NCBI GenBank assembly: GCA_963762255.1
Contig: CAVXKA010000001.1
Span: 1,568,001 to 1,632,000, forward strand
DNA length: 64,000 nucleotides
Source of the DNA: Candidatus Eiseniibacteriota bacterium
GTDB taxonomy: Bacteria; Eisenbacteria; RBG-16-71-46; JABDJR01
Reading direction: 5' to 3'
Position 1 is the first letter of the stretch, and each line of letters starts with the position of its first letter. The notes below the pieces were generated by a model. The model was not told the DNA's origin. It saw nothing but the letters and a program-made list of their open reading frames with translations, and searched no databases. The translations under genes and the position numbers were made by a program. Below, one piece after another: positions 1 through 64,000 of the stretch.

Positions 1-250
1 CGTCGACCACCTGGAGGATCGTCGACTCCGTGTCCCGCGCGGCGAGGTCGAACGGGGGATAGATCTTGAGGACGAGCGAATCACCCACCGCGTAAACAGG
101 AAGCGATCCGTCTGGGTAGCGGCGCAGCGATGTCGGCGCGAGCCCGAGGATGTCGCACATGGCGTCGACCCCCGGCCGCAGCAATGCCTCGTCCCGGCTC
201 AAGGGCTCGTACTCGCTGAGGCTGTGGACGGATGGAAAGCGTGTTGTCAT
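1..250 (-). CDS. aminoglycoside phosphotransferase/kinase-like protein, N-terminal part (runs off window start)
   Basis: Manual translation from ATG at 250: MTTRFPSVHSLSEYEPLSRDEALLRPGVDAMCDILGLAPTSLRRYPDGSLPVYAVGDSLVLKIYPPFD...E; resembles the APH N-lobe (G-S-x-x-V-Y...V-L-K-I-Y). Not in the ORF track. Confidence 0.6.
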   Translation of the reverse strand, partial: MTTRFPSVHSLSEYEPLSRDEALLRPGVDAMCDILGLAPTSLRRYPDGSLPVYAVGDSLVLKIYPPFDLAARDTESTILQVVD

Positions 251-301
251 GATGGAGCCGTGCATTATGAAGCGAGCGGGCCGGGTTCGGAAAGGTGACG
301 C

Positions 302-604
302 ATGATGAAGGACGAGCTTCAAGAGCTTCCCGGGGTCGGCCCCAGCATCGCCGCGGACCTGCGTTCCCTCGGCGTGCGCTCCATCCGCGATCTTGCTCGT
401 CGCGATCCGGAACGGTTGTACGCGCGCCTCTGCGAGCAGACCGGCGAACGCCAGGATCCGTGCGTGCTCTACACGTTTCGCTGCGCCGTCTACGCGGCCC
501 GAACCGAAGCGCCGGACGCATCGCTGCTGAAATGGTGGGCATGGAAGGAACGGCGGCTCGGCCCCGACGGCGCCCCTACTGGGGGCGGAGGGGGAGCGCG
601 CTGA
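302..604 (+). CDS. Cdd1/mitomycin-resistance-like helix-hairpin-helix protein
   Basis: LQELPGVGPSIAADLRSLG HhH motif, then DPERLY...QDPCVLYTFRCAV...WWAW. Confidence 0.8.
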   Translation: MMKDELQELPGVGPSIAADLRSLGVRSIRDLARRDPERLYARLCEQTGERQDPCVLYTFRCAVYAARTEAPDASLLKWWAWKERRLGPDGAPTGGGGGAR

Positions 605-1131
605 TCACCGAAGCACTCATCCGGGCGCTGGTGGATCGATTCGTCATGCCCCCGTCCGGCCCCCACGGCATCTATCACTGGGCCCGCGTGCTGGAGAACG
701 GCAGGCGTCTGGCCGAATCGACGGGAGCGGACCTGACCGTCGTGGAGCTGTTCGCCGTGTTTCACGACTCCTGTCGGGTCAACGACGGGTCGGATCGCGG
801 TCACGGGCAGCGGGGAGCGGATCTCGCGCTCGAGCTTCGCGGCGCGTTCGTCCACTTGCCCGACGACCGATTCGAACTCCTCTACACCGCCTGCGCGCGG
901 CACACATCGGGCGGCCGCGAGGCGGACGTCACCGTGCAGACCTGCTGGGACGCCGACCGTCTCGACCTCGGCCGGGTCGGCACCACGCCGCGCCCCGAAT
1001 TCCTCTGTACGCCCGCGGCGCGGTCCCCGGGGATGCTGACCTGGGCCACCGAACGCGGGTTTGCGCGCGTCGAGCCCTCGTTGGTGACCACCGAATGGGG
1101 TCTCGATTGGAGTCGCGATGGATTCCTATAG
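601..1131 (+). CDS. HD-domain phosphohydrolase
   Basis: HGIYHWARV...FHDSCR...HG...RH...CWDADRLDL; probable CTG start overlapping the upstream TGA, with GGAG just upstream. Confidence 0.8.
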   Translation: MITEALIRALVDRFVMPPSGPHGIYHWARVLENGRRLAESTGADLTVVELFAVFHDSCRVNDGSDRGHGQRGADLALELRGAFVHLPDDRFELLYTACARHTSGGREADVTVQTCWDADRLDLGRVGTTPRPEFLCTPAARSPGMLTWATERGFARVEPSLVTTEWGLDWSRDGFL

Positions 1132-1143
1132 AAGCGACGCATC

Positions 1144-2116
1144 ATGATCGAACCGCGGCGCCTGGGGCGCACCGACATCGCCGTCTCCGCCATCGGTCTC
1201 GGTTGCTGGCAGTTCTCGCAGGGTCGCGGATTCCTCGGCGCATTCTGGCCGGTGCTGCCGCAGGAGACCGTGAACCGCATCGTCGCCGTGAGCCTCGCCG
1301 GCGGCATCACCTGGTTCGACACGGCGGAGTCGTACGGCGACGGGCTCTCCGAGACCGCGCTCGCCGCAGCGCTCACCGCGGCGGGCAAGCGGAACGGAGA
1401 TGTGGTCGTCGCCAGCAAGTGGCGGCCGTTCTTCCGCACCGCCGCGAGCATCCGGAACACGATCGGCACGCGACTGGATCGCCTGCTGCCGTTCGGGATC
1501 GATCTTCACCAGATCCACCACCCTTTCGCCTTCGCGTCGATCGCGGCCCAGATGCACGCGATGGCCGACCTGGTGGAGGCCGGGCGCATCCGTTCGGTGG
1601 GCGTCAGCAACTGCTCCGCAGCGGCCATGCGCACCGCGCACGGCGCTCTTGCCTCGCGCGGCATTCCCCTCGCCACCAACCAGGTCCGCTACAGTCTGGC
1701 CGACCGGCGCATCGAGAAGAACGGCGTGCTCGAAACCGCGCGGGAACTCGGCATCACCATCATCGCCTACTCGCCGCTCGCCCAGGGGATTCTCACCGGC
1801 AAGTTCCACCGCGATCCCGCGCTCATCCGTTCGAGACCCGGTCCGCGACGTTGGATGAGTACCTTCCGGCACGGAGGCCTCGGCAGATCCCGCCCGTTGG
1901 TGGAGATCGATCCAGGAGATCGCGCGCGCTCACGAGGCCACGCCGGCCCAGGTCGCGCTAAACTGGCTCGTGCACGCGCGCGGCGAGGTCGTCGTGGCGA
2001 TCCCCGGTGCCACCACCGTCGAGCAGGCGGTGGAGAACGCGGGTGCGATGGGTTTCCGCCTCTCCGACTCCGAGATCGCGCGCCTGGAGGAGATCTCGCG
2101 GCCGTTCCTTGGGTGA
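1144..2116 (+). CDS. aldo/keto reductase (one +1 frameshift near 1908)
   Basis: GLGCWQ, FDTAESYG, SK, IGVSN-like VGVSN, NQVRYSL, AYSPLAQG. The C-terminus IQEIARAHEATPAQVALNWL...VVAIPGA...ENAGA continues in the +1 frame to TGA at 2114-2116. Confidence 0.85.
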
Positions 2117-2126
2117 GGATCACATC

Positions 2127-2432
2127 ATGAATCGCGGTGAGTTCGACGCGTCGCTCAAATCCGATCGGGTCGTGGTGATCGCGCCCGCGGACTGGCCTGA
2201 CCTGTCCGCAATCTTCACGGAGATCGAGCGGCACGACACCGGATTCGCCGGATCGTTGGTCTTGCTGAGCTTCGATGACGGCTTTGCGGCTCTGGAGCAG
2301 CCCTCGGCGGATCGGTGGGTTGTACGGCGGCTCGGCGATCGTCCAGAAGCCGACCGGTTCATCCAGGATCGACTCGCGCAGTACGAACGCATGTGGGACG
2401 GCTGCGGGTGCCGGATCGACTACTATTCCTGA
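2127..2432 (+). CDS. hypothetical protein with C-terminal WDGCGCRIDY motif
   Basis: ATG 2127 after GAGGA; fits exactly between neighbours. Confidence 0.65.
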   Translation: MNRGEFDASLKSDRVVVIAPADWPDLSAIFTEIERHDTGFAGSLVLLSFDDGFAALEQPSADRWVVRRLGDRPEADRFIQDRLAQYERMWDGCGCRIDYYS

Positions 2433-2445
2433 GGGAGGCACGAAC

Positions 2446-3126
2446 ATGAGCATCGTCTTGCGGCGCGCGCTGGCCGGCCTCGTCCTCGTGGTCGGCATCC
2501 TCGTTCTGGGGCAGGCCGCGCCGCCCGCCCGCCCCTGGGACGCAGACATCCAGGCTTTCGAGAAGTCGGATCGCGAGAACCCACCCGTTCCGGGTGCCGT
2601 GCTCTTCGTCGGCAGTTCCTCGATCCGCATGTGGGAAACGCTGGCGGCGGACTTCCCGACGGCGTCCATCATTCACCGCGGCTTCGGCGGCTCGACCATG
2701 GCCGACGTCGTCGCCTACGCGGACCGCATCGTCATTCCATACAAGCCCCGGTTGATCGTGGTCTACGCCGGCGACAACGACATCAACGACGGAAAGACGC
2801 CGGAGCAGGTGCTGGCCGACTACCGGTCCCTCGTGGGCAGGGTCCGAGAGAAGCTCCCGGCCACACGCATGGCATTCATCTCGATCAAGCCGAGTCTGGC
2901 GCGCTGGAAGCTGGTGGAGCCGATGCGCAAGGCCAACGCCCTCGTGCGCGAGTACTCCGCAGGGGACAGCCTCCTCGCGTACATCGACGTCTTCACGCCG
3001 ATGCTGGGCGCGGACGGCACGCCCCGCAAGGACCTCTTCATGGAGGACGGTCTTCACTTGAACGCCGAGGGGTACGCTCTCTGGAAGTCGGTGGTGGCGC
3101 CGTTCATCGTGGAACCGAAGCGCTGA
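2446..3126 (+). CDS. secreted SGNH/GDSL hydrolase
   Basis: Signal peptide; FVGSSS, RGFGGS, YAGDND, DGLH blocks; GGGAGG RBS. Confidence 0.9.
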   Translation: MSIVLRRALAGLVLVVGILVLGQAAPPARPWDADIQAFEKSDRENPPVPGAVLFVGSSSIRMWETLAADFPTASIIHRGFGGSTMADVVAYADRIVIPYKPRLIVVYAGDNDINDGKTPEQVLADYRSLVGRVREKLPATRMAFISIKPSLARWKLVEPMRKANALVREYSAGDSLLAYIDVFTPMLGADGTPRKDLFMEDGLHLNAEGYALWKSVVAPFIVEPKR

Positions 3127-3824
3127 TGGATGCAACGAAGCGCCCGCGGGTGAAGATCTGCTGCATCATGTCCGAGGTCGAGGCGGAGATCGCCGTCGCT
3201 CTTGGGGCAAGCGCGCTCGGTCTGGTCGCGGAGATGCCGAGCGGTCCCGGCGTGATCCCGGACGCCGAGATCGCCCGGATCGCCCGGCGCGTGCCTCCCG
3301 GCGTGGCCAGCGTTCTTCTCACCAGCCGGCGCGACCCGGTCTCCATCATCGCGCACCAGCGCGCGACAGGGACGAGCGTGATCCAGCTCGTGGACTCCCT
3401 GGCCGCCGGCAGCTACGAAGACCTGCGCGCCGCGCTGCCCGGCATCAAGCTCGTGCAGGTGATCCACGTCACTGGAGAAGACTCAATCGAGCGGGCCGTG
3501 CGCGTGGCGCCGCACGTGGACGCGCTGCTCTTGGACTCCGGGCGCCCGGATCTTGCCGTCAAAGAGCTGGGAGGCACGGGCCGCCGCCACGACTGGACGC
3601 TGAGCCGGCGCATCCGCGAGCTCTCGCCGATCCCGGTCTACCTGGCCGGTGGCTTGTGTCCGGAGAACGCGGCACGCGCTATCGTTGAGGTGGGCGCGTT
3701 CGGTCTCGACGTGTGCAGCGGCGTACGCACCGACGGACGACTGGATCCGGTCAAGCTTGCCGCGTTCATGATGGCGGCCGGGCGGGGCCCGCAAGACGGT
3801 TTCGGCCCGCGACAGGAAGCATGA
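3126..3824 (+). CDS. trpF: phosphoribosylanthranilate isomerase (TrpF family)
   Basis: VKICCI, LLLDSG, GGTGRRHDW, LAGGL, GLDVCSGV. Confidence 0.85.
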   Translation: MDATKRPRVKICCIMSEVEAEIAVALGASALGLVAEMPSGPGVIPDAEIARIARRVPPGVASVLLTSRRDPVSIIAHQRATGTSVIQLVDSLAAGSYEDLRAALPGIKLVQVIHVTGEDSIERAVRVAPHVDALLLDSGRPDLAVKELGGTGRRHDWTLSRRIRELSPIPVYLAGGLCPENAARAIVEVGAFGLDVCSGVRTDGRLDPVKLAAFMMAAGRGPQDGFGPRQEA

Positions 3825-3840
3825 AGGGAAAGTGCGAACG

Positions 3841-4179
3841 ATGAAGGACACGGTGGTTCTGGTTACACGGCAAGGCATGGGAAGCGGGGACTTGGCGCTA
3901 CAACGGAAGTTGTTCATCACCTACCTCAAGGTCCTTCTGGAAAACGGATCTCTCCCCGGCGCCCTATGCTTCTACACCGACGGGGTCAAGTTGGTGGTGG
4001 AGGGCTCGCCGGTCCTGGATCTGCTCAAGGAATTCGAGACCCGGGGAGTTCACCTCATTCTCTGCCGGACCTGCCTGGAGTACTTCGGCCTGCTCGATCA
4101 GGTCCGCGTCGGAGTGGTCGGCGGCATGGGCGACATCGTCGCCGCCCAGACGATGGCTTCGAAGGTGGTGGCGATCTAG
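3841..4179 (+). CDS. DsrE-family / YedF-like sulfur(selenium)-relay protein
   Basis: GMGSGD..L...FYTDGVKL...CRTCLEYFG...VGVVGGMGDI. Confidence 0.8.
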   Translation: MKDTVVLVTRQGMGSGDLALQRKLFITYLKVLLENGSLPGALCFYTDGVKLVVEGSPVLDLLKEFETRGVHLILCRTCLEYFGLLDQVRVGVVGGMGDIVAAQTMASKVVAI

Positions 4180-4848
4180 ATGCAGCGAGAACATGGACTG
4201 CGTCCGCAGTCGCGAGGCGAGGAGATCGCCAACAGCATCAGCCACGGGGTCGGCTTCCTCGCAAGCCTCGTGGGGGCTCCGTTCCTCATCGTCGCCGCGG
4301 TGCGCGAGGGGAGTGCGTGGAACGTGGTCGGCGCCAGCATCTTCGTGGCGTCGATGACGCTGCTCTACCTCTCCTCCACTCTCTATCACGCAATCCCCCA
4401 CGAGCGCGTGAAGCGGGTCTTCTGGGTCTTCGATCACGGCGCCATCTACCTGCTCATCGCCGGCACCTACACGCCGTTCACTCTAGGCGTCTTGCGGGGA
4501 GGTTGGGGCTGGACGCTCTTCGGTCTGGTATGGGGGATGGCCATCCTGGGGATCACGCTCAAGTCGGTGGGGCGCATTCGGCATCCGGTCTGGTCCACCG
4601 CCCTCTATCTCGGGATGGCGTGGTTGATCGTGATCGCGGTGCGCCCCCTGAGCCAGCATCTGCCGCTTCCGGGCCTCATCTGGTTGGGAATGGGTGGATT
4701 GTTCTACACCGGCGGCGTGGGCTTCTACGTGGCCAGGAAGGTGCGCTACAGCCATCTCGTGTGGCACTTCTTCGTGCTGGCCGGCACCGCGTGCCACTAC
4801 TTCGCGATCTTGTGGTACGCGTCGAATCCGAGGGAGTACTTGCGATGA
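4180..4848 (+). CDS. hemolysin III / PAQR family membrane protein
   Basis: EEIANSISHG, SSTLYH, DHGAIYLLIAGTYTP, HLVWHFFV, CHY. Confidence 0.92.
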   Translation: MQREHGLRPQSRGEEIANSISHGVGFLASLVGAPFLIVAAVREGSAWNVVGASIFVASMTLLYLSSTLYHAIPHERVKRVFWVFDHGAIYLLIAGTYTPFTLGVLRGGWGWTLFGLVWGMAILGITLKSVGRIRHPVWSTALYLGMAWLIVIAVRPLSQHLPLPGLIWLGMGGLFYTGGVGFYVARKVRYSHLVWHFFVLAGTACHYFAILWYASNPREYLR

Positions 4849-4945
4849 CACGACGAGTCGTCTCTGCCGCGACGCTCGTGGTCACGATTCTGCTCGCCAC
4901 CGGTGGGGGTCCGCCGGACGCGAAGCATTCGACAAGGAGGGGACC

Positions 4946-5422
4946 GTGTCGTTCGCCCTCACATCGTCCGCGTTCTCGCACGATGGATCCATACCCGCGA
5001 AGCACACGTGCGACGGCAAGGATGTCTCGCCGGCTCTGCGGTGGGCGGGAATCCCGCCCGGCAGCAAGAGCCTTGCCCTCATCGTCGACGATCCGGACGC
5101 GCCGGATCCCAAGGCGCCCAAGATGACCTGGGTGCACTGGGTGCTCTACAACATGCCGCCCACCGCGGGTGAGCTTCCGGAGTCGGTGGCGGTGAAAGCG
5201 CTGCCGGCGGGCACGCTAGAAGGGATCAATGACTGGAAACGCACCGGCTACGGGGGGCCGTGCCCTCCGATCGGCCGGCACCGCTACTTCCACAAGCTCT
5301 ACGCACTCGACGTGGCGCTCCCTGATCTGCACGGCCCCACGAAGACCAAGCTGGAAGCGGCGATGAAGGGACACATCCTGGCCGAGGCGGTGCTGATGGG
5401 AACCTACCAGCGCGAGAGGTAA
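4946..5422 (+). CDS. YbhB/YbcL (PEBP) family protein
   Basis: LTSSAF...DPDAP...WVHW...GYGGPCPP...HRY; AAGGAGG before GTG 4946. Confidence 0.9.
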   Translation: MSFALTSSAFSHDGSIPAKHTCDGKDVSPALRWAGIPPGSKSLALIVDDPDAPDPKAPKMTWVHWVLYNMPPTAGELPESVAVKALPAGTLEGINDWKRTGYGGPCPPIGRHRYFHKLYALDVALPDLHGPTKTKLEAAMKGHILAEAVLMGTYQRER

Positions 5423-5429
5423 GGCCCCG

Positions 5430-6575
5430 ATGACGCGCGAGATTCCCACCCTGCTCACCTCCCGCCTCACCTTGCGGCCGCTGCGTGCGGACGACCTCGA
5501 CGCTTTCCATCGGATCCTCTGCGAGCCGGACGTGCTGCGCTACTTCCCGAAACCCGAACCGCCATCGCGCGAGCGTGTGCGCGAGATCATCGAGGTTCAA
5601 GAGCGACACTGGGCGGAGCGCGGCTACGGCTGGTGGGCGGTTTCCCTCCGAGGTGCCGACGATTTCATCGGCTGGTGCGGCCTGCAGTACCTCCCCGACA
5701 CCGACGAGGTGGAGGTGGCCTGCCTGCTCGGTTCCACACATTGGGGGAAGGGATACGCCGTGGAAGGGGGCGCCGCGGCCCTCGCGTATGGATTCCGCGA
5801 GCTAGGGGCGAAGTCGATCGTGGCCGTCGTCCATCCGCAGAACTCGAACTCGCGCCGCGCGGTCGAGAAGCTCGGCTTGGCCTTCACCAACGACGCCTGC
5901 TACTTCGGCATGGACGCCCGTCGCTACGCGATCGATCGGGCCGCGTTCGCTGCGTGTGCGGGGGCGGGCGCGCGGCCCGGGAAGGCCGCCACGAAGTTCG
6001 AAGATCTCACGACGCCGCGACTCGTTCTGCGCCGGCTCCGCTCGGAAGATGCCGAATCGATGTTCCGCTACCGCTCACACCCGGTGGTCTCGCGATTCCA
6101 GAGTTGGGCGCCGGGAGCGCCGTCGGTGACCGCGGCCTTCATCGAGGAGCAGATCCGCATCGAGCCTGACACACCGGGGACGTGGTTGCAGCTCGGCATC
6201 GTCGCCAGCGACTCGGGCGAGCTCATCGGCGATTGCGGGATCCACTTCCCGCCGGGAACGAGCCACGACGTGGAACTGGGGATAACGCTGGCCGCGCAGC
6301 ACCAGGGACGCGGGTACGCGATGGAAGCACTGGAGGCGGTACTCGAGTACGTGTTCGAGCGGCTGGGGAAGCGACGCGTTTACGGTTCGGTCGATCCCCG
6401 AAACGCCCGGTCGCTCCATCTCCTGGAGCGGGCCGGGCTGCGCCGGGAAGCGCACTTCCGCGAGAGCCTGTGGTTCAAAGGGGCGTGGGCGGACGACGTG
6501 ATCTATGCCATGCTGGTGGGCGAATGGCGCTCGATGCGCCCGGCGCGGGTCGTCGATCGCGGAGGGTTCGACTGA
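5430..6575 (+). CDS. tandem RimJ/RimL-type GNAT acetyltransferase
   Basis: Two repeats of T.RL.LR...WG/QG.GYA.E...N..S..L.EK/R.G. Confidence 0.88.
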   Translation: MTREIPTLLTSRLTLRPLRADDLDAFHRILCEPDVLRYFPKPEPPSRERVREIIEVQERHWAERGYGWWAVSLRGADDFIGWCGLQYLPDTDEVEVACLLGSTHWGKGYAVEGGAAALAYGFRELGAKSIVAVVHPQNSNSRRAVEKLGLAFTNDACYFGMDARRYAIDRAAFAACAGAGARPGKAATKFEDLTTPRLVLRRLRSEDAESMFRYRSHPVVSRFQSWAPGAPSVTAAFIEEQIRIEPDTPGTWLQLGIVASDSGELIGDCGIHFPPGTSHDVELGITLAAQHQGRGYAMEALEAVLEYVFERLGKRRVYGSVDPRNARSLHLLERAGLRREAHFRESLWFKGAWADDVIYAMLVGEWRSMRPARVVDRGGFD

Positions 6576-6579
6576 TATC

Positions 6580-6969
6580 ATGCACGCTCATCGCCCTCAA
6601 CTGACCGCGCTCCCTCCTCGCAGGGCGTTCCTGCTCCGCCTCCTGAGCAGAATGATCATCGGCGCTGTGATTATCGGCTTCTGCTTGGGTGTGGGGGTGC
6701 TGGGCTACCACGTCTTCGCGGGACTCTCGTGGCTCGATGCGCTTCTCAACGCATCGATGATCCTGACCGGTATGGGGCCGGTGGACCCGATGAAGACGAC
6801 CGCCGCCAAGCTCTTCGCCTCGTTCTACGCGCTTTTCAGCGGGGTCGCGTTCATTTCCATCATCGGCGTGCTGCTCGCCCCGGTTGTGCATCGGTTTCTG
6901 CACCGCTTCCACCTGGAGTTGGCCTCGGACGTCCCGGACGACGACTCCGCGCCGCGGCCCGGGCAGTGA
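6580..6969 (+). CDS. small membrane protein, 2TM + pore-helix (ion channel-like) layout
   Basis: TM - SWLDALLNASMILTGMGP - TM arrangement. Confidence 0.65.
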   Translation: MHAHRPQLTALPPRRAFLLRLLSRMIIGAVIIGFCLGVGVLGYHVFAGLSWLDALLNASMILTGMGPVDPMKTTAAKLFASFYALFSGVAFISIIGVLLAPVVHRFLHRFHLELASDVPDDDSAPRPGQ

Positions 6970-6983
6970 ACCGGGAGGGTTCC

Positions 6984-7271
6984 ATGTCGGCCTTCGTGAT
7001 CCTGGATGTGGATGTGACCGACCCCGCTCTGTACGAGGAGTACAAGAAGCTATCCGGACCGGCGCTGCTGCCGTTCGGGGGTCGCTTCGTCGTGCGCGGC
7101 GGTCCGGTGGAAGTCATCGAAGGCGATTGGCGTCCGTCGCGCGTGGTTGTGCTCGAGTTCCCGAGCGCCGAGCGCGCGCGTGCGTGGTGGGGCTCCGAGA
7201 TCTACCGCGGGGCGAAGGCCATTCGGCAACGGGCCTCGCGCGGCAACATGATCCTCCTGGAGGGTGCGTAG
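6984..7271 (+). CDS. DUF1330 family protein
   Basis: GGRFVVRGG..EVIEG.W...VVLEFPS...A.AWW.S..Y. Confidence 0.9.
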   Translation: MSAFVILDVDVTDPALYEEYKKLSGPALLPFGGRFVVRGGPVEVIEGDWRPSRVVVLEFPSAERARAWWGSEIYRGAKAIRQRASRGNMILLEGA

Positions 7272-7568
7272 ATGAAGTCCGCCGATCTGGTCGAGTACCA
7301 GCCTGGCGCGGTCGTGAGCCGTGCGTTGATCAAGAAGCCCACGGGCACGGTGACGGCCTTTGCGTTCGACGCCGGCGAGGGCTTGAGCGAGCACACGGCG
7401 CCGTTCGACGCGCTGGTCTTCGTGACCGACGGCGAGGCGGAGATCACCGTGGATGGTGTGCTCCACCCGGTGAAGGCGGGGGAGATGGTTGAATTGCCGG
7501 CCGGACGCCCCCATGCACTGAAGGCGATTCAGCGCTTCAAGATGGTGCTGGTGATGATCCGGGAATAG
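7272..7568 (+). CDS. cupin domain protein
   Basis: FAFDAGEGLSEHTAPFDA...PH ALKA. Confidence 0.9.
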   Translation: MKSADLVEYQPGAVVSRALIKKPTGTVTAFAFDAGEGLSEHTAPFDALVFVTDGEAEITVDGVLHPVKAGEMVELPAGRPHALKAIQRFKMVLVMIRE

Positions 7569-7651
7569 GCCGACCGGTTACTGCGCGCGCCGTTCAATTG
7601 CGCTATCTTGTGAATGGTCCCATTGGCCTGTAATTGAAGAGGAGGCACTGT

Positions 7652-8152
7652 ATGTACTCCATCGCCAAGCTCAGTCATGTCGTCGCCCTCTTGGCCCTGA
7701 CCGCCGTTGTCGGGTGCGCGGCGAGCAAGCCCTCGGTGAAGACCCCGCCCCCGCCGGTGTCGGCGATTCCGGCGGAGTTCGCCGAGATCCCCATGATGCG
7801 CTCATCGACGAACATCGAGCCCGCCGCCTTCAACGTGGCGATCGGGGCTGCGGCGGGTCGCAACGAGGACTGGGTGCGCGACCCAGGCCTGGTCGCCCTC
7901 CAACTGTCGAAGGCCGCCGATGCCCCCCGCGTGCGTCTCTACCGCGCGGACAACCAGATGGAATCGCCCGACTCGTCCACCGTGACGGTGATCATGGAGC
8001 GGCTTCCCGATGATGCCACCTACGGCATCTGGACCCAGTACCGCTTGACCCGCACGCAGGACGGGAGCTGGCGAGTGGCCGGCGTTCGGCAGGCCTACAA
8101 GAGCCGCCGCGGTGCCGACACCGAGTTCTACCGCACCGAGCCCACGCCCTGA
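7652..8152 (+). CDS. hypothetical lipoprotein
   Basis: GAGGAGG RBS; hydrophobic leader with VVG-C lipobox and Pro-rich linker. Confidence 0.7.
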   Translation: MYSIAKLSHVVALLALTAVVGCAASKPSVKTPPPPVSAIPAEFAEIPMMRSSTNIEPAAFNVAIGAAAGRNEDWVRDPGLVALQLSKAADAPRVRLYRADNQMESPDSSTVTVIMERLPDDATYGIWTQYRLTRTQDGSWRVAGVRQAYKSRRGADTEFYRTEPTP

Positions 8153-8161
8153 CCCGTGCGC

Positions 8162-9148
8162 ATGAACCTCTGGACGGTGGCGGCGCTCGTATTGCTCCTC
8201 AATCTCCCCTTCGGATACTGGAGGGCAAGCGTGGCCAGATTCTCGCGACCGTGGTTCTTGGCGGTGCATCTTCCCGTCCCGCTCGTGATAGGCCTGCGCA
8301 TGGTCTCCGGGCTTGGGTTCCAACTCGCCACGCTTCCCGTCATGGTCGGCGCGTTCTTCCTCGGCCAACTCCTCGGCGGATGGACGCGCCGATGGCGGAC
8401 CGCAGGGACACTGGTCCTGGTCGTATCGCTGGCCGTCGGGGCGTCGTCGTGCGGAAAGAGCAAGCAGCCGGCGCCGGGAGCGAAAGACGCACCGAGGAGC
8501 GTCATTGCGGCGAACGCGGACCCCGAATCGCTCTTCACCGCTCTCGAGGCCCGGCTCCTCGGCGCGCGCACGATCGACGTGGAGTACGACATCACCTCGG
8601 AGGGGTCCATCCCTTCGTCGGTCCAGGGCATGCTGACGGTGGCGACGGGGAACCGGGCCCACATGTCTCCGGCCGGGACGTTCATGGGTATGCCGGTCGA
8701 CCTCGCAATCGTCTCCGACGGATCGCGCCTGACCATTCAGAGAGACAGCACCATCGTCGGGGGGGCCACCCCTCCATTCCTCAACGAGGCGATCGTCATC
8801 GGTCTCACACGAATGGGCCATCTGCACAACATCGCCGTGTTGACCGGCGGCCTCCTGCCCGATCACTCGGACGGAGGAGCCGCGGATTGGGTGCGGCCCG
8901 CGAACTTCGCGCGGAGCGACTCGGTGGCGTCCCCCGATCCGACCTGGGTGACGGTGGCCTTCGACATCTTCATCGCGGACCGGAATGTGGCGCACGCGAC
9001 CCTCTGGCTGGATCCCGCGACCGGGCTTCCGGCCGGCCGCGCGCAGACGGTCTACTTCCCTTCCGGCGCCATGCGGGCGCGTGAGACGTACTCCAAGTTC
9101 TCCGTAGATGGGGAAGTTCCCCCCGAGCGGTTCGAGCCGGCGCACTGA
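8162..9148 (+). CDS. hypothetical: small multi-TM domain joined to a lipoprotein-like (LolA-fold-like) domain
   Basis: N-terminal NLPFGYWR...WFLAVHLPVP membrane domain, then a hydrophobic stretch ending ASS-C and a beta-rich domain (TLWLDPATGLP). Confidence 0.6.
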   Translation: MNLWTVAALVLLLNLPFGYWRASVARFSRPWFLAVHLPVPLVIGLRMVSGLGFQLATLPVMVGAFFLGQLLGGWTRRWRTAGTLVLVVSLAVGASSCGKSKQPAPGAKDAPRSVIAANADPESLFTALEARLLGARTIDVEYDITSEGSIPSSVQGMLTVATGNRAHMSPAGTFMGMPVDLAIVSDGSRLTIQRDSTIVGGATPPFLNEAIVIGLTRMGHLHNIAVLTGGLLPDHSDGGAADWVRPANFARSDSVASPDPTWVTVAFDIFIADRNVAHATLWLDPATGLPAGRAQTVYFPSGAMRARETYSKFSVDGEVPPERFEPAH

Positions 9149-9169
9149 GGCGAGCGGGCCCGGGATGCG

Positions 9170-9199
9170 TTGCCGCGTCCCCGATTTGCGTGCTATCCT
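9170..9199 (+). promoter_or_regulatory. putative sigma70 promoter of the glycosylation locus
   Basis: TTGCCG-18 bp-TATCCT with extended -10 TG, in the intergenic gap. Confidence 0.55.
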
Positions 9200-9323
9200 C
9201 TTGCGCTTCAATCCACTAGGCTTTCCGCGTCCGCGCTCCGCGAGCGTGCGCGCGGCGGCCCGCCGGTGCGGTTCCCGTCGCGCCGGATGAGTCTCAAACC
9301 GATCGCGAGGGGGCCCGCTGTCC

Positions 9324-10091
9324 ATGGCCCGTGCATCCACCAAGGCGCACTGGGACGCCTACTGGAAAGAACACACCGACCCCCACGTCACCTACGACAA
9401 CGACAACCGGGTCATCAACGCGATCCTTGCCCTCGGCGAGGTGCGTGGAAAGCGAATCCTGGAAGTGGGCGCGGGTTCGGGACGTGATTCGATCGAGTTG
9501 GCCCGCCGAGGCGCCCGCGTCACGGTGCTGGACTACGTCCGATCCTCGCTGGACGTGGTCGCCGACAACGCGCGCCAGGCCGGGGTGACCCTCGAAATGG
9601 TCTGCGGCGACGGGACCCGGATGCCCTTCCCGGAGGGGACCTTCGACGTCGTCTTCCACCAGGGTCTCCTCGAGCACTTCCGCGATCCGCGGCCCCTCGT
9701 CGCCGACAACCGCCGTGTGCTCAAGACCGGCGGGCACGTGGTCATCGATGTTCCCCAGCGCTGGCACATCTACACCTTGGGCAAGAAGGTCATGATCGCC
9801 CTCAATAGATGGTTCGCGGGCTGGGAAACCGAGTTCTCCATCCGGGAACTCTCGCGGCTCGTCGAGACGCAGGGGTTCGAAGTGGCCGCGCGCTTCGGCG
9901 ACTGGATGGTTCCGGGGTTCTTCTATCGCGCGACGCGCTACGGTTTGCGCGCGGTGGGCGTGCAGATCCCGCGCCAACCGAACATCGGGCCGCTGGGGAA
10001 GATGACCGACGCGTGGCGGAACTGGTTTCGCAAGCGGCCCGCGGCATTCTGGACGTTCGCCATGATCGGCGTGGTGGGGAAAAAGGTGTGA
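9324..10091 (+). CDS. class I SAM-dependent methyltransferase
   Basis: ILEVGAGSG, FDVVFHQGLLEH, RVLKTGG. Confidence 0.88.
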   Translation: MARASTKAHWDAYWKEHTDPHVTYDNDNRVINAILALGEVRGKRILEVGAGSGRDSIELARRGARVTVLDYVRSSLDVVADNARQAGVTLEMVCGDGTRMPFPEGTFDVVFHQGLLEHFRDPRPLVADNRRVLKTGGHVVIDVPQRWHIYTLGKKVMIALNRWFAGWETEFSIRELSRLVETQGFEVAARFGDWMVPGFFYRATRYGLRAVGVQIPRQPNIGPLGKMTDAWRNWFRKRPAAFWTFAMIGVVGKKV

Positions 10092-11233
10092 GCTACCGCA
10101 TCTGTGTCATGTCCTATCGCGACATGAAGCACCCCGAGGCCGGGGGAGCCGAAGTCATCATCCAGGAGGTGTTCGCCCGCATCGCCGAGCGAGGCCACGA
10201 GGTCACGCTCCTGACAGGCATCTTCCCGGGGGCCTCGGCCACCGACCGCATCGGGCCGCTGGAGATCCACCGGACCGGCAGCGTGTACACCTACAATCAC
10301 CTGGCGCCCCGGTATTTCAACCGGCACCTGGCGTCGCGCGGATACGATTTGGTGGCCGAGGATCTGAACAAGATCCCGCTCTTTCTGCCGTGGCTGGTCA
10401 AGGTTCCCGAACTGGCCATCGTGCCCCATCTCTTCGGGACCACGGTGTTCCAGCAGGCATCGATCCCGATCGGCGCGTATGTCTGGAGCCACGAGCGGTT
10501 CATCCCGCGCGTCTACCGGAACACGATGTTCTCGGTGCTCTCCGAGAGCACCCGCAACGACCTGATCGCCCGGGGGCTGCCGGCGGAGAACCTGCGGGTG
10601 ATCCGCAGCGGGATGGATCACGATCTCTACAAACCGAGTTCGGTCCCGGTCAGCGCCCGCCCCCCCCGAATCGTTTACCTGGGAAGGCTCAAGAAGTACA
10701 AGTGCATCGAGCACCCGATCCTGGCCCTGCCCGAGGTCCTGGCGAAAGTGCCCGACGCCGAGTACTGGATCGTGGGGGAGGGGGATTACCGGGCGGAACT
10801 GGAACGTATTGCCAGCCGGCTCGGGGTGGCCGATCATGTGCGTTTCCCGGGGTTTATGGGTGGGGAGGACAAGGTCCGACTGCTGCAGGAATCGCGTGTG
10901 CTGGCCTACACCTCGCCCAAGGAAGGGTGGGGGCTCTCGGTCATCGAAGCGGGGGCCTGCGCCACCCCGGTGGTGGCCAGCAACTCGCCGGGGCTGTGCG
11001 AGTCGGTCGTGGACGGAAAGACAGGATTCCTTGTCCGCCACGGGGACATCGAGGACCTGGCCGGGAGACTGACGACCCTCCTCCGCGACGATGCCCTCGC
11101 GCAACGCATGGCCGAAGAAGGGGTGCGGTGGGCGGCTACGTTCAACTGGGAGTCCTCGGTGGAGAACACCCTCAAGCTCATCGACGAGATCGTGGCTGGC
11201 GCGCCTGGTCGCGGAAAGAACACGGGGAGGTAG
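10088..11233 (+). CDS. glycosyltransferase family 4
   Basis: AGGAEV, YLGRLKKYK, EGWGLSVIEAGAC; GTGA overlap. Confidence 0.92.
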   Translation: MSYRICVMSYRDMKHPEAGGAEVIIQEVFARIAERGHEVTLLTGIFPGASATDRIGPLEIHRTGSVYTYNHLAPRYFNRHLASRGYDLVAEDLNKIPLFLPWLVKVPELAIVPHLFGTTVFQQASIPIGAYVWSHERFIPRVYRNTMFSVLSESTRNDLIARGLPAENLRVIRSGMDHDLYKPSSVPVSARPPRIVYLGRLKKYKCIEHPILALPEVLAKVPDAEYWIVGEGDYRAELERIASRLGVADHVRFPGFMGGEDKVRLLQESRVLAYTSPKEGWGLSVIEAGACATPVVASNSPGLCESVVDGKTGFLVRHGDIEDLAGRLTTLLRDDALAQRMAEEGVRWAATFNWESSVENTLKLIDEIVAGAPGRGKNTGR

Positions 11234-11243
11234 CACGGTGACC

Positions 11244-13748
11244 ATGCTGTCGCGATTCGCCGAGGACAAGATCAACACGCTGGTCGCCTCGGTCGTCTTC
11301 CTGTTCACGCTGGTCGTCTACACGGTGACGATGACCCCCACCGTGCCTTTCTGGGACAGCGGTGAGTACATCGCCACGTCGTACATCCTGGGTGTTCCTC
11401 ATGCTCCGGGAACGCCGCTGTATGTATTGCTCGGCCGGATGTTCACCTTGCTACCCTTCGGCAATATCGCCCAGCGGGTGAACTGGTTCTCGGCGCTTTC
11501 GTCCGCCGTCGCCGTTCTCTTCATCTACCTGATCGCGGTGAAGGTGATCCGAAAGGTCTCCCCGATCGAGCGCGGTTCCATGAACCGCTATCTCGCCTAT
11601 GTGGGCGGGGCTGTGGGCGCGTTCATGGCGGCGTTCGCCACCACGTTCTGGGACAACGCGGTCGAAGCCGAAGTCTATGCCGCGTCCTGCGCCCTCATGG
11701 CGTTCGTGGTATGGCTGGTGCTGCGCTGGCAGGAGCGTCACGACCAGGGGAACGAGGACGGGCTCTTGCTCGTCATCACCTACATGGTAGGGCTCGGCAT
11801 CGGGATTCACCTGGGGGTAGCGATCGCGGCGTGGGCCGCGGTCATCTTCGTCTTCGCGTGCCGGCCGTCGTATCTCGGGAAGTGGGACTATCTGGGATGG
11901 GGGCTGGTGACCCTCTCTCTGGCCACCGGCATCCACTTGCCCGCCTTCCTGGTAGCGCCGATCGTGCTCGTGTTCACTCTGGTCGTCTGGCTCCTGACCG
12001 GCAAGCTCCGCAAGCTCGCGTTGTGGTCGGCGATTCTGTTCATGGTCGGGGTCTCGGTTCACCTCTTCCTCATCATCCGCTCGAACCTCGATCCGATGAT
12101 CAACGAAGCGGCCCCCAAGACCTGGGACGCCCTGTGGAAGATGTTGATTCGCGACCAGTACAAGCCGCCGCCCATCACCGACCGCAAGGCCGATCTCTGG
12201 TACCAGGTCGACACGATGTACCTGCGCTACATGTGGTGGAACTTCACGCTGTTCTTCGTGAAGGGGAAGGCGTTCTTCCAGCTCCCGATCCTCCTCGCGG
12301 TGATCGGGGCGGCGATCCACTTCTGGCGCGACCGCCGGACCGCCCTGTTGCTCGGCGTCCTGTTCGTGCTCCTGGGACCGGCCATGGTGATCTACCTGAA
12401 CTTCAAGGTGGGGGAAGTCCGCGAGCGCGACTATTTCTTCGTTCAGAACTTCCAGTTCATGGCGATCTGGGTCGGGGTGGGCGCGGCGTGGTCCATCGAG
12501 TGGCTGGTGCGGCAGTTCAAGAGCGCGTCCGCGCGACAGATGGTGGCCACCGGGGCTTCCTCGGCGCTCATCGCCATGTCGATATTGCCTCTCGGCACCA
12601 ACTTCCATCAGCACGACCGGCGCGGCATGTACGTGGCGCGCGACTACGCTTACAACATGCTGGTGGCGCTGGAGCCGAACGCGATCATCCTCACCAACGG
12701 TGACAACGACACCTTCCCGCTGTGGTACATCCAGGAGGTGGAGGGGGTCCGCAAGGACGTTCGGGTGGTGAATCTGAGCCTGCTCAACACCGACTGGTAC
12801 ATCAAGCAGCTCCGCGATCTCGTGCCGAAGGTGCCTCTGTCGTTCACCGACGCTCAGATCGCCGAGCTGCGGCCGTACCGGTCCAGCGCCGGGCGGATCA
12901 TGATGGTCAAGGACCAGGCGGTGGAGAACATCATCGCCACCAACAAGTGGCAACGTCCGCTCTACCTGGCGGTGACCGTTCCGGACGTCATGGCGCTCGA
13001 CAAGCAGTTGGTCATGGAAGGACTGGTGTTCCGGATCAATCCGACCCCGGTCACCGAGCGAATCAACCTGGCCAAGACCCTCGAGAATCTCAACAAGGTC
13101 TACAGGTACGAGGGGCTCCTGGTGCAGGACCCGACCAACTACGTGAACTCGTTCGGCGTGTACGACTCGACGGTGTTCAAGGACGACAATGCCACCCGTC
13201 TCGTGCAGAACTACGCCGCCGCGTTCAGCCGCGCCGCACTGGCCCTCTTCGAGGAGGGACGCACCGAGGAAGCGCTCAAGGAGATGGACAAGGCCGAGGC
13301 CATCTCCCCCTACTTCCCCGGGGTGGCGCTGGCGAAAGGCGTGCTCCTGGAAGAGTTGGGGCGTACCGGCGACGCGATCGCGCATTATCAGAAGATGCTG
13401 CAGCGTTATCACGGCGACTGGCAGATCGCGTTGCGGCTCGGGCAGGTCCTCCTCAACGACAGCCGGGCGGAAGAGAGCATTGCCTACTTCGAGATGGCGC
13501 GTCGGAACGCTCCCGGCGAGTACTATCCGTACCAGGGGTTGGCCAGCGCGTACTACCAGTTGAAGCGCTATCAGGAGGCGCTGGCCGTACTCGAGCAGCT
13601 TGCGGTGCAGCATCCCGAGGACAAGAACATCCGTGCCTACATCGAGGAGCTGCGCCAGTCCATGAAGTCCGGGGAAGTTCCCTCGGCGGGAGGCGATTCG
13701 GCGCGATCCTCGGGCGGCGGAGCGCCCGCGAACCCCAATGGGAACTGA
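11244..13748 (+). CDS. DUF2723 (TMEM260-like) GT-C protein O-mannosyltransferase candidate with C-terminal TPRs
   Basis: FWDSGEYI..S..LGVPHAPGTPLY, AVEAEVY, RERDYFF, TNGDNDTFPLWY.QEVEG.RKDV.VVNLSLLNT.WY; many TMs; TPR helices. Confidence 0.9.
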   Translation: MLSRFAEDKINTLVASVVFLFTLVVYTVTMTPTVPFWDSGEYIATSYILGVPHAPGTPLYVLLGRMFTLLPFGNIAQRVNWFSALSSAVAVLFIYLIAVKVIRKVSPIERGSMNRYLAYVGGAVGAFMAAFATTFWDNAVEAEVYAASCALMAFVVWLVLRWQERHDQGNEDGLLLVITYMVGLGIGIHLGVAIAAWAAVIFVFACRPSYLGKWDYLGWGLVTLSLATGIHLPAFLVAPIVLVFTLVVWLLTGKLRKLALWSAILFMVGVSVHLFLIIRSNLDPMINEAAPKTWDALWKMLIRDQYKPPPITDRKADLWYQVDTMYLRYMWWNFTLFFVKGKAFFQLPILLAVIGAAIHFWRDRRTALLLGVLFVLLGPAMVIYLNFKVGEVRERDYFFVQNFQFMAIWVGVGAAWSIEWLVRQFKSASARQMVATGASSALIAMSILPLGTNFHQHDRRGMYVARDYAYNMLVALEPNAIILTNGDNDTFPLWYIQEVEGVRKDVRVVNLSLLNTDWYIKQLRDLVPKVPLSFTDAQIAELRPYRSSAGRIMMVKDQAVENIIATNKWQRPLYLAVTVPDVMALDKQLVMEGLVFRINPTPVTERINLAKTLENLNKVYRYEGLLVQDPTNYVNSFGVYDSTVFKDDNATRLVQNYAAAFSRAALALFEEGRTEEALKEMDKAEAISPYFPGVALAKGVLLEELGRTGDAIAHYQKMLQRYHGDWQIALRLGQVLLNDSRAEESIAYFEMARRNAPGEYYPYQGLASAYYQLKRYQEALAVLEQLAVQHPEDKNIRAYIEELRQSMKSGEVPSAGGDSARSSGGGAPANPNGN

Positions 13749-14727
13749 AGCGCGTCCAGCGGCGCTGGTGACCGGGGTGGCGGGCTTCCTCGGCTCCCAT
13801 CTCGCTGAAGCACTCCTGGATCGCGGTCATCGTGTGATCGGGGTAGACGCCTTCACGCCGTACTACGCGCGCGCCCTCAAGGAAGCGAACCTGGAGGCGC
13901 TACGTGCGCGTCCGGGCTTTCGATTCGTCGAGGCCGACCTTCGCTCCGCCTCGATCGCGCCGCTGGTAATCGGGGCGCCCTGGGTCTTCCACCAGGCCGC
14001 CCAGCCCGGAGTGCGCGCCTCCTGGGACGAAGGCTTCGCCGACTATGTCAGCCACAACCTTCTCGGCACCCAGCGGCTTCTCGATGCGTGCCGCACCGCG
14101 CATACCGAACGGTTCGTGTTCGCCTCTTCATCTTCGGTGTACGGCAACGTCCCCGAGGGGTTGGTGGGGGAAGACGCCCCGGCGCGTCCGCTCTCGCCGT
14201 ACGGCGTCACCAAGCTCGCCTCGGAGAAGCTCGTCGAGGTCTACCATCGCGAGTTCGGCCTCCAGACCGTGAGCCTGCGCTACTTCACCGTGTGCGGCCC
14301 GCGCCAGCGGCCGGACATGGCGTTTCACAAGATCCTGCGCGCGCTCCATCGCGGCGAGGAATTCCCGCGCTACGGCGACGGATCCCAGGAGCGCGACTTC
14401 ACCTACGTGGGGGACGCGGTGGAGGCCAACTTGCTCGCCGCGCAGCGCGGGCGTGCGGGCACCGTCTACAACATCGGCGGCGGACATCCGGTCTCGCTGT
14501 CGTACACCATCGAGGTGCTGGAGAAGGCGACGGGCCGGCGCGCGCGGATCCGGGCGTTGCCGCGCGCGGAGGGCGATCCGCGACGCACCGCCGCCGATCT
14601 CGCCCGGGCGCGGGACGAGATGGGCTACGCGCCCAAGGTGACGGTGGAGGAAGCGCTCCGGCGCGAGGCGGAGTGGTTCGCGGGACCGCGCGGACCGTTG
14701 GCTCTTTCCGCGGAGGCGGGGGCATGA
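13738..14727 (+). CDS. NAD-dependent sugar epimerase (UDP-uronate/glucose 4-epimerase-like)
   Basis: TGVAGFLG, AAQPGVR.S, ASSSSVYG, YGVTK, RYFTV.GP.QRPDMA. Confidence 0.9.
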   Translation: MGTEARPAALVTGVAGFLGSHLAEALLDRGHRVIGVDAFTPYYARALKEANLEALRARPGFRFVEADLRSASIAPLVIGAPWVFHQAAQPGVRASWDEGFADYVSHNLLGTQRLLDACRTAHTERFVFASSSSVYGNVPEGLVGEDAPARPLSPYGVTKLASEKLVEVYHREFGLQTVSLRYFTVCGPRQRPDMAFHKILRALHRGEEFPRYGDGSQERDFTYVGDAVEANLLAAQRGRAGTVYNIGGGHPVSLSYTIEVLEKATGRRARIRALPRAEGDPRRTAADLARARDEMGYAPKVTVEEALRREAEWFAGPRGPLALSAEAGA

Positions 14728-15647
14728 AGCCGTACGTGAGCGTCGTGGTTCCGGCCTACAACGAAGCCGAGAGCCTTCCCGAGTTGGTGGAGCGCGTGAA
14801 GAGCGTCCTGGCCCCGACCGGCCGCGATTGGGAACTGATCGTCGTGGACGACGGGAGCACCGACGCCACTCTCGAGGTGCTGCGGCGCCTCGCCGCGCAA
14901 GTCCCCCAACTCCGCTTCCGATCGTTCCTGCGCAACTACGGGAAGTCCGCCGCGCTGAACGTGGCCTTTGCGGATGCCTGCGGCGAGCGGATCATCACCA
15001 TGGACGCCGACCTGCAAGACGACCCCGCCGAGTTTCCCGCGCTCCTCGCGAAAATCGAGGAGGGATGGGACCTCGTATCCGGATGGAAGCAGGTGCGCCA
15101 CGATCCGCCGAACAAGACCATTCCCTCCAAGTTCTTCAACTCGGTGACGAGTTCGGTGGCGGGTGTGAAGCTCCACGATTTCAATTGCGGCCTCAAGGCG
15201 TACCGCGCGTGCGTGGCCAAGGGGCTGCCCGTCTACGGAGAGCTGCACCGGTTCCTGCCCGCGCTGGCGCACTGGCAGGGGTACCGGGTCACCGAGATCC
15301 CCGTGCTCCACCACGCTCGCAAGCACGGGCGGAGCAAGTTCGGCGCGAGCCGGTTCGTGAACGGCTTCCTGGACCTGCTGACCGTCACCTTCGTCCACTC
15401 CGGGCGGCACAGCCCGTTGCACGTGTTCGGCCGGGTCGGGATCGCGCTCGGCGTTCTCGGCGCTGCCATCCTCTCCGGCTTCGTCTACACCTGGGCCATC
15501 GGGCACGCGGTGCGCACGCGCCCGCTCTTCTTTATCGGTCTCATCATGCTCATCGTCGCGGTGCAGTTCATCTCGCTGGGGCTTCTCGGCGAGCTGGTCG
15601 TGAAAGGGCAGTCGCGCCCGCCCTATCAGTTCCGGGAAGACGCGTGA
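14724..15647 (+). CDS. GT2 polyprenol-phosphate glycosyltransferase (ArnC/GtrB-like)
   Basis: VPAYNE, VDDGS.D, MDADLQDDP, HDFNCGLKAYR, two C-terminal TMs. Confidence 0.9.
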   Translation: MKPYVSVVVPAYNEAESLPELVERVKSVLAPTGRDWELIVVDDGSTDATLEVLRRLAAQVPQLRFRSFLRNYGKSAALNVAFADACGERIITMDADLQDDPAEFPALLAKIEEGWDLVSGWKQVRHDPPNKTIPSKFFNSVTSSVAGVKLHDFNCGLKAYRACVAKGLPVYGELHRFLPALAHWQGYRVTEIPVLHHARKHGRSKFGASRFVNGFLDLLTVTFVHSGRHSPLHVFGRVGIALGVLGAAILSGFVYTWAIGHAVRTRPLFFIGLIMLIVAVQFISLGLLGELVVKGQSRPPYQFREDA

Positions 15648-16360
15648 GCGACGGGTCGCCGCGAGCGGCGGTGCTGGCCGGCGGGCTCGGAACCCGCATC
15701 CGCTCGGTGGGGGGGATCACGCCGAAGGTGCTTCTCCCGGTGGCGGGACGGCCGTTCCTCGCCCATCTGCTCGATTATCTCGCGCGGCAGGGAGTCACCG
15801 AGGCGGTGCTCTGCCTGGGGTACGCGGCCGACGCGGTAGCCGCGGCCGCGCGCGAGCACCGGCCGGTCGGGCTCGACCTCGTCGAGTCGCGCGAGACCGT
15901 CGCTATGGGCACCGGCGGCGCGATCCGGGACGCGCTGGACCGGCTCGGCGGGACCTTCTACATCGTCAACGGCGACACCTACCTCGATGCGCCGCTCCCG
16001 CGCCTGCTCGGCTTCCATCGTTCCACCGGCGCCGCGCTCACGCTCTCGCTCGTGCGTTCTCCGCAAGCGGCCGAGAAGGGAACGGTGCGCGTCGCTCCCG
16101 GCGGACGCGTCCTGGAGTTTGCCGAGAAGACGCCGGAGGGAACCGGGCTCATCAACGCCGGGGCCTATGTCGCGGAAGCCGGCTTCTTCGAGGCGGCGCC
16201 GCCCGTGGGATCCTGCTCGCTCGAGCGCGATATCATTCCCGAGGCGCTCCGTCGCGGGATGACGGTCATGGGGCGCGTCGTCGAGGCGCCCTTCGTGGAC
16301 ATCGGCCTGCCCGAAGACTATCTGCGCGTGCGTGACGGTTTGCCGGGAGGAAACCCATGA
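15644..16360 (+). CDS. hddC: sugar-1-phosphate nucleotidyltransferase, HddC-like (heptose-1-P guanylyltransferase)
   Basis: LAGGLGTR...PK.L.PVAGRPF, GTGGAI, NGDTY, INAG, FVDIG.PEDY; adjacent to HddA-like kinase. Confidence 0.7.
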   Translation: MSDGSPRAAVLAGGLGTRIRSVGGITPKVLLPVAGRPFLAHLLDYLARQGVTEAVLCLGYAADAVAAAAREHRPVGLDLVESRETVAMGTGGAIRDALDRLGGTFYIVNGDTYLDAPLPRLLGFHRSTGAALTLSLVRSPQAAEKGTVRVAPGGRVLEFAEKTPEGTGLINAGAYVAEAGFFEAAPPVGSCSLERDIIPEALRRGMTVMGRVVEAPFVDIGLPEDYLRVRDGLPGGNP

Positions 16361-17373
16361 GCGATCGGATCTTCCGCGCCAAGGCGCCGCTACGCATCTC
16401 GTTCTGCGGCGGCGGCACCGACGTCTCCCCGTACCCCGCCGAGCGGGGCGGGGTCGTTCTCTCGTCCACCGTGGACAAGTACGCTTACGCCTCGTTGCGG
16501 CCGCGCGCCGACGACCGCCTGCGCATCCGCTCGCTCGACTACGATATCGTCGCCAATTACGACCGCTCCAAGCTGGAATACGACGGCGAACTGGATCTGG
16601 TGAAGGCGGTGGCCAGGCACTTCAAGATGCCAACGGGGGCGGATCTCTTCATCCACTCCGACGCGCCTCCCGGAAGCGGGCTCGGCTCCTCGTCCACCAT
16701 GTGCGTGGCGCTGGTCGGGGTATTCGCCGAGTGGCTCAAGATGCCGATGACGAGCTACGAGATGGCCGAACTCACCTTCCGGATCGAACGCGAGGAGCTT
16801 GCCATCGCCGGCGGCCGGCAGGACCAGTACGCGGCGACCTTCGGCGGGTTCAACTACATCGAGTTCTTCGAGAGCCTCACCGTCGTGAACCCGCTGCGTA
16901 TCCGCTCCGAGCTCCGCCATGAGCTGGAGTACAACCTGCTGCTCTGCTATACGGGACAGACGCGGCTGTCCGCCAACATCGTGGAGAGCCAGACGCGCTC
17001 CTACCAGGAGCGGCACGAGCCGGTGGTGCGCGCGCTGGACCGCATGAAGGAGCTGACCCAGGAGATGAAGACCGCGCTCTTGACCGGCGATCTGCCGAAC
17101 TTCGGCAAGCTCCTTCACGTTGCCTGGATGGAGAAGAAGCAGCTCGACGAGAAGATCAGCACGACCCGCATCGACAATCTCTATTCCCTCGCCCGCCGGC
17201 ACGGGGCACTGGGCGGGAAGATCCTGGGAGCGGGCGGCGGCGGCTACCTGCTTGTGTATGCCCCATTCACCAAGAAGCATCAGGTCGCGCGCGTTCTCGG
17301 CGAGGCGGGGGGCGCCATGGTTCCCTTCACCTTCACCGAGGAAGGGCTGGCCACATGGAGCGTGGCCGCCTGA
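16357..17373 (+). CDS. hddA: GHMP kinase, D-glycero-alpha-D-manno-heptose-7-phosphate kinase-like
   Basis: APLRISFCGGGTD, PPGSGLGSSS, GGRQDQYAATFGG, GGKILGAGGGG. Confidence 0.85.
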   Translation: MSDRIFRAKAPLRISFCGGGTDVSPYPAERGGVVLSSTVDKYAYASLRPRADDRLRIRSLDYDIVANYDRSKLEYDGELDLVKAVARHFKMPTGADLFIHSDAPPGSGLGSSSTMCVALVGVFAEWLKMPMTSYEMAELTFRIEREELAIAGGRQDQYAATFGGFNYIEFFESLTVVNPLRIRSELRHELEYNLLLCYTGQTRLSANIVESQTRSYQERHEPVVRALDRMKELTQEMKTALLTGDLPNFGKLLHVAWMEKKQLDEKISTTRIDNLYSLARRHGALGGKILGAGGGGYLLVYAPFTKKHQVARVLGEAGGAMVPFTFTEEGLATWSVAA

Positions 17374-17425
17374 TCGGTCGCGACGAGGAATCGGCCGTGA
17401 CGGAGCGCCCCGAGGGATCAGCCGC

Positions 17426-18622
17426 GTGAAGTTCGTTCTGGTCGGGACCGCGTATCCGCACCGGGGGGGAATCGCGCACTACATCGCGCTCCTCTCCCGC
17501 GAGTTGGTCACCCGCGGCCACGAGGTCAAGGTGATCTCGTTCTCGCGCCAGTATCCGTCCGTGCTCTTCCCCGGGAAATCGCAGGACGAGACCGGCCCGG
17601 AGGCGATCCGGGTCGACTCCGAGCGCCTCATCGACAGCATCGGCCCGTGGAGCTGGTTCCGCGCGGCGCGTCGCATCGGCGAGATCCGCCCCGACCTCGT
17701 GGTGTTCAAGTACTGGATGCCGTTCTTCGCTCCCTCCTACGGGACCATCGCGCGCGGCGCGCGCCGGCGGGGGATTCGCACCTGCTTTCTGCTCGACAAC
17801 GTAATCCCGCACGAGCGACGCCCGGGCGATCTCGCATTGACGCGTTACGCGCTGGGCCCGATCGACACCTTCATCGCCCAATCCAGATCGGTGGCCGAGG
17901 ATCTTCGGCGGTTCCGCCCCGAGGCGCCCATGCTCGAGGTGCCGCATCCGGTCTACAGCATCTTCGGCAAGGGGACCGAGCGCGAGGCGGCGCGGCGGCG
18001 CCTCGGCGTGACCGCGCACGACGTGGCCCTCTTCTTCGGATTCATCCGCCGGTACAAAGGGCTCGCCAACCTGCTGCGCGCGGTGGCGCTGATCCCGCGG
18101 GAGCGGAGCTTCCAGCTTCTCATCGGCGGCGAGTTCTACGAGGACGAGGCGGCGACCAAGAGCCTCATCCGGGAGTTGGGTCTGGGCGACCGCGTCGTTC
18201 TCCACGATCGCTACATCGCCAACGAGGAAGTGGCCGACTTTTTCAGCGCCGCCAACGTGGCCGTGCTTCCCTATGTGACCGCCACTCAGAGCGGGATCAT
18301 CCAGATCGCGATGAACTTCAACTGCCCGGTCATCACCACCGATGTCGGGGGTCTCCCCGAGGTCGTGCGCGCGGGCGTGCTGGGCGAAGTGGTGCCGCCG
18401 GAGGATCCGGCCGCGCTGGCCGCGGCGATCGTCGACTACTTCGATCGCGGCAAGGAGGCGATCTACACGCCGAACGTGGCGCGGGAGAAGGAGCGCTACT
18501 CGTGGGGACGCTTGGTGGAGGCGCTGGAGACCTTTGCGCGCGGGGAGACGCCGCGGGCGCCCGAAGCGGGCGCGGCCGACGCGGGTGGGTCGCCGGCGGG
18601 TGGGGGAGCGCCGCGCCGATGA
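17426..18622 (+). CDS. glycosyltransferase family 4
   Basis: YPHRGGIAHY, FFGFIRRYKGL, LPYVTATQSG, TDVGGLPE. Confidence 0.92.
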   Translation: MKFVLVGTAYPHRGGIAHYIALLSRELVTRGHEVKVISFSRQYPSVLFPGKSQDETGPEAIRVDSERLIDSIGPWSWFRAARRIGEIRPDLVVFKYWMPFFAPSYGTIARGARRRGIRTCFLLDNVIPHERRPGDLALTRYALGPIDTFIAQSRSVAEDLRRFRPEAPMLEVPHPVYSIFGKGTEREAARRRLGVTAHDVALFFGFIRRYKGLANLLRAVALIPRERSFQLLIGGEFYEDEAATKSLIRELGLGDRVVLHDRYIANEEVADFFSAANVAVLPYVTATQSGIIQIAMNFNCPVITTDVGGLPEVVRAGVLGEVVPPEDPAALAAAIVDYFDRGKEAIYTPNVAREKERYSWGRLVEALETFARGETPRAPEAGAADAGGSPAGGGAPRR

Positions 18623-19953
18623 CCCGTCGTCGCGTGCTCATCGTGGCCTACTACTTCCCGCCGTCGGGGGGGCCCGGCGTGCAGCGCGTGCTCAAGGCGG
18701 TGCGCTACCTCCCCGAGTTCGGCTGGGATCCCGCCGTGCTCACCGTGCGGGACGCCGACTATCCGGCGCGGGACGAGTCTCTCCTGAACGAGATCCCGTC
18801 CTCCGTGCCGGTGGAGCGCACGACGATCCCCGAGCCCTACACGCTTTACCGTAAGCTCACCGGCCGCGCGAAGGGTACGGCGGTGGACGTGAACGTGAAC
18901 GTCGACCCCGACATGCGGATGCCGGTCAAAGAGCGACTCGCTCAGTGGGTTCGCGGCATGGTTTTCATCCCCGACGCGCGAGTGGGATGGTTGCTGACGG
19001 GCCGCGGGCCCGGCGTTCGCTTCGCGCGCCGCTTCGGCGCGAATCTCGTGCACTCCTCGTCGCCGCCCTATACCTGCGCGCTCCTCGGACGGGCGATCGC
19101 ACGCGGCGCCGGCATCCCATGGGTGCCGGAGTTCCGCGATCCGTGGACGGGATTCTTGAGCGCGCCTCGGCGGCCCGAACCCGCGCGCGGTATCGATCGC
19201 CGCCTCGAACGCGGTGTCTATCACGATGCGCCGCGGATGGTGGTGGCATGGCGAGGCATCGCCGAGGATTTCCAAGCCAAGTACCCGCGCGAGGACGCCT
19301 CCAAGTTCCGACACATCGCCAACGGCTACGACCCCGAGGATCTGGAGGGGATCGCGCCTGTCGTCAACGACCGCTTCACCATGGTCTACACCGGTTCCAT
19401 GTACGGCGTGCGAAACCCGGACACGTTCCTGCAAGCGGTGGCGAAGCTCCTTGCTGCCGGTCGCATCGATCCCGCCCGAGCGCGCTTCCGCTTCGTGGGC
19501 CGCTTCGGGGAGGAGGTGCGGGCCATGTTCCGCCGCCCCGAGGTGGCGGCGGTCGTCGAGGAGTGCGGCTACGCTCCTCATGCCCAAAGCGTGGCCGAGA
19601 CGCTGGGGGCCCACGCGCTTCTCCTCGTGGTGGATGACGTGCGCGGATCCGAGGGCATTGTTCCCGGCAAGGTTTTCGAATACATTGGCGCGCGGCGGCC
19701 GGTTCTGGCCCTCGGCCCCGAAGGCGCGGTAGCCGACCTGATTCACGAGACGGGCGCCGGTATCGTTCTGCGCAACCACGATGTGGACGGCATCGCCGAG
19801 GCACTGGCCGCTCTCTACGACGAGTGGCGCCGAACCGGCGCCGTCGCATTCCCCGGCCGTGAAGACGCGGTTCTTCGTTTGAGTCGCCGCGAGCGCACCC
19901 GCGACTTGGCCCGCGTGTTCGATGAAGTTCTGGAGGTACAGCATGGCGCGTAA
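18619..19953 (+). CDS. glycosyltransferase family 4
   Basis: AYYFPPSGGPGVQR, FRDPW, NGYD, PGKVFEY. Confidence 0.92.
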   Translation: MTRRRVLIVAYYFPPSGGPGVQRVLKAVRYLPEFGWDPAVLTVRDADYPARDESLLNEIPSSVPVERTTIPEPYTLYRKLTGRAKGTAVDVNVNVDPDMRMPVKERLAQWVRGMVFIPDARVGWLLTGRGPGVRFARRFGANLVHSSSPPYTCALLGRAIARGAGIPWVPEFRDPWTGFLSAPRRPEPARGIDRRLERGVYHDAPRMVVAWRGIAEDFQAKYPREDASKFRHIANGYDPEDLEGIAPVVNDRFTMVYTGSMYGVRNPDTFLQAVAKLLAAGRIDPARARFRFVGRFGEEVRAMFRRPEVAAVVEECGYAPHAQSVAETLGAHALLLVVDDVRGSEGIVPGKVFEYIGARRPVLALGPEGAVADLIHETGAGIVLRNHDVDGIAEALAALYDEWRRTGAVAFPGREDAVLRLSRRERTRDLARVFDEVLEVQHGA

Positions 19954-22453
19954 GCCGGTTCAGAAGGAAGTCGCAGTCGAATCCATCCGTCGGGGCACAA
20001 GCTCGCCGTCCGACGAACCCGGCTGGGCCCTGGCGCTGGAGCGTCGCGGATTCTGGGTTGCGGCGGCGGGGCTCGCGCTCTTGCTCGTCCTCTTCTTCAA
20101 TCCGATCTTCTTCGCGGGGAAGGAATTTCAACCGCCGGACGTCGTGGCCAGCCTGGCCCAGCGCACCTACGTCCAGGAGGCCTTCCACTCCGAAGGATCG
20201 CTTCTCCAACGCTATCCGCTCTGGACGCCCTACATCTTCTCCGGGATGCCCTCCTTCGGGAGCCTGATCGCCGCGCCGTACACCAATCCGATGAGCCTCC
20301 TCCTCACTCCGATCCCCGGCATATTCAAAGTGGTCACCTATTACCTCCTGCTCGGGATCTTCACCTGGCTCCTGATGCGGCGGCTGGGGTTGCGCACGCT
20401 GAGCGCGCTCTTCGGCGCGGTGGCCTTCGTGTTCTGCGCCCATGTGATCACCCTGATCATGTTCGGGCACAACTCCAAGATCGCCACCCTCATCTTTCTG
20501 CCGCTGGTGCTCTTGGCCACGCACGAGCTGTGGCAACGGATCACCCTGCGCTGGACGTCGATCCTGGCTCTGGCCATCGGGACCATGCTCGTCTCCTCCC
20601 ACTTGCAGATCTCGTATTACACGTTTCTCACCGCCGGGCTCTACCTGGTGGTAGCTACCGTCGACTCGCTGCGGCGGCGCATGACGGTGCCGGCTGTCCT
20701 GGCGCGCTGGGGCGTGTGGGCCGCCGCGTTCGCGGTGGGGCTTGCCGCGAGCGCCGTCCTCTTCCTCTCCGTGCGGGAGTACTCGGCGCACTCCATCCGC
20801 GGCGGTACCGGGGGCGGGCTCCCCTTCGACTACGCCACCAACTGGAGCTTCCATCCGCTCGAGATCACGACCTTCTTCGTGCCCTCGTTCATGGGCTTCG
20901 GCCAGACCACCTATTGGGGATGGATGCCGTTCACCGATTTTCCGCACTACATGGGCATTCTGGTGATCGTGCTTGCCGCCTTCACGATCGCGCTCTGGCC
21001 GCGCGAGCGCATGACCCTCCTCCTCACCCTGCTCGGCGCGATCGCGCTGGTCCTTTCCTTCGGCAAGCACGTACCCGTGCTCTACAGCCTCTTCTTCGAT
21101 TATTTCCCGCAGTTCAATAAGTTCCGCGTGCCGAGCATGATGCTGGTGCTGTTCCAGTTCGCGATGGCGGCGCTGGCGGCGATCGGGCTCGATCGATTGG
21201 CGCGCGCGCCGGCCGGCCACGAGCGGGAGCGCATGTTCCGAGCGCTTCGGGTGATCGCGGCGGCGACGCTGGCTGTCGTCGTCCTTCTCGGCATCCTCGC
21301 GGTCTCCGGCGGGCTCAAGAGCGCGGCGGTGAAGCGCCTCGCAGAGCGCGGCCCGGAGATGGGTCTGTCGGCGGAGCAGGTGGGGCCGTGGGTGGCGGGG
21401 ACGGCGGCCGAGGTCGTGCGGATGGCCTCGCGCGACGCGTTCCTCACGCTCCTGATCCTCGTCGCCGGTCTCGCGTTGTTGTGGGCGCGGCTGCGCGGAA
21501 AGCTCTCCGGCGGCGCGATGAGCGCGGCGGTGCTGATCCTGGTGTTCGTGGATCTGTGGCGCGTCGGGGCGAAACCCGCCGACTATCACTCGCGAGGCGG
21601 GCGCGCGCAGGTGTTCGCGGCCACACCGGCGGTGCAGTTCCTGCAAGCGGAGAAGGAGCCGTACCGCATCCTGCCCCTCACCGGACAGGGCACCAACAAG
21701 AACTGGTTCGCCTACTTCAAGGTCTCGAGCATCCAGGGCTATCACGCGGCCAAGATCAAGATCTACCAGGACCTCATCGACGAGCAGGGGCCGGCGGGGA
21801 TGGTGAAGCAGCTCTCGCGGGGCAACTTCAACATCATCAACATGCTCAACGCCAAGTACCTGGTGGCGGACCAGGAGATCCAAGGCGGACCGCTCATGAC
21901 CGTGGTCCGGGACAAGCAGTTCGTGATGCGCAACACCTCGGCGCTCCCCCGCATGTGGTTCGTGGATCGCGCGCGCGTGATCGCGGACGAGCCCGCGCAC
22001 CTGCAAGCGGTGGCGGATCCTACCTGGCGGCCGGACCAGGAGGCGCTTCTCTTCAAGGAGCCGGGACCGCTCGACTCCGGCCACGGTGGCACGGCGCGCG
22101 TGACCCGCTACGAGCCGCGTGAGATCCACGCCGACCTGGAGTCCCCGGGCAACTCGCTCCTCGTGATCAGCGAGGTGTTCTACGAGCCGGGCTGGAATGC
22201 CTGGCTGGACGGCAAGCCCGCCGAGGTGCTCCGCGCCGACTACGTGCTGCGCGCGATTCAGGTGCCGCCGGGCAAGCATGAACTGCGCATGCGCTTCGAC
22301 CCGCCCGCCTTCCGCACCGGCGTGTTTCTGAGCCTGGGGGCGTACCTTGTGATCGCGATCGGGTTTGCCGCGTCGTTCGTGGTGGACCGGCGCCGCCCGA
22401 GGGGACGTCACGCCGATTCCGCAGCGGACCGTGCCGCGGACGCGGAGGCGTAG
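19943..22453 (+). CDS. YfhO-family GT-C membrane glycosyltransferase
   Basis: PLWTPYIFSGMP, H.QISYY, KFRVP, GYHAAK, SEVFY.PGW.AW.DG...RADYVLRA..VP.GKH; many TMs. Confidence 0.88.
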   Translation: MARKPVQKEVAVESIRRGTSSPSDEPGWALALERRGFWVAAAGLALLLVLFFNPIFFAGKEFQPPDVVASLAQRTYVQEAFHSEGSLLQRYPLWTPYIFSGMPSFGSLIAAPYTNPMSLLLTPIPGIFKVVTYYLLLGIFTWLLMRRLGLRTLSALFGAVAFVFCAHVITLIMFGHNSKIATLIFLPLVLLATHELWQRITLRWTSILALAIGTMLVSSHLQISYYTFLTAGLYLVVATVDSLRRRMTVPAVLARWGVWAAAFAVGLAASAVLFLSVREYSAHSIRGGTGGGLPFDYATNWSFHPLEITTFFVPSFMGFGQTTYWGWMPFTDFPHYMGILVIVLAAFTIALWPRERMTLLLTLLGAIALVLSFGKHVPVLYSLFFDYFPQFNKFRVPSMMLVLFQFAMAALAAIGLDRLARAPAGHERERMFRALRVIAAATLAVVVLLGILAVSGGLKSAAVKRLAERGPEMGLSAEQVGPWVAGTAAEVVRMASRDAFLTLLILVAGLALLWARLRGKLSGGAMSAAVLILVFVDLWRVGAKPADYHSRGGRAQVFAATPAVQFLQAEKEPYRILPLTGQGTNKNWFAYFKVSSIQGYHAAKIKIYQDLIDEQGPAGMVKQLSRGNFNIINMLNAKYLVADQEIQGGPLMTVVRDKQFVMRNTSALPRMWFVDRARVIADEPAHLQAVADPTWRPDQEALLFKEPGPLDSGHGGTARVTRYEPREIHADLESPGNSLLVISEVFYEPGWNAWLDGKPAEVLRADYVLRAIQVPPGKHELRMRFDPPAFRTGVFLSLGAYLVIAIGFAASFVVDRRRPRGRHADSAADRAADAEA

Positions 22454-22464
22454 GGCGCCCGGCC

Positions 22465-24364
22465 ATGTGCGGCATAGCCGGCGCTTTCCATTACGCGCGT
22501 CAGACCGAGGTGCTCGACACCACGCTGCGCGCGATGGCGGGGACCATCGTTCACCGGGGTCCCGATGACGAGGGTTTCCACCGGGAACCGGACGGCCGCC
22601 TGGGGCTCGCGTTTCGCCGCCTTTCCATCGTCGATCTCGCCGGCGGCCATCAGCCGATGTCCTCCGAGGGCGGTCGCTACTGGATCGTCTTCAACGGCGA
22701 GATCTATAACCACGCCGACCTGCGTCGCGAGTTCGAGGCCAAGGGACGTCGCTTCCGCACGCGTTGCGACACCGAGGTCATTCTGGCCGCCTACGCCGAG
22801 TACGGCGCCGAGTGCGTGACCCGTTTCCAGGGGATGTTCGCGTTCGCGATCTGGGACCGGGAGTCGCGCTCGCTCTTCCTTGCCAGAGACCGGGTGGGGA
22901 TCAAGCCGCTCTACTTCGCGGACCTGGGCGGCGCCTTCGTGTTCGGCGAGCGAGATCAAGGCGCTCTTCGCCTATCCCGGGCTCGGGCCGCGGCTCGACC
23001 GCGACGAACTCGCCCGCTACTTCACCTTTCTCTGCGTCCCCCCGCCGAACACGCTCTTCGAGGGGGTGCACAAGCTCCGGGCCGGCCACACGCTCACCGT
23101 CACCGAGAAGGGCTTGGGCGAGCCCCGCCGCTATTGGACCCCTCTCACCGGACCGCTCTCCACCGCCTCCGAGGACGAACTCGCCGATGAGTTGCGCGCC
23201 GCGCTCACCGACTCCGTCCGCGCGCGCCTCATGGCCGATGTTCCCTTCGGCGCATTCCTGAGCGGGGGAGTGGACTCGAGCGCGATCGTGGCCATCATGG
23301 CCTCCATCCTCGACCGCCCGGTCGAGACCTTCAGCGTCGGCTACAAGGACGATCCCGGCTTCAACGAATTCGAGAACGCGCGGCGCACCGCGAAGCTCTT
23401 CGGCACCAACCACCACGAAGTCCTGATCGACCACGAGGACTTCCGCCGATTCCTCCCGAGACTCGTGCACCACCAGGACGAACCGATCGCCGACCCGGTG
23501 TGCGTGCCGCTCTACTACGTGGCCGAGCTGGCGCGGCAGAGCGGCGTGATCGTGACGCTGGTGGGGGAGGGTTCGGACGAACTCTTCTTCGGCTACACCT
23601 TCCACAACCGCGTGCGGAGGATGTTCGAACGCTATTGGGCGCCGTTCGCCGGCGCACCGCGACCCTTGAAGGCGCTGGCCGTCGCGAGCGTCTCGCCCTT
23701 CATGGATGCGCAACGCCGCGACTTTCTCAAGCGCTTCCGCGACGGCGGCGAGCCGTTCTGGGGTGGGGCGGTGACGTTCTATCCCGAGGAGCTCAAGCGG
23801 CTCGCTCCCGGCCTCGCCGGGGATCGCCGCCGCGAGGAGATCGTGCGCGCGCTGTACGCGGAGATCGATGCCTCGCGGCCCGGCGCCGATTTCGCCACCC
23901 GCGCCGGGTATCTGGAGCTCATGTACCGACTCCCCGAACTCCTGCTCATGCGCGTGGACAAGATGACGATGGCCACTTCGGTCGAGGGGCGCGTGCCCTT
24001 CCTCGACCATCGCCTGGTGGAGCTGGCGTTCCGGATTCCGGGATCCATGAAGGTCAGGAACGGGGTCACCAAGCACATCCTGAAGCTGGCGGTGAAGGAC
24101 CTGCTCCCCGCGGAGATCATCCATCGCCCCAAGGTGGGCTTCCATGTGCCGGTCACACGCTGGTTCGAGGAAGTGCTGAACCCGCTGGCCGACGACGCGC
24201 TGCTCGATCCACGTATGGCGGCGCTCGAGATCTGGGATCCCGCCGAAGTGCGCCGGCTCTTGCGCTTGCAGCGCGAGGGGCGCGGCAACTACGGCATGCG
24301 CATCTGGGCTCTGGTCAACTTTGCGCTCTGGTACCGGCACTGGATGGAAGGGGAGTCGCTTTGA
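22465..24364 (+). CDS. asnB: asparagine synthetase-like glutamine amidotransferase (one +1 frameshift near 22946)
   Basis: MCGIAG, HRGPD, FNGEIYN, RDRVGIKPLY; then in the +1 frame ASEIK, LSGGVDSS, GEGSDELFFGY, VEGRVPFLD. Confidence 0.9.
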
Positions 24365-26046
24365 CGCACCCGGCCTGGATCAGGGATATCGAGTCCGCTC
24401 GCGGTCCGGCCCTGTTCATCACGCGCAACAACCTCCCCTTGGCCGCGCAACTGGACCGGCAGGCGAAGGGTCTCGACTGGACGGTTCGCACCAAGGACGA
24501 CCTCAAAGGCTTGAGCGCACGCGGCCTGCTCGCGCTGCTCCGTTCACGGCGATGGTCGGTCCTCCTCATCGAGGATCGTGCCGAGGACATGCCGCGCCGC
24601 CTCGATCTGTACCGGTCCCTGCTCGCTGCGGGGAATGCGCGGGTCCGCCTGCTTCTCACGACCGAGGATGGAGCCACCCGGGCGGAGCCCGTTCACCGCT
24701 GGCGATCGCTTCCCTCCCTGAGCGCAGCGCTGGCCGCGGAAGGGGTCGCCACGCTTCAAGGCCTGTCGAGCGCTTCGCGGCTCACCCGTGCACTGGACGG
24801 GCCTACCCCGGCACGCCGGCGCGCGGAGGGCATCACCGCAGGAGCGCGGGTCGCGGTCATCAAGACCGAATTCTGGTTCGGGCTCAAGGCGGGCGGGTCC
24901 GTCTCCCACGGCGTCGGGGTGCTGGCCGCCATGCGGCGGCTCGGCCTGGAGCCTCGTCTCTGGACCACCTCCGTGCTGCCCGGCGCCCCGCCGGAGGTTC
25001 TCCAGACGGAAGTCAGGCCGGCGCTTCGCCCGTCGCTGATCGAAGAAGCGGCGATGGCAGCCTTCAACCGCACCTTTCTCGATCGCGTCGAGCCCGACGT
25101 GCGCGCGTTCCGTCCCACGGTCATCTATCACCGGCACGGCGTGTTCAGCCTGGCCGGGCTGGCATTGGCGCGGCGCCTCGGTGTGCCGCTCGTATTGGAG
25201 GTGAACGCGAGCGAAGTCTGGGCGCGCGAGGCATGGAGCCGGCTCTATTTCGGCGGCCTGGCCCGGCGGATGGAGCGGGTCGCGTTCGAGAGAGCGGATC
25301 GACTGGTGCTGATCTCCGAGGAACTCATTCCGACGGTGGAGTCGCTGGGCGGCGATCGCGCTCGGATCGTGGTGAACCCGAACGGGGTGGACGTCGCCCG
25401 GTTCGATCCCGAGTCCCGCGGCGACGATGTGCGACGGCGGCTGGGGTTCGGGCGCGACGATATCGTCTGCGGTTTCGTGGCGACCTTCCACCGCTGGCAC
25501 GGAGTCGTGTTTCTTGCCGAGCAGCTCTCCACGTTGATGAGTGCGGACGCCAGGCTGCGTTTCATGCTGGTGGGGGACGGAGATCTGCGGCCCGAGGTGG
25601 AGAACATGGTGCGGTCGGCCGGGCTTTCGGAACGCGTCCGGTTCACCGGGCTCGTCGCCCCCGCCGAGGTGCCGGCGCACCTCGGCGCGTGTGATATTCT
25701 CCTCAGCCCTCATCTTCCGTTTGAAGATGGGACCCCGTTCTTCGGTTCGCCGACCAAGCTCTTCGAGTATCTGGCGGCGGGCCGTCCGGTGGTGGCGAGC
25801 CGACTGGGACAGATCGGAAGGGTTGTCGAGGACGGAACGACCGGTCTCCTCTTCGAGCCGGGCGATGCTCCGGCCTTCCGGTCCGCGGTCCTTCGTCTGG
25901 CCGCCGATCCGGAGTTGCGCGCGCGCCTGGGACGGGAAGCGCGCAAGACCGCCGAGCGTCGATACACCTGGGAGGCGAACGTTCGCCGAGCCCTCGATGG
26001 CTTCGTCGCCCTCGACGCAGACCCCGAACCGACCGGGAGCCCATGA
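24361..26046 (+). CDS. glycosyltransferase family 4 with N-terminal extension
   Basis: AGGSVSH, PNGVD, SPTKLFEYLAAGRPVV; TTG start overlapping the asnB stop. Confidence 0.85.
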   Translation: MTHPAWIRDIESARGPALFITRNNLPLAAQLDRQAKGLDWTVRTKDDLKGLSARGLLALLRSRRWSVLLIEDRAEDMPRRLDLYRSLLAAGNARVRLLLTTEDGATRAEPVHRWRSLPSLSAALAAEGVATLQGLSSASRLTRALDGPTPARRRAEGITAGARVAVIKTEFWFGLKAGGSVSHGVGVLAAMRRLGLEPRLWTTSVLPGAPPEVLQTEVRPALRPSLIEEAAMAAFNRTFLDRVEPDVRAFRPTVIYHRHGVFSLAGLALARRLGVPLVLEVNASEVWAREAWSRLYFGGLARRMERVAFERADRLVLISEELIPTVESLGGDRARIVVNPNGVDVARFDPESRGDDVRRRLGFGRDDIVCGFVATFHRWHGVVFLAEQLSTLMSADARLRFMLVGDGDLRPEVENMVRSAGLSERVRFTGLVAPAEVPAHLGACDILLSPHLPFEDGTPFFGSPTKLFEYLAAGRPVVASRLGQIGRVVEDGTTGLLFEPGDAPAFRSAVLRLAADPELRARLGREARKTAERRYTWEANVRRALDGFVALDADPEPTGSP

Positions 26047-26849
26047 ACGAGTCCGATCTGAAGCGCCAGGTCCAAGCCTACTGGGACGCGCACCCCTGCG
26101 GCACCCAGTTCACCGGCCTCGAGTGGGGCTCGCAGGAGTTCTACCGTGCGGTGGAGGAGGATCGGTACCGGCGCCAGCCGTTCATGGCCGAAGCCGTAGG
26201 GTTTTCCCGGTATGCGGGGAAGCGCTTGCTCGAGATCGGCTGCGGGTTGGGTACCGACCTCGCCCAGTTCGCGCGCGGCGGTGCCGTCACCACGGGTCTC
26301 GATCTGACCCCCGGCGGTGTCGCGCTGGCGCGCCGGCGTTTCGATCTCGACGGGCTCAAGGGCACGTTCCTCGTCGGGGACGCGGAGAATCTCCCCTTTG
26401 CGGACGACCACTTCGACGTCGTGTACTCGTTCGGCGTCCTCCATCACACTCCGGATACTGCGCGCGCGTTCCGGGAAGTGTTCCGGGTCCTGCGCCCCGG
26501 CGGCGACGCGGTGGTGATGCTCTATCACTCGCGCTCCTCGCATCTCTACCTCGGGTATCCTCTGGCGCTCCTGTCGCGGTTGCGTCGCGGCGAGGGGTGG
26601 ATCGGTCGACGGGAGTACTTCCGCGCGTACGACGGCGCACAGAATCCGCTCGGCAAGGCCTACACCCGCAAGCAGGTGCGGGGTCTATTCCAGGGCTTCG
26701 AAGTACTCGACCAGAGGAGTTACGATACGTGGCGACCGCACCTGGGAGCCGCGGCCAATCGGGTGCTTCTGGGCCTGGGGAAGCGGTTCGGCTTCTATGT
26801 GGTGACGCGAGCCCGCAAGCCGGGCGGCGCAGAGAACACGGGGAGGTGA
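26043..26849 (+). CDS. class I SAM-dependent methyltransferase
   Basis: LEIGCGLG, DAENLPF, YSFGVLHHTP, RVLRPGG. Confidence 0.9.
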   Translation: MNESDLKRQVQAYWDAHPCGTQFTGLEWGSQEFYRAVEEDRYRRQPFMAEAVGFSRYAGKRLLEIGCGLGTDLAQFARGGAVTTGLDLTPGGVALARRRFDLDGLKGTFLVGDAENLPFADDHFDVVYSFGVLHHTPDTARAFREVFRVLRPGGDAVVMLYHSRSSHLYLGYPLALLSRLRRGEGWIGRREYFRAYDGAQNPLGKAYTRKQVRGLFQGFEVLDQRSYDTWRPHLGAAANRVLLGLGKRFGFYVVTRARKPGGAENTGR

Positions 26850-26853
26850 CCGC

Positions 26854-27798
26854 GTGCCGACAAACGAACTGAACCTTGTCCTGGGCGGCGCGGGTTTCCT
26901 CGGCTCGCACGTCGCCGAGGCCCTGCTGCGGCATGGCCGCTCGGTGCGCGTCTTCGACCGCCCCAACGCCGACATGGCGCGGCTGGAGGAGATCCCCCGC
27001 GGCTGGGAGTTCGTGGGGGGCGACTTCCTCAACGAGGCCGATCAGGCCGAGGCCCTGCGCGGTGTGACCACCGTCTTCCACCTCATCTCCACGACGATAC
27101 CCGCCACCTCGAGCTTGAATCCCATCTACGATGTCGAGACCAACCTGACCTCCACCCTCCGCTGCATCGAGCTCGCGCTCGAGTCGGGGGTGAAGCGGAT
27201 CGTGTTCGTCTCGAGCGGCGGCACCGTGTACGGCCGTCCGCAGAGCCTGCCCATCACGGAAGAGCACCCCACCGAGCCGCTTGTCTCCTACGGCGTCGTG
27301 AAGCTGGCCATCGAGAAGTACCTTCGCTTGTACTGGAGACTTTACGGTCTCTCCTATCGGATTCTGCGCCTGTCCAATCCCTACGGTCCGCGCCAGGACG
27401 TCGCGGGCGCGCAGGGCGCCGCGTCGGTGTTCCTGGGCCACGCGCACGCCGGGCAGCCGATCGAGATCTGGGGCGACGGGAGCGTGGTGCGCGACTACAT
27501 CTACGTGGGGGACGCGGTGGAGGGGATTCTCGCCGCCGAGGCCTCGGAGGGGCCCGAAGGGCTCTACAACATCGGCTCCGGCGAGGGCGTGAGCCTCAAC
27601 GACCTTGTGGCGCACATCCGCGAGGCAGCAGGACGCGACGTCGAGGTGCGCCTTCTTCCCGGGCGCCCCTTCGACGTGCCGGTCAACGTGCTCGACATCG
27701 GAAAGGCCCGCCGAGACCTCGGCTGGTCCCCCCGCGTGCCGCTCGCCGAGGGCCTGCGCCGCACGTGGGAGTGGCTCGAGAGGAGCCGGCGTCCGTGA
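26854..27798 (+). CDS. NAD-dependent epimerase/dehydratase
   Basis: GGAGFLG, SSGGTVYG, YGVVK, NPYGP, RDYIYV. Confidence 0.9.
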   Translation: MPTNELNLVLGGAGFLGSHVAEALLRHGRSVRVFDRPNADMARLEEIPRGWEFVGGDFLNEADQAEALRGVTTVFHLISTTIPATSSLNPIYDVETNLTSTLRCIELALESGVKRIVFVSSGGTVYGRPQSLPITEEHPTEPLVSYGVVKLAIEKYLRLYWRLYGLSYRILRLSNPYGPRQDVAGAQGAASVFLGHAHAGQPIEIWGDGSVVRDYIYVGDAVEGILAAEASEGPEGLYNIGSGEGVSLNDLVAHIREAAGRDVEVRLLPGRPFDVPVNVLDIGKARRDLGWSPRVPLAEGLRRTWEWLERSRRP

Positions 27799-28550
27799 CC
27801 GCGCCGATGGTGAACGGGCGTCCGATCCGCCTCTCCATCTTCTTTCCCGCCTACTACGACGAACTCAACATCCCGAAGGTGGTGGACGGCGCGCTCCGCG
27901 TGGTGGAGGAGATGGGGATCGAGGACTACGAGATCATCATCGTTGAGGATGGCAGCCCGGACCGCACCGGCGAGGTGGCCGACGAGCTGGCCGCGCGCCA
28001 CCCGCGCGTGCGGGTCGTGCATCACCCCAAGAACCTCGGCTACGGCATGGCCCTGCGCACCGGATTCACCGAGGCGCGCCTCGACCACGTCTTCTACACC
28101 GACGGCGACAATCAGTTCGACTTGCAGGAACTGAAGAAGTTCGTGGCGCTCCTGCCCTATACGGACATCGTCTCCGGGTTCCGCATCCAGAAGCAGTACT
28201 CGCCCTATCGCAAGTTCACTTCGTTCATCTATAACTACTTTCTGCGCGTGCTGTTCGACATCCAGGACCGCGACGTGGATTGCGCGTTCAAGCTCTACCC
28301 GACCGAACTCTTCCGGCGGATCGACATGGAATCGCGCGACGCGTTCATCGACGCGGAGCTTGCGATCAAGGCTCGACTCCTCGGGTACCGTTCGACCGAG
28401 GTCGGCGTGCGTCATCTGCCTCGACTGGACGGCATCTCGACCGGCGCCCGCCCCAGCGTGATCCTGCGAACGATTCGCGAGATCTACCGTTTCCGTCGCA
28501 AGTACCGCCACCAACTCCGGGAGGAGAAGCGGACGGCGGGGGCGCGCTAG
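27795..28550 (+). CDS. glycosyltransferase family 2 (DPM/DPG synthase-like)
   Basis: FFPAY, EDGSPD, NLGYG, TDGDNQFD, DVDCAFKL. Confidence 0.88.
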   Translation: MTAPMVNGRPIRLSIFFPAYYDELNIPKVVDGALRVVEEMGIEDYEIIIVEDGSPDRTGEVADELAARHPRVRVVHHPKNLGYGMALRTGFTEARLDHVFYTDGDNQFDLQELKKFVALLPYTDIVSGFRIQKQYSPYRKFTSFIYNYFLRVLFDIQDRDVDCAFKLYPTELFRRIDMESRDAFIDAELAIKARLLGYRSTEVGVRHLPRLDGISTGARPSVILRTIREIYRFRRKYRHQLREEKRTAGAR

Positions 28551-28596
28551 CCCACCCGCCTCGGGCCCGCATCCGCGGGCGATCCGCGCAGCGAAC

Positions 28597-29340
28597 ATGG
28601 AACGCGAGGTTTACGACTTCTTCTACGAGGCCGAGGATCGCCATTGGTGGTTCCTGGCCCGGCGGCGCATCCTCATGGCCGTGCTCGAGCGATCCGTTCC
28701 GCGACCCGGGATCGAAATCGCGGACGTGGGGTGCGGCACAGGCGGCATGGCCGCGCCTCTCTCGCGATTCGGCCGGGTGACCGCGGTGGACGAGGCGTCG
28801 CAAGCGCGCGAGTATTGCCGGCGCCGGGGTCTCGATCGGGTACTCTCCATCGCGGAGTGGGACGCCGATACAACGGCCTACGATCTCGTCACCGCCTTCG
28901 ATGTCGTCGAGCACGTGGAGGACGATCTGGCCCTTCTCAAACGGCTCCATGCGCGGCTCAAACCGGGGGGCACGCTCGTGGTCACCGTGCCCGCCTACCG
29001 GTTTCTCTGGAGTCCGTTCGACGAGATGAACCACCACGTCCGGCGCTATTCGCGCGGGGAGTTGCGAAACCGCCTGGAAGAGGCGGGATTCCGCGTGCGG
29101 CGCGCCACCTACTTCAACTCGCTGCTCTTTCCGGTGATCGCGGTCGTCCGCCTGGCGGAGCGCGCGCTCGGTCTCGACCCCACCAAGGATGCGGAGAAGA
29201 AGAAGGCGCTCGCCCGCTGGTTCAAGGTGGGACCGCTGAACGGCGTCCTGACAGGGCTCTTCGCTTCGGAGCGCCACTGGCTCGTCGAACGCGACCTCCC
29301 AGCCGGGTGCTCGATCCTCGCCGTCGCGGTGAAGGACTAG
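28597..29340 (+). CDS. class I SAM-dependent methyltransferase
   Basis: EDRHWWF, DVGCGTG, DVVEHVEDD, VTVPAY, HVRRY. Confidence 0.9.
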   Translation: MEREVYDFFYEAEDRHWWFLARRRILMAVLERSVPRPGIEIADVGCGTGGMAAPLSRFGRVTAVDEASQAREYCRRRGLDRVLSIAEWDADTTAYDLVTAFDVVEHVEDDLALLKRLHARLKPGGTLVVTVPAYRFLWSPFDEMNHHVRRYSRGELRNRLEEAGFRVRRATYFNSLLFPVIAVVRLAERALGLDPTKDAEKKKALARWFKVGPLNGVLTGLFASERHWLVERDLPAGCSILAVAVKD

Positions 29341-29342
29341 CG

Positions 29343-31247
29343 GTGGGGTTTCTGGACGACCTCATCTACTTCGGGCCGTCTCTGTCGCCGGGACGCGCCC
29401 TCGCCCTGGCTCGCGCCAAGATCGCCAAGTCCCGCCTCACCCGCGCGACGGCGGCGGCGCTGCGACGCGCGGAGTCCGACGACCTCCTGTTCGATCGCGT
29501 CCGACTGCCGCGAGCGACCGAATCCCGTGTGGAGGCGCTTCGAGCCTCGTTCAAGCCCCTGGCCGCGGTTTCGCTCCCCGGTGGGGATCCACCGGCCGAT
29601 GCCGCACGCGCCGGCGAAACCCTGGCGCGCGCGGAAGCGGTGCTTGCGGGCAAGCAGATTCTCTTCGGCCGGGAGATCGAGTTGGGCTGGCCGCCTCGAT
29701 GGGATTGGCGATGGGACGGCCTCCCCGAGGCCGCCCCGTTCGCGGGCGACCTGCGCAGCACCTGGGAAGCGCAGCGTTTGCAGGGGCTGTTGCCGTTGGC
29801 TCGCGCCTCCGCCGACGAACGCGTCGCCCGAGCGGGCTCGGACGATCGCTTTGCGCGGGCCTACATCGCCGGCGTGCTCGACTTCGCCCGCCATCATCCC
29901 GGACCGGACGGCCTCGCATGGGAGAGCGCGCTCGAAGTGGGCTTGCGACTCGTATCGCTCGCGCAAGGACTTCCCCGGATCGTGCAGAGCGACGCGTTCG
30001 AAGAACGCCATGTCGAGATCGTGCGCATGCTGGACCGACACGCGCGCTGGCTGCGAGCCGGCCTTTCGCTCGACAAGGTCGTGCGCGGAAACCACCTTCT
30101 TGGCGAGCTGGCGGGATTGCTCATTGCGGGGCGGCTCATCCCGGATGCGCGCGCGACATGGTGGCACGGGCTCGACGTCCCGGGGCTTCTCGAATCCGAG
30201 ATCCTCGCCCAATTCCATCCCGACGGCGCGAGCGTCGAGCAGTCGCTCACCTACGAGAAGTTCGTTCTCGAGTTCGTCGTGCTGGCTGGCGCTTTCGGCG
30301 CGACCCGCGGCGAGCCCTACTCCGCCGACGTGCGGGAGCGCCTCGGCGCCGCCCTCGACCATCTGGAAGCGTGCACCGCTCCCGACGGCACGCTGCCGCT
30401 CGTGGGGGACTGCGACTCCGGACGGGGCGCCGATTGGGGCGAGTCCGATCCTCACCGGCCGGCAGGGTTCGTCGATACAGCACGACGGCTCCTCGGGGCG
30501 GCCCCGCCGGCAGCGAACGGACCCATGCTCCGGCGCTTCCCCGACGGCGGGCACGTCGTCGTACGCGACGGAGACAGCTTCCTCTTCATGCGCGGCGGAC
30601 CGTTCGGCCACGGCATTCCAGGCCCCGCGTCGCATAGCCACGCCGACCTTCTTGCCCCGGTGCTCTATCTGGGGGGTGAAGCGGTCCTGGTCGATCCCGG
30701 CGTGTACGGATACGCCGTGGGATCGGCATTGCGTGACGGCATGCGCGGCTGGGAGGCCCACTCCGCCGTCTCGTTCGGGCCCTCCGCCGGGCCGATCCCG
30801 GCCGGGACTTTCCGATGGCGAGGCATCCCGCCGCCTGCCAGCCTGAGCGGGGAGATCACCGCCGAGGGGGCAGTCCTGGAGGGGGAAGTCCGCCGCGGCC
30901 CCCGTGGGAATCCTTTGCTCTGGCACAGGTCTATACACTACAATCAATTACGTCGTATCTGGCTCATCCTAGACCGCTTCTCCCAGACTGCAACGGGGCC
31001 CGTCAACTGGGCCTTTCGCTTCGCTCCCGGGGTCCATTTGGAACAGACCGGCGTCGCGGGGGTGTACCGCGTTGTGCTCCCTTCGGGACGGATGTGGCGG
31101 CTGACCTTGGATCCGGTGGGGGAAATCGTGGTGGAGGACGGCTGGATCGCGCCCGCGTATGGAAGCATGGTGACGGCTCCGATCCTGCGCCGTAGGCTCG
31201 GGACGCCACCCTCGGACGCGCGGGCGGAGCTCGCCCCTCTCGGGTGA
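29343..31247 (+). CDS. heparinase II/III family protein
   Basis: WE..R, NHLLGE, EQS..Y, GD.DSG, HSHAD, VDPG.Y.Y, W..P.YG. Confidence 0.82.
30915..30944 (+). promoter_or_regulatory. putative internal sigma70 promoter
   Basis: TTGCTC-18 bp-TACAAT in an AT-rich patch inside the heparinase-like CDS. Confidence 0.4.
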
Positions 31248-31298
31248 CGGACCCGCGTCGCGCCGGCATCGCCGGCCGGCGCCGCCATAGGAGACAGC

Positions 31299-32231
31299 GT
31301 GAACATCCTCATCACCGGAGGCGCGGGCTTCATCGGCTCCCACCTCTGCGATTTCCTGCTCGGCGAAGGCCACAGCGTGGTCGCGATGGACAACCTCTGC
31401 ACCGGGAGCGTGGACAACATCGCGCATATTCGCGATCCCAAGTTCACCTTCGTCCAGTACGACGTCACCAACTTCGTCTATGTCGAGGGCCCTCTCGACT
31501 ACGTGCTCCACTTCGCGAGCCCGGCGAGCCCGATCGACTATCTTCAGCTCCCCATCCAGACCCTGAAGGTGGGCGCCATCGGCACCCACAGGGCGCTCGG
31601 TCTGGCCAAGGCCAAAGGGGCGAAGTTCCTCATCGCGTCCACCAGCGAGACCTACGGCGATCCGCTGGTTCATCCCCAGCCCGAGACCTATTGGGGCAAT
31701 GTGAACCCGATCGGTTGGCGCGGGGTCTATGACGAGGCGAAGCGATTCGCTGAGGCCATGACCATGGCCTACCATCGCTACCACAACGTGGACACGAAGA
31801 TCGTGCGCATCTTCAACACCTTCGGCCCCCGCATGCGCAAGCACGACGGACGGGCCGTGCCCACGTTCATCAACCAGGCCGTGGCCGGCGAGGACATCAC
31901 CGTCTTCGGGGACGGGTCGCAGACTCGCTCCTTCGGCTACATCTCGGACCTGGTTGCCGGGATCTACAAGCTCATGCTCTCCGGCGAGAACGAGCCGGTG
32001 AACATCGGGAACCCCGAGGAGATGACGGTCAAGGAGATGGCGGAACTCATCATCGAGCTCACGCACTCCAAGAGCCGCTTGGTGTACGCACCTCTCCCCG
32101 AGGACGACCCCAAGGTCCGCCAGCCCGATATCAGCAAGGCCAAGCGGACCCTGGGCTGGCAGCCGAAGGTACCGGTGCGGGAGGGACTCGTCCGCACCGT
32201 CGAGTGGTTCCAGGCCAACCATCGCGCCTGA
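31299..32231 (+). CDS. UDP-glucuronate decarboxylase family (UXS-like) SDR
   Basis: [47 protein letters not shown]. Confidence 0.9.
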
Positions 32232-32246
32232 CGCGGGGAAGCGTGC

Positions 32247-32960
32247 ATGAAAGCGCTGGTCATCATTCCGACCTACAACGAAGCCGACAACGTCCGCGAA
32301 CTCCTGCCGCGCGTGCTGGAGCAACACGAGGGCATCGAGATCCTCGTGGTGGACGACAACTCCAAGGACGGCACCGGCGCCATCGTGGAGGAGATGCTCC
32401 GCAGCGAGCCGCGTATCCACGTACTGCACCGGCCGGGCAAACTCGGACTCGGTACCGCCTACGTGGACGGTTTTCGGTACGCGCTTGCGCGCGACTACGA
32501 CTTCGTTTTCGAGATGGACGCCGACTTCAGCCACGAACCCGACTCCATTCCGGCTTTCCTGGAAGCGATCCAAGAGGCCGATCTCGTGGTCGGATCCCGC
32601 TATCTGAACGGGGTCACCGTGGTGAACTGGCCGCTCTCGCGTCTCATCCTCTCTTACGGCGCCAATGTCTACACGCGCATCGTCACCGGGATGCCGCTCA
32701 AGGACGCCACCGGCGGGTTCAAGTGTTTCCGCAGCACCGCGCTCGCCCAGCTCGATCTGGATCGGGTCAGCTCGGACGGCTACGGTTTCCAGATCGAGAT
32801 GAACTTCAAGATCACGAAGAAGGGTCTGCGGGTTCGCGAGATCCCCATCGTATTCGCCGACCGGCGGGTCGGGATCAGCAAGATGAACAAGAAGATCGTC
32901 TGGGAAGCGATGTGGCTGGTGTGGAAGCTGCGCGCGCTCGATCTGACGGGAAGGCTCTAG
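32247..32960 (+). CDS. polyprenol monophosphomannose synthase
   Basis: IPTYNE, VDDNS.DGT, GKLGLGTAY, MDADFSH, DATGGFK, GY.FQIE, SKM. Confidence 0.92.
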   Translation: MKALVIIPTYNEADNVRELLPRVLEQHEGIEILVVDDNSKDGTGAIVEEMLRSEPRIHVLHRPGKLGLGTAYVDGFRYALARDYDFVFEMDADFSHEPDSIPAFLEAIQEADLVVGSRYLNGVTVVNWPLSRLILSYGANVYTRIVTGMPLKDATGGFKCFRSTALAQLDLDRVSSDGYGFQIEMNFKITKKGLRVREIPIVFADRRVGISKMNKKIVWEAMWLVWKLRALDLTGRL

Positions 32961-32961
32961 C

Positions 32962-35900
32962 GTGGCCGACGTCTCCGTCGTCATCGTCTCCTATCGCACG
33001 CCGGAGCACCTGCGCCGCTGCCTGGAGGCGTTGCGGGGCGATCCCTCCCCGCGGTCCCGCGAGATTCTGGTGGTGGACAACGCCTCGGGGGACGAAAGTC
33101 CCGACGTGGCTCGCTCCTTCCCCGAGGTGCGCCTCATCGAGACCGGCGCCAACCTCGGTTTCGCGGGGGGGGTGAACCGAGGCCTCGCCGAGGCGACCGG
33201 CCGCTTCATCGCCGTGCTCAACCCGGACATCGAGACCGCTCCCGGCGCCCTCGACGTTCTCGTCGATTTTCTGGAAGGTCACCCGGAGTCCGGCATCGTC
33301 GCTCCCAAGTTGCTGAACGCCGATGGATCGCTCCAGCACTCCTGCCGCCGCTACTACACGTTGAAGACGATCCTCCTGCGGCGCACCTTCCTCGACCGCT
33401 TCTTCCCGAACTCGGCCAGCCTGCGCAGCCATCTCATGCTCGACTACGACCATGCGTCGCCGCGCGCGGTGGATTGGGTGGCGGGCGCGGCGATGATGGT
33501 GCGACGCGAAGCGCTCGACGACGTCGGGCCCATGGACGAACGCTACTTCCTCTACTTCGAGGACGTGGATTGGTGCCAGCGCATGCAGGCGCGCGGCTGG
33601 CTGGTGCACTACGTTCCCGCCGCGATCATGACGCACGGCTGGCAGCGCGCGAGCGGCGCCCTGGGGCAGGCGGCGCGGCGCCACCTCGGGAGCGGACTGC
33701 GGTTCTACGACCGCTGGGGCGGGCTCCTCCTCGTGCTGCGCCGAAACGGCAGACTGTGGCGCATCGCCGCGCTCGTGGCGATCGATCTGGTGGCGGTATC
33801 CGCCGCCTTCGTGCTCGCCTATGTCTTCAGGCAGCGCGTGGCCTTCGTTCTCCACAAACCGTTGTGGTCGTTCTCCTTCTACAGCGGCTTCTTTGCGGCA
33901 AGCGTGCTGGTCACCATGGGGGCGTTCGCCCTGCAGAACCTTTACCGTGACGTGAAGGAAGGGGATTGGGTGGACGTGGCGTTCCGGGTGATCCGGGGCA
34001 CTACTCTCGGCGCCCTGATCCTCATGGCCAGCACCTTCATCCTCGACATGCGCTCCTACTCCCGCGCCATCGTGCTCGGTTCATGGCCGCTCGCCGCCGT
34101 CCTCGTCTTCCTGGGACGACGCGCGCTGCACGCGACGTTTGCGCGCGCCCGCCGCGACCGCTGGAACCTGCGCCGAGTGGCGCTCTTGGGCGTCGATCCC
34201 GCGCTCGACGTGCTCGAGCGCACGCTGCACGAACACCCCGAGCTGGGCTGGGAGCCGGTCCGGCTGCGGCGCACGCCCTGGCTGGACCTCCCCCCGCGCG
34301 AGGCGGAGGAAGTCCTTCTCGGCCGGCTGGCCGGCGAGCGCGTGTCCGACGTGGTCGTGACGCCGGCGTCGCTGGGCGTGAGCGAGGAGGATCTCACCGC
34401 GAGACTCCTCCCCGTGCGTCGCGCGGGTCTGGGTGTGCGCGTGGTCTCCTCGTTCGTGGCGGGTCTCCCGCCGAGAGCGCGCGTGGAGCGGGTGGGGGAG
34501 ACTTCGTGGCTCACGCTCGAGGGCGCCGGCTTGCGGCACGCGGGATGGAGCAAGCGGGCGCTGGACGTAGCGGCCTCGTCTCTGCTCTTGGTGCTCGGCG
34601 TGATCCCGTTCGTGCTCCTGTGGGCGGCGCGCCTTCCGCACGGTACCGTGTGGGAGCCGCCGGAGGTGCGGATCGGACGCTGGGGCGAGACGTTTTCCGT
34701 TCGCCGGCTTTCCGGCAAAGGGCGGCTGCGCTCGTTTCCCCTTCTGTTCGCCGTCCTTCGGGGACGGCTCAGCCTCGTCGGGCCGCGCCCGCTGGGCCCG
34801 GAAGAGGACGTGCCGGGAGGCGAGCCCTGGCGGCGCGTCCGCGAGAACCATCGGCCCGGCCTCGTCGGTCCGTGGAGCCTCGCCCCCGCAGGGTCTCCGG
34901 ACGACGAGATGCGGCAGGAACTGTGTTATCTGGAAGAATGGACTCCCGAGTTGGACTTGAAACTATTGACCCGCGTCGCGCTCCGGCGCCCGCGCGGAGA
35001 AAAGGGGAACGGAGCGGTGCGTAACGCGTCTGCCCGAGCGTCCGCGGTCACCCTCATCGCCGGTCTCGCGCTGGTTCTTGCCGCCGCGCCCTCCGCGCGG
35101 GCGCAGAACGTCGCCGAGGCCTTCACCCCCTACGTGAACGCGTGGGATCTGCGGGACATCGCCACCGATACGTCGGGCCGGCTGTGGATCGCCTCCAACG
35201 GCGGCGCGCTCCGCTTCGATCCCGGCACCCAAGTGTTCACCCAGTTTCCGCGGCTCCTCGGTACCGGTCCCCGCGGGAACGATCTCGTCACGGTGGCGGT
35301 CGACCAGACCGGAAAGGTCTGGTTCGGCAGCGCCTCGCGCGGATTCACGTTCTACGATCTCACCACGGGGGATTGGGACCGGCGCGTGGCCGACGATTGG
35401 TCCGATCCGCGCATCCGCGTGATCCGCACCTTCGGGGCCGGCGTGTACGTGGGGACGCAGGACGGTCTGACCCTGAAACCGACCCCGAACCGCAGCGACG
35501 TGTGCGCTTCGGCGGCGCCGGGGTGCCTTCTGCCGTCCTATGTCGTGAACGATTTCGCGCTCGTCGGCTCGAATCTTTGGGTGGCTACTCAAAGCGGTCT
35601 CGGACGATTCAACGGGGAGAGCTGGGACAGCTCGGCAGTGTTACCGCCGGGATCGGTGGGGTACAACGCGCTTTCCATCGTCGACTTTGACGGCACGCTG
35701 TGGGAGGCGTCCGCGGGCAACCGATCGGTGCGCCGGCTGGTCGGAGGCGACTGGGACACCACCGGGGCCGCGGCGGATCGTCTGGTGGTGACCGGCGGCA
35801 GCCTCTTCGGCCTTCGGGGGACTCAGGTTCTGGAGTGGAACCAGGCGACGGAGTCGTGGGACGTTGTGACGCTCCCGGTGACCCCGCCCGGCACCGTCAA

Positions 35901-37293
35901 CGACGTGGAAGTGGTGGGCGACACCATCTTTCTCGCCACCGCGCGCGGGCTCGCCTTCGGACCTCGCGGATCGTCGAGCGGCGGGGAGATTCGCGTCCCG
36001 CCGGGCCCCGCACTTGTCGATGTCTACGCCGGGATCGCCGTCGACGCCGACGGCACGGTCTGGGCCGGCACGCAGGGCGCGGAGGTCGGTCTTGTGCGGT
36101 TCGACGGGAGCGCGTGGAGCGTGCTGCGAGGAGGGGACAAGTTAGGCGGAGACTGGATCTTCGATGTCCTCAGCGACGGCGAAGGACGCATCTGGATCGG
36201 CCACTGCTGTTGCTCGGAGATAGACCACTGCCAGCTCGAATTCGGTTCGGGCACTGAGTTCACCAAGCTCCCCGCGCTGCGCAACGCGTACCAGATCGCC
36301 GAGGACTCGCAGGGCCGCATCTGGGGCGGCACCGACCGCTACGGCGCGTTCGTGCTCCAGGAGCAGGGCGCGGACGACTGGCAGCAGGTGCTCGATCTGA
36401 CCCAGGCCGGTACCGGAGGGGCTCTGGCGTCGAACTCGATTCGCGACATTGCGGTGACCGGCAATGGGACGTATTTCGGCAACCGCCTCGCCGGTCTCGA
36501 CTACTGGCCCCACGGCGGGAACCTCGCCAACGGGAGCAGCGGCTCGAACTGGACTCACGTCGGCGATACCGGTTTCAGCCTCTACGATCTCAACGTCGGC
36601 GCCATCACGCCTGCGGGGAGCGATGTGTGGGTGGGGACGAGCACCGGCCTCCATCGATTCCGCGATGGAGTTCTTCTCAACCGCTGTCCGACCTCTCTCG
36701 CCGATCTCGTCGACGACCAGGCCCGCCCCGTCACCGCGCTGGTTGCAGATGGCCTGGGCGGGCTCTGGGTAGGCACCTCCGATGGGTTGCTTCACCTGCC
36801 GCGGGGCGGCGCATGCAACCAGAGCGATCGGGGATTCGCGCTCTATACCGAGGACAACTCGGCGCTGCCCAGCAACGCGATCCACTCCGGCGCACTGAAT
36901 CCCAAGGACGGATCGGTGTGGTTCGGGACCGCCTCCGGCCTGGTGCGGATCGATCCCGCCAAGCTCAACCCGGGCGATGCGCCGGAAGACCAATACGTGC
37001 TCTACCCCAACCCGTTCGATCTCAGCCTCGGCAAACGGGTCACCTTGGGGATCGAGATCGCGGGGACGCTGGTGCAGGGGGTGGCTCTGGCGGACTTCGG
37101 TCGCCCCGAGGTGTTTGACCTCACCGGGCGCAAGGTCGGCGTGTTCGACGTCTACAACGACCGCGGCCGGCAGACCTGGGTGTGGTTGGGCAAGAACCTG
37201 AACGGCGACTCGGTGGTCCCAGGCCTGTACCTGGTGCGGGCCCGCGCGGTGACCGGCGAGACCGTCGTGCTCAAGCTGGGAGTGCGCTGGTGA
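32962..37293 (+). CDS. 1443-aa ORF: GT2 (WbbL-like) + degenerate WcaJ-like sugar transferase + PorZ-like beta-propeller protein with CTD; possibly two genes
   Basis: VDNAS.D, NLGFAGG.N, LNPD, DWVAGA, YFLYFEDVDWC; 4 TMs + RRVALLG; KRALD...LSLVGPRP; internal signal-peptide-like segment from GTG 35017. Confidence 0.75.
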   Translation: MADVSVVIVSYRTPEHLRRCLEALRGDPSPRSREILVVDNASGDESPDVARSFPEVRLIETGANLGFAGGVNRGLAEATGRFIAVLNPDIETAPGALDVLVDFLEGHPESGIVAPKLLNADGSLQHSCRRYYTLKTILLRRTFLDRFFPNSASLRSHLMLDYDHASPRAVDWVAGAAMMVRREALDDVGPMDERYFLYFEDVDWCQRMQARGWLVHYVPAAIMTHGWQRASGALGQAARRHLGSGLRFYDRWGGLLLVLRRNGRLWRIAALVAIDLVAVSAAFVLAYVFRQRVAFVLHKPLWSFSFYSGFFAASVLVTMGAFALQNLYRDVKEGDWVDVAFRVIRGTTLGALILMASTFILDMRSYSRAIVLGSWPLAAVLVFLGRRALHATFARARRDRWNLRRVALLGVDPALDVLERTLHEHPELGWEPVRLRRTPWLDLPPREAEEVLLGRLAGERVSDVVVTPASLGVSEEDLTARLLPVRRAGLGVRVVSSFVAGLPPRARVERVGETSWLTLEGAGLRHAGWSKRALDVAASSLLLVLGVIPFVLLWAARLPHGTVWEPPEVRIGRWGETFSVRRLSGKGRLRSFPLLFAVLRGRLSLVGPRPLGPEEDVPGGEPWRRVRENHRPGLVGPWSLAPAGSPDDEMRQELCYLEEWTPELDLKLLTRVALRRPRGEKGNGAVRNASARASAVTLIAGLALVLAAAPSARAQNVAEAFTPYVNAWDLRDIATDTSGRLWIASNGGALRFDPGTQVFTQFPRLLGTGPRGNDLVTVAVDQTGKVWFGSASRGFTFYDLTTGDWDRRVADDWSDPRIRVIRTFGAGVYVGTQDGLTLKPTPNRSDVCASAAPGCLLPSYVVNDFALVGSNLWVATQSGLGRFNGESWDSSAVLPPGSVGYNALSIVDFDGTLWEASAGNRSVRRLVGGDWDTTGAAADRLVVTGGSLFGLRGTQVLEWNQATESWDVVTLPVTPPGTVNDVEVVGDTIFLATARGLAFGPRGSSSGGEIRVPPGPALVDVYAGIAVDADGTVWAGTQGAEVGLVRFDGSAWSVLRGGDKLGGDWIFDVLSDGEGRIWIGHCCCSEIDHCQLEFGSGTEFTKLPALRNAYQIAEDSQGRIWGGTDRYGAFVLQEQGADDWQQVLDLTQAGTGGALASNSIRDIAVTGNGTYFGNRLAGLDYWPHGGNLANGSSGSNWTHVGDTGFSLYDLNVGAITPAGSDVWVGTSTGLHRFRDGVLLNRCPTSLADLVDDQARPVTALVADGLGGLWVGTSDGLLHLPRGGACNQSDRGFALYTEDNSALPSNAIHSGALNPKDGSVWFGTASGLVRIDPAKLNPGDAPEDQYVLYPNPFDLSLGKRVTLGIEIAGTLVQGVALADFGRPEVFDLTGRKVGVFDVYNDRGRQTWVWLGKNLNGDSVVPGLYLVRARAVTGETVVLKLGVRW
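35017..37293 (+). CDS. PorZ-like secreted two-component-regulator-type beta-propeller with FlgD/T9SS-like CTD (probable independent start)
   Basis: GGAG RBS + GTG; signal peptide ending ARA|Q; repeated D..G..W.G[TS]..G[LA] blades; YPNPF...VFDLTGRKV...WLGKNLNGDSVVPGLYLV...KLGVRW. Confidence 0.7.
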   Translation: MRNASARASAVTLIAGLALVLAAAPSARAQNVAEAFTPYVNAWDLRDIATDTSGRLWIASNGGALRFDPGTQVFTQFPRLLGTGPRGNDLVTVAVDQTGKVWFGSASRGFTFYDLTTGDWDRRVADDWSDPRIRVIRTFGAGVYVGTQDGLTLKPTPNRSDVCASAAPGCLLPSYVVNDFALVGSNLWVATQSGLGRFNGESWDSSAVLPPGSVGYNALSIVDFDGTLWEASAGNRSVRRLVGGDWDTTGAAADRLVVTGGSLFGLRGTQVLEWNQATESWDVVTLPVTPPGTVNDVEVVGDTIFLATARGLAFGPRGSSSGGEIRVPPGPALVDVYAGIAVDADGTVWAGTQGAEVGLVRFDGSAWSVLRGGDKLGGDWIFDVLSDGEGRIWIGHCCCSEIDHCQLEFGSGTEFTKLPALRNAYQIAEDSQGRIWGGTDRYGAFVLQEQGADDWQQVLDLTQAGTGGALASNSIRDIAVTGNGTYFGNRLAGLDYWPHGGNLANGSSGSNWTHVGDTGFSLYDLNVGAITPAGSDVWVGTSTGLHRFRDGVLLNRCPTSLADLVDDQARPVTALVADGLGGLWVGTSDGLLHLPRGGACNQSDRGFALYTEDNSALPSNAIHSGALNPKDGSVWFGTASGLVRIDPAKLNPGDAPEDQYVLYPNPFDLSLGKRVTLGIEIAGTLVQGVALADFGRPEVFDLTGRKVGVFDVYNDRGRQTWVWLGKNLNGDSVVPGLYLVRARAVTGETVVLKLGVRW

Positions 37294-38774
37294 AGGAGAC
37301 GCGAGTACTCGTCGTCGGCGCGGGAAGCGCCGGCGTGATGGCGGTGCGCGAGATGCGGGGGCACCCCGACTCGGGCTATCTGCCGGTCGCGTTCATCGAC
37401 GACGATCCCGCCAAGCAGGGGCAGGTGATCGAGGGAGTCCCTGTGCGGGGTGGCAGCGAGGCGATCCTGCCCGTCCTTGGGGACACGCGCGCCGAGGAGA
37501 TCCTCATCGCGCTTCCCTCGGTGCACGGCGGTGTGATCCGCCGCATCGTCGAGATCTGCCGCAACGAGCGCGTGCGTTTCCGCATCGTGCCCGGGATCTG
37601 GGAGATCATCCGGGGCGACGTGCGCATCGACCACATCCGGCGCATCGAGCCCGAGGATCTTCTCGGCCGCGAAACGGTGGAGGCCGATCCCGCGCTGGTG
37701 GCTCCGGTCTACAGGGGCCGGCGAGTCCTGGTGACGGGAGCGGGCGGCTCGATCGGCCGCGAGCTGGCGCGACAGGCGCTGGACCTGGGCCCGGAGCGCC
37801 TCGTGCTGATGGGTCGGGGAGAGAACAGCCTCTTCGAAAGCGAATTGGGGTTGCGGCGGACGATCGGGGGGGACGGGGTGGAGCTGGCGCTCGTGGATCT
37901 GCGCGACCGGGAGGCGGTACGCCGAACGCTGCGGCGGGTGAAGCCGCACATCGTCCTGCATGCCGCCGCTCACAAGCACGTCACCTTCATGGAGCGCTAC
38001 CCCGAAGAGGCGGTGATCAACAACGTGGTCGCTACGCGCGATCTCATCGACGCCTGCGGCGATGCGGGGGTCGAGCGGTTCGTCATGCTGAGCACGGACA
38101 AAGCGGTGAACCCGCGAAGCGTGATGGGAGCCTCCAAGCGGGTCGCCGAACTACTCATCGGCGAGCGCACCGCGCGCGGGTCGTCGGTGCGGCTCATGGC
38201 GGTGCGATTCGGGAACGTCTTGGGGAGTCGAGGCTCGGTGGTGCCGCTCTTTCTGCATCAGATCGCTCGCGGCGGTCCCGTTACGGTGGCGCATCCCGAC
38301 ACCACCCGCTACTTCATGACGGTGAAGGAAGCGGCGATGCTGGTGCTCGAGGCGGGAGCTCTGGGCGAGGGCGGCGAAATCTTCATCCTCGACATGGGTG
38401 AGCAGCTCAATATCCTCGATCTGGCCCGAGGCCTGGTCACGCTTTCGGGCCTGCGCCCCGATGCCGACATCCCGATCGTGATCACCGGTCTCAAGCCGGG
38501 AGAGAAGCTCCGCGAGGAATTGGTGCACGACTTCGAGGAATTGACGCCGACATCGGTGGCCAAGATCGGCGCCGCCCGCCGACGCAGCGGCGAGAGCCCC
38601 GCTGTGGAAGCCGCGATCCCCGAGTTGGAAACGCTGGCCCGGGCGGCCGACCGCGACGGGATCACGCGGGTTCTTGCGAGGCTTGTCCCGGAGGCGTGCT
38701 TCCCCGGGAGCAACGGGAGCAAGGGTCCGTCATCCGCGGGCGCTCCTTCCTCGGTCTCCCGGAGATCCCGATAG
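37290..38774 (+). CDS. UDP-GlcNAc 4,6-dehydratase (CapD/PglF family), lacking the N-terminal TM region
   Basis: VVGAGSAG..FIDDDP.K, EDLLGR, TGAGGSIG, HAAAHKHV, STDKAVNP, RFGNVLGSRGSVVP, GEKL.EEL. Confidence 0.92.
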   Translation: MKETRVLVVGAGSAGVMAVREMRGHPDSGYLPVAFIDDDPAKQGQVIEGVPVRGGSEAILPVLGDTRAEEILIALPSVHGGVIRRIVEICRNERVRFRIVPGIWEIIRGDVRIDHIRRIEPEDLLGRETVEADPALVAPVYRGRRVLVTGAGGSIGRELARQALDLGPERLVLMGRGENSLFESELGLRRTIGGDGVELALVDLRDREAVRRTLRRVKPHIVLHAAAHKHVTFMERYPEEAVINNVVATRDLIDACGDAGVERFVMLSTDKAVNPRSVMGASKRVAELLIGERTARGSSVRLMAVRFGNVLGSRGSVVPLFLHQIARGGPVTVAHPDTTRYFMTVKEAAMLVLEAGALGEGGEIFILDMGEQLNILDLARGLVTLSGLRPDADIPIVITGLKPGEKLREELVHDFEELTPTSVAKIGAARRRSGESPAVEAAIPELETLARAADRDGITRVLARLVPEACFPGSNGSKGPSSAGAPSSVSRRSR

Positions 38775-38782
38775 GGGAGCCC

Positions 38783-39769
38783 GTGCTACGCGTGGAACGA
38801 TCGGCCGAGGCCCCACCCGACTGGGCCCGGCTCTGCGAAGAGAGTTCCCGAGCCACGCTCTTTCTCCACCCGCGTTGGATGGAGGCTATCACCCGCGCCT
38901 ATCCACGCTACCGGCCGCTCTACCTCGTGGCCACCGACGCCGGGACCGTGGCCGGGATGCTCCCGCTCGTCCGCTTCCGCCGTTTCGGACTCGACCAATA
39001 CCTGTCCATGCCGTTCGGCACCCACGGCGGACCTCTGCTGGCCACGGGCGCGGACCCGGCCACCGCGGGAGCGCTGGCCAAATCGTTCCGACGCCTGGTG
39101 CGCGGCGGGCGCGTGCTGCGCTTCGAGATGACGATGTTCGATCCGTCGGACGATCTCCGCGAGGCGCTGGCGCCTTCTCTCGGCCACACCTTTCAGGACT
39201 TTCGCACGCACCTGGTCGATCTGCGCGAAGGTTTCGACGAGCTGTGGCGGAAAGCCTACAACAAGAACACGCGCAACTGCGTGCGGATGGCGGAGGGCGC
39301 GGGGGTGACGGTAGCGCAGGAGCGCGGCGAGGACGCGATCGCGTCCCTCCACCTGCTTCATGCCGCGCAGAGCATGGAATGGGAGGGAATCCCGCCCCAT
39401 TCGCAGGAGGCGCTTCGCGCCATCGTCGACTCCCTCGGGGAAGACGCGCGCATCTACATCGCGCGTCGCGAGGGAGAGTTGTTGTCCGCGTGCCTCTTTC
39501 TCGAACACGGCGGACGCGAGATCCATCCCTGGGTGAGCGGGTCGGCCAAAGCGGCGCGGCCGCTGCGCGCCTTTCACAAGCTCATCAGCGACCCGCTTCG
39601 CGACGCCTGTGCGCGCGGTCTCGAGACCTGGGACTTCGGCGGGAGCGGCGGCAATCCCAAGATCGAGTTCTTCAAGGAATCCTTCGGCGGCAAGCCGGTG
39701 CCGGTGCTGCGCTGCTTTCACGTCGCGGAGTGGTGGCGGAAGCTGCGGCGAGGCCCGGCGTGGGATTGA
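38783..39769 (+). CDS. FemAB-like GNAT protein
   Basis: F..P.W, SMPFGT.GG, VDL...R..VR.A...GV, WDFGGS...FFK.SFGG. Confidence 0.8.
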   Translation: MLRVERSAEAPPDWARLCEESSRATLFLHPRWMEAITRAYPRYRPLYLVATDAGTVAGMLPLVRFRRFGLDQYLSMPFGTHGGPLLATGADPATAGALAKSFRRLVRGGRVLRFEMTMFDPSDDLREALAPSLGHTFQDFRTHLVDLREGFDELWRKAYNKNTRNCVRMAEGAGVTVAQERGEDAIASLHLLHAAQSMEWEGIPPHSQEALRAIVDSLGEDARIYIARREGELLSACLFLEHGGREIHPWVSGSAKAARPLRAFHKLISDPLRDACARGLETWDFGGSGGNPKIEFFKESFGGKPVPVLRCFHVAEWWRKLRRGPAWD

Positions 39770-41412
39770 CGCGGGGCGGCGCGCAACTCCACGTGCTGCT
39801 CCTCGCGATCGCCGCGATGGTGGTGGCGGGGCCGTTGCTCTTGCCCTACCGCAGCGTTCCGTTTCAACGCTCCGACGGTGCATGGGTGCAGCTACCCGCG
39901 CCGAACCGGCTCACGCACGTCTCCGACGTGTGGGATTACTTGCAGCAGGCACGGCAGATCCAATCCGGCGCCGGTTTCTCGAGCCTCTTCACCTATGTGC
40001 CGTTCCTCCCCGAGTCGGTGACGCCTGCGGGAGAGCCGCGCGCAGCGGGCGCCGGCAAGGACGTCGCCGGCGCTGAGCGTGGTGCGGTCACCGGCGCGAG
40101 TCCCCGGGCGTTCCCTCAGTTCTGGCGCCAACCCGGTCACCCTGTCCTTCTCGCCGGGGCATTCGTCCTCGCCGGCGGGGCGCACCCCGACGCGATGCTG
40201 ATCCTGCAGGCGTTCTTCGTCCTCCTGCTGCCGATCGCGACCTACGTGTTGGGTCGCACCATGGTCGCACCCGGCTGGGCGGCGATGGCCGCGCTCTGGA
40301 CGCTTCTTGCGCCGGTCGTGCTCGGCGTCCGCGAGCCGCTGGTGACCACGACCTTCTTCGCCTCTCTGGTCGCGTTGCTGTTGACCGCGGTCCTGGTCGC
40401 GCGCCGCCCGCTGGCCTGGTTCGGCGTCGGCGTTTTCTTGGGCGCGACGGCGCTCGTGCGATTCGAGACGTGGCTCTTGGTGCCCGGACTTCTCGTCGCG
40501 ATGCGGACGGTGCGTGGCGAGCGCCGTCTCTCCGCCGCGCTGCTGCTTCTCGGCGGCGCGCTCCTCGTTGTGCTCCCGTGGCACCTGCGCCTGTTCGCCC
40601 TGACCGGCGATCCGTTCTACAACGCGACCTCGCTTCTCTTTCACGATACGCCCGCGTTCCCGGGCTGGGAGGCTTCGCGCACCCTCGCCGTGCGCTCGAT
40701 CTCCCCGTGGTCCTTCGTGGTCGCGCACCCGGGGGACGTGGCCGCGAAGACCGCGCTCGACCTCGCGCGGTTTGCGCGCGACTTCGTGCTCCTCCCCTCG
40801 CCTTTCCTGGCTCCGTTTCTGTGGTTTGCTGTGCTGCGGAAAGGCTCTGAGCCCCGCACGCGCGCGTTTCTGGCGGGTGGCGTGACCGCAACGCTGGTCG
40901 TCATCGCCGTCCTCGCGCCGATGGAGTACGCTCCTCGATTCCTCGGCCCGCTCGTGCCCGCGTTCGCGGTGGGAGCGGCGATGGGGATGAGCCGGCTGCC
41001 GCGGCACCGCACGCTCCTGGCCGGCGTCGCGACGACGGTGGCGGTGATCCTGCTCGTCGGCTCACTCCGGTCGCGGGGGACCGACGAGAGCTCGCTGCTT
41101 GCCGCGAAGGGGTTGAACGTCTTGATGTCCGAACCCGACATCCGCAACCGCGCCGATGGAGCGATCGTCCTCAGCGATGCCCCTACCCTCTACGCATGGA
41201 TCTGGAATCGTCCCGCAGTGGCGGCCCCGTTGCCGGGCGACATCCCCGGCGTGCGCTCCCTGGCGCCCGACGTGATCGCGCTCATCACCTGTGCCGCCGG
41301 TGTGGGCGAGTTCCTGGAGCCGGACCTGGTCCGTGCCTACGCCGAGCAGGGAGGCTCTATCCGGGGGACGAGTTGTCCGACCGCGATCGTCTGGGAAGAG
41401 GGCCGGCCATGA
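39766..41412 (+). CDS. GT-C fold membrane glycosyltransferase (ArnT/PMT-like)
   Basis: TM1 then SDVWDY...ARQI..G.G, RQPGHP, LVRFE, PWHLR...TGDPF, PRF; many TMs. Confidence 0.65.
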   Translation: MTRGGAQLHVLLLAIAAMVVAGPLLLPYRSVPFQRSDGAWVQLPAPNRLTHVSDVWDYLQQARQIQSGAGFSSLFTYVPFLPESVTPAGEPRAAGAGKDVAGAERGAVTGASPRAFPQFWRQPGHPVLLAGAFVLAGGAHPDAMLILQAFFVLLLPIATYVLGRTMVAPGWAAMAALWTLLAPVVLGVREPLVTTTFFASLVALLLTAVLVARRPLAWFGVGVFLGATALVRFETWLLVPGLLVAMRTVRGERRLSAALLLLGGALLVVLPWHLRLFALTGDPFYNATSLLFHDTPAFPGWEASRTLAVRSISPWSFVVAHPGDVAAKTALDLARFARDFVLLPSPFLAPFLWFAVLRKGSEPRTRAFLAGGVTATLVVIAVLAPMEYAPRFLGPLVPAFAVGAAMGMSRLPRHRTLLAGVATTVAVILLVGSLRSRGTDESSLLAAKGLNVLMSEPDIRNRADGAIVLSDAPTLYAWIWNRPAVAAPLPGDIPGVRSLAPDVIALITCAAGVGEFLEPDLVRAYAEQGGSIRGTSCPTAIVWEEGRP

Positions 41413-42683
41413 GCGAGACGCGACTCCTGCCGTTCCCTCCGCCCTACCGGGCCGCGCTCGCTCTGTCCAACGATCTCGACAATCTCTTCGAGCCGCGCGG
41501 CTGGTGGGAGTTCCTGCGCTTTCTCAATACGGAGGACGCGACGCGCTTCGGGCCGGGGCTCGGCCTCGAGGTGGGGGACTCGTTCTGGTTCTACAGCGAC
41601 GATCCCGAGGGGCAGCCGGCGTCCTACTTCGAGGGCTTGAGCGGTACGCCCTCCGCGTTTGCGCCGTTCATCGGAGCGCTTGGCCGCGCCGGGTATCTCG
41701 ACACGCTCCATAGCTACGGCAATTTCAGCCGCCACGGCGGGTTCACGCGGGCCCTCGCCGAGCGCGCGGCGTCTGCGCTGCGCGATCTCGGCTTCGTGCC
41801 CAGCGTGTGGGTCAACCACGGCGGCGCGCACGATTTCCAAAACCTCTGGATGGGATGCGGCGACGTTCCGGAGAACCCGGAGGCGGAAGGCGCGCCCGCG
41901 CCAGAGTACCACCTCGATCTCACCTGGTCCCTGGGACTCCGGTATGCCTGGCTGGGCGAGCTGACCTCGATCCCCGGCCAGGCCCGCCCGTTGGGGCTTG
42001 GAGATTGGGTGAGCCCCGGTTCGCCGGCGCCTCGCGAGGCGCTCACCTGCGGCGCCCGCGCGCTGGCGCGCAGGCTCGCCTACCGCGATGTGCTCGCGCG
42101 CACTCCGCATCCCGACATTCTTCGCAACCGCCTCATCACGCCGCGGCGACTTCGCGACGGGCGGATCGTGCAATCGTTCGTGCGATGCGGCGATTTCGCG
42201 CGCGCCACCTTCGCCGATCTTGCGTGGCTACTGCGCCCCGGATTCCTGGATGCGCTCGAGCGCTCGCGCGGATGCTCGGCAGTGTTCCTGCACTGGGGAA
42301 AGCACCCGGGACGCCGCTTCGAGAACTTGGATCCCGCTGGGCTTGGCGCACTGCGCGAGCTTGCGGCGCGAGCGCGTGACCGCCGCATCTGGGTCACCAC
42401 GACCGGTCGGCTTCTCGCCTACGCCGAAGCCCGCGACGCGATCCGGGTCGAGCCGGTTGCACGCGGTCGCGTGCGGCTTCGCGCCGAGCCGCTCCCCGAC
42501 GGGCGGCAGCTCACCGTCGAGGATCTCGCGGGCCTCGCGTTTCACGTGGGGGCGGGGCCGCTCCCCGAGTTCCTCTTCGAGGATCGCCCGCTCGTGGTGG
42601 AGCCTCTGCCCGGTGAACCGGGTGTGGCCTGGGTGCCGCGAGTGCCGCTGCGGTTTCCCGAGCCGCCGGGGGCGGGGGCATGA
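41409..42683 (+). CDS. polysaccharide deacetylase-like (NodB-fold) protein
   Basis: ALALSNDLD, DTLHSYG, WVNHG, FLHWG, IWVTT...L.Y pattern. Confidence 0.55.
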   Translation: MSETRLLPFPPPYRAALALSNDLDNLFEPRGWWEFLRFLNTEDATRFGPGLGLEVGDSFWFYSDDPEGQPASYFEGLSGTPSAFAPFIGALGRAGYLDTLHSYGNFSRHGGFTRALAERAASALRDLGFVPSVWVNHGGAHDFQNLWMGCGDVPENPEAEGAPAPEYHLDLTWSLGLRYAWLGELTSIPGQARPLGLGDWVSPGSPAPREALTCGARALARRLAYRDVLARTPHPDILRNRLITPRRLRDGRIVQSFVRCGDFARATFADLAWLLRPGFLDALERSRGCSAVFLHWGKHPGRRFENLDPAGLGALRELAARARDRRIWVTTTGRLLAYAEARDAIRVEPVARGRVRLRAEPLPDGRQLTVEDLAGLAFHVGAGPLPEFLFEDRPLVVEPLPGEPGVAWVPRVPLRFPEPPGAGA

Positions 42684-43693
42684 CCGATTGGATCGTGCGC
42701 GAAGCCACTCCGACCGATCGCGAGCGGCTGCGCCGTGAGGAAGAAGCCACTTTCGGCAGCGCGGCCGTGATGCGCTCACGCTGGCTACTCGAGGACAATC
42801 CCGCGGGCAAGGCGGTGGTGATGATTGCGTTGGCCGACGACGGCCGCATCGCCGGCGGCCGTGCGCTCTTTCCGTGGGACTTGATGGTGGACGGGACGCG
42901 CGTGAAAGTGGCGCAGAGCGGGCGCCTGTGGACGCACCCCGAATTCCGGTTGCGGGGAGTGTCGGTAGCGCTCGGCCGCGGGTTTCAGAGCGCGACGAGG
43001 GAGCGCGGGTTCCCCATGTTCTTCGCGATTCCAAGCGCGCACTCGATCCGGGGGCATCTCCGTCTCGGTCACCTCATCGATCCGGGCATGCAGCGCCGGC
43101 AGATCGTGGTGAGCCCGCGATTTGTCGTGCCGCGTGCCCCCGCCGCGCTGGATCGACCGCTCCGGTGGCTGCGCGGGGCGAATGCGCGGCGGTTGGGGCG
43201 TGGAGCTGGAGCGTGGCAACGGGAGCCGGAGCCGGGCCGCGTCGCGGAGACGCTGTGGCCCCGCATCGCCGGCCGCCCGGGTGTGCGCGGTGTTCGCGAC
43301 GGCGCGTTCGTGATGTGGCGATACGGTGCAGGGACGAGCCTCGGCTACCGCACGTGGAGCTATCCCGCCGGCGATCCGCGCATTCTGGCTGTCACCGTCC
43401 GCGAAGGAACGCGCGAGCGCATCCTCGACATGTGGGGCGACGCCGATCCGGACACCTTCGCGGCGGCGACGGCGAAGCTGGTGGAACTTCAGGCGACGGA
43501 GGGGGCCTGGCTTGTGGAATGGTGCCCGAGCGAGAACGGCCCCTGGGGAGGGATCGCGGGCGGTGCGGGGTTCCTCCGCCGGCGCAAAGGCACCCCGCTC
43601 GTTCGTTGGTTTCCCGGCCCCCCGGATGCGACCGGGGCCCTCGCCGATCCCAGTCGTTTCGAGTTGACCGAGGGCGACACCGACTATGCCTAG
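42680..43693 (+). CDS. GNAT-family acyltransferase (polysaccharide-cluster type)
   Basis: W...NP.G, THPEFR.RG, RD..F..WRY, C-terminal GDTD. Confidence 0.75.
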   Translation: MTDWIVREATPTDRERLRREEEATFGSAAVMRSRWLLEDNPAGKAVVMIALADDGRIAGGRALFPWDLMVDGTRVKVAQSGRLWTHPEFRLRGVSVALGRGFQSATRERGFPMFFAIPSAHSIRGHLRLGHLIDPGMQRRQIVVSPRFVVPRAPAALDRPLRWLRGANARRLGRGAGAWQREPEPGRVAETLWPRIAGRPGVRGVRDGAFVMWRYGAGTSLGYRTWSYPAGDPRILAVTVREGTRERILDMWGDADPDTFAAATAKLVELQATEGAWLVEWCPSENGPWGGIAGGAGFLRRRKGTPLVRWFPGPPDATGALADPSRFELTEGDTDYA

Positions 43694-45251
43694 CCGCATC
43701 CGGACGAACATGCTTTCGCTCGGGGCGTCATTCTTCTTCACTGCGGCCCTCGCGTTCCTGCAAGTCAAGATCCTCACCAACTTCCTGGATCAGGACTCGG
43801 TCGGCGTGTGGTCGGCGGTGCTCGCGGTGGGCGCCCTGCTTGGGACGCTTTCCGAACTCGGATTGCCCCAGGTGCTGGTGCGCTATGGCGCGAAGTTCGA
43901 CGCTGAGCGCAGGCTCTCCCGCCTCTCGGATCTGTTCGCGTTCTCGCTCAGGGTCTTCTTCGTGGCCGCGTTGGTGATGGTGGGATTGCTGCTGTTCGCC
44001 GGCCCGCTGGTCGCGCAAGTCCTGGGCGGTTCGGCGGTCAATCGCTGGGTGCTCATCCTGGGCTATCTCGCCATGGCCAGCGGCAGCCTGCGTGCCATCA
44101 ACAACGCGGCGTTCCGCGGGCTACGCCGCATGGTGGCGATGGCGGTGCTCGAGATCCTGTTTTCCACGGTGGTGACGGTGGGGTACTTCCTCACGCGGCA
44201 CCGGATGAGCGTGGATCTGGCGCTGTGGATCTTTCTCGGCGCGAGCCTCCTGGTGGCGGCGGCCGGCATGCTCGTGCTCACCGCCTTGCTCGCGCGACTT
44301 CGCCGCGAGGCGCCCTCGGCGGCGTCGAGCGGCGGCGTGTTCACCGAAGTGCGCGGCTTCTGGCAGGGGGTCGCGGTTTCCGGGGTCCTCCTCATCGCCA
44401 TCGAACAGCTCGACAAGCCGCTGCTCGCCGCCCTGGTCTCGTTCTCCGCGCTGGCTGTCTTCCACGTGGCGGCACGGCTGCAGGTCTTTGCGCGCAGGCT
44501 TCTCTACGTGCCGTTCCAGGTGATGTTCCCCGAGATCACGCACAAGTGGGAAGGACCCCGCCGAGGCGAACTGCGGGCGGACATGGAGCTCTTCACCAAG
44601 CTGGAGCTGGGTCTCGGTCTCATGCTGACGGTATTCCTAGCAGTGTTTGCACGACCGCTCTTGCTATTGATCAGCACGCCGGAGTTTCTGAGCGGCGCGC
44701 CCGTGATCTGGATCTTTACCGCTGTGCTCCCGCTCCTCTGCCTGAACCAGCCGCTGGCGCTGTTTCTGCGCGCTGTTGGCTACATCTGGTACGCGGTCAT
44801 CAACGACGCGCTGTGGCTGGCGGTGTACCTGACCCTGGGCACGGTGTTCGTGAAGGTTTTCCATCTCGGACTACCGGGCTTCGTGCTCGGGCAGCCGATT
44901 GCCTCGGTGATCGTGCTCGCCTACAGCCTGGCCGTGTTCCACAAGCTGGGCCTGCCCCGGCCGCCGCTGGCGTTCTTCATCAAGCGGCTCGCTCTCTCCG
45001 CGGTGGTGTGGGCGCTGTGCGCGACCGCCGGCAGCGCGCTTCCGCCGCTGGATTGGTGGCAGCTCCTCCTCATCGCACTCGCGCTGGGCGTGATCGGCAA
45101 CTTCCTTCTCGTGCGTGGCGGCTACCTCACCCGCGCCGAAGAAGAGCGAGCGGTGGCGATGTTTGCCGGCCGCGGGGCTGCGGGGCGAGCCGCACGCTTC
45201 CTGTTTGCGTGGCCTCGTCGGGGGCCTGCGGCGCTGCGCGCCGGACGCTGA
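43686..45251 (+). CDS. oligosaccharide flippase (Wzx/MOP family)
   Basis: About 14 hydrophobic segments, ELGL...VRY, LDK.L, FP motifs; locus context. Confidence 0.82.
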   Translation: MPSRIRTNMLSLGASFFFTAALAFLQVKILTNFLDQDSVGVWSAVLAVGALLGTLSELGLPQVLVRYGAKFDAERRLSRLSDLFAFSLRVFFVAALVMVGLLLFAGPLVAQVLGGSAVNRWVLILGYLAMASGSLRAINNAAFRGLRRMVAMAVLEILFSTVVTVGYFLTRHRMSVDLALWIFLGASLLVAAAGMLVLTALLARLRREAPSAASSGGVFTEVRGFWQGVAVSGVLLIAIEQLDKPLLAALVSFSALAVFHVAARLQVFARRLLYVPFQVMFPEITHKWEGPRRGELRADMELFTKLELGLGLMLTVFLAVFARPLLLLISTPEFLSGAPVIWIFTAVLPLLCLNQPLALFLRAVGYIWYAVINDALWLAVYLTLGTVFVKVFHLGLPGFVLGQPIASVIVLAYSLAVFHKLGLPRPPLAFFIKRLALSAVVWALCATAGSALPPLDWWQLLLIALALGVIGNFLLVRGGYLTRAEEERAVAMFAGRGAAGRAARFLFAWPRRGPAALRAGR

Positions 45252-45256
45252 GCGTG

Positions 45257-46282
45257 ATGCCGAGCGTGCGCCCGCTGAAGGATCTTCCCCCCGCGGCGGT
45301 GCGGCTGCTCGATCGCGCGGGGGCGACCGTCCTCTTTCACCAACCGCGCTGGATCGAGGCGATGCGGCAGGCGTATCCGCGCTTTCGCCCCTCCCACCTG
45401 GTGCTCGAAGAAGACGGCGCAATCACCGGCGTGCTGCCGGTGCTCGAGAAACGAGCGTGGGGGTTGGGCGAGGTCGTCTCGAACCCCTTCGGAACCTACG
45501 GGGGTCCGATCCTCGATGCGAACGCCACCCGCGAAGGAGTGCGGGCACTAGCCGCGGCCTTCCTCGCCCGTGCGCGACGGTTCGGAGTGCTCCGGTTCGA
45601 GATGTCGGTGTTCGATGCCGCTCCGGAGACGCAGCAGCAACTCGTCGCTGTGCTCGGCGCGTTCGCCCTACCTAGCAGCACCTGGCTCATCGACCTGAAC
45701 GGAGGCGAGGAGGCGGTGTGGAACGGGTACGAGGGGCGGGCGCGCACCGCGGTGCGGCGGGCCCGGGAACTGGGCGTCACCACGGCACCGGAAGAGGGAG
45801 ACGCAGCGGTCGCCGCGTTGCACGCGCTTCACGAAGGGCAGGGCCGCCGGCGTCCGCTGCCCTGGTACCACGCCCGCGAGGGGTTGGTCGCGGTGAAGGC
45901 GGTTCTCGGCGACGATGCCCGCATCTGGCTCGCCCGACACGAGGGGAAGACGCTGGCAGCGGCGCTCGTGCTGTCCAACCCGGGCGCCGACACGCACGTA
46001 TGGGTCACCGGCGCATCCGACGCGGCGCGCCCGGTGCACGCCTTCACGCTACTCATGCACGATGCGATCGCCGATGCCGCCCGCCGTGGACAGCGCGTGT
46101 GGGACTTCGGTGCCAGCGCCGACGATCCCCATGTGGAGTTCTTCAAGCGCGCATTCGGCGGGGGCCCGAAAGAGACGCTGCGCTTCTTTCACCAGGCGGC
46201 CTGGGTGGCGCCCGCTCGCCGGCGCTTGCTCCCGTCCGGCGGTCCCTCTACACTCAGGCGCCTTTGGTTGGGGAGGCCATGA
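45257..46282 (+). CDS. FemAB-like GNAT protein (paralogue of 38783-39769)
   Basis: LFHQPRWIEA, NPFGTYGG, VLRFEM, WDFGAS...EFFKRAFGG. Confidence 0.8.
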   Translation: MPSVRPLKDLPPAAVRLLDRAGATVLFHQPRWIEAMRQAYPRFRPSHLVLEEDGAITGVLPVLEKRAWGLGEVVSNPFGTYGGPILDANATREGVRALAAAFLARARRFGVLRFEMSVFDAAPETQQQLVAVLGAFALPSSTWLIDLNGGEEAVWNGYEGRARTAVRRARELGVTTAPEEGDAAVAALHALHEGQGRRRPLPWYHAREGLVAVKAVLGDDARIWLARHEGKTLAAALVLSNPGADTHVWVTGASDAARPVHAFTLLMHDAIADAARRGQRVWDFGASADDPHVEFFKRAFGGGPKETLRFFHQAAWVAPARRRLLPSGGPSTLRRLWLGRP

Positions 46283-47319
46283 TGACACTGCGCAACGCAT
46301 CACATCCGTCGTATCGGGCGCGGATCCGCGGGCTCTTCGCGGCCGCCATGCTGTGGGCCGCGGTCGGCTGCGGCCGAGGCGCCCCCGACATTCCTGAGGG
46401 GTGCTCTCTCGACGATGCGGTTCCATCTGAGGCGCGGGCAGCCGTGGAGCAGGCGGCGACCCGCTTCTTCGAGCACGCGCGTAAGGGAGAAGGGCAGGCG
46501 ATCTACGAGGAGGCGGCCGCGCTGGTTCGCGAGAGGAACTCGCCCGACCAGTTCCTGGCCCCCATCGCCCAGGTCGCACGCGAGATCGGCTTCCCTCCCC
46601 TCACCACGCGCTCGATCGCGGTGGTGCGCTTCGGGGAGAACACGCCGTATCAGCCCCGTCTCGACTGCTCCGTCCCCGGCAGCGAAGCCGTCACGACGCT
46701 TCTGCTCCCCGACTTTCCGGTGCAGGCGTCGCTCATCCAGGTGGGGGAGGCGTCGGGAGAGACGTTCTATTTCTCCACGGTCTGGTTCCGGGAACCGGAC
46801 GGGGCGTGGCGCATCGGCGCGTTCTTCACCAAACCGGCCACGATCTTTGCGAAGGGAACCGCGGAGTACGCCGAGGAGGCGGCGGCGCAGCGAGCGGAGG
46901 GCAATCGTCGCAACGCAGCGCTTCTATACAATCTGGCCATCGATCTGGTCGTGCCCGCGGCCTGGATCAAGCCTGCCGCCGTGGAGGATCTCCAGCGCCA
47001 GCAGAAGCGCATCACGGTGGACCGGCTTCCCTCCGACCGTCTCGATCCCTGGGCCGCCACTCCCGATACGTTCAACGTCTACTCGGTAGGGTACGCCATC
47101 TTCGGAGACGGTCTCGGAGTGGCCATCCGATACGAGACCGAAGGAGCGGTGAGCGACACGCTCTCGCAGAAGACCTATGCCGATCGCCTGATGCGCTATG
47201 TCGAAACGGAGTTCCCGGAATACCGAGCGGTGTTCCGCCACGTGGCTCTCGAAGGGCATGAGCAAGGGGACCGGTCGAAGGTATGGCGCCGCACCTATCC
47301 GCTGGAGCCGAATCCGTGA
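46279..47319 (+). CDS. hypothetical lipoprotein
   Basis: GGGAGG RBS, AVG-C lipobox, 4-nt overlaps on both sides. Confidence 0.7.
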   Translation: MMTLRNASHPSYRARIRGLFAAAMLWAAVGCGRGAPDIPEGCSLDDAVPSEARAAVEQAATRFFEHARKGEGQAIYEEAAALVRERNSPDQFLAPIAQVAREIGFPPLTTRSIAVVRFGENTPYQPRLDCSVPGSEAVTTLLLPDFPVQASLIQVGEASGETFYFSTVWFREPDGAWRIGAFFTKPATIFAKGTAEYAEEAAAQRAEGNRRNAALLYNLAIDLVVPAAWIKPAAVEDLQRQQKRITVDRLPSDRLDPWAATPDTFNVYSVGYAIFGDGLGVAIRYETEGAVSDTLSQKTYADRLMRYVETEFPEYRAVFRHVALEGHEQGDRSKVWRRTYPLEPNP

Positions 47320-48458
47320 GCGAGCGGCGGCCGCTCACCCTCGCCTATCTCTCCATCGGCCGGCACATCCACACGGAACGCTGGCTCACCTGGTTCGCAA
47401 GGCGGGGCCACTCGGTGCATCTTCTCACCGTGCAGCCCGGACCCATGCCGGGTGTGGCGGTGCACGACATCACCACGACGTGGGGGCCGAAGCCGGTGCG
47501 CTACGCGCGAAGCCTGGTCCAGGTGAAGCGCCTCCTGCGCGTCATCGACCCCGATCTGCTCCACACACACTTCCTCACCGGCTACGGGTACTGGGGCGTG
47601 TTCAGCGGCCGCCGGCCCTTCGTGCTCACGGTGTGGGGCGACGACGTCTACGTCACGCCGCACCAGACCTGGCTCAAGGGGCGCCTGGCCCGCCACGCGC
47701 TGCGCGCGGCGGACTACGTGACCGGCGATTCCGTGGACATCGTGGCCGACTGCGTGAAGCTGGGCGCGCGCGCAGATCGCGTCGAAGTGGTGCAGTGGGG
47801 GGTGGACTTCGCGCGGTTCAACTCGACGGTGTCCGGGGCGGCGATCCGCGAGCGACTCGGCATTCCGCCTGGCGCGCCCGTCGTGCTCTCGACACGCTCC
47901 TTCACCCAGCCCTATTACAACATCGATCTGGTCGTGGACACCGCGGCGCGGGTGCGCGCGCGTTTCCCGGACGTCCACTACATCATCGCCGGCAACGAAG
48001 GGGACGACGCCCGCTTTCGCGAGCACGCGCGCGCGGTCGGGCTCGTGGACCGGGTGCACTGGGTCGGACGCATCCCGCACGCGGAGCTTCCCGCCTGGCT
48101 CACCGCGAGCACGGTGTTCCTCACGATCCCCTCGGTGGATGCCACCGCCGTGAGTCTTCTGGAGGCGATGGCCTGCCGATGCGCCATCGTCGCCACCGAT
48201 CTTCCGTCCGCGGTCGAGTGGATCCGCCACGAAGAGACCGGTCTCGCCGTAACGCCGCGCGACGCGGATGGGCTGGTGGAGGCGATCTGTCGGTTCCTCA
48301 GCGACGCGCCACTGCGCGTGCGGGTGGGGGAGGCCGCCGAGAAGGTCGTACGGGCCAAGGCCGACCACGACCGCAACATGACGCGCGTCGAGGACATTTA
48401 CTACGCGCTCTCCGAAGGGCAGAACCCCTTCGCGGGCGCCGCCGGCGGGCGAGCGTGA
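47316..48458 (+). CDS. glycosyltransferase family 4
   Basis: IHT.RW, PD.LH.H, WG.DV, GVD, SLLEAMAC, TG..V..RD. Confidence 0.9.
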   Translation: MSERRPLTLAYLSIGRHIHTERWLTWFARRGHSVHLLTVQPGPMPGVAVHDITTTWGPKPVRYARSLVQVKRLLRVIDPDLLHTHFLTGYGYWGVFSGRRPFVLTVWGDDVYVTPHQTWLKGRLARHALRAADYVTGDSVDIVADCVKLGARADRVEVVQWGVDFARFNSTVSGAAIRERLGIPPGAPVVLSTRSFTQPYYNIDLVVDTAARVRARFPDVHYIIAGNEGDDARFREHARAVGLVDRVHWVGRIPHAELPAWLTASTVFLTIPSVDATAVSLLEAMACRCAIVATDLPSAVEWIRHEETGLAVTPRDADGLVEAICRFLSDAPLRVRVGEAAEKVVRAKADHDRNMTRVEDIYYALSEGQNPFAGAAGGRA

Positions 48459-48480
48459 AGGCGAGCCGCGCGTCGTGAGC

Positions 48481-49410
48481 ATGAAGACTTCAATCGTCAC
48501 CCCCACGCACAACAAGGAAGCGCTGCTGCGCCGCACGCTCGCTTCCCTGGAGCGCCAGGACGTCGGACCCGATGCGTTCGAAGTTGTGGTGGTGGACGAC
48601 GGATCGTCGGATGGAACCCCCGCGTTCCTGGCCGGATATCGCCCGCCCTTCGCGCTGCACGTCGTGCGGCAGGAGACGAACCAGGGGCGCGCGGCGGCTC
48701 GCAATCGCGGCCTGGAGCGGGCGACCGGCGACCTCGTGGTATTCCTCGACGACGACATGGAACTGGTGCCGGGATTCCTGCGCGCGCACCGCGAATTGCA
48801 TGAGCGAGACGCACGCACGGCGGGCATCGGCAACGTGGTGAATCACCCCGAGATCACCCAGGCCCCCATCGATCGCTACATGTCGACCCGCGGGGCGCAG
48901 AAGATCGGCGCGCGCGGGCCGCTTCCCTGGAAGTACTTCAGCACGAACAACGCGTCGGTGCGCCGCGACGACCTGGTTGCCGTCGGCGGCTTCGACGAGC
49001 GCTTCGTGCACTACGGGTTCGAGGACCTGGAGCTCGCCTGGCGGCTGGATCGGGAGCGAGGTCTCACATTTCGGTTCGTGGAGGGGGCGCGGTCGCTCCA
49101 CATCCATCCCCATTCCCTCGATGAAGTTCTCGAAAAGAAGACCTTGTGCGGGCGGTCCTCCTTGCCGTATTTGTTCCTCAAGCATCCGGAGACCCGCCGG
49201 GCGCTCCGTTTCGAGCGGTTCGATCCCCCGCGAGCCGGCGATCCCTTGGGCCTGAACCTGACCCGCGTGTTTTTCCGAACCCTGCTGACCCGGCCGGTGT
49301 ATAGGGCGGTGAAGCCCTTGGCCAGGCTCCCCCTGGGGAAGCTGACCGATGCGGTTCTGGACTACCTGGTGCAGTATCATTATCTCGAAGGGCTTCGGCA
49401 TCCGCTGTGA
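48481..49410 (+). CDS. glycosyltransferase family 2
   Basis: VDDGSSDGT, ARNRG, FLDDD, GGFDE.F..YG.EDLEL. Confidence 0.92.
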   Translation: MKTSIVTPTHNKEALLRRTLASLERQDVGPDAFEVVVVDDGSSDGTPAFLAGYRPPFALHVVRQETNQGRAAARNRGLERATGDLVVFLDDDMELVPGFLRAHRELHERDARTAGIGNVVNHPEITQAPIDRYMSTRGAQKIGARGPLPWKYFSTNNASVRRDDLVAVGGFDERFVHYGFEDLELAWRLDRERGLTFRFVEGARSLHIHPHSLDEVLEKKTLCGRSSLPYLFLKHPETRRALRFERFDPPRAGDPLGLNLTRVFFRTLLTRPVYRAVKPLARLPLGKLTDAVLDYLVQYHYLEGLRHPL

Positions 49411-49449
49411 GGGGCTGGGCTCGGCAAGACCGGGCCGCCGAACTGACAC

Positions 49450-50187
49450 ATGAAGATCACCACGTTCGATCTCAATCGCCGCTATCCGATCGATCTCGTC
49501 GAGACCGTCCGTGCTCTGTTGCGTCGCCTTCCACCTGAGCACTACGCGGGGATCTCGCGCATCACGCTCTCCGGCGGGGCGCCGCTCGAGGAGCGCGCGG
49601 ACGAGGAGATCCTCGGCCAGTACTTCGAGGCCTACGAGGGCGAGCCCGCGTTCATCATGCTCTATCCCGAGGAAATGGCGCGCGAGGTGCCGCGCTTCCT
49701 GCGGCCGTTCCCGCTGGTGTGGCGGGTGCTCCTCGCCGAGAGCCTCTACCATGAGGTCGGTCATCACTACCAGCGCTTCACCCACGGCATTCGCAAGCCG
49801 GTGCAGGAGGACCACGCCGAGGGTTACGGCAAACGCCACGCGCGGGCATGCTATCCCGGCGTGTACCGCACGCTCCAGGGGTGGAAGTGGATGCATCATC
49901 GCGCGAACCGCGTTCGCGCGCGTTGGATCGAAGTGCGGCGCCGGCGGGGCAGGGCTTCCGCCGCCGATCTCTACGAGCTGGGGCGGATCTACTGGGAGGA
50001 CCGCAAGTGGCCTCTGGTGGTCTCGGCGTGGGAAGACGCGCTGGCGCGCGATCCTCAATACACAGAGGCACGGGAGTGGCTGCCGCGGGCGAAGCGCCTT
50101 CTGCAGGCCGAGACGCGCCGGCGCGCGGCGCGGACCGGGCGTCGTAAGGCGGCGCGCCGGCCGGGTCGGGGCCGGAAGCGGCCGTGA
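49450..50187 (+). CDS. HEXXH metallopeptidase-like protein with TPR and basic tail
   Basis: LYHEVGHH...QEDHAEGY; YELG..Y...W..AL..DP TPR; Arg/Lys-rich end. Confidence 0.65.
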   Translation: MKITTFDLNRRYPIDLVETVRALLRRLPPEHYAGISRITLSGGAPLEERADEEILGQYFEAYEGEPAFIMLYPEEMAREVPRFLRPFPLVWRVLLAESLYHEVGHHYQRFTHGIRKPVQEDHAEGYGKRHARACYPGVYRTLQGWKWMHHRANRVRARWIEVRRRRGRASAADLYELGRIYWEDRKWPLVVSAWEDALARDPQYTEAREWLPRAKRLLQAETRRRAARTGRRKAARRPGRGRKRP

Positions 50188-51107
50188 GGGCGAAGAAGAC
50201 TTCGGCTGGAGCACGTGCGGGTGCGGCGGACCGGCAAGCGCGCGCCGCGGAGATCCTCACCCGGCTCAAGCGCGAGTACCCGGCGCCTCGGTGCGCGCTC
50301 GACCACGTCGACGCGTTTCAGCTATTGATCGCCACCATCCTGAGCGCGCAGTGCACAGACGAGCGCGTGAACATGGTGACCCCCGCGCTGTTCAAGCGAT
50401 TTCCGACCGCTCGCGCGATGGCCGCCGCCGATTCCGCCGAGCTGGAGGAGTTGATCCGCTCGACCGGGTTCTATCGCAACAAGACGAAGTCGATCCTGGG
50501 CGCGTCGGTGCGCATCACCGAGGTGTTCGGCGGGAAGGTGCCGCAGACGATGGAGGATCTGCTCACGCTGCCGGGTGTGGCGCGCAAGACCGCGAACGTG
50601 GTACTTGGATCGGCGTTCGGCATGAACGAAGGCGTGGTGGTGGACACCCACGTGCAGCGGCTCTCGCAGCGAATGGGGCTCTCGAAGGAGCACGATCCGG
50701 CGAAGGTGGAGCAGGATCTCATGGCGCTGTTTCCGCGTGAGGAGTGGACCGATCTCAGCCATCGCCTGATCCTGCACGGGCGGCAGGTCTGCAACGCGCG
50801 GTTGCCTCGCTGCGAGGCATGCGTGCTGGGGCCGGATGCATGTCCGTCGTATCAGCCGGAGGCTGCGCGCTGGAAGTCGGGGAAGGCGGAGCGGGCCAGG
50901 AAGAGCGCGAGCCGGATGGTGGGGAATCGCGGGGACGGCGGTCACGGGCGGCGCGGGGAAGAAGGTTGCCGCGAAGAAGCCCGCTGCCAAGAAGACGCCC
51001 TCCCGACGGCGTGGCGACGGTTAACACGCACGATTTTACCCGGGTACACGCGGGGCAAATGCCGAATGATCACCCGGGTGAGCATTGCGCGCGATGACCG
51101 GGGATGA
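50184..51107 (+). CDS. nth: endonuclease III (true stop probably 51024 after a +1 frameshift in the tail)
   Basis: LIATILSAQCTDERVN, LPGVARKTANVV, VDTHV, C-x6-C-x2-C-x6-C FeS motif. Confidence 0.93.
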   Translation: MRAKKTSAGARAGAADRQARAAEILTRLKREYPAPRCALDHVDAFQLLIATILSAQCTDERVNMVTPALFKRFPTARAMAAADSAELEELIRSTGFYRNKTKSILGASVRITEVFGGKVPQTMEDLLTLPGVARKTANVVLGSAFGMNEGVVVDTHVQRLSQRMGLSKEHDPAKVEQDLMALFPREEWTDLSHRLILHGRQVCNARLPRCEACVLGPDACPSYQPEAARWKSGKAERARKSASRMVGNRGDGGHGRRGEEGCREEARCQEDALPTAWRRLTRTILPGYTRGKCRMITRVSIARDDRG

Positions 51108-51151
51108 AGCGCACTCGAGTGATCGGCGCACGCGACCCCAGCCGACCTCCG

Positions 51152-52279
51152 TTACCTCCCGCCGAACCGCAGCTTCTCGGACAGCGCCCCCATCACGCGT
51201 GCGATCGCGGTCACCTCGGCCGCGCTGCTCGCCGCGCAGGCCGCGTTCAGGTCCACGGAGGGATCGAAGAAGAACGCCGGGCTGATCGGCACGTAGTCCA
51301 CCGTCGCGCCGCGGTCGGGATCGTCGACGCCGTCCAGGATGCGCGAGAGGCCGATCTCCTGGACCGAGAAATCGCTTCCCCAGTAGTTCCCCTCAACGGC
51401 AAGCGGTGTCGCCAGGTGCGGCTGATAGTTCGCCACCGCGAGGTCGGCGTCCCCGTTCCAGTAGAGGTCGTTCTCCGTGAAGTCGGGAACGGCGCCGCTC
51501 TCCAACAGGACCCCCAGCGACGAATTCGATCGCATGGCGTTTCCGGCCATGAGTGGTGTGACGTCTCGCAGCGCCCAGAACCCGATGCGATTCCGGCACA
51601 TGACGTTGGTGTCGTAGATGGGCGTGCCGATGCCGTCGGCGACCATGCCGACGTCGCAGCCGCGAATGAGATTCGCTCCGTACGCGCCGCCGGATGTTTC
51701 GTTGAGGACCCCGATGGAGTCCGCGTCCTCCACGAGGTTGCCTATCACGTACGGCTGCGCCGCCTGGCGCACGTGGATGCCCACCCGCCCGCGGTTGAAC
51801 CGGTCGCCGATGAGTTCGCCGGCGAGCGCCACGATCAGGGCACCGGTGTCGTAGTCGTCGAAGACGAAGTTCTCCAGGATCGTGCTGTTGCCGACCGAGT
51901 CCATCACCACGCCGATGACGCCGGGCTCGCCGGTCGTGTCGCGAAGCACGACCGATCCCGCCGAGCCCTCGCCGAGTACGCGCACGCCGTCCTTCATGAA
52001 CAGCGAGGCGCGCACCGAGTCGCCGTCGACCGAGAGCGCGCGAATCTCCGAGCCGAAATACGTCCCCGGTCGAACCAACACCAGTTCCCCCGCGAGCGCG
52101 GCGTCCACCGCGGCCTGCGGTGTGGGGAAGTCGGTCGGAACCACGATCGCGTCGATCGGAGTTGAAGTCTTGTCGTCCGTGCATCCGATGAAGGGCGCGA
52201 GAAGGGTGACGCCGGCGAGGATGAGCATCCCGATAGCTGTGAACGGGGGAGTGGCGGAGGGTCGTGAGGTCATGCGCAT
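51152..52279 (-). CDS. right-handed parallel beta-helix lipoprotein
   Basis: FIG-C lipobox; VPTDFPT.QAAVDAA..G..V.V.PGTY; repeated N...GI...P...N coils; NYWG. Confidence 0.8.
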   Translation of the reverse strand: MRMTSRPSATPPFTAIGMLILAGVTLLAPFIGCTDDKTSTPIDAIVVPTDFPTPQAAVDAALAGELVLVRPGTYFGSEIRALSVDGDSVRASLFMKDGVRVLGEGSAGSVVLRDTTGEPGVIGVVMDSVGNSTILENFVFDDYDTGALIVALAGELIGDRFNRGRVGIHVRQAAQPYVIGNLVEDADSIGVLNETSGGAYGANLIRGCDVGMVADGIGTPIYDTNVMCRNRIGFWALRDVTPLMAGNAMRSNSSLGVLLESGAVPDFTENDLYWNGDADLAVANYQPHLATPLAVEGNYWGSDFSVQEIGLSRILDGVDDPDRGATVDYVPISPAFFFDPSVDLNAACAASSAAEVTAIARVMGALSEKLRFGGR

Positions 52280-52288
52280 ACCAAGACG

Positions 52289-53230
52289 CTACAGCGTGCG
52301 GAGGGCTCCGGGCAAGCACGAGAGTTCCACCACGCGGGCGTCGTGGCCGAGAAACTCGCCGTCGGTGTAGACCGGGATGCTCTCGGGGGCCTCGACCCGC
52401 GCGGTCGCAAAGCGGCTTGTGTGCACCCGCCGCGAACGCAGGTGGCTCCCGCGGAAGGTACGGGGGAGAAGCCAGAGCACGCGCACGAGGCCCATGGCGT
52501 CGACCCGCACGAGATCGAGCGCTCCATCGTCGATCCGTGCGTCTGGGGCAAGTAGAAACGCGCCCCCCACGCGCCGGCCGTTGACGGCGGCGAGCATCGA
52601 GACCGTGCCGTCGAACGCGGCGCCTTCGCCGGGCCCGTGCGAGACGCCCGTCGTGCCAACGGTGCCCGCGTGCTCGACGGAGATCCGCACCCCGTACGAA
52701 CGGAACCGGGGCAGCGTCTTCACAAGGGCTACCAGGTAGAGGAGCGGCCCCTTGATCGCGTGACGGCCGCTGCTGGCCGCGTTGACCAGCGCCTCGAAGC
52801 CGAACCCGACGTTGTTATGGAAACGGCACGAAACTGTGCGGCCGCCGGGAAAGGTCGCGGTGAGCTCGCCAAGGTCGATCCGCGTTTCCCGAGCGGCGCG
52901 CACGCGATCGAGGCAGGCATCGAGATCCCGCGGCCACCCGGTCATCCACGCGAAGTCGTTGCCGCTTCCCCACGGAATCACGGCAAGGCGGTGCCGGCCG
53001 AGGTCCAGCGCCTGAATCGTCTCGTGGAGCGTGCCGTCGCCTCCGACCACCATCACGGTATCGAAATCGGCACCGCGCTCGCGCACGATCTGCGCTGCAT
53101 GGCCGGGGCGTTCGGTGAGGACGATCTCGTGATCGAGCCCGCGCGCGGTCATCGCGTCCGAGACGGTTTGCGGGTCGCGATGCGCACGGCCGCGTCCCGC
53201 CGCCGGGTTGAACACGACGAGATGGCGCAG
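52289..53230 (-). CDS. diacylglycerol/lipid kinase family protein (YegS/DagK)
   Basis: NPAAG, GGDGT, P.GSGNDFA, DDG.LD, DGE; probable CTG start after AAGGA. Confidence 0.88.
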   Translation of the reverse strand: MRHLVVFNPAAGRGRAHRDPQTVSDAMTARGLDHEIVLTERPGHAAQIVRERGADFDTVMVVGGDGTLHETIQALDLGRHRLAVIPWGSGNDFAWMTGWPRDLDACLDRVRAARETRIDLGELTATFPGGRTVSCRFHNNVGFGFEALVNAASSGRHAIKGPLLYLVALVKTLPRFRSYGVRISVEHAGTVGTTGVSHGPGEGAAFDGTVSMLAAVNGRRVGGAFLLAPDARIDDGALDLVRVDAMGLVRVLWLLPRTFRGSHLRSRRVHTSRFATARVEAPESIPVYTDGEFLGHDARVVELSCLPGALRTL

Positions 53231-53232
53231 GG

Positions 53233-54921
53233 TCAGTCCTTGCGAAGCGATGTCTCGACCTGGGTCGCCACCGCTTCTGCATGGCGGCGCGCCTCGGAGA
53301 CCGCCACGTGGGCCTTGGCCGCGATCCCGGAGGCCCACGCATCGTCCCCGTCGAGGTTGTTCAGGTTGATGAGCACGTTGTAGTAGGCGCCCTCGGCGGC
53401 GGTCCGCGCGGCAAGCGCCGCGACTCCCGCGTCGCTCACCGAGTTGGGATTGCCCTTCATTGCCACCTCCCGCGCGAGATTCAGCACGGGGAGCGCGCGC
53501 TCGAGAACGGCCAGCGGCACGAGGGTGGCGCCTCGGTTCGCTTCACGCAGCGCGATCGCCTTGCGCTCCTTCTCTTCGTCCGTGCCGGAGGGGAGACGGA
53601 TCGCATCCATGACCTTCTTGAAGGCGTCGGTGTCCTCGTCCACCGCGCGCAGGAACGCGTCTTTCTCGCCCTGCCCGCGATCGGCGATGTCGATCATCTC
53701 CTCCCACACGGATTCCTGCCCCTTGCGACCCACGGTGAGGTTGGCCACCATCGCGGCGAGCGCGGCGGCGAGCGCGCCGCAGAGCGCGGCCACGCTGCCG
53801 CCGCCGGGAGCGGGGGAGTCGGTCGAGAGCTCGTCCACGAAGCCCGGTCACGGTGCGCTCCACGAGGAGCTTCTTTCCCTGGTCGCGCAGAAGCCGGTAC
53901 TCGATGATCTTCTCGTCGGGGTCGAACGGTGCGATCTCGCGGAGCCCCAACGATTGGATCGCGGTCTCCACGAGTTGTCGCTCCGGAATGCCGGTGGACC
54001 GCTTCTGCCTGCGCAGATAGTGCCGCCCCGCCATGAGCATCGCCTCGAGCGGGATCAGGCCGACCAACTCGCGAGCCGGTCGCGCGCAGGCCCGCGCGCG
54101 CGCGCTTCCTCTTCGCAGGCGTCGAACGCCGCATGCGGCGGCGAGACTGTGTAGTCGACGAGGTTCATGGAGATCTGCGCGCGGTCGTACTCTTCGATGA
54201 ACCAGCCCACTCCCTTCACCGCCCTCAAGCGGCCGGGAACCTTGACCGAGCTGCCGTCCGGATGACGCACGATTTCGCCGCCGGCGTCGCGCTTGGCGCG
54301 GCCTCCTTCGCGCACGGCGAAGGCGACGTCGTTGGCGAGGCGACGATCGCGCGTGTTCAGGTTCACGTTGTAGGCGATGAGGAACTGGCGCGCGCCGATC
54401 ACGGTGGCGCCGCTCTTGGCGTTGAACGTGGCGGGTCCGAAGTCGGGCTTCCACTCGGGATCGGCGAGCTTCTGCGCGAGCGCCTCGTACTCGCCCTTGC
54501 GGACGTCGGCGAGGTTGCGCCGCTCGGGGCGCGAAGCCGCGCATTCGTAGAGGTAGACGGGAATGCCCAGCTCGTCGCCCACGCGCTTGCCGAGCCGGCG
54601 CGCGAGCTCGGCGCACTCCTCCATCGTGATGCCGGAGATCGGCACGAACGGGCAGACGTCGGTGGCGCCCATGCGCGGGTGTTCGCCGCTATGCGTGCGC
54701 ATGTCGATCAGGAGCGCCGCGGCCTTGATGCCCTGAAAGGCGGCCTCGACCACCGCATCCGGCGTGCCGACCAGCGTCACCACGGTGCGGTTGGTGGCCT
54801 GGCCGGGGTCCACGTCGAGGACCGCCGCCCCCTCGACGGCGCCGAGAGCGCGGGTGATCTGGTCGATGACGGACTTGTTGCGTCCTTCGCTGAAGTTGGG
54901 GACGCACTCGACGATGGGCAT
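53233..54921 (-). CDS. ftcD: glutamate formiminotransferase / formiminotetrahydrofolate cyclodeaminase (three +1 frameshifts near 54092, 54071, 53843)
   Basis: ECVPNFSEGR, HPRMGATDVCPF, GAR.FLIAYN, QISMNL; ELVGLIP...FDP..KIIEY in another frame; SPAPGGGSVAA...NVLINL back in the first frame. Confidence 0.9.
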
Positions 54922-54969
54922 GCGCGGGCTCCTTGGTGTCGGACGCCGTGGTTGGCGAACCGGCCACGG

Positions 54970-54998
54970 AGTCTAGGAAACGCCCCAAGGGGGGTCAA
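54970..54998 (-). promoter_or_regulatory. putative sigma70 promoter for ftcD operon
   Basis: TTGACC-17 bp-TAGACT on the minus strand. Confidence 0.65.
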
Positions 54999-55054
54999 GG
55001 CGGCGTTGCGCGGGCGCGCGGAGGGGCAACGAGTCGAGCACCGGCCTGCGGCGG

Positions 55055-56119
55055 TCAGTCGAGGGCGCGGATCGGCACCGGGACGAGCGCGATGGGACCG
55101 TCCCCGGCCAGGAAATCGTCCACGATGGTTCCGTTTGCGAGGTCCACCACCACGACCGCATCGAGATCGAAGTTGGCGGCGTAGAGGCGGCCCTGAACCA
55201 GCGCGAGCGCGGAGTAGCCTGACTCGGGCAAGAGAGGATTTGCCGTCGTGCGCAGCGCGTTGAAGCCGGCGGTGTCGTAGGCGAGGATCCCGCCGTAGAA
55301 CCCGGCGAGGTAGGCCGTGCCGTCCAGCGCGAGCGCCACGCGCTGCGGCGATCCTCCGAGCAGAAGGGTGTCGCGAACCGCGGAGTAGTCCGCCTCCAGG
55401 CGCACCACGCGGCCGGTGACGTCGCTGAAGTTACCCGTACACACGACGTGCAAACGCGCGTCGGCGCCGGTGAAGATCGTCTGCGGGTTGGGGGGCACGG
55501 CGAGGCGCACTCGCTCGGCGAGAGTGCTCTTGGTGAGCACGACCACCGTGCCGTTGCCGAACGCGCCGATCGTGCCCTCGAACCCGGTCAGGCTCACCGC
55601 GACCTCGGTGGGGCCGACCCAGAGGCCTTCGAGACCGGAGCCCACCGCCACGCGACGCAGCACGTTGCGAGCGTCGAGATCGATCTCGAGCAGCTCGCCG
55701 CTCAGGAAGCAGGTCACCCAGGCGCGGCGCGGATTCGCGGGATCCACTGCGAACTCCCACGGATTGGAGCCCGTGCCGGTGCCGATGCAGCCGACGGTCA
55801 GCCCGCTCGCGAGGTCCACCACGGAGATCGTGTTGTCGCCGGAGTTCACCATGTAGAGATAGTCGCCCACGACGTCGAGGTCGTTGGGCGCGCGCCCGGT
55901 GAGCCCGCGCTCCGCGAGAGGCGCGAGATCCGCCGTGTCGAGCCGCGCGGCCAGCCAATCCTCGCCGAGCGAGTTCGCCACCACGAGGTAGGCGCGTGTC
56001 GCCTCCAGTGCCGGACCTTGATCGTTCAATGTGGGGCAGAGCGTACCGGGCTTCTCCGTGCCGGAAGAGCATCCCACGACAAGCAGCGCCGCTGCGAGCA
56101 TCCATGCGTGCATCCTCAT
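55055..56119 (-). CDS. YncE/BtuG-like beta-propeller lipoprotein
   Basis: VVG-C lipobox; LY.VNSGDNTISVVDL and other YVTN-like blades; last gene of the B12-riboswitch operon. Confidence 0.8.
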   Translation of the reverse strand: MRMHAWMLAAALLVVGCSSGTEKPGTLCPTLNDQGPALEATRAYLVVANSLGEDWLAARLDTADLAPLAERGLTGRAPNDLDVVGDYLYMVNSGDNTISVVDLASGLTVGCIGTGTGSNPWEFAVDPANPRRAWVTCFLSGELLEIDLDARNVLRRVAVGSGLEGLWVGPTEVAVSLTGFEGTIGAFGNGTVVVLTKSTLAERVRLAVPPNPQTIFTGADARLHVVCTGNFSDVTGRVVRLEADYSAVRDTLLLGGSPQRVALALDGTAYLAGFYGGILAYDTAGFNALRTTANPLLPESGYSALALVQGRLYAANFDLDAVVVVDLANGTIVDDFLAGDGPIALVPVPIRALD

Positions 56120-57672
56120 CGCGACCTCACGATCCGGCCGAGAGGCATCCAGGCTCTGCCTGCATCGTCCCATCCGAAAACGAAATACACCCCGGCGGGC
56201 ACGGATCGACCGGAGGCGTCGCGCCCGTCCCAGGTGACGCGGCCTTCGCGCGCGGCCAGCGTCGATCGCTCGCGCCCCAGCGCATCGACCACACGCACTC
56301 GGGACACGCTTGGCGTAAGCGCGCTCACGGTCACCGACGCGGCAAACGGGTTCGGCCAGGCGCGGGCCGCCGGAGGCGGATGCAGATCCTGCGTCGCCGT
56401 CGTCGATCCCTGCTCGGCGCGAAAGTAGATCTCGGCGTTGCCGTGGCGGGCGTCCTGCCAGAGCACGAAGACACGACCCGCGCGGTCGGTGAGCATGGAT
56501 GGGCGCGACGATTTCCCCGAGCCGTCGCTCAATCGCGTGTCCGACGCGCCGGTGGAATCCCACGCGGAGCCGGCAGCGATCGCCTGGTAGAAGATTTCGC
56601 GGTTGAATACGGAGACGCGCGCGTCCTGCCACGTCAGATGGCGGCGTCCTTCGGCGTCGATTGCGAGCGCGGGCTCCTCGGCGCCTACACCGCCGGGGGA
56701 GACACGGCGCGGAGGCCCCCAGGCGCCGCCGGCCGGGCGCTCGCGCAAGTAGACCGCCTTGTCGCCACCGCGGGCGTCGGCCCATGCGGCAACCACGGTG
56801 CCGTCGCTCGCCACTGCCAGCGTTGCTCCGTCGGCGGAGACACCGGGAGGGGAGAGGGCGACCTGCGCGCCCCACGCACCGGCCGCACTGCGCTCGCGGT
56901 AGAGGATGCGATACGAGCCGTCGGTATTGTCGCGCCACGCAAGATGCAGTGAGCCGTCTGGACCCGCGACCAGCGCCGCGAACTGGGAATCGCCGGGATT
57001 CGCTGTGACGTTCAGGTCCGGCGCGTCGCCCGGCGCCACGTTCCACATGCCGTCCTCGCGCGACTTGAACAGGATCTCCCCGGCATCGTTATCGAAACGA
57101 TAGTCGTACCATGCGACATGGGCCACGCCGTCCGTGTCGACCGCCACGGTCGGTACGTACGAGTTGTCGCCGTTCGTCTCCGGATGCTGCGATGTGGTCA
57201 GACGCAACTCGCTGGTGGAATCTCCCCACGCCGCGCCCGGTGGGCGCACCTTCGTGAAGAGTTCGAGGTTCTGAATGCCGGCCGCACGGTAGTCGTGCCA
57301 CACCATGAGCAGCGTGTCTCCGGCAAGATATGCGAGCGCGGGGAACTTGGCGCCCAGCCCGGTCCCGACGTAGGACGGCAGGTAATCCACCGCCAGCTCC
57401 AGCGATCCCCAGGCTCCGGTCACCTCACGCGTGCGCGTGTAGATCCGGAAGTTGTTGTTCGGGCCGTCCTGTTCGGCCCACGCCGCGGTGAGACGGCCCC
57501 ACGAATCGACGGCAAGCGCGCCGTGGTTGAGCCCGGTCTCACTCACGGTGCCAGCCGTGGTGATCCTCTCCTCGGGACCCCACTCCAGGGCATGCGCGGA
57601 TGCCGGGAACGACGCGCCGAGTGCCGTTGCCGCAAGCATAAGACCCATCGTGGCGAGCAGAGCGCGTCTCAC
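56116..57672 (-). CDS. secreted repeat (propeller-like) protein with FlgD/T9SS-like CTD
   Basis: Signal peptide AHA|L; about 7 repeats P.[LV]A....G..H..W.D.R...EI[FY]; AWPNPF...DALGR...WDGRDASGRSVPAGVYF. Confidence 0.8.
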   Translation of the reverse strand: MRRALLATMGLMLAATALGASFPASAHALEWGPEERITTAGTVSETGLNHGALAVDSWGRLTAAWAEQDGPNNNFRIYTRTREVTGAWGSLELAVDYLPSYVGTGLGAKFPALAYLAGDTLLMVWHDYRAAGIQNLELFTKVRPPGAAWGDSTSELRLTTSQHPETNGDNSYVPTVAVDTDGVAHVAWYDYRFDNDAGEILFKSREDGMWNVAPGDAPDLNVTANPGDSQFAALVAGPDGSLHLAWRDNTDGSYRILYRERSAAGAWGAQVALSPPGVSADGATLAVASDGTVVAAWADARGGDKAVYLRERPAGGAWGPPRRVSPGGVGAEEPALAIDAEGRRHLTWQDARVSVFNREIFYQAIAAGSAWDSTGASDTRLSDGSGKSSRPSMLTDRAGRVFVLWQDARHGNAEIYFRAEQGSTTATQDLHPPPAARAWPNPFAASVTVSALTPSVSRVRVVDALGRERSTLAAREGRVTWDGRDASGRSVPAGVYFVFGWDDAGRAWMPLGRIVRSR

Positions 57673-59609
57673 GATCCGGCCGTGAACCCGTAACGCAGCC
57701 CCAGCAGGAACTCGCGCCCGGAGGTCGCATAGCCGCGGAGATCCTCGTAGCGTGTGTCGAAGACGTTTCGCCCCTCGATGTCGAGCCGCAGGGACGGCCG
57801 TGCCTGCCAGCGCACGCGCGCATGCCATACCGCGTATCCGTCGGACCATTTTGTATTGGCGGCGGTGAGGGGAATGCGCGCGGTTCCGCGTGCTCCCGCC
57901 GCGAATGTCCACTGCCCCATCCGCCATCCCAGCTCTCCGAAGCCGAAGGTGCGCGGCCGTCCGACGAGCTGCATGCCGCCGGTCACCGGATCGCCGGTCC
58001 GGTCCTCGGTATCGAGCCAGTTGAGCGCGGCATCGAAATACGCCGGCATCGGAACCTCTGCGATCCGATCCGGCACGCCCATCTCGCGCAGGCTCAGCGA
58101 CGCATCCGCCTCCACCCCACGCAAGCGCGCCTCGAGCACGTTGCGCGGACGCCACACGCCGTCGGCTCCTGGCGTCCACTGGATGAGGTCGGACACGCGG
58201 GATGTGAAGAGCGCGATCTGGGCGCGCGAGGCGCCTCGGCGCGCTTCTACCGCGAAATCGATATCGCTCGCGTGCTCGGGGCGCAGGTGCGGGTTGCCCG
58301 CCGCGCTGGCGCGGGCGGGCCAGAAGAGGTCGTCAAAGGTCGGGGGGCGAAACGAGGTCCCGGCGCCGGCGCGAAGCGCGATCCATCGCGAAGAGCCCGC
58401 CTCACCGACGACCGTTCGCGCGACACTGACGCGCGCGGTGCCGTGCGGTGCGAACCCCTCGATCGCGTCCGCACGCAGCGCCAGCGAGCCGCCCCAACGT
58501 CCGCGCGACTGCTGGATGAGGAACGTAGTCGCGGCCCGCCCTCTCGATACGTCGCCGTCGGTCGTGCTCTGCAGGCGGTCGGCGGTTCCGTCGACACGAG
58601 CGGTCACGTCGCCGCGGCCGAGGGTGTCCCTCCAACTCGCGGCCAGACGCAGTTGCCGGTTCTCGTGGCGGTCGTCGACCGCACCGAGCGGGTTCGCATG
58701 ATCTTCGAAGCGCCTCGTGAACGCGAACGCGGAGAGATCCATATCGAGCGATCCCGGCACGCCTTGCGCGCTCACGCCTCGCGCACCCAGCGCGACCTCG
58801 GTGAAGTCGTCCCGACGCCCGGCGCCCGGGGAGGGGAAGGCGGTGCTTCCGGGGACATCGCGGCGATCTCGACGGTGTTCCGCGGACGCCTCCAGCGAAG
58901 CCGCCCACAGCGGATGGTAGGCCGCGCGCGCGCGGAATCCCGCGCCGCTCGCGTCCGCGCTGCGATCGCCGAGGCGCGGCGACGCGGTCTCGGCACGCAC
59001 CATCCCGTCGACCGTCCATCGTCCCTCTTGCCAGCCGGAAGTTGCGCGCAAGAGCCCTCGGCCTTCCGTTCCCGCCGCGATCCTCAACGCGGTCTCCGGC
59101 GCGCGATCCTCGCGGCGGACGAGGTTCACCGCCCCGCCCAGAGCTTCGGGACCGTAGAGAGCGCCCACCGCGCCGCGCACGATCTCGATGCGGTCGAGCG
59201 ACTCCGGGTCCAGCGGGCCGAGATCGACCCCGCCGCCCTGCGCGGTGTTGAGCGGGCGCCCGTCCACGAGGACAGCCACGCGGTCGGTGGGGAGCCCGCG
59301 CAGAGAGACACCGCGCGACTGGCCGTCGCCGAGGTCGATCATGCGGAGGCCGGCCACGGAAATCATCGCGTCGGCAAGATCGATCGGATCGCGCCGCAGG
59401 AGCCAGGCGCGGTCGAGCACCGTGCGCGCGCCCGGTTCAGCCGGAACCGGGCGATAGCGCGGCGCGCTGACGCGGATCGGTGGGAGCGTGTAGGTGGGGA
59501 GTTCGGCCACGAGCGTCGTGTCGACAGGGGCGCGACTCGGCCGGGCCTGCGGCGCCGTCGCTCCCGCTGGCGAAAACAGAAGCGCGCAGACGATGAAGAG
59601 CGCGCTCAC
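57669..59609 (-). CDS. btuB: TonB-dependent receptor, BtuB-like
   Basis: Plug SLRG.....V.VLVDG, RIEIVRG...ALYG..ALGG.VN; SFRPPTFDDLFW...GNP.L.PE; NVFD..Y; under a cobalamin riboswitch. Confidence 0.82.
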   Translation of the reverse strand: MSALFIVCALLFSPAGATAPQARPSRAPVDTTLVAELPTYTLPPIRVSAPRYRPVPAEPGARTVLDRAWLLRRDPIDLADAMISVAGLRMIDLGDGQSRGVSLRGLPTDRVAVLVDGRPLNTAQGGGVDLGPLDPESLDRIEIVRGAVGALYGPEALGGAVNLVRREDRAPETALRIAAGTEGRGLLRATSGWQEGRWTVDGMVRAETASPRLGDRSADASGAGFRARAAYHPLWAASLEASAEHRRDRRDVPGSTAFPSPGAGRRDDFTEVALGARGVSAQGVPGSLDMDLSAFAFTRRFEDHANPLGAVDDRHENRQLRLAASWRDTLGRGDVTARVDGTADRLQSTTDGDVSRGRAATTFLIQQSRGRWGGSLALRADAIEGFAPHGTARVSVARTVVGEAGSSRWIALRAGAGTSFRPPTFDDLFWPARASAAGNPHLRPEHASDIDFAVEARRGASRAQIALFTSRVSDLIQWTPGADGVWRPRNVLEARLRGVEADASLSLREMGVPDRIAEVPMPAYFDAALNWLDTEDRTGDPVTGGMQLVGRPRTFGFGELGWRMGQWTFAAGARGTARIPLTAANTKWSDGYAVWHARVRWQARPSLRLDIEGRNVFDTRYEDLRGYATSGREFLLGLRYGFTAGS

Positions 59610-61231
59610 GGCAACAGAACCACGCGGCTCACCGCGGTGCGCGCGCCCTGGCATGCGCGAATGAAATAGATGCCGGGAGACACTCCCTGCATCTCCCATG
59701 TCGCGCCTGTCGCGCCGGGAGCGATCCGAGTCGTCGCGGCAATCCGTCCCGCGGCGTCGATGAGGGCAACGTGAATCACCCCGTCGTCGCCGCCCGAGAC
59801 CGCCAACGCGAGCGCCCCCCGCGCGGGGTTCATCGCGGGGCGCACGGCCAGCGGGGGGTGCGCGGAGGGTGCGTGCTGCGCCTCTCGAATCCCCAGCACC
59901 TCGGACGATCCGTCGCGCCATGTGGCGGAGAGACGGTAGACGAGGCGCCCCGCGGGAGCATGTTCGTCCATCACGCCGGCCTTCAACCCGTCCGGCGCCA
60001 TGGTGAGATCGCTCGCTGCGACCTCAGCCACAACGGTCCAGGCGGCGTCAGAATCGGCCGCCACACAGGGCCCGATGGCCTCGTCCAATGCGGGCGGTCC
60101 GTCAACGGCCCGCGCCACCGAGAACCGCACGGCATCGGCGTCGCGATCGACGGTCCAGCGCACGCTGACGCCGCGCGCGGTCGATTCCGCGGTGAAGGCG
60201 AGCAGCCGCACCGGCACCGCCGCTTCGGGGAGCAAGGCGAGCCACGATGGCCCGTCTCCCGTCGGGAAAGTCGCTTCCGGCGTGCAGTCGCTCAGTTGAA
60301 CTCGAACCAGGAGGTCGTCGCCGTAGAGCGCCACGTAGAGATGCCCGGCTCCATCCGCAAGCATTCCGGAGTACCCGGCGCCGCCGAAGGCGATAGGGTC
60401 GGTGAAGGAGTGGAGCACCTCGCGCGTGGAGGTCCGGTAGCTTGCGATGCCGCCGAAATAATCGCTCGCGTAGCCGACGCCATCAACGATCTCCAGATAC
60501 CCGGGGCTTCCCCCCAATAGCACGGTGTCGACGGGGGCGAGAGCGGCGATGGAGACGACATGGATTTCGCCGAACACGGAGAAATAGTTGCCGGTGCAGA
60601 TCACGTGCAGCTCGCCTCCCGTCGCGTGCATCCACTGCGGATTCAGCCCCACCGGGACCGTTCCCAGGTTCGCGAGTGAGCCGGCATCGAGGACGGTGAG
60701 CGCGCCGGGGTCGTATCCGAAATCGGTGAGGCGAATGCCGGAATCGGCGACGTAGAGCCGCCCGTCGACGAGCAGCAACCCCTCGGGGGCCCGCCCCACC
60801 GCGACGCGGCCGACTTCGGTGCCGCCCGCGTCGAACTTGACGACCTGGCTCGTGAGAAAGAGCGACGCGTAGACGTCTCCCGCGTCGTTCACCGCCACCG
60901 CATACGGGTTGGTCCCGACGCCGGTGCGCAGGGTGTCGAGCGGGTCCAGCGTAGATGCGTCCAGCACCATCAGGAGGTCGGCACCGGACACCGCGACGTA
61001 GAGCTTTCCACCGTGAACCGCCGCGTTCCCGGGGAATCCGGGAAACGTGAAGGCGTTCAGCGTGGACTGGCCGGTGGCGAGATCCACAAGGGACAGTGTG
61101 TTGTCGTTTCCGTTGAGAATGGCCGCTCGAGGGGCGGCTGACACGGGTGCAATGAACGCGGGTGCGATGAACGCGGGCGCGGCGAGCGCGGCGAGACCGA
61201 AGAAGAGGAGTCGGAAGAGCGAACGGTGCAT
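59606..61231 (-). CDS. YncE/BtuG-like beta-propeller with Sec signal, PV.L..F.A Ig-like domain and T9SS-like CTD
   Basis: GGGAGG RBS; no lipobox Cys; YVTN-like blades; AVPVRLLAFTAE; NPARG...IDAAGR...PGIYFIR...RVVLLP. Confidence 0.8.
   Translation of the reverse strand: MHRSLFRLLFFGLAALAAPAFIAPAFIAPVSAAPRAAILNGNDNTLSLVDLATGQSTLNAFTFPGFPGNAAVHGGKLYVAVSGADLLMVLDASTLDPLDTLRTGVGTNPYAVAVNDAGDVYASLFLTSQVVKFDAGGTEVGRVAVGRAPEGLLLVDGRLYVADSGIRLTDFGYDPGALTVLDAGSLANLGTVPVGLNPQWMHATGGELHVICTGNYFSVFGEIHVVSIAALAPVDTVLLGGSPGYLEIVDGVGYASDYFGGIASYRTSTREVLHSFTDPIAFGGAGYSGMLADGAGHLYVALYGDDLLVRVQLSDCTPEATFPTGDGPSWLALLPEAAVPVRLLAFTAESTARGVSVRWTVDRDADAVRFSVARAVDGPPALDEAIGPCVAADSDAAWTVVAEVAASDLTMAPDGLKAGVMDEHAPAGRLVYRLSATWRDGSSEVLGIREAQHAPSAHPPLAVRPAMNPARGALALAVSGGDDGVIHVALIDAAGRIAATTRIAPGATGATWEMQGVSPGIYFIRACQGARTAVSRVVLLP
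61144..61180. repeat. 15-bp tandem repeat (about 2.5 copies) encoding APAFI in a signal peptide
   Basis: cgggtgc[a/g]atgaacg x2 + cgggcgc. Confidence 0.7.
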
Positions 61232-61311
61232 GGTGAAAGCCTCCCTTTCCACGCAGGGTGGCCTTCGAGACGGCGGGATCGGACGGCGGCGCGAGGCCCG
61301 GCGAGGCGGGC

Positions 61312-61347
61312 AAAAAGAAACCCGCCTCGAGAAGATGCCGAGACGGG
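61312..61347 (-). terminator. intrinsic terminator in the riboswitch expression platform
   Basis: CCCGUCUCG-9 nt-CGAGGCGGG followed by UUUCUUUUU. Confidence 0.75.
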
Positions 61348-61390
61348 CGCACCGTCGGTCGTCCTCACCTCCTCGAAGGACATGACTTCG

Positions 61391-61579
61391 CGTCCGCGAC
61401 CGGTCTCCTGACTTGCGGGTCGTCCTCGGGTCGCCCCTTCCCGGAGGATTGATCCTCCAGTGGGTTCGTTCTCGCCGGGCGCGTCTTCCACCGCGCGTCG
61501 CCGAGATGCGACCGTCGTCGCCGCTCACAGTGGCGGGTCCGTGCCGGATTCACACCGGCTTCCCGTATCACCGCGGACG
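61391..61579 (-). ncRNA. cobalamin riboswitch
   Basis: GGGAAGCCGGTGTGAATCCGGCACGGACCCGCCACTGT...CCACTG...GGGAAG...AGTCAGGAGACC, closed by P1 CGTCCGCG/CGCGGACG. Confidence 0.95.
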
Positions 61580-61588
61580 TTTGCCGGC

Positions 61589-61617
61589 AGCATACTCGCG
61601 CATGAAGCCCCGGTCAA
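61589..61617 (-). promoter_or_regulatory. sigma70 promoter of the riboswitch/btu operon
   Basis: TTGACC-17 bp-TATGCT ending 10 bp before the riboswitch P1. Confidence 0.75.
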
Positions 61618-61632
61618 GATCGCGGCAGCCCA

Positions 61633-61661
61633 TTGTCTCCGGCCGTCGATATGTGGATAAT
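61633..61661 (+). promoter_or_regulatory. putative divergent promoter for the histidine kinase
   Basis: TTGTCT-17 bp-GATAAT. Confidence 0.45.
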
Positions 61662-61744
61662 GCCTGCAGTTGACCGGGCAGTTCCGCGGGGCGATCGTGC
61701 GCCCCGCCACTCTGGAAAGTCCCCGATGGGATGGGAGCCCCACC

Positions 61745-64000
61745 GTGAACCGTGCCTCCGGCGCCAGCCTGCGGTTCTTGCTCCTTGGCGTGGTCATCCT
61801 CGCGCTGGCCCCTCTATTCGTGCTCACGTTCTTCACCGCGGCGCGCAATCGCGCGGCAGCGGGGCGCGACTTCGAGCAACACGCCCTCCAGTTCGCGGAA
61901 ATCGTCTCTCTGCAGGAGCGCGAAATGATGGAGCGGGGGAGATCAATCCTCCTCTCCATGTCGGAGGCCGCCGAGATCCGGGCGATGGTGGGGGCCGCGC
62001 CGAGCGCCCCGAGACCGGAGGATGTTCGCCGAGCCGACGAGTACCTCGCCCGGCAGCTCCGCCTCCATCCCGAATACCTGAACCTGGGCTTCGCCGACAT
62101 TACCGGCCGCGTCTGGTGCAGCGCCCTCCCGTTGCCCGAAATCGTGAACGTCAGCGACCGCGATTATTTCCGGCGGGCCGTAGCCGAAAAGGGATTCGGG
62201 GTCGGTGTCTATCAAGTAGGCCGGATCACCGGCAAGCCGGCCATCAACCTCGGCCAAGCGGTCCTCGATCCGCAGGGCGACGTTGTCGGAGTGGTCTACC
62301 TGGCCAGCGATCTCAGAATCACCGATCAGTTCAGCGGACAGATGCACGTGTCGCTCCCCGACGCCGTAGCCGTCACCATCCTCGACCGCAACGGCGTCAT
62401 TCTGGTGCGACATCCCGGCGAGTCTCGGGCAGTCGGGACGCGCGCGCAGGAGATCGCGCTCATCAAGGACGGGTTGCCGCAGGGGCATGGAATCGCCCAC
62501 GGCGTGGACTCGACCGGCACGCGCTACCTTCACGTGTTCTCGCGAGTCTCGGGCGGTGTCCGGTCAGGCGACGCCTATGTTCTTCTGACTTTCCCCGAAG
62601 AAGAGGCGTATCGCCAGATCAACGCGGAGCTGCGCCGGTATCTGCTGACCCTGGCCGCGGTGGCGGCGGCGGCGATTCTGCTCGGCTATCTCGCCATCGT
62701 CACGGTCGTGCTGCGTCCGGCACGATCGCTACTGCGGGCGACGGATCGCCTCACCGCCGGGGATCTCACCGCTCGCGCCGGTCCGCCCTACGGCGGCGGC
62801 GAGGTGGGCGCTCTCTCGATCGCTTTCGACCGCATGGCGGTGGCGTTGCAGGAGCGGCAGGAGGAGCGGGACCGTGCCGAGGCCGCGCTGCGGGTTTCCG
62901 AAGCGAACTACCGGTCGCTGGTCAACGAGGCACCCTACGGCATCGTCCGGGCCGACGTGAACGGCCGGCTGCTGGAGGTCAACCCCGCCGCCGTGAAGAT
63001 GTTCGGTTACGACTCGGAGGAGGAACTGAAGCGAGTCAATACCAAGGACCTGTACTGCGACCCTGAGGAACGAGCGGACCTTCTGAAGGACTTGCTGAAG
63101 AAGAAGACGGCCACCGAGAGGTCCGGCTTCAAGTGCATGCGGAAGGACGGGAGCATCATCACGATCCGCCTCGCCGCGCGGTGGGTCTTGGACGATTCAG
63201 GGAAGCCGCTGCATATCGACGCCGTGGTCGTGGACGAGACCGAACGGCATCACCTGGAGCAGCAGCTCGCGCAGGCCCAGAAGATGGAGGCGGTGGGCCG
63301 TCTCGCCGGCGGGATCGCTCACGACTTCAACAATCTGCTCGGAGTGATCCTCGGCCACAGCGATCTCATGCTGCAGGATCTGGGGCCGGACGCCCCCAAC
63401 ATGGCTGCGCTGCGGGAGGTCCGGGACGCCGCGGCACACGGGGCGGCTCTGACCCGGCAACTCCTGGGCTTCAGTCGCCTCCAGGTGACCCAGCCGGCTG
63501 TCCTCGACATCAACACGCCGGTGGCGAATGTGCGACGCATCCTGGAGCGGCTCATCGGCGAGAGCTATACGCTGCAAGTGGAGGCCGGATCCGGGCTGCC
63601 TGCGGTATGCATCGACCCCATCCAGGTGGAACAGGTCGTGATGAACCTGGTGATCAACGCGCGGGATTCGATGCCGGCCGAAGGCGTGATCACCCTGACC
63701 ACGGCGGCCGTGAAGTTCACCGATTCCACCGTCGTCGTCGGCGGGGACATGCCCCCGGGTGAGTATGTCTGTCTTGCGGTGCGTGATCACGGTGTGGGCA
63801 TCGCCCCCGAGGTCCGACCGTACATTTTCGAGCCTTTCTTCACCACGAAGGAGAGCCCACGGGACACCGGACTCGGTCTGGCGATCGTGTTCGGCATCGC
63901 CACGCAGGCCGAAGGATTCGTGAGAGTCCAGAGCGAAGTGGGCAAGGGGACGATCGTGGAAGTCTTCCTTCCCCTGTGCCGGCGAGCGCCGGCGCCGGCG
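61745..64000 (+). CDS. sensor histidine kinase (TM-Cache-TM-HAMP-PAS-HisKA-HATPase), runs off window end
   Basis: Manual translation from GTG 61745: NVSDRDYF Cache; QKMEAVGRLAGGIAHDFNNLL; NLVINARD; IFEPFFTTK; TGLGLA. Absent from the ORF track because it has no stop in the window. Confidence 0.92.
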   Translation, partial: MNRASGASLRFLLLGVVILALAPLFVLTFFTAARNRAAAGRDFEQHALQFAEIVSLQEREMMERGRSILLSMSEAAEIRAMVGAAPSAPRPEDVRRADEYLARQLRLHPEYLNLGFADITGRVWCSALPLPEIVNVSDRDYFRRAVAEKGFGVGVYQVGRITGKPAINLGQAVLDPQGDVVGVVYLASDLRITDQFSGQMHVSLPDAVAVTILDRNGVILVRHPGESRAVGTRAQEIALIKDGLPQGHGIAHGVDSTGTRYLHVFSRVSGGVRSGDAYVLLTFPEEEAYRQINAELRRYLLTLAAVAAAAILLGYLAIVTVVLRPARSLLRATDRLTAGDLTARAGPPYGGGEVGALSIAFDRMAVALQERQEERDRAEAALRVSEANYRSLVNEAPYGIVRADVNGRLLEVNPAAVKMFGYDSEEELKRVNTKDLYCDPEERADLLKDLLKKKTATERSGFKCMRKDGSIITIRLAARWVLDDSGKPLHIDAVVVDETERHHLEQQLAQAQKMEAVGRLAGGIAHDFNNLLGVILGHSDLMLQDLGPDAPNMAALREVRDAAAHGAALTRQLLGFSRLQVTQPAVLDINTPVANVRRILERLIGESYTLQVEAGSGLPAVCIDPIQVEQVVMNLVINARDSMPAEGVITLTTAAVKFTDSTVVVGGDMPPGEYVCLAVRDHGVGIAPEVRPYIFEPFFTTKESPRDTGLGLAIVFGIATQAEGFVRVQSEVGKGTIVEVFLPLCRRAPAPA

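Follow-up and report, generated by a model that had tools for sequence, protein, structure and literature searches.

A cobalamin-riboswitch operon from Candidatus Eiseniibacteriota as a probable surface corrinoid-capture system with two differently targeted BtuG-like propellers

The window analysed here, a stretch of 64,000 nucleotides from a Candidatus Eiseniibacteriota genome, contains a cobalamin riboswitch followed by four genes (g1 to g4, Table 1) that we read as a B12-repressed outer-membrane corrinoid-uptake operon, i.e. a surface corrinoid-capture system, with a probability of about 0.7. The genes encode a propeller protein with a C-terminal sorting domain (CTD), a BtuB-like transporter, a second CTD-tailed protein and a propeller lipoprotein. 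In favour of a need for uptake, B12-binding domains occur above cut-off in 5 ORFs, and CobQ is not found above cut-off in the genome. As for the inner membrane, btuFCD genes are neither encoded in the operon nor detected above cut-off in the genome, and no FecCD/BtuC-type permease was found above cut-off in this 93.6%-complete assembly.

Table 1. Features of the operon and its leader, with positions in the window.
Feature	Position	Strand	Basis
Sigma-70-like promoter, TTGACC-17-TATGCT	61589..61617	-	consensus scan only
Cobalamin riboswitch aptamer, RF00174	61381..61607	-	77.1 bits vs gathering score 31.5
Terminator-like hairpin and U-run, candidate expression platform	61311..61348	-	stem scan
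g1: Sec signal, BtuG-like 7-bladed propeller, beta-sandwich, T9SS-type CTD (541 aa)	59606..61231	-	
g1 propeller domain, residues 35-334	60230..61129	-	structure model and Foldseek
g1 middle beta-sandwich, residues 343-453, begins VPVRLLAFTA	59873..60205	-	structure model
g1 C-terminal sorting domain, residues 462-541	59609..59848	-	own-genome CTD profile, E 2.6e-8
g2: BtuB-like TonB-dependent transporter (646 aa)	57669..59609	-	
g3: signal peptide, 7 W-x-D-x-R repeats (BNR_4-like propeller), FlgD_ig/PorZ-type CTD (518 aa)	56116..57672	-	
g3 C-terminal sorting domain, ~residues 439-518	56119..56358	-	own-genome CTD profile, E 1.6e-11
g4: lipoprotein (LVVGC), BtuG-like 7-bladed propeller (354 aa)	55055..56119	-	

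The leader matches the cobalamin riboswitch family over the full model (positions 1–189, E 2.9e-17 in a covariance-model search), well above the gathering score, and this is the sole Rfam match of the window: the riboswitch that an earlier note had read from the letters is borne out. The promoter proposed in the same note is likewise present as a promoter-like site, found by a consensus scan that gave 3 such sites in 8 kb against 0.4 expected. In case of the proposed terminator, a stem of 11 pairs, 7 of them G-C (61348..61320, minus strand), is followed by TTCTTTTT; when the entire leader is folded at minimum energy, however, the U-run becomes the loop of an alternative hairpin instead. Because this alternative hairpin loops out the same U-run, the terminator call is plausible but unproven.

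All four genes lie on the minus strand. The 4-nt overlaps said to join them (GTGA at g1/g2 and at g2/g3, ATGA at g3/g4) are true only with the starts chosen here: an alternative ATG of g2 at 59654 gives a 49-nt overlap, and g3 is called in a public collection at 510 aa, consistent with a start at ATG 57648. The operon ends with g4, its downstream neighbour being a formiminotransferase gene (FTCD_N, 261.6 bits) with a promoter-like site of its own.

The identification of g2 as a BtuB-like receptor holds. TonB-B12 (TIGR01779, E 1.9e-48) was the best of 32 NCBIfam families, at scores that lie below the equivalog cut-offs (165.5 vs 599.7 bits for TIGR01779; 93.5 vs 836 for NF007926), and the protein combines a plug (80.8 bits) with a barrel (102.2 bits), in keeping with the plug and 22-strand barrel of BtuB. 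When a profile built from 19 g2-type transporters was run against solved structures, Bacteroides thetaiotaomicron BtuB1 (1.5e-79), E. coli BtuB (1.5e-75) and BtuB2 (1e-70) headed the matches, the first transporter that is neither BtuB nor Cir following at 4.9e-49.

The products of g1 and g4, which share 34% of their residues over 284 aa (E 4e-31), are paralogues with the propeller, targeting and linker features that had been described for them: g1 shows a Sec-type signal, no lipobox and, at residues 340–349, the sequence VPVRLLAFTA of the PVxLxxFxA linker, and g4 has a lipobox. Structure models were obtained with pLDDT values of 86 (g1) and 93.8 (g4). Foldseek returned BtuG at ranks 2–13 throughout for g1 and, among the matches listed, at ranks 2–17 for g4, with the next family at TM 0.49; TMt values against stand-alone BtuG chains were 0.71–0.80 for g1 and 0.72–0.78 for g4, and against the 626-residue BtuG1 chain of 8blw 0.41 and 0.42, respectively. 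Both propellers can thus be superposed on BtuG1, BtuG2 and BtuG3, though the archaeal YVTN S-layer propeller 1l0q outranks BtuG in all searches, by sequence as well as by fold. A profile of the g4 family gave single, nearly end-to-end alignments with BtuG3 and BtuG2 (E 7e-20 and 4e-18) and a single stretch with BtuG1 covering about two thirds of the profile (44–281 of 342, E 1e-24), whereas the match to 1l0q is made up of three repeat-level stretches rather than one collinear alignment. The YVTN repeat model TIGR02276 is exceeded in g1 (35.5 vs cut-off 27.85). DUF5074 (PF16819) was matched at E<=1 by neither g1 nor g4 nor the rest of the genome; it was matched in the B. thetaiotaomicron control genome and, at E<=0.01, in 10 of 60 g4-family and 2 of 14 g1-family members. 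Fold prediction and profile comparison therefore support g1 and g4 as BtuG-like propellers, their membership of the BtuG family itself being a weak assignment; and because DUF5074 is unmatched and 1l0q ranks above BtuG, the link to B12 comes largely from genomic context.

The residues by which BtuG contacts its ligand were compared in BtuG2 numbering (taken from the accessible part of PMC10404256), with alignment by eye through BtuG3 and conservation counted over 60 family members. In this alignment Gln93 is replaced by Asn in 58/60, Asn107 by Ser in 59/60, Ser131 by Asn in 55/60, Gln219 by Asn in 60/60 and Tyr335 by Phe in 55/60, all of which count as kept or similar contacts. The Glu-Gly-x-Phe loop of BtuG2/3 (Glu55-Gly56-Phe58), again by eye, falls in an insertion missing from this family, Trp, Tyr or Phe stands in place of the S-P-R Arg, and neither Trp194/Ser195 nor Trp272 is conserved. 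The family has in turn a near-invariant Cys (motif HVVCTG[ND]Y) that Bacteroides BtuG sequences do not have. The middle domain of g1 has no second copy among the ORFs of this genome by blastp or jackhmmer, and the idea that it is the genome's generic pre-CTD spacer was rejected on these grounds.

T9SS-like tails had been claimed for g1 and g3, and here the outcome depends on the model used. Curated cut-offs are missed by both g1 (PF18962, 15.1 vs 27; TIGR04183, 18.2–22.0 vs 23) and g3 (FlgD_ig, 25.8 vs 27; TIGR04183, 15.7 vs 23). A genome-specific profile, made from 66 of the genome's own CTD tails and run over 19,620 ORFs, does however match both, with 33.8 bits for g1, where the alignment reaches the last residue, and 44.1 bits for g3, where it stops 20 residues before the stop. 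PF18962 is found at E<=0.01 in 9 of 14 g1-family members, the tail of the g3 family matches the CTD of PorZ (5m11, E 2.3e-6), and 71 ORF tails of the genome exceed the TIGR04183 cut-off. Taken at the level of sequence profiles, the presence of T9SS-type sorting domains at the ends of g1 and g3 is supported. T9SS type A cargo is anchored through PorU and anionic LPS; g1 and g3 resemble such cargo, as exemplified by the PorZ CTD, in having a beta-sandwich of ~80 residues at the extreme C-terminus, and differ from it in falling under the generic-model cut-offs and in belonging to a host outside Bacteroidota in whose genome no full-length PorZ was found. Of the translocon components whose presence had been in question, SprA is encoded above its cut-off (356.7 bits), whilst a PorU-like gene (402.4 bits vs cut-off 420) and the PorV-like gene that it adjoins (a weak match, 81.7 vs 250) are present below theirs. 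The GldM profile had no match in the genome, but its control was silent in every genome.

For g3, the description as a repeat protein stands, and that of its tail stands by the own-genome profile but not by FlgD_ig. BNR_4 (PF15892) scores just below its gathering cut-off (26.3 vs 27.3) and is matched at E<=0.01 by 33 of 37 g3 orthologues. In a profile search no solved structure matched the propeller part by sequence, the tail alone finding matches, and the ESM Atlas offered for the propeller only sub-0.9 leads to BNR-like clusters, with no structure there. Elsewhere in the phylum, the full-length orthologues are placed between transporter and propeller in 5/5 cases.

A wider view of the operon comes from 38 related loci, 33 of which contain a g2-like transporter. 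RF00174 lies upstream on the same strand in 22 of the 34 loci scanned (L055–L058 were left out), spread over many phyla, and the order of all four genes is kept in 4 of the 38, each with a riboswitch: two in Eisenbacteria (L021, L022) and two in Gemmatimonadota (L044, L051), so that the gene order sought in related MAGs does recur. Amongst 179 related propellers we labelled 84 as lipoproteins, 65 as CTD-tagged, 27 as carrying a dockerin-like tail and 1 as having a TM anchor; the CTD-tagged form is not rare. These labels change at least 23 times on a FastTree tree, and 17 changes are needed on an IQ-TREE subset, with CTD and lipobox forms often alternating between close relatives, e.g. in sister pairs with support of 99–100. 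The lipoprotein form is the sole propeller beside the transporter in many lineages, and at L042 this place is taken by a CTD-tagged one. The trees also show the g1 and g4 lineages to be old and separate, each common to Eisenbacteria and Gemmatimonadota, and a recent g1/g4 duplication was rejected both by the trees and by an AU test on the Gemmatimonadota pair. The earlier suggestion that g1 is a paralogue that swapped its lipid anchor for a secretion tag does not survive in this form: g1 is not a recent swap of g4. We read the sorting tag as what appears to be an interchangeable surface-display module.

The system would work as follows. At low intracellular cobamide the riboswitch would permit expression of the four genes, and g2 would serve as a TonB-dependent importer acting in the manner of BtuB. 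The product of g4 would reach the surface by its lipid anchor and that of g1 by Sec export and then by its T9SS-type CTD; g3, a BNR-like propeller whose tail is of the g1 type, would be a dedicated fourth surface component. We infer that g4 is the lid that caps the transporter. After CTD processing, g1, with its beta-sandwich as a spacer, may be attached to the surface or shed, and as an additional corrinoid catcher placed farther out it may either pass its ligand on to g4/g2 or dock on g2. A g4 lid together with a surface-tethered g1 is our tentative choice, at somewhat less than even odds.

Release of g1 as a soluble "cobalophore", which would capture corrinoids at a distance and bring them back to g4/g2 in the manner of a hemophore, appears unlikely. 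It would agree with a protein that has a T9SS-type CTD in place of a lipid anchor and an extra domain absent from all other ORFs of the genome, with the joint retention of two separate propeller lineages in each of two phyla, and with the failure to find full-length PorZ, the anionic-LPS delivery protein, in the genome, a result that would fit release over attachment. A PorU-like sortase is nevertheless present, and both the well-supported swapping of CTD and lipobox forms between close relatives and the solitary CTD-tagged propeller at L042 are simpler to understand if CTD forms are bound to the surface. Since the CTD form is common and can be the sole propeller, an alternative surface anchor is favoured over a special released form. 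In the hemophore systems HasA-HasR and HmuY-HmuR an extracellular or surface capture protein feeds a TonB-dependent transporter; these differ from g1 in fold, ligand and export route and serve only as an analogy for the putative release of g1.

It is similarly improbable that g1 and g4 are alternative lids of the one transporter, each with its own corrinoid preferences and with no relay between them. Both do possess the BtuG-like fold, in other lineages the transporter may have a propeller of either anchor type as its only partner, and the three BtuG paralogues of B. thetaiotaomicron share only ~60% of their ligand contacts according to the accessible part of PMC10404256; yet here two lids would have to share a single transporter gene, when in Bacteroides, as far as the papers describe it, every BtuG comes with its own BtuB. 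We consider it very doubtful that g4 is an outer-membrane lipoprotein facing the periplasm, taking corrinoid below the transporter and leaving g1 as the only surface lid. The missing BtuF/BtuC-type inner-membrane system would suit such a role, as would the stretch after the lipid Cys of g4, in which an acidic export signal like that of Bacteroidetes lipoproteins (the signal as given in the accessible part of PMC6143338) is not obvious. Lipoprotein and CTD forms interchange at least 17–23 times on the trees, however, and since the CTD form must lie outside the outer membrane this interchange argues for one shared location; the lipoprotein form is, moreover, often the only propeller next to the transporter. 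Least probable is that the propellers do not bind corrinoids, being enzymes or structural surface proteins or serving another B12-regulated nutrient, for which the generic YVTN propeller at the head of all searches, the unmatched DUF5074 and the missing part of the BtuG contact set may speak, but against which stand the linkage of riboswitch, transporter and propeller over many phyla, a transporter closest to BtuB and the Asn residues at the three H-bonding positions of BtuG (93, 131 and 219).

The closest known counterpart is the BtuB-BtuG system of B. thetaiotaomicron, as described in the accessible parts of Wexler 2018 (PMC6143338) and Abellon-Ruiz 2023 (PMC10404256). Both are riboswitch operons in which a BtuB-like transporter adjoins a seven-bladed propeller of the same fold, and in both a propeller copy (here g4) is a lipoprotein. 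In contrast, the propellers here fall outside DUF5074 and come as two old paralogues per transporter, g1 having a T9SS-type CTD for its targeting in place of a lipid anchor; there is an extra BNR-like surface protein (g3), btuFCD is not part of the operon, and the phylum is a different one. In the 313 gut genomes of Wexler 2018 (PMC6143338), BtuG was reported from no phylum but Bacteroidetes. For B. thetaiotaomicron, the available portion of the review PMC13616437 describes an extracellular cobamide relay from BtuJ/BtuH to BtuG to BtuB, plus B12-binding vesicles. The likeness to our operon lies in several riboswitch-controlled surface binders encoded with btuB, in the idea of inward corrinoid passing and in that of a capture extending away from the cell; the accessories of the BtuJ/BtuH type are described there as lipoproteins that have different folds, DUF4465 among them. 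In our operon their place is taken by two T9SS-tailed propellers, an additional BtuG-like one and a BNR-like one, with no vesicle link known. The YVTN/YncE propellers (1l0q, E. coli YncE) are the best sequence and fold match of g1 and g4 and, unlike these, are not known to be linked to btuB or a B12 riboswitch. We found no paper that describes such an operon, and the BtuG-like family is largely undescribed as far as the literature was searched.

Few microbes make B12 whereas most require it, and devices for its capture therefore shape communities. To our knowledge, the only surface B12 catchers of the BtuG kind to have been characterised, together with their partners, are those of gut Bacteroides; the present comparison suggests that a modular version of such a B12-scavenging device occurs well beyond Bacteroidetes. 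A much fuller picture can be drawn, in which BtuG-like capture propellers form a large family across FCB phyla and beyond with freely swapped anchors (lipid, T9SS CTD, dockerin-like, TM), Eisenbacteria and Gemmatimonadota possess a four-part machine with g1 as a shed or long-tethered "cobalophore" and g3 as a new corrinoid accessory, both feeding a lipoprotein-lidded BtuB, and the Cys of HVVCTG[ND]Y takes part in ligand binding; that all of this is true together we think unlikely. The operon and its relatives do suggest that the logic of a transporter plus a propeller operates in soil and sediment phyla without cultured members, that attachment of the catcher to the cell is a modular feature, and that in some lineages a single importer has two catchers with different targeting and a third accessory protein. 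If true, this would provide candidates with which B12 scavenging outside the cell could be tested in environmental bacteria, and a natural experiment in which display by lipoprotein anchor may be compared with display by the T9SS.

The operon observed in the earlier note is present and lies on the minus strand: a promoter-like site and a cobalamin riboswitch precede four packed genes, g1 to g4. The aptamer is the sole Rfam match in the 64-kb window, and its score bears out the riboswitch assignment. Both the promoter and the terminator that had been proposed have counterparts in the leader, but folding of the whole leader places the U-run in the loop of an alternative hairpin and not in a terminator tail; hairpin and U-run are therefore graded as a candidate expression platform, with a terminator role unproven. 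A Shine-Dalgarno-like GGAAAGGGAGG lies 5' of the g1 ATG at 61231, and GC3 of the chosen frames is 0.81-0.87. With the chosen starts, the junctions g1/g2, g2/g3 and g3/g4 read GTGA, GTGA and ATGA, matching the four-base overlaps described previously; since g2 has an alternative start (ATG 59654) and g3 is listed in a public collection as a 510-aa protein that fits a start at ATG 57648, these overlaps hinge on the start codon, while the packing is tight regardless. The last gene, g4, is followed by a formiminotransferase gene with its own promoter-like site, and a sensor histidine kinase gene lies divergently upstream of the operon.

Features of the cobalamin riboswitch operon (window coordinates)
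Feature	Coordinates	Strand	Details
Sigma-70-like site	61617..61589	minus	TTGACC-17-TATGCT; overlaps aptamer start
Cobalamin riboswitch aptamer (RF00174)	61607..61381	minus	full-length; 77.1 bits, gathering score 31.5
Terminator-like hairpin	61348..61320	minus	11 pairs, then TTCTTTTT
g1 (BtuG-like propeller with sorting domain)	61231..59606	minus	
g2 (BtuB-like transporter)	59609..57669	minus	
g3 (BNR-like protein)	57672..56116	minus	
g4 (lipoprotein propeller)	56119..55055	minus	

The g1 and g4 proteins are paralogous, sharing 34% identity across 284 residues (E 4e-31). The g4 protein carries the lipobox LVVGC and no domain past its propeller; g1 has a Sec-type signal, lacks a lipobox and is modelled by AlphaFold (pLDDT 86) as a propeller (residues 35-334), a beta-sandwich (343-453) opening with VPVRLLAFTA and a C-terminal beta-sandwich (462-540). 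The signal peptide of g1 (window 61136-61231) contains a tandem duplication, APAFIAPAFIAP, that is absent from its three closest relatives (P0005-P0007). Sequence searches matched both proteins (g4 E 2e-9, g1 E 3e-6) to 8ptd, 8ptf and 8blw chain B, identified as BtuG1 in published passages, and a profile of 60 g4 relatives matched BtuG3 (7e-20) and BtuG2 (4e-18) in a single stretch almost end to end and BtuG1 (1e-24) in a single stretch covering some two thirds of the profile. Using Foldseek, ranks 2-17 for the g4 model (pLDDT 93.8) were BtuG entries only, among the matches listed, with TMt 0.72-0.78 to stand-alone BtuG chains and 0.42 to the 626-residue BtuG1 chain of 8blw; the first family after BtuG was AztD (TM 0.49). 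For the g1 model ranks 2-13 were likewise BtuG entries only, with TMt 0.71-0.80 to stand-alone chains (rmsd 2.6-3.4 Å for most) and 0.41 to the 8blw chain. The description of both as YncE/BtuG-like propellers is thus upheld by these folds, though a generic archaeal YVTN propeller, 1l0q, ranks first, above BtuG, in all of these sequence, profile and fold searches. The Pfam family DUF5074 has no match in g1, g4 or the rest of the genome at E<=1; it matches the B. thetaiotaomicron control genome, 10/60 g4 relatives and 2/14 g1 relatives.

In order to compare binding residues, BtuG2 contacts taken from passages of PMC10404256 were carried over to BtuG3 in an alignment made by eye (offset of 11, verified at eight residues) and conservation was read from the 60 g4-family members. 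In this by-eye alignment an amide or hydroxyl is kept at the positions of Gln93 (Asn in 58/60), Asn107 (Ser in 59/60), Ser131 (Asn in 55/60) and Gln219 (Asn in 60/60) and an aromatic at Tyr335 (Phe in 55/60); by the same alignment the loop Glu55-Gly56-x-Phe58 is an insertion absent from the g4 family, a contact Arg is replaced by Trp, Tyr or Phe, and Trp194, Ser195 and Trp272 are lost. Because the contacts are partly kept, and BtuG1 itself has only ~60% of its contacts in common with BtuG2 in B. thetaiotaomicron, as stated in passages of the same paper, we place g1 and g4 in a sister family to BtuG, outside the BtuG Pfam family and probably with BtuG-like function. A separate feature of the family is the motif HVVCTG[ND][YF] (window 60583-60606 in g1 and 55426-55449 in g4, residues 224-231 of the latter protein), which is near-invariant among the 60 members (Cys 55/60, Thr 54/60, Gly 60/60) and located at a strand end on the face that in BtuG binds B12; Bacteroides BtuG3 has Thr in place of the Cys (by-eye alignment).

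The second gene had been called BtuB-like, and this holds: g2 consists of Plug and TonB-dependent barrel domains (Pfam), among NCBIfam models it fits the B12 receptor TIGR01779 best (165.5, far under the equivalog cut-off of 599.7), and a profile of 19 g2-like transporters from related loci ranks Bacteroides BtuB1, E. coli BtuB and BtuB2 at the top (E 1.5e-79 to 1e-70), the next transporter, Cir and BtuB3 aside, following at E 4.9e-49.

The strongest argument for a BtuG-like role of the propellers is their genomic context. Scanning one genome per species gave 53 related loci, the nearest in MAGs named Candidatus Eisenbacteria/Eiseniibacteriota and others in Gemmatimonadota, Calditrichota, Ignavibacteriota, Zixibacteria, WOR-3, Cloacimonadota, Acidobacteriota, Spirochaetota and Thermodesulfobacteriota records; according to passages of Wexler et al. 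2018 (PMC6143338), BtuG homologues in a set of 313 gut genomes were confined to Bacteroidetes. A g2-like transporter is present in 33/38 best loci, nearly always directly upstream of the propeller, and RF00174 lies upstream on the same strand in 22/34 Rfam-scanned loci (6/10 + 8/13 + 8/11); in 8 of the 12 loci lacking it the contig ends before the expected riboswitch place. The exact four-gene order, with the riboswitch directly 5' of the g1-type gene, was recovered in 4/38 loci: L021 and L022 (Eisenbacteria) and L044 and L051 (Gemmatimonadota). Variants of this layout were also seen. In an Ignavibacteria record (L028) tandem cobalamin aptamers (4634-4879 and 5471-5692; 55.7 and 58.1 bits) stand upstream of the transporter-propeller pair, and in Gemmatimonadota and WOR-3-like loci (L024 2322-3638, L039 6638-7918) a ~430-aa protein lies between transporter and propellers: a further T9SS-tagged accessory, unrelated to g3, whose Por_Secre_tail exceeds the Pfam cut-off (27.8 and 37.3 bits) and whose N-terminal part matches nothing in Pfam or the PDB.

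With regard to the sorting domains (CTDs) claimed for g1 and g3, both tails stay below cut-off with generic CTD models: genome-wide, TIGR04183 matches 82 places at E<=0.01, 71 of them over cut-off, and the g1 tail reaches 22.0 bits against a cut-off of 23. A profile was built from the genome's own plainly over-cut-off tails (66/68, two being dropped because their match ended >12 residues from the stop), leaving out those of g1 and g3, and searched against 19,620 stop-to-stop ORFs of >=100 aa from the whole genome. This profile does match both: g3 with 44.1 bits (E 1.6e-11), ending 20 residues short of the stop, and g1 with 33.8 bits (E 2.6e-8), running to the last residue; PF18962 is matched by 9/14 g1 relatives. 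As for the translocon, SprA is encoded (356.7 bits, above cut-off), whilst a PorU-like protein (402.4 bits, cut-off 420), whose gene adjoins a PorV-like gene, and the PorV-like protein itself (81.7 bits, cut-off 250) fall below theirs; full-length PorZ was not found in the genome, and GldM gave no match in a search that had no working control. SprA, the PorU/PorV-like genes and the CTD tails thus point to T9SS-like export of numerous cargo proteins. Elsewhere in the window, a 1449-aa ORF (32947-37293, plus strand), a large T9SS-type cargo, has a C-terminal part that matches the final segment of the PorZ model (54.9 bits, model positions 588-743). A BNR-like protein from another genome of the phylum (L086 916-1479) has a C-terminal region like g1 residues 339-540 (25% identity to beta-sandwich and CTD, E 2.5e-9), so that the middle domain of g1, although found on no other ORF of its own genome, is carried by other cargo elsewhere.

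The g3 protein has a signal peptide, seven W-x-D-x-R repeats 50-60 residues apart, a BNR_4 match near cut-off and a FlgD_ig/PorZ-like tail, and its family profile matches the PorZ CTD (5m11, E 2.3e-6) and FlgD Ig domains. It is better conserved across loci (42-63% identity) than g1 (28-43%). Within the phylum, a g3-like match occurs in 34/206 species genomes and a near-full-length g3 in six only, this genome counted in both cases, and some of these genomes may coincide with the named MAG records, so that g3 and locus counts are not independent. All five near-full-length g3 genes from other genomes sit between transporter and propeller, and the weaker matches, viewed at 24 loci, have neither a transporter nor a g4-like propeller nearby (1.5 kb); because of this distribution, g3 is a dedicated part of such four-gene operons.

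The earlier note proposed that one paralogue had swapped its lipid anchor for a secretion tag. The two anchors do differ, yet the paralogues are old: Eisenbacteria g1-type genes belong to a clade made up of CTD forms only (17 rows, support 97 in FastTree; 14 rows, support 98 in IQ-TREE), the g4-type genes of Eisenbacteria and Gemmatimonadota lie within an all-lipoprotein group (25 rows, support 91, FastTree), and a constraint that unites g1-type and g4-type genes of Gemmatimonadota, a group defined only once the tree was known, in a single clade lowers the log-likelihood by 179.7 units (AU p 2e-17). A lipoprotein paired with a second propeller of a different partner lineage is found in the WOR-3-like L039 and L047 and also in L024. 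Given two old lineages and these separate pairs, paired and differently targeted catchers are a recurrent, selected arrangement, which offers the strongest case for a division of labour, for instance distal capture and lid; it stops short of showing the release of a 'cobalophore'.

Across the wider family anchors exchange often. From 161 proteins found in the g1 and g4 searches and 48 propeller ORFs cut from loci, 185 with one near-complete propeller and <700 residues were kept, and removal by hand of six fragment or frameshifted rows left 179; labelled by the genome CTD profile and regular expressions of our own (15 labels hand-corrected), these comprise 84 lipoproteins, 65 T9SS-type CTDs, 27 dockerin-like tails, 1 C-terminal TM and 2 unclear cases. 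On a FastTree of propeller domains only, the label changes at least 23 times, well-supported branches by themselves force at least 10-11 changes, and several sister pairs with support 99-100 carry different anchors; a quick IQ-TREE run on 107 rows, a biased sample hand-picked partly for containing anchor-differing pairs, requires 17. In one Zixibacteria locus (L042) the order is riboswitch, transporter and CTD-tagged propeller, with no second propeller in 11.5 kb. Because the CTD form must end outside the outer membrane, the frequent exchange of anchors argues that lipoprotein propellers are likewise exposed on the surface, with the CTD as one among several equivalent modules for display. The dockerin-like tail, of ~60 residues, replaces lipobox or CTD on propellers adjoining a riboswitch-controlled transporter in Ignavibacteriota, Zixibacteria and Acidobacteriota records (L023, L028-L034, L037, L038, L041, L045, L046, L053, L058); Pfam Dockerin_1 matches 1/60 members of the g4-family alignment (E 2.1e-6).

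Literature searches, mostly of non-subscription journals and main texts, returned no account of a BtuG-like protein with a T9SS tag; by title or abstract, nothing on topic was found for type IX secretion with cobalamin, and no paper on type IX secretion in Eisenbacteria. The 93.6%-complete genome contains five ORFs with B12-binding domains above cut-off, and neither a cobyric acid synthase nor a FecCD/BtuC-type permease above cut-off. It has two cobalamin riboswitches: the second (G000:C1:4398-4581, minus strand, 101.7 bits; locus L076 2058-4501) lies upstream of genes for an ABC permease (BPD_transp_1) and an NMT1/THI5-like binding protein, which could form an unconventional inner-membrane importer of corrinoids or precursors. 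Because B12-binding domains are present and no cobyric acid synthase exceeds its cut-off, the organism probably relies on imported corrinoids. Of the secreted cobalamin-capture system proposed for the operon, the riboswitch, the BtuB-like g2, the BtuG-like folds and the own-genome CTD matches stand, and a recent anchor swap does not. From its sequence, the operon is best described as a riboswitch-controlled, BtuB-type uptake system with anciently diverged, BtuG-like putative corrinoid catchers, one predicted to be lipid-anchored (g4) and the other T9SS-tagged (g1), together with a dedicated BNR-like putative T9SS protein (g3).
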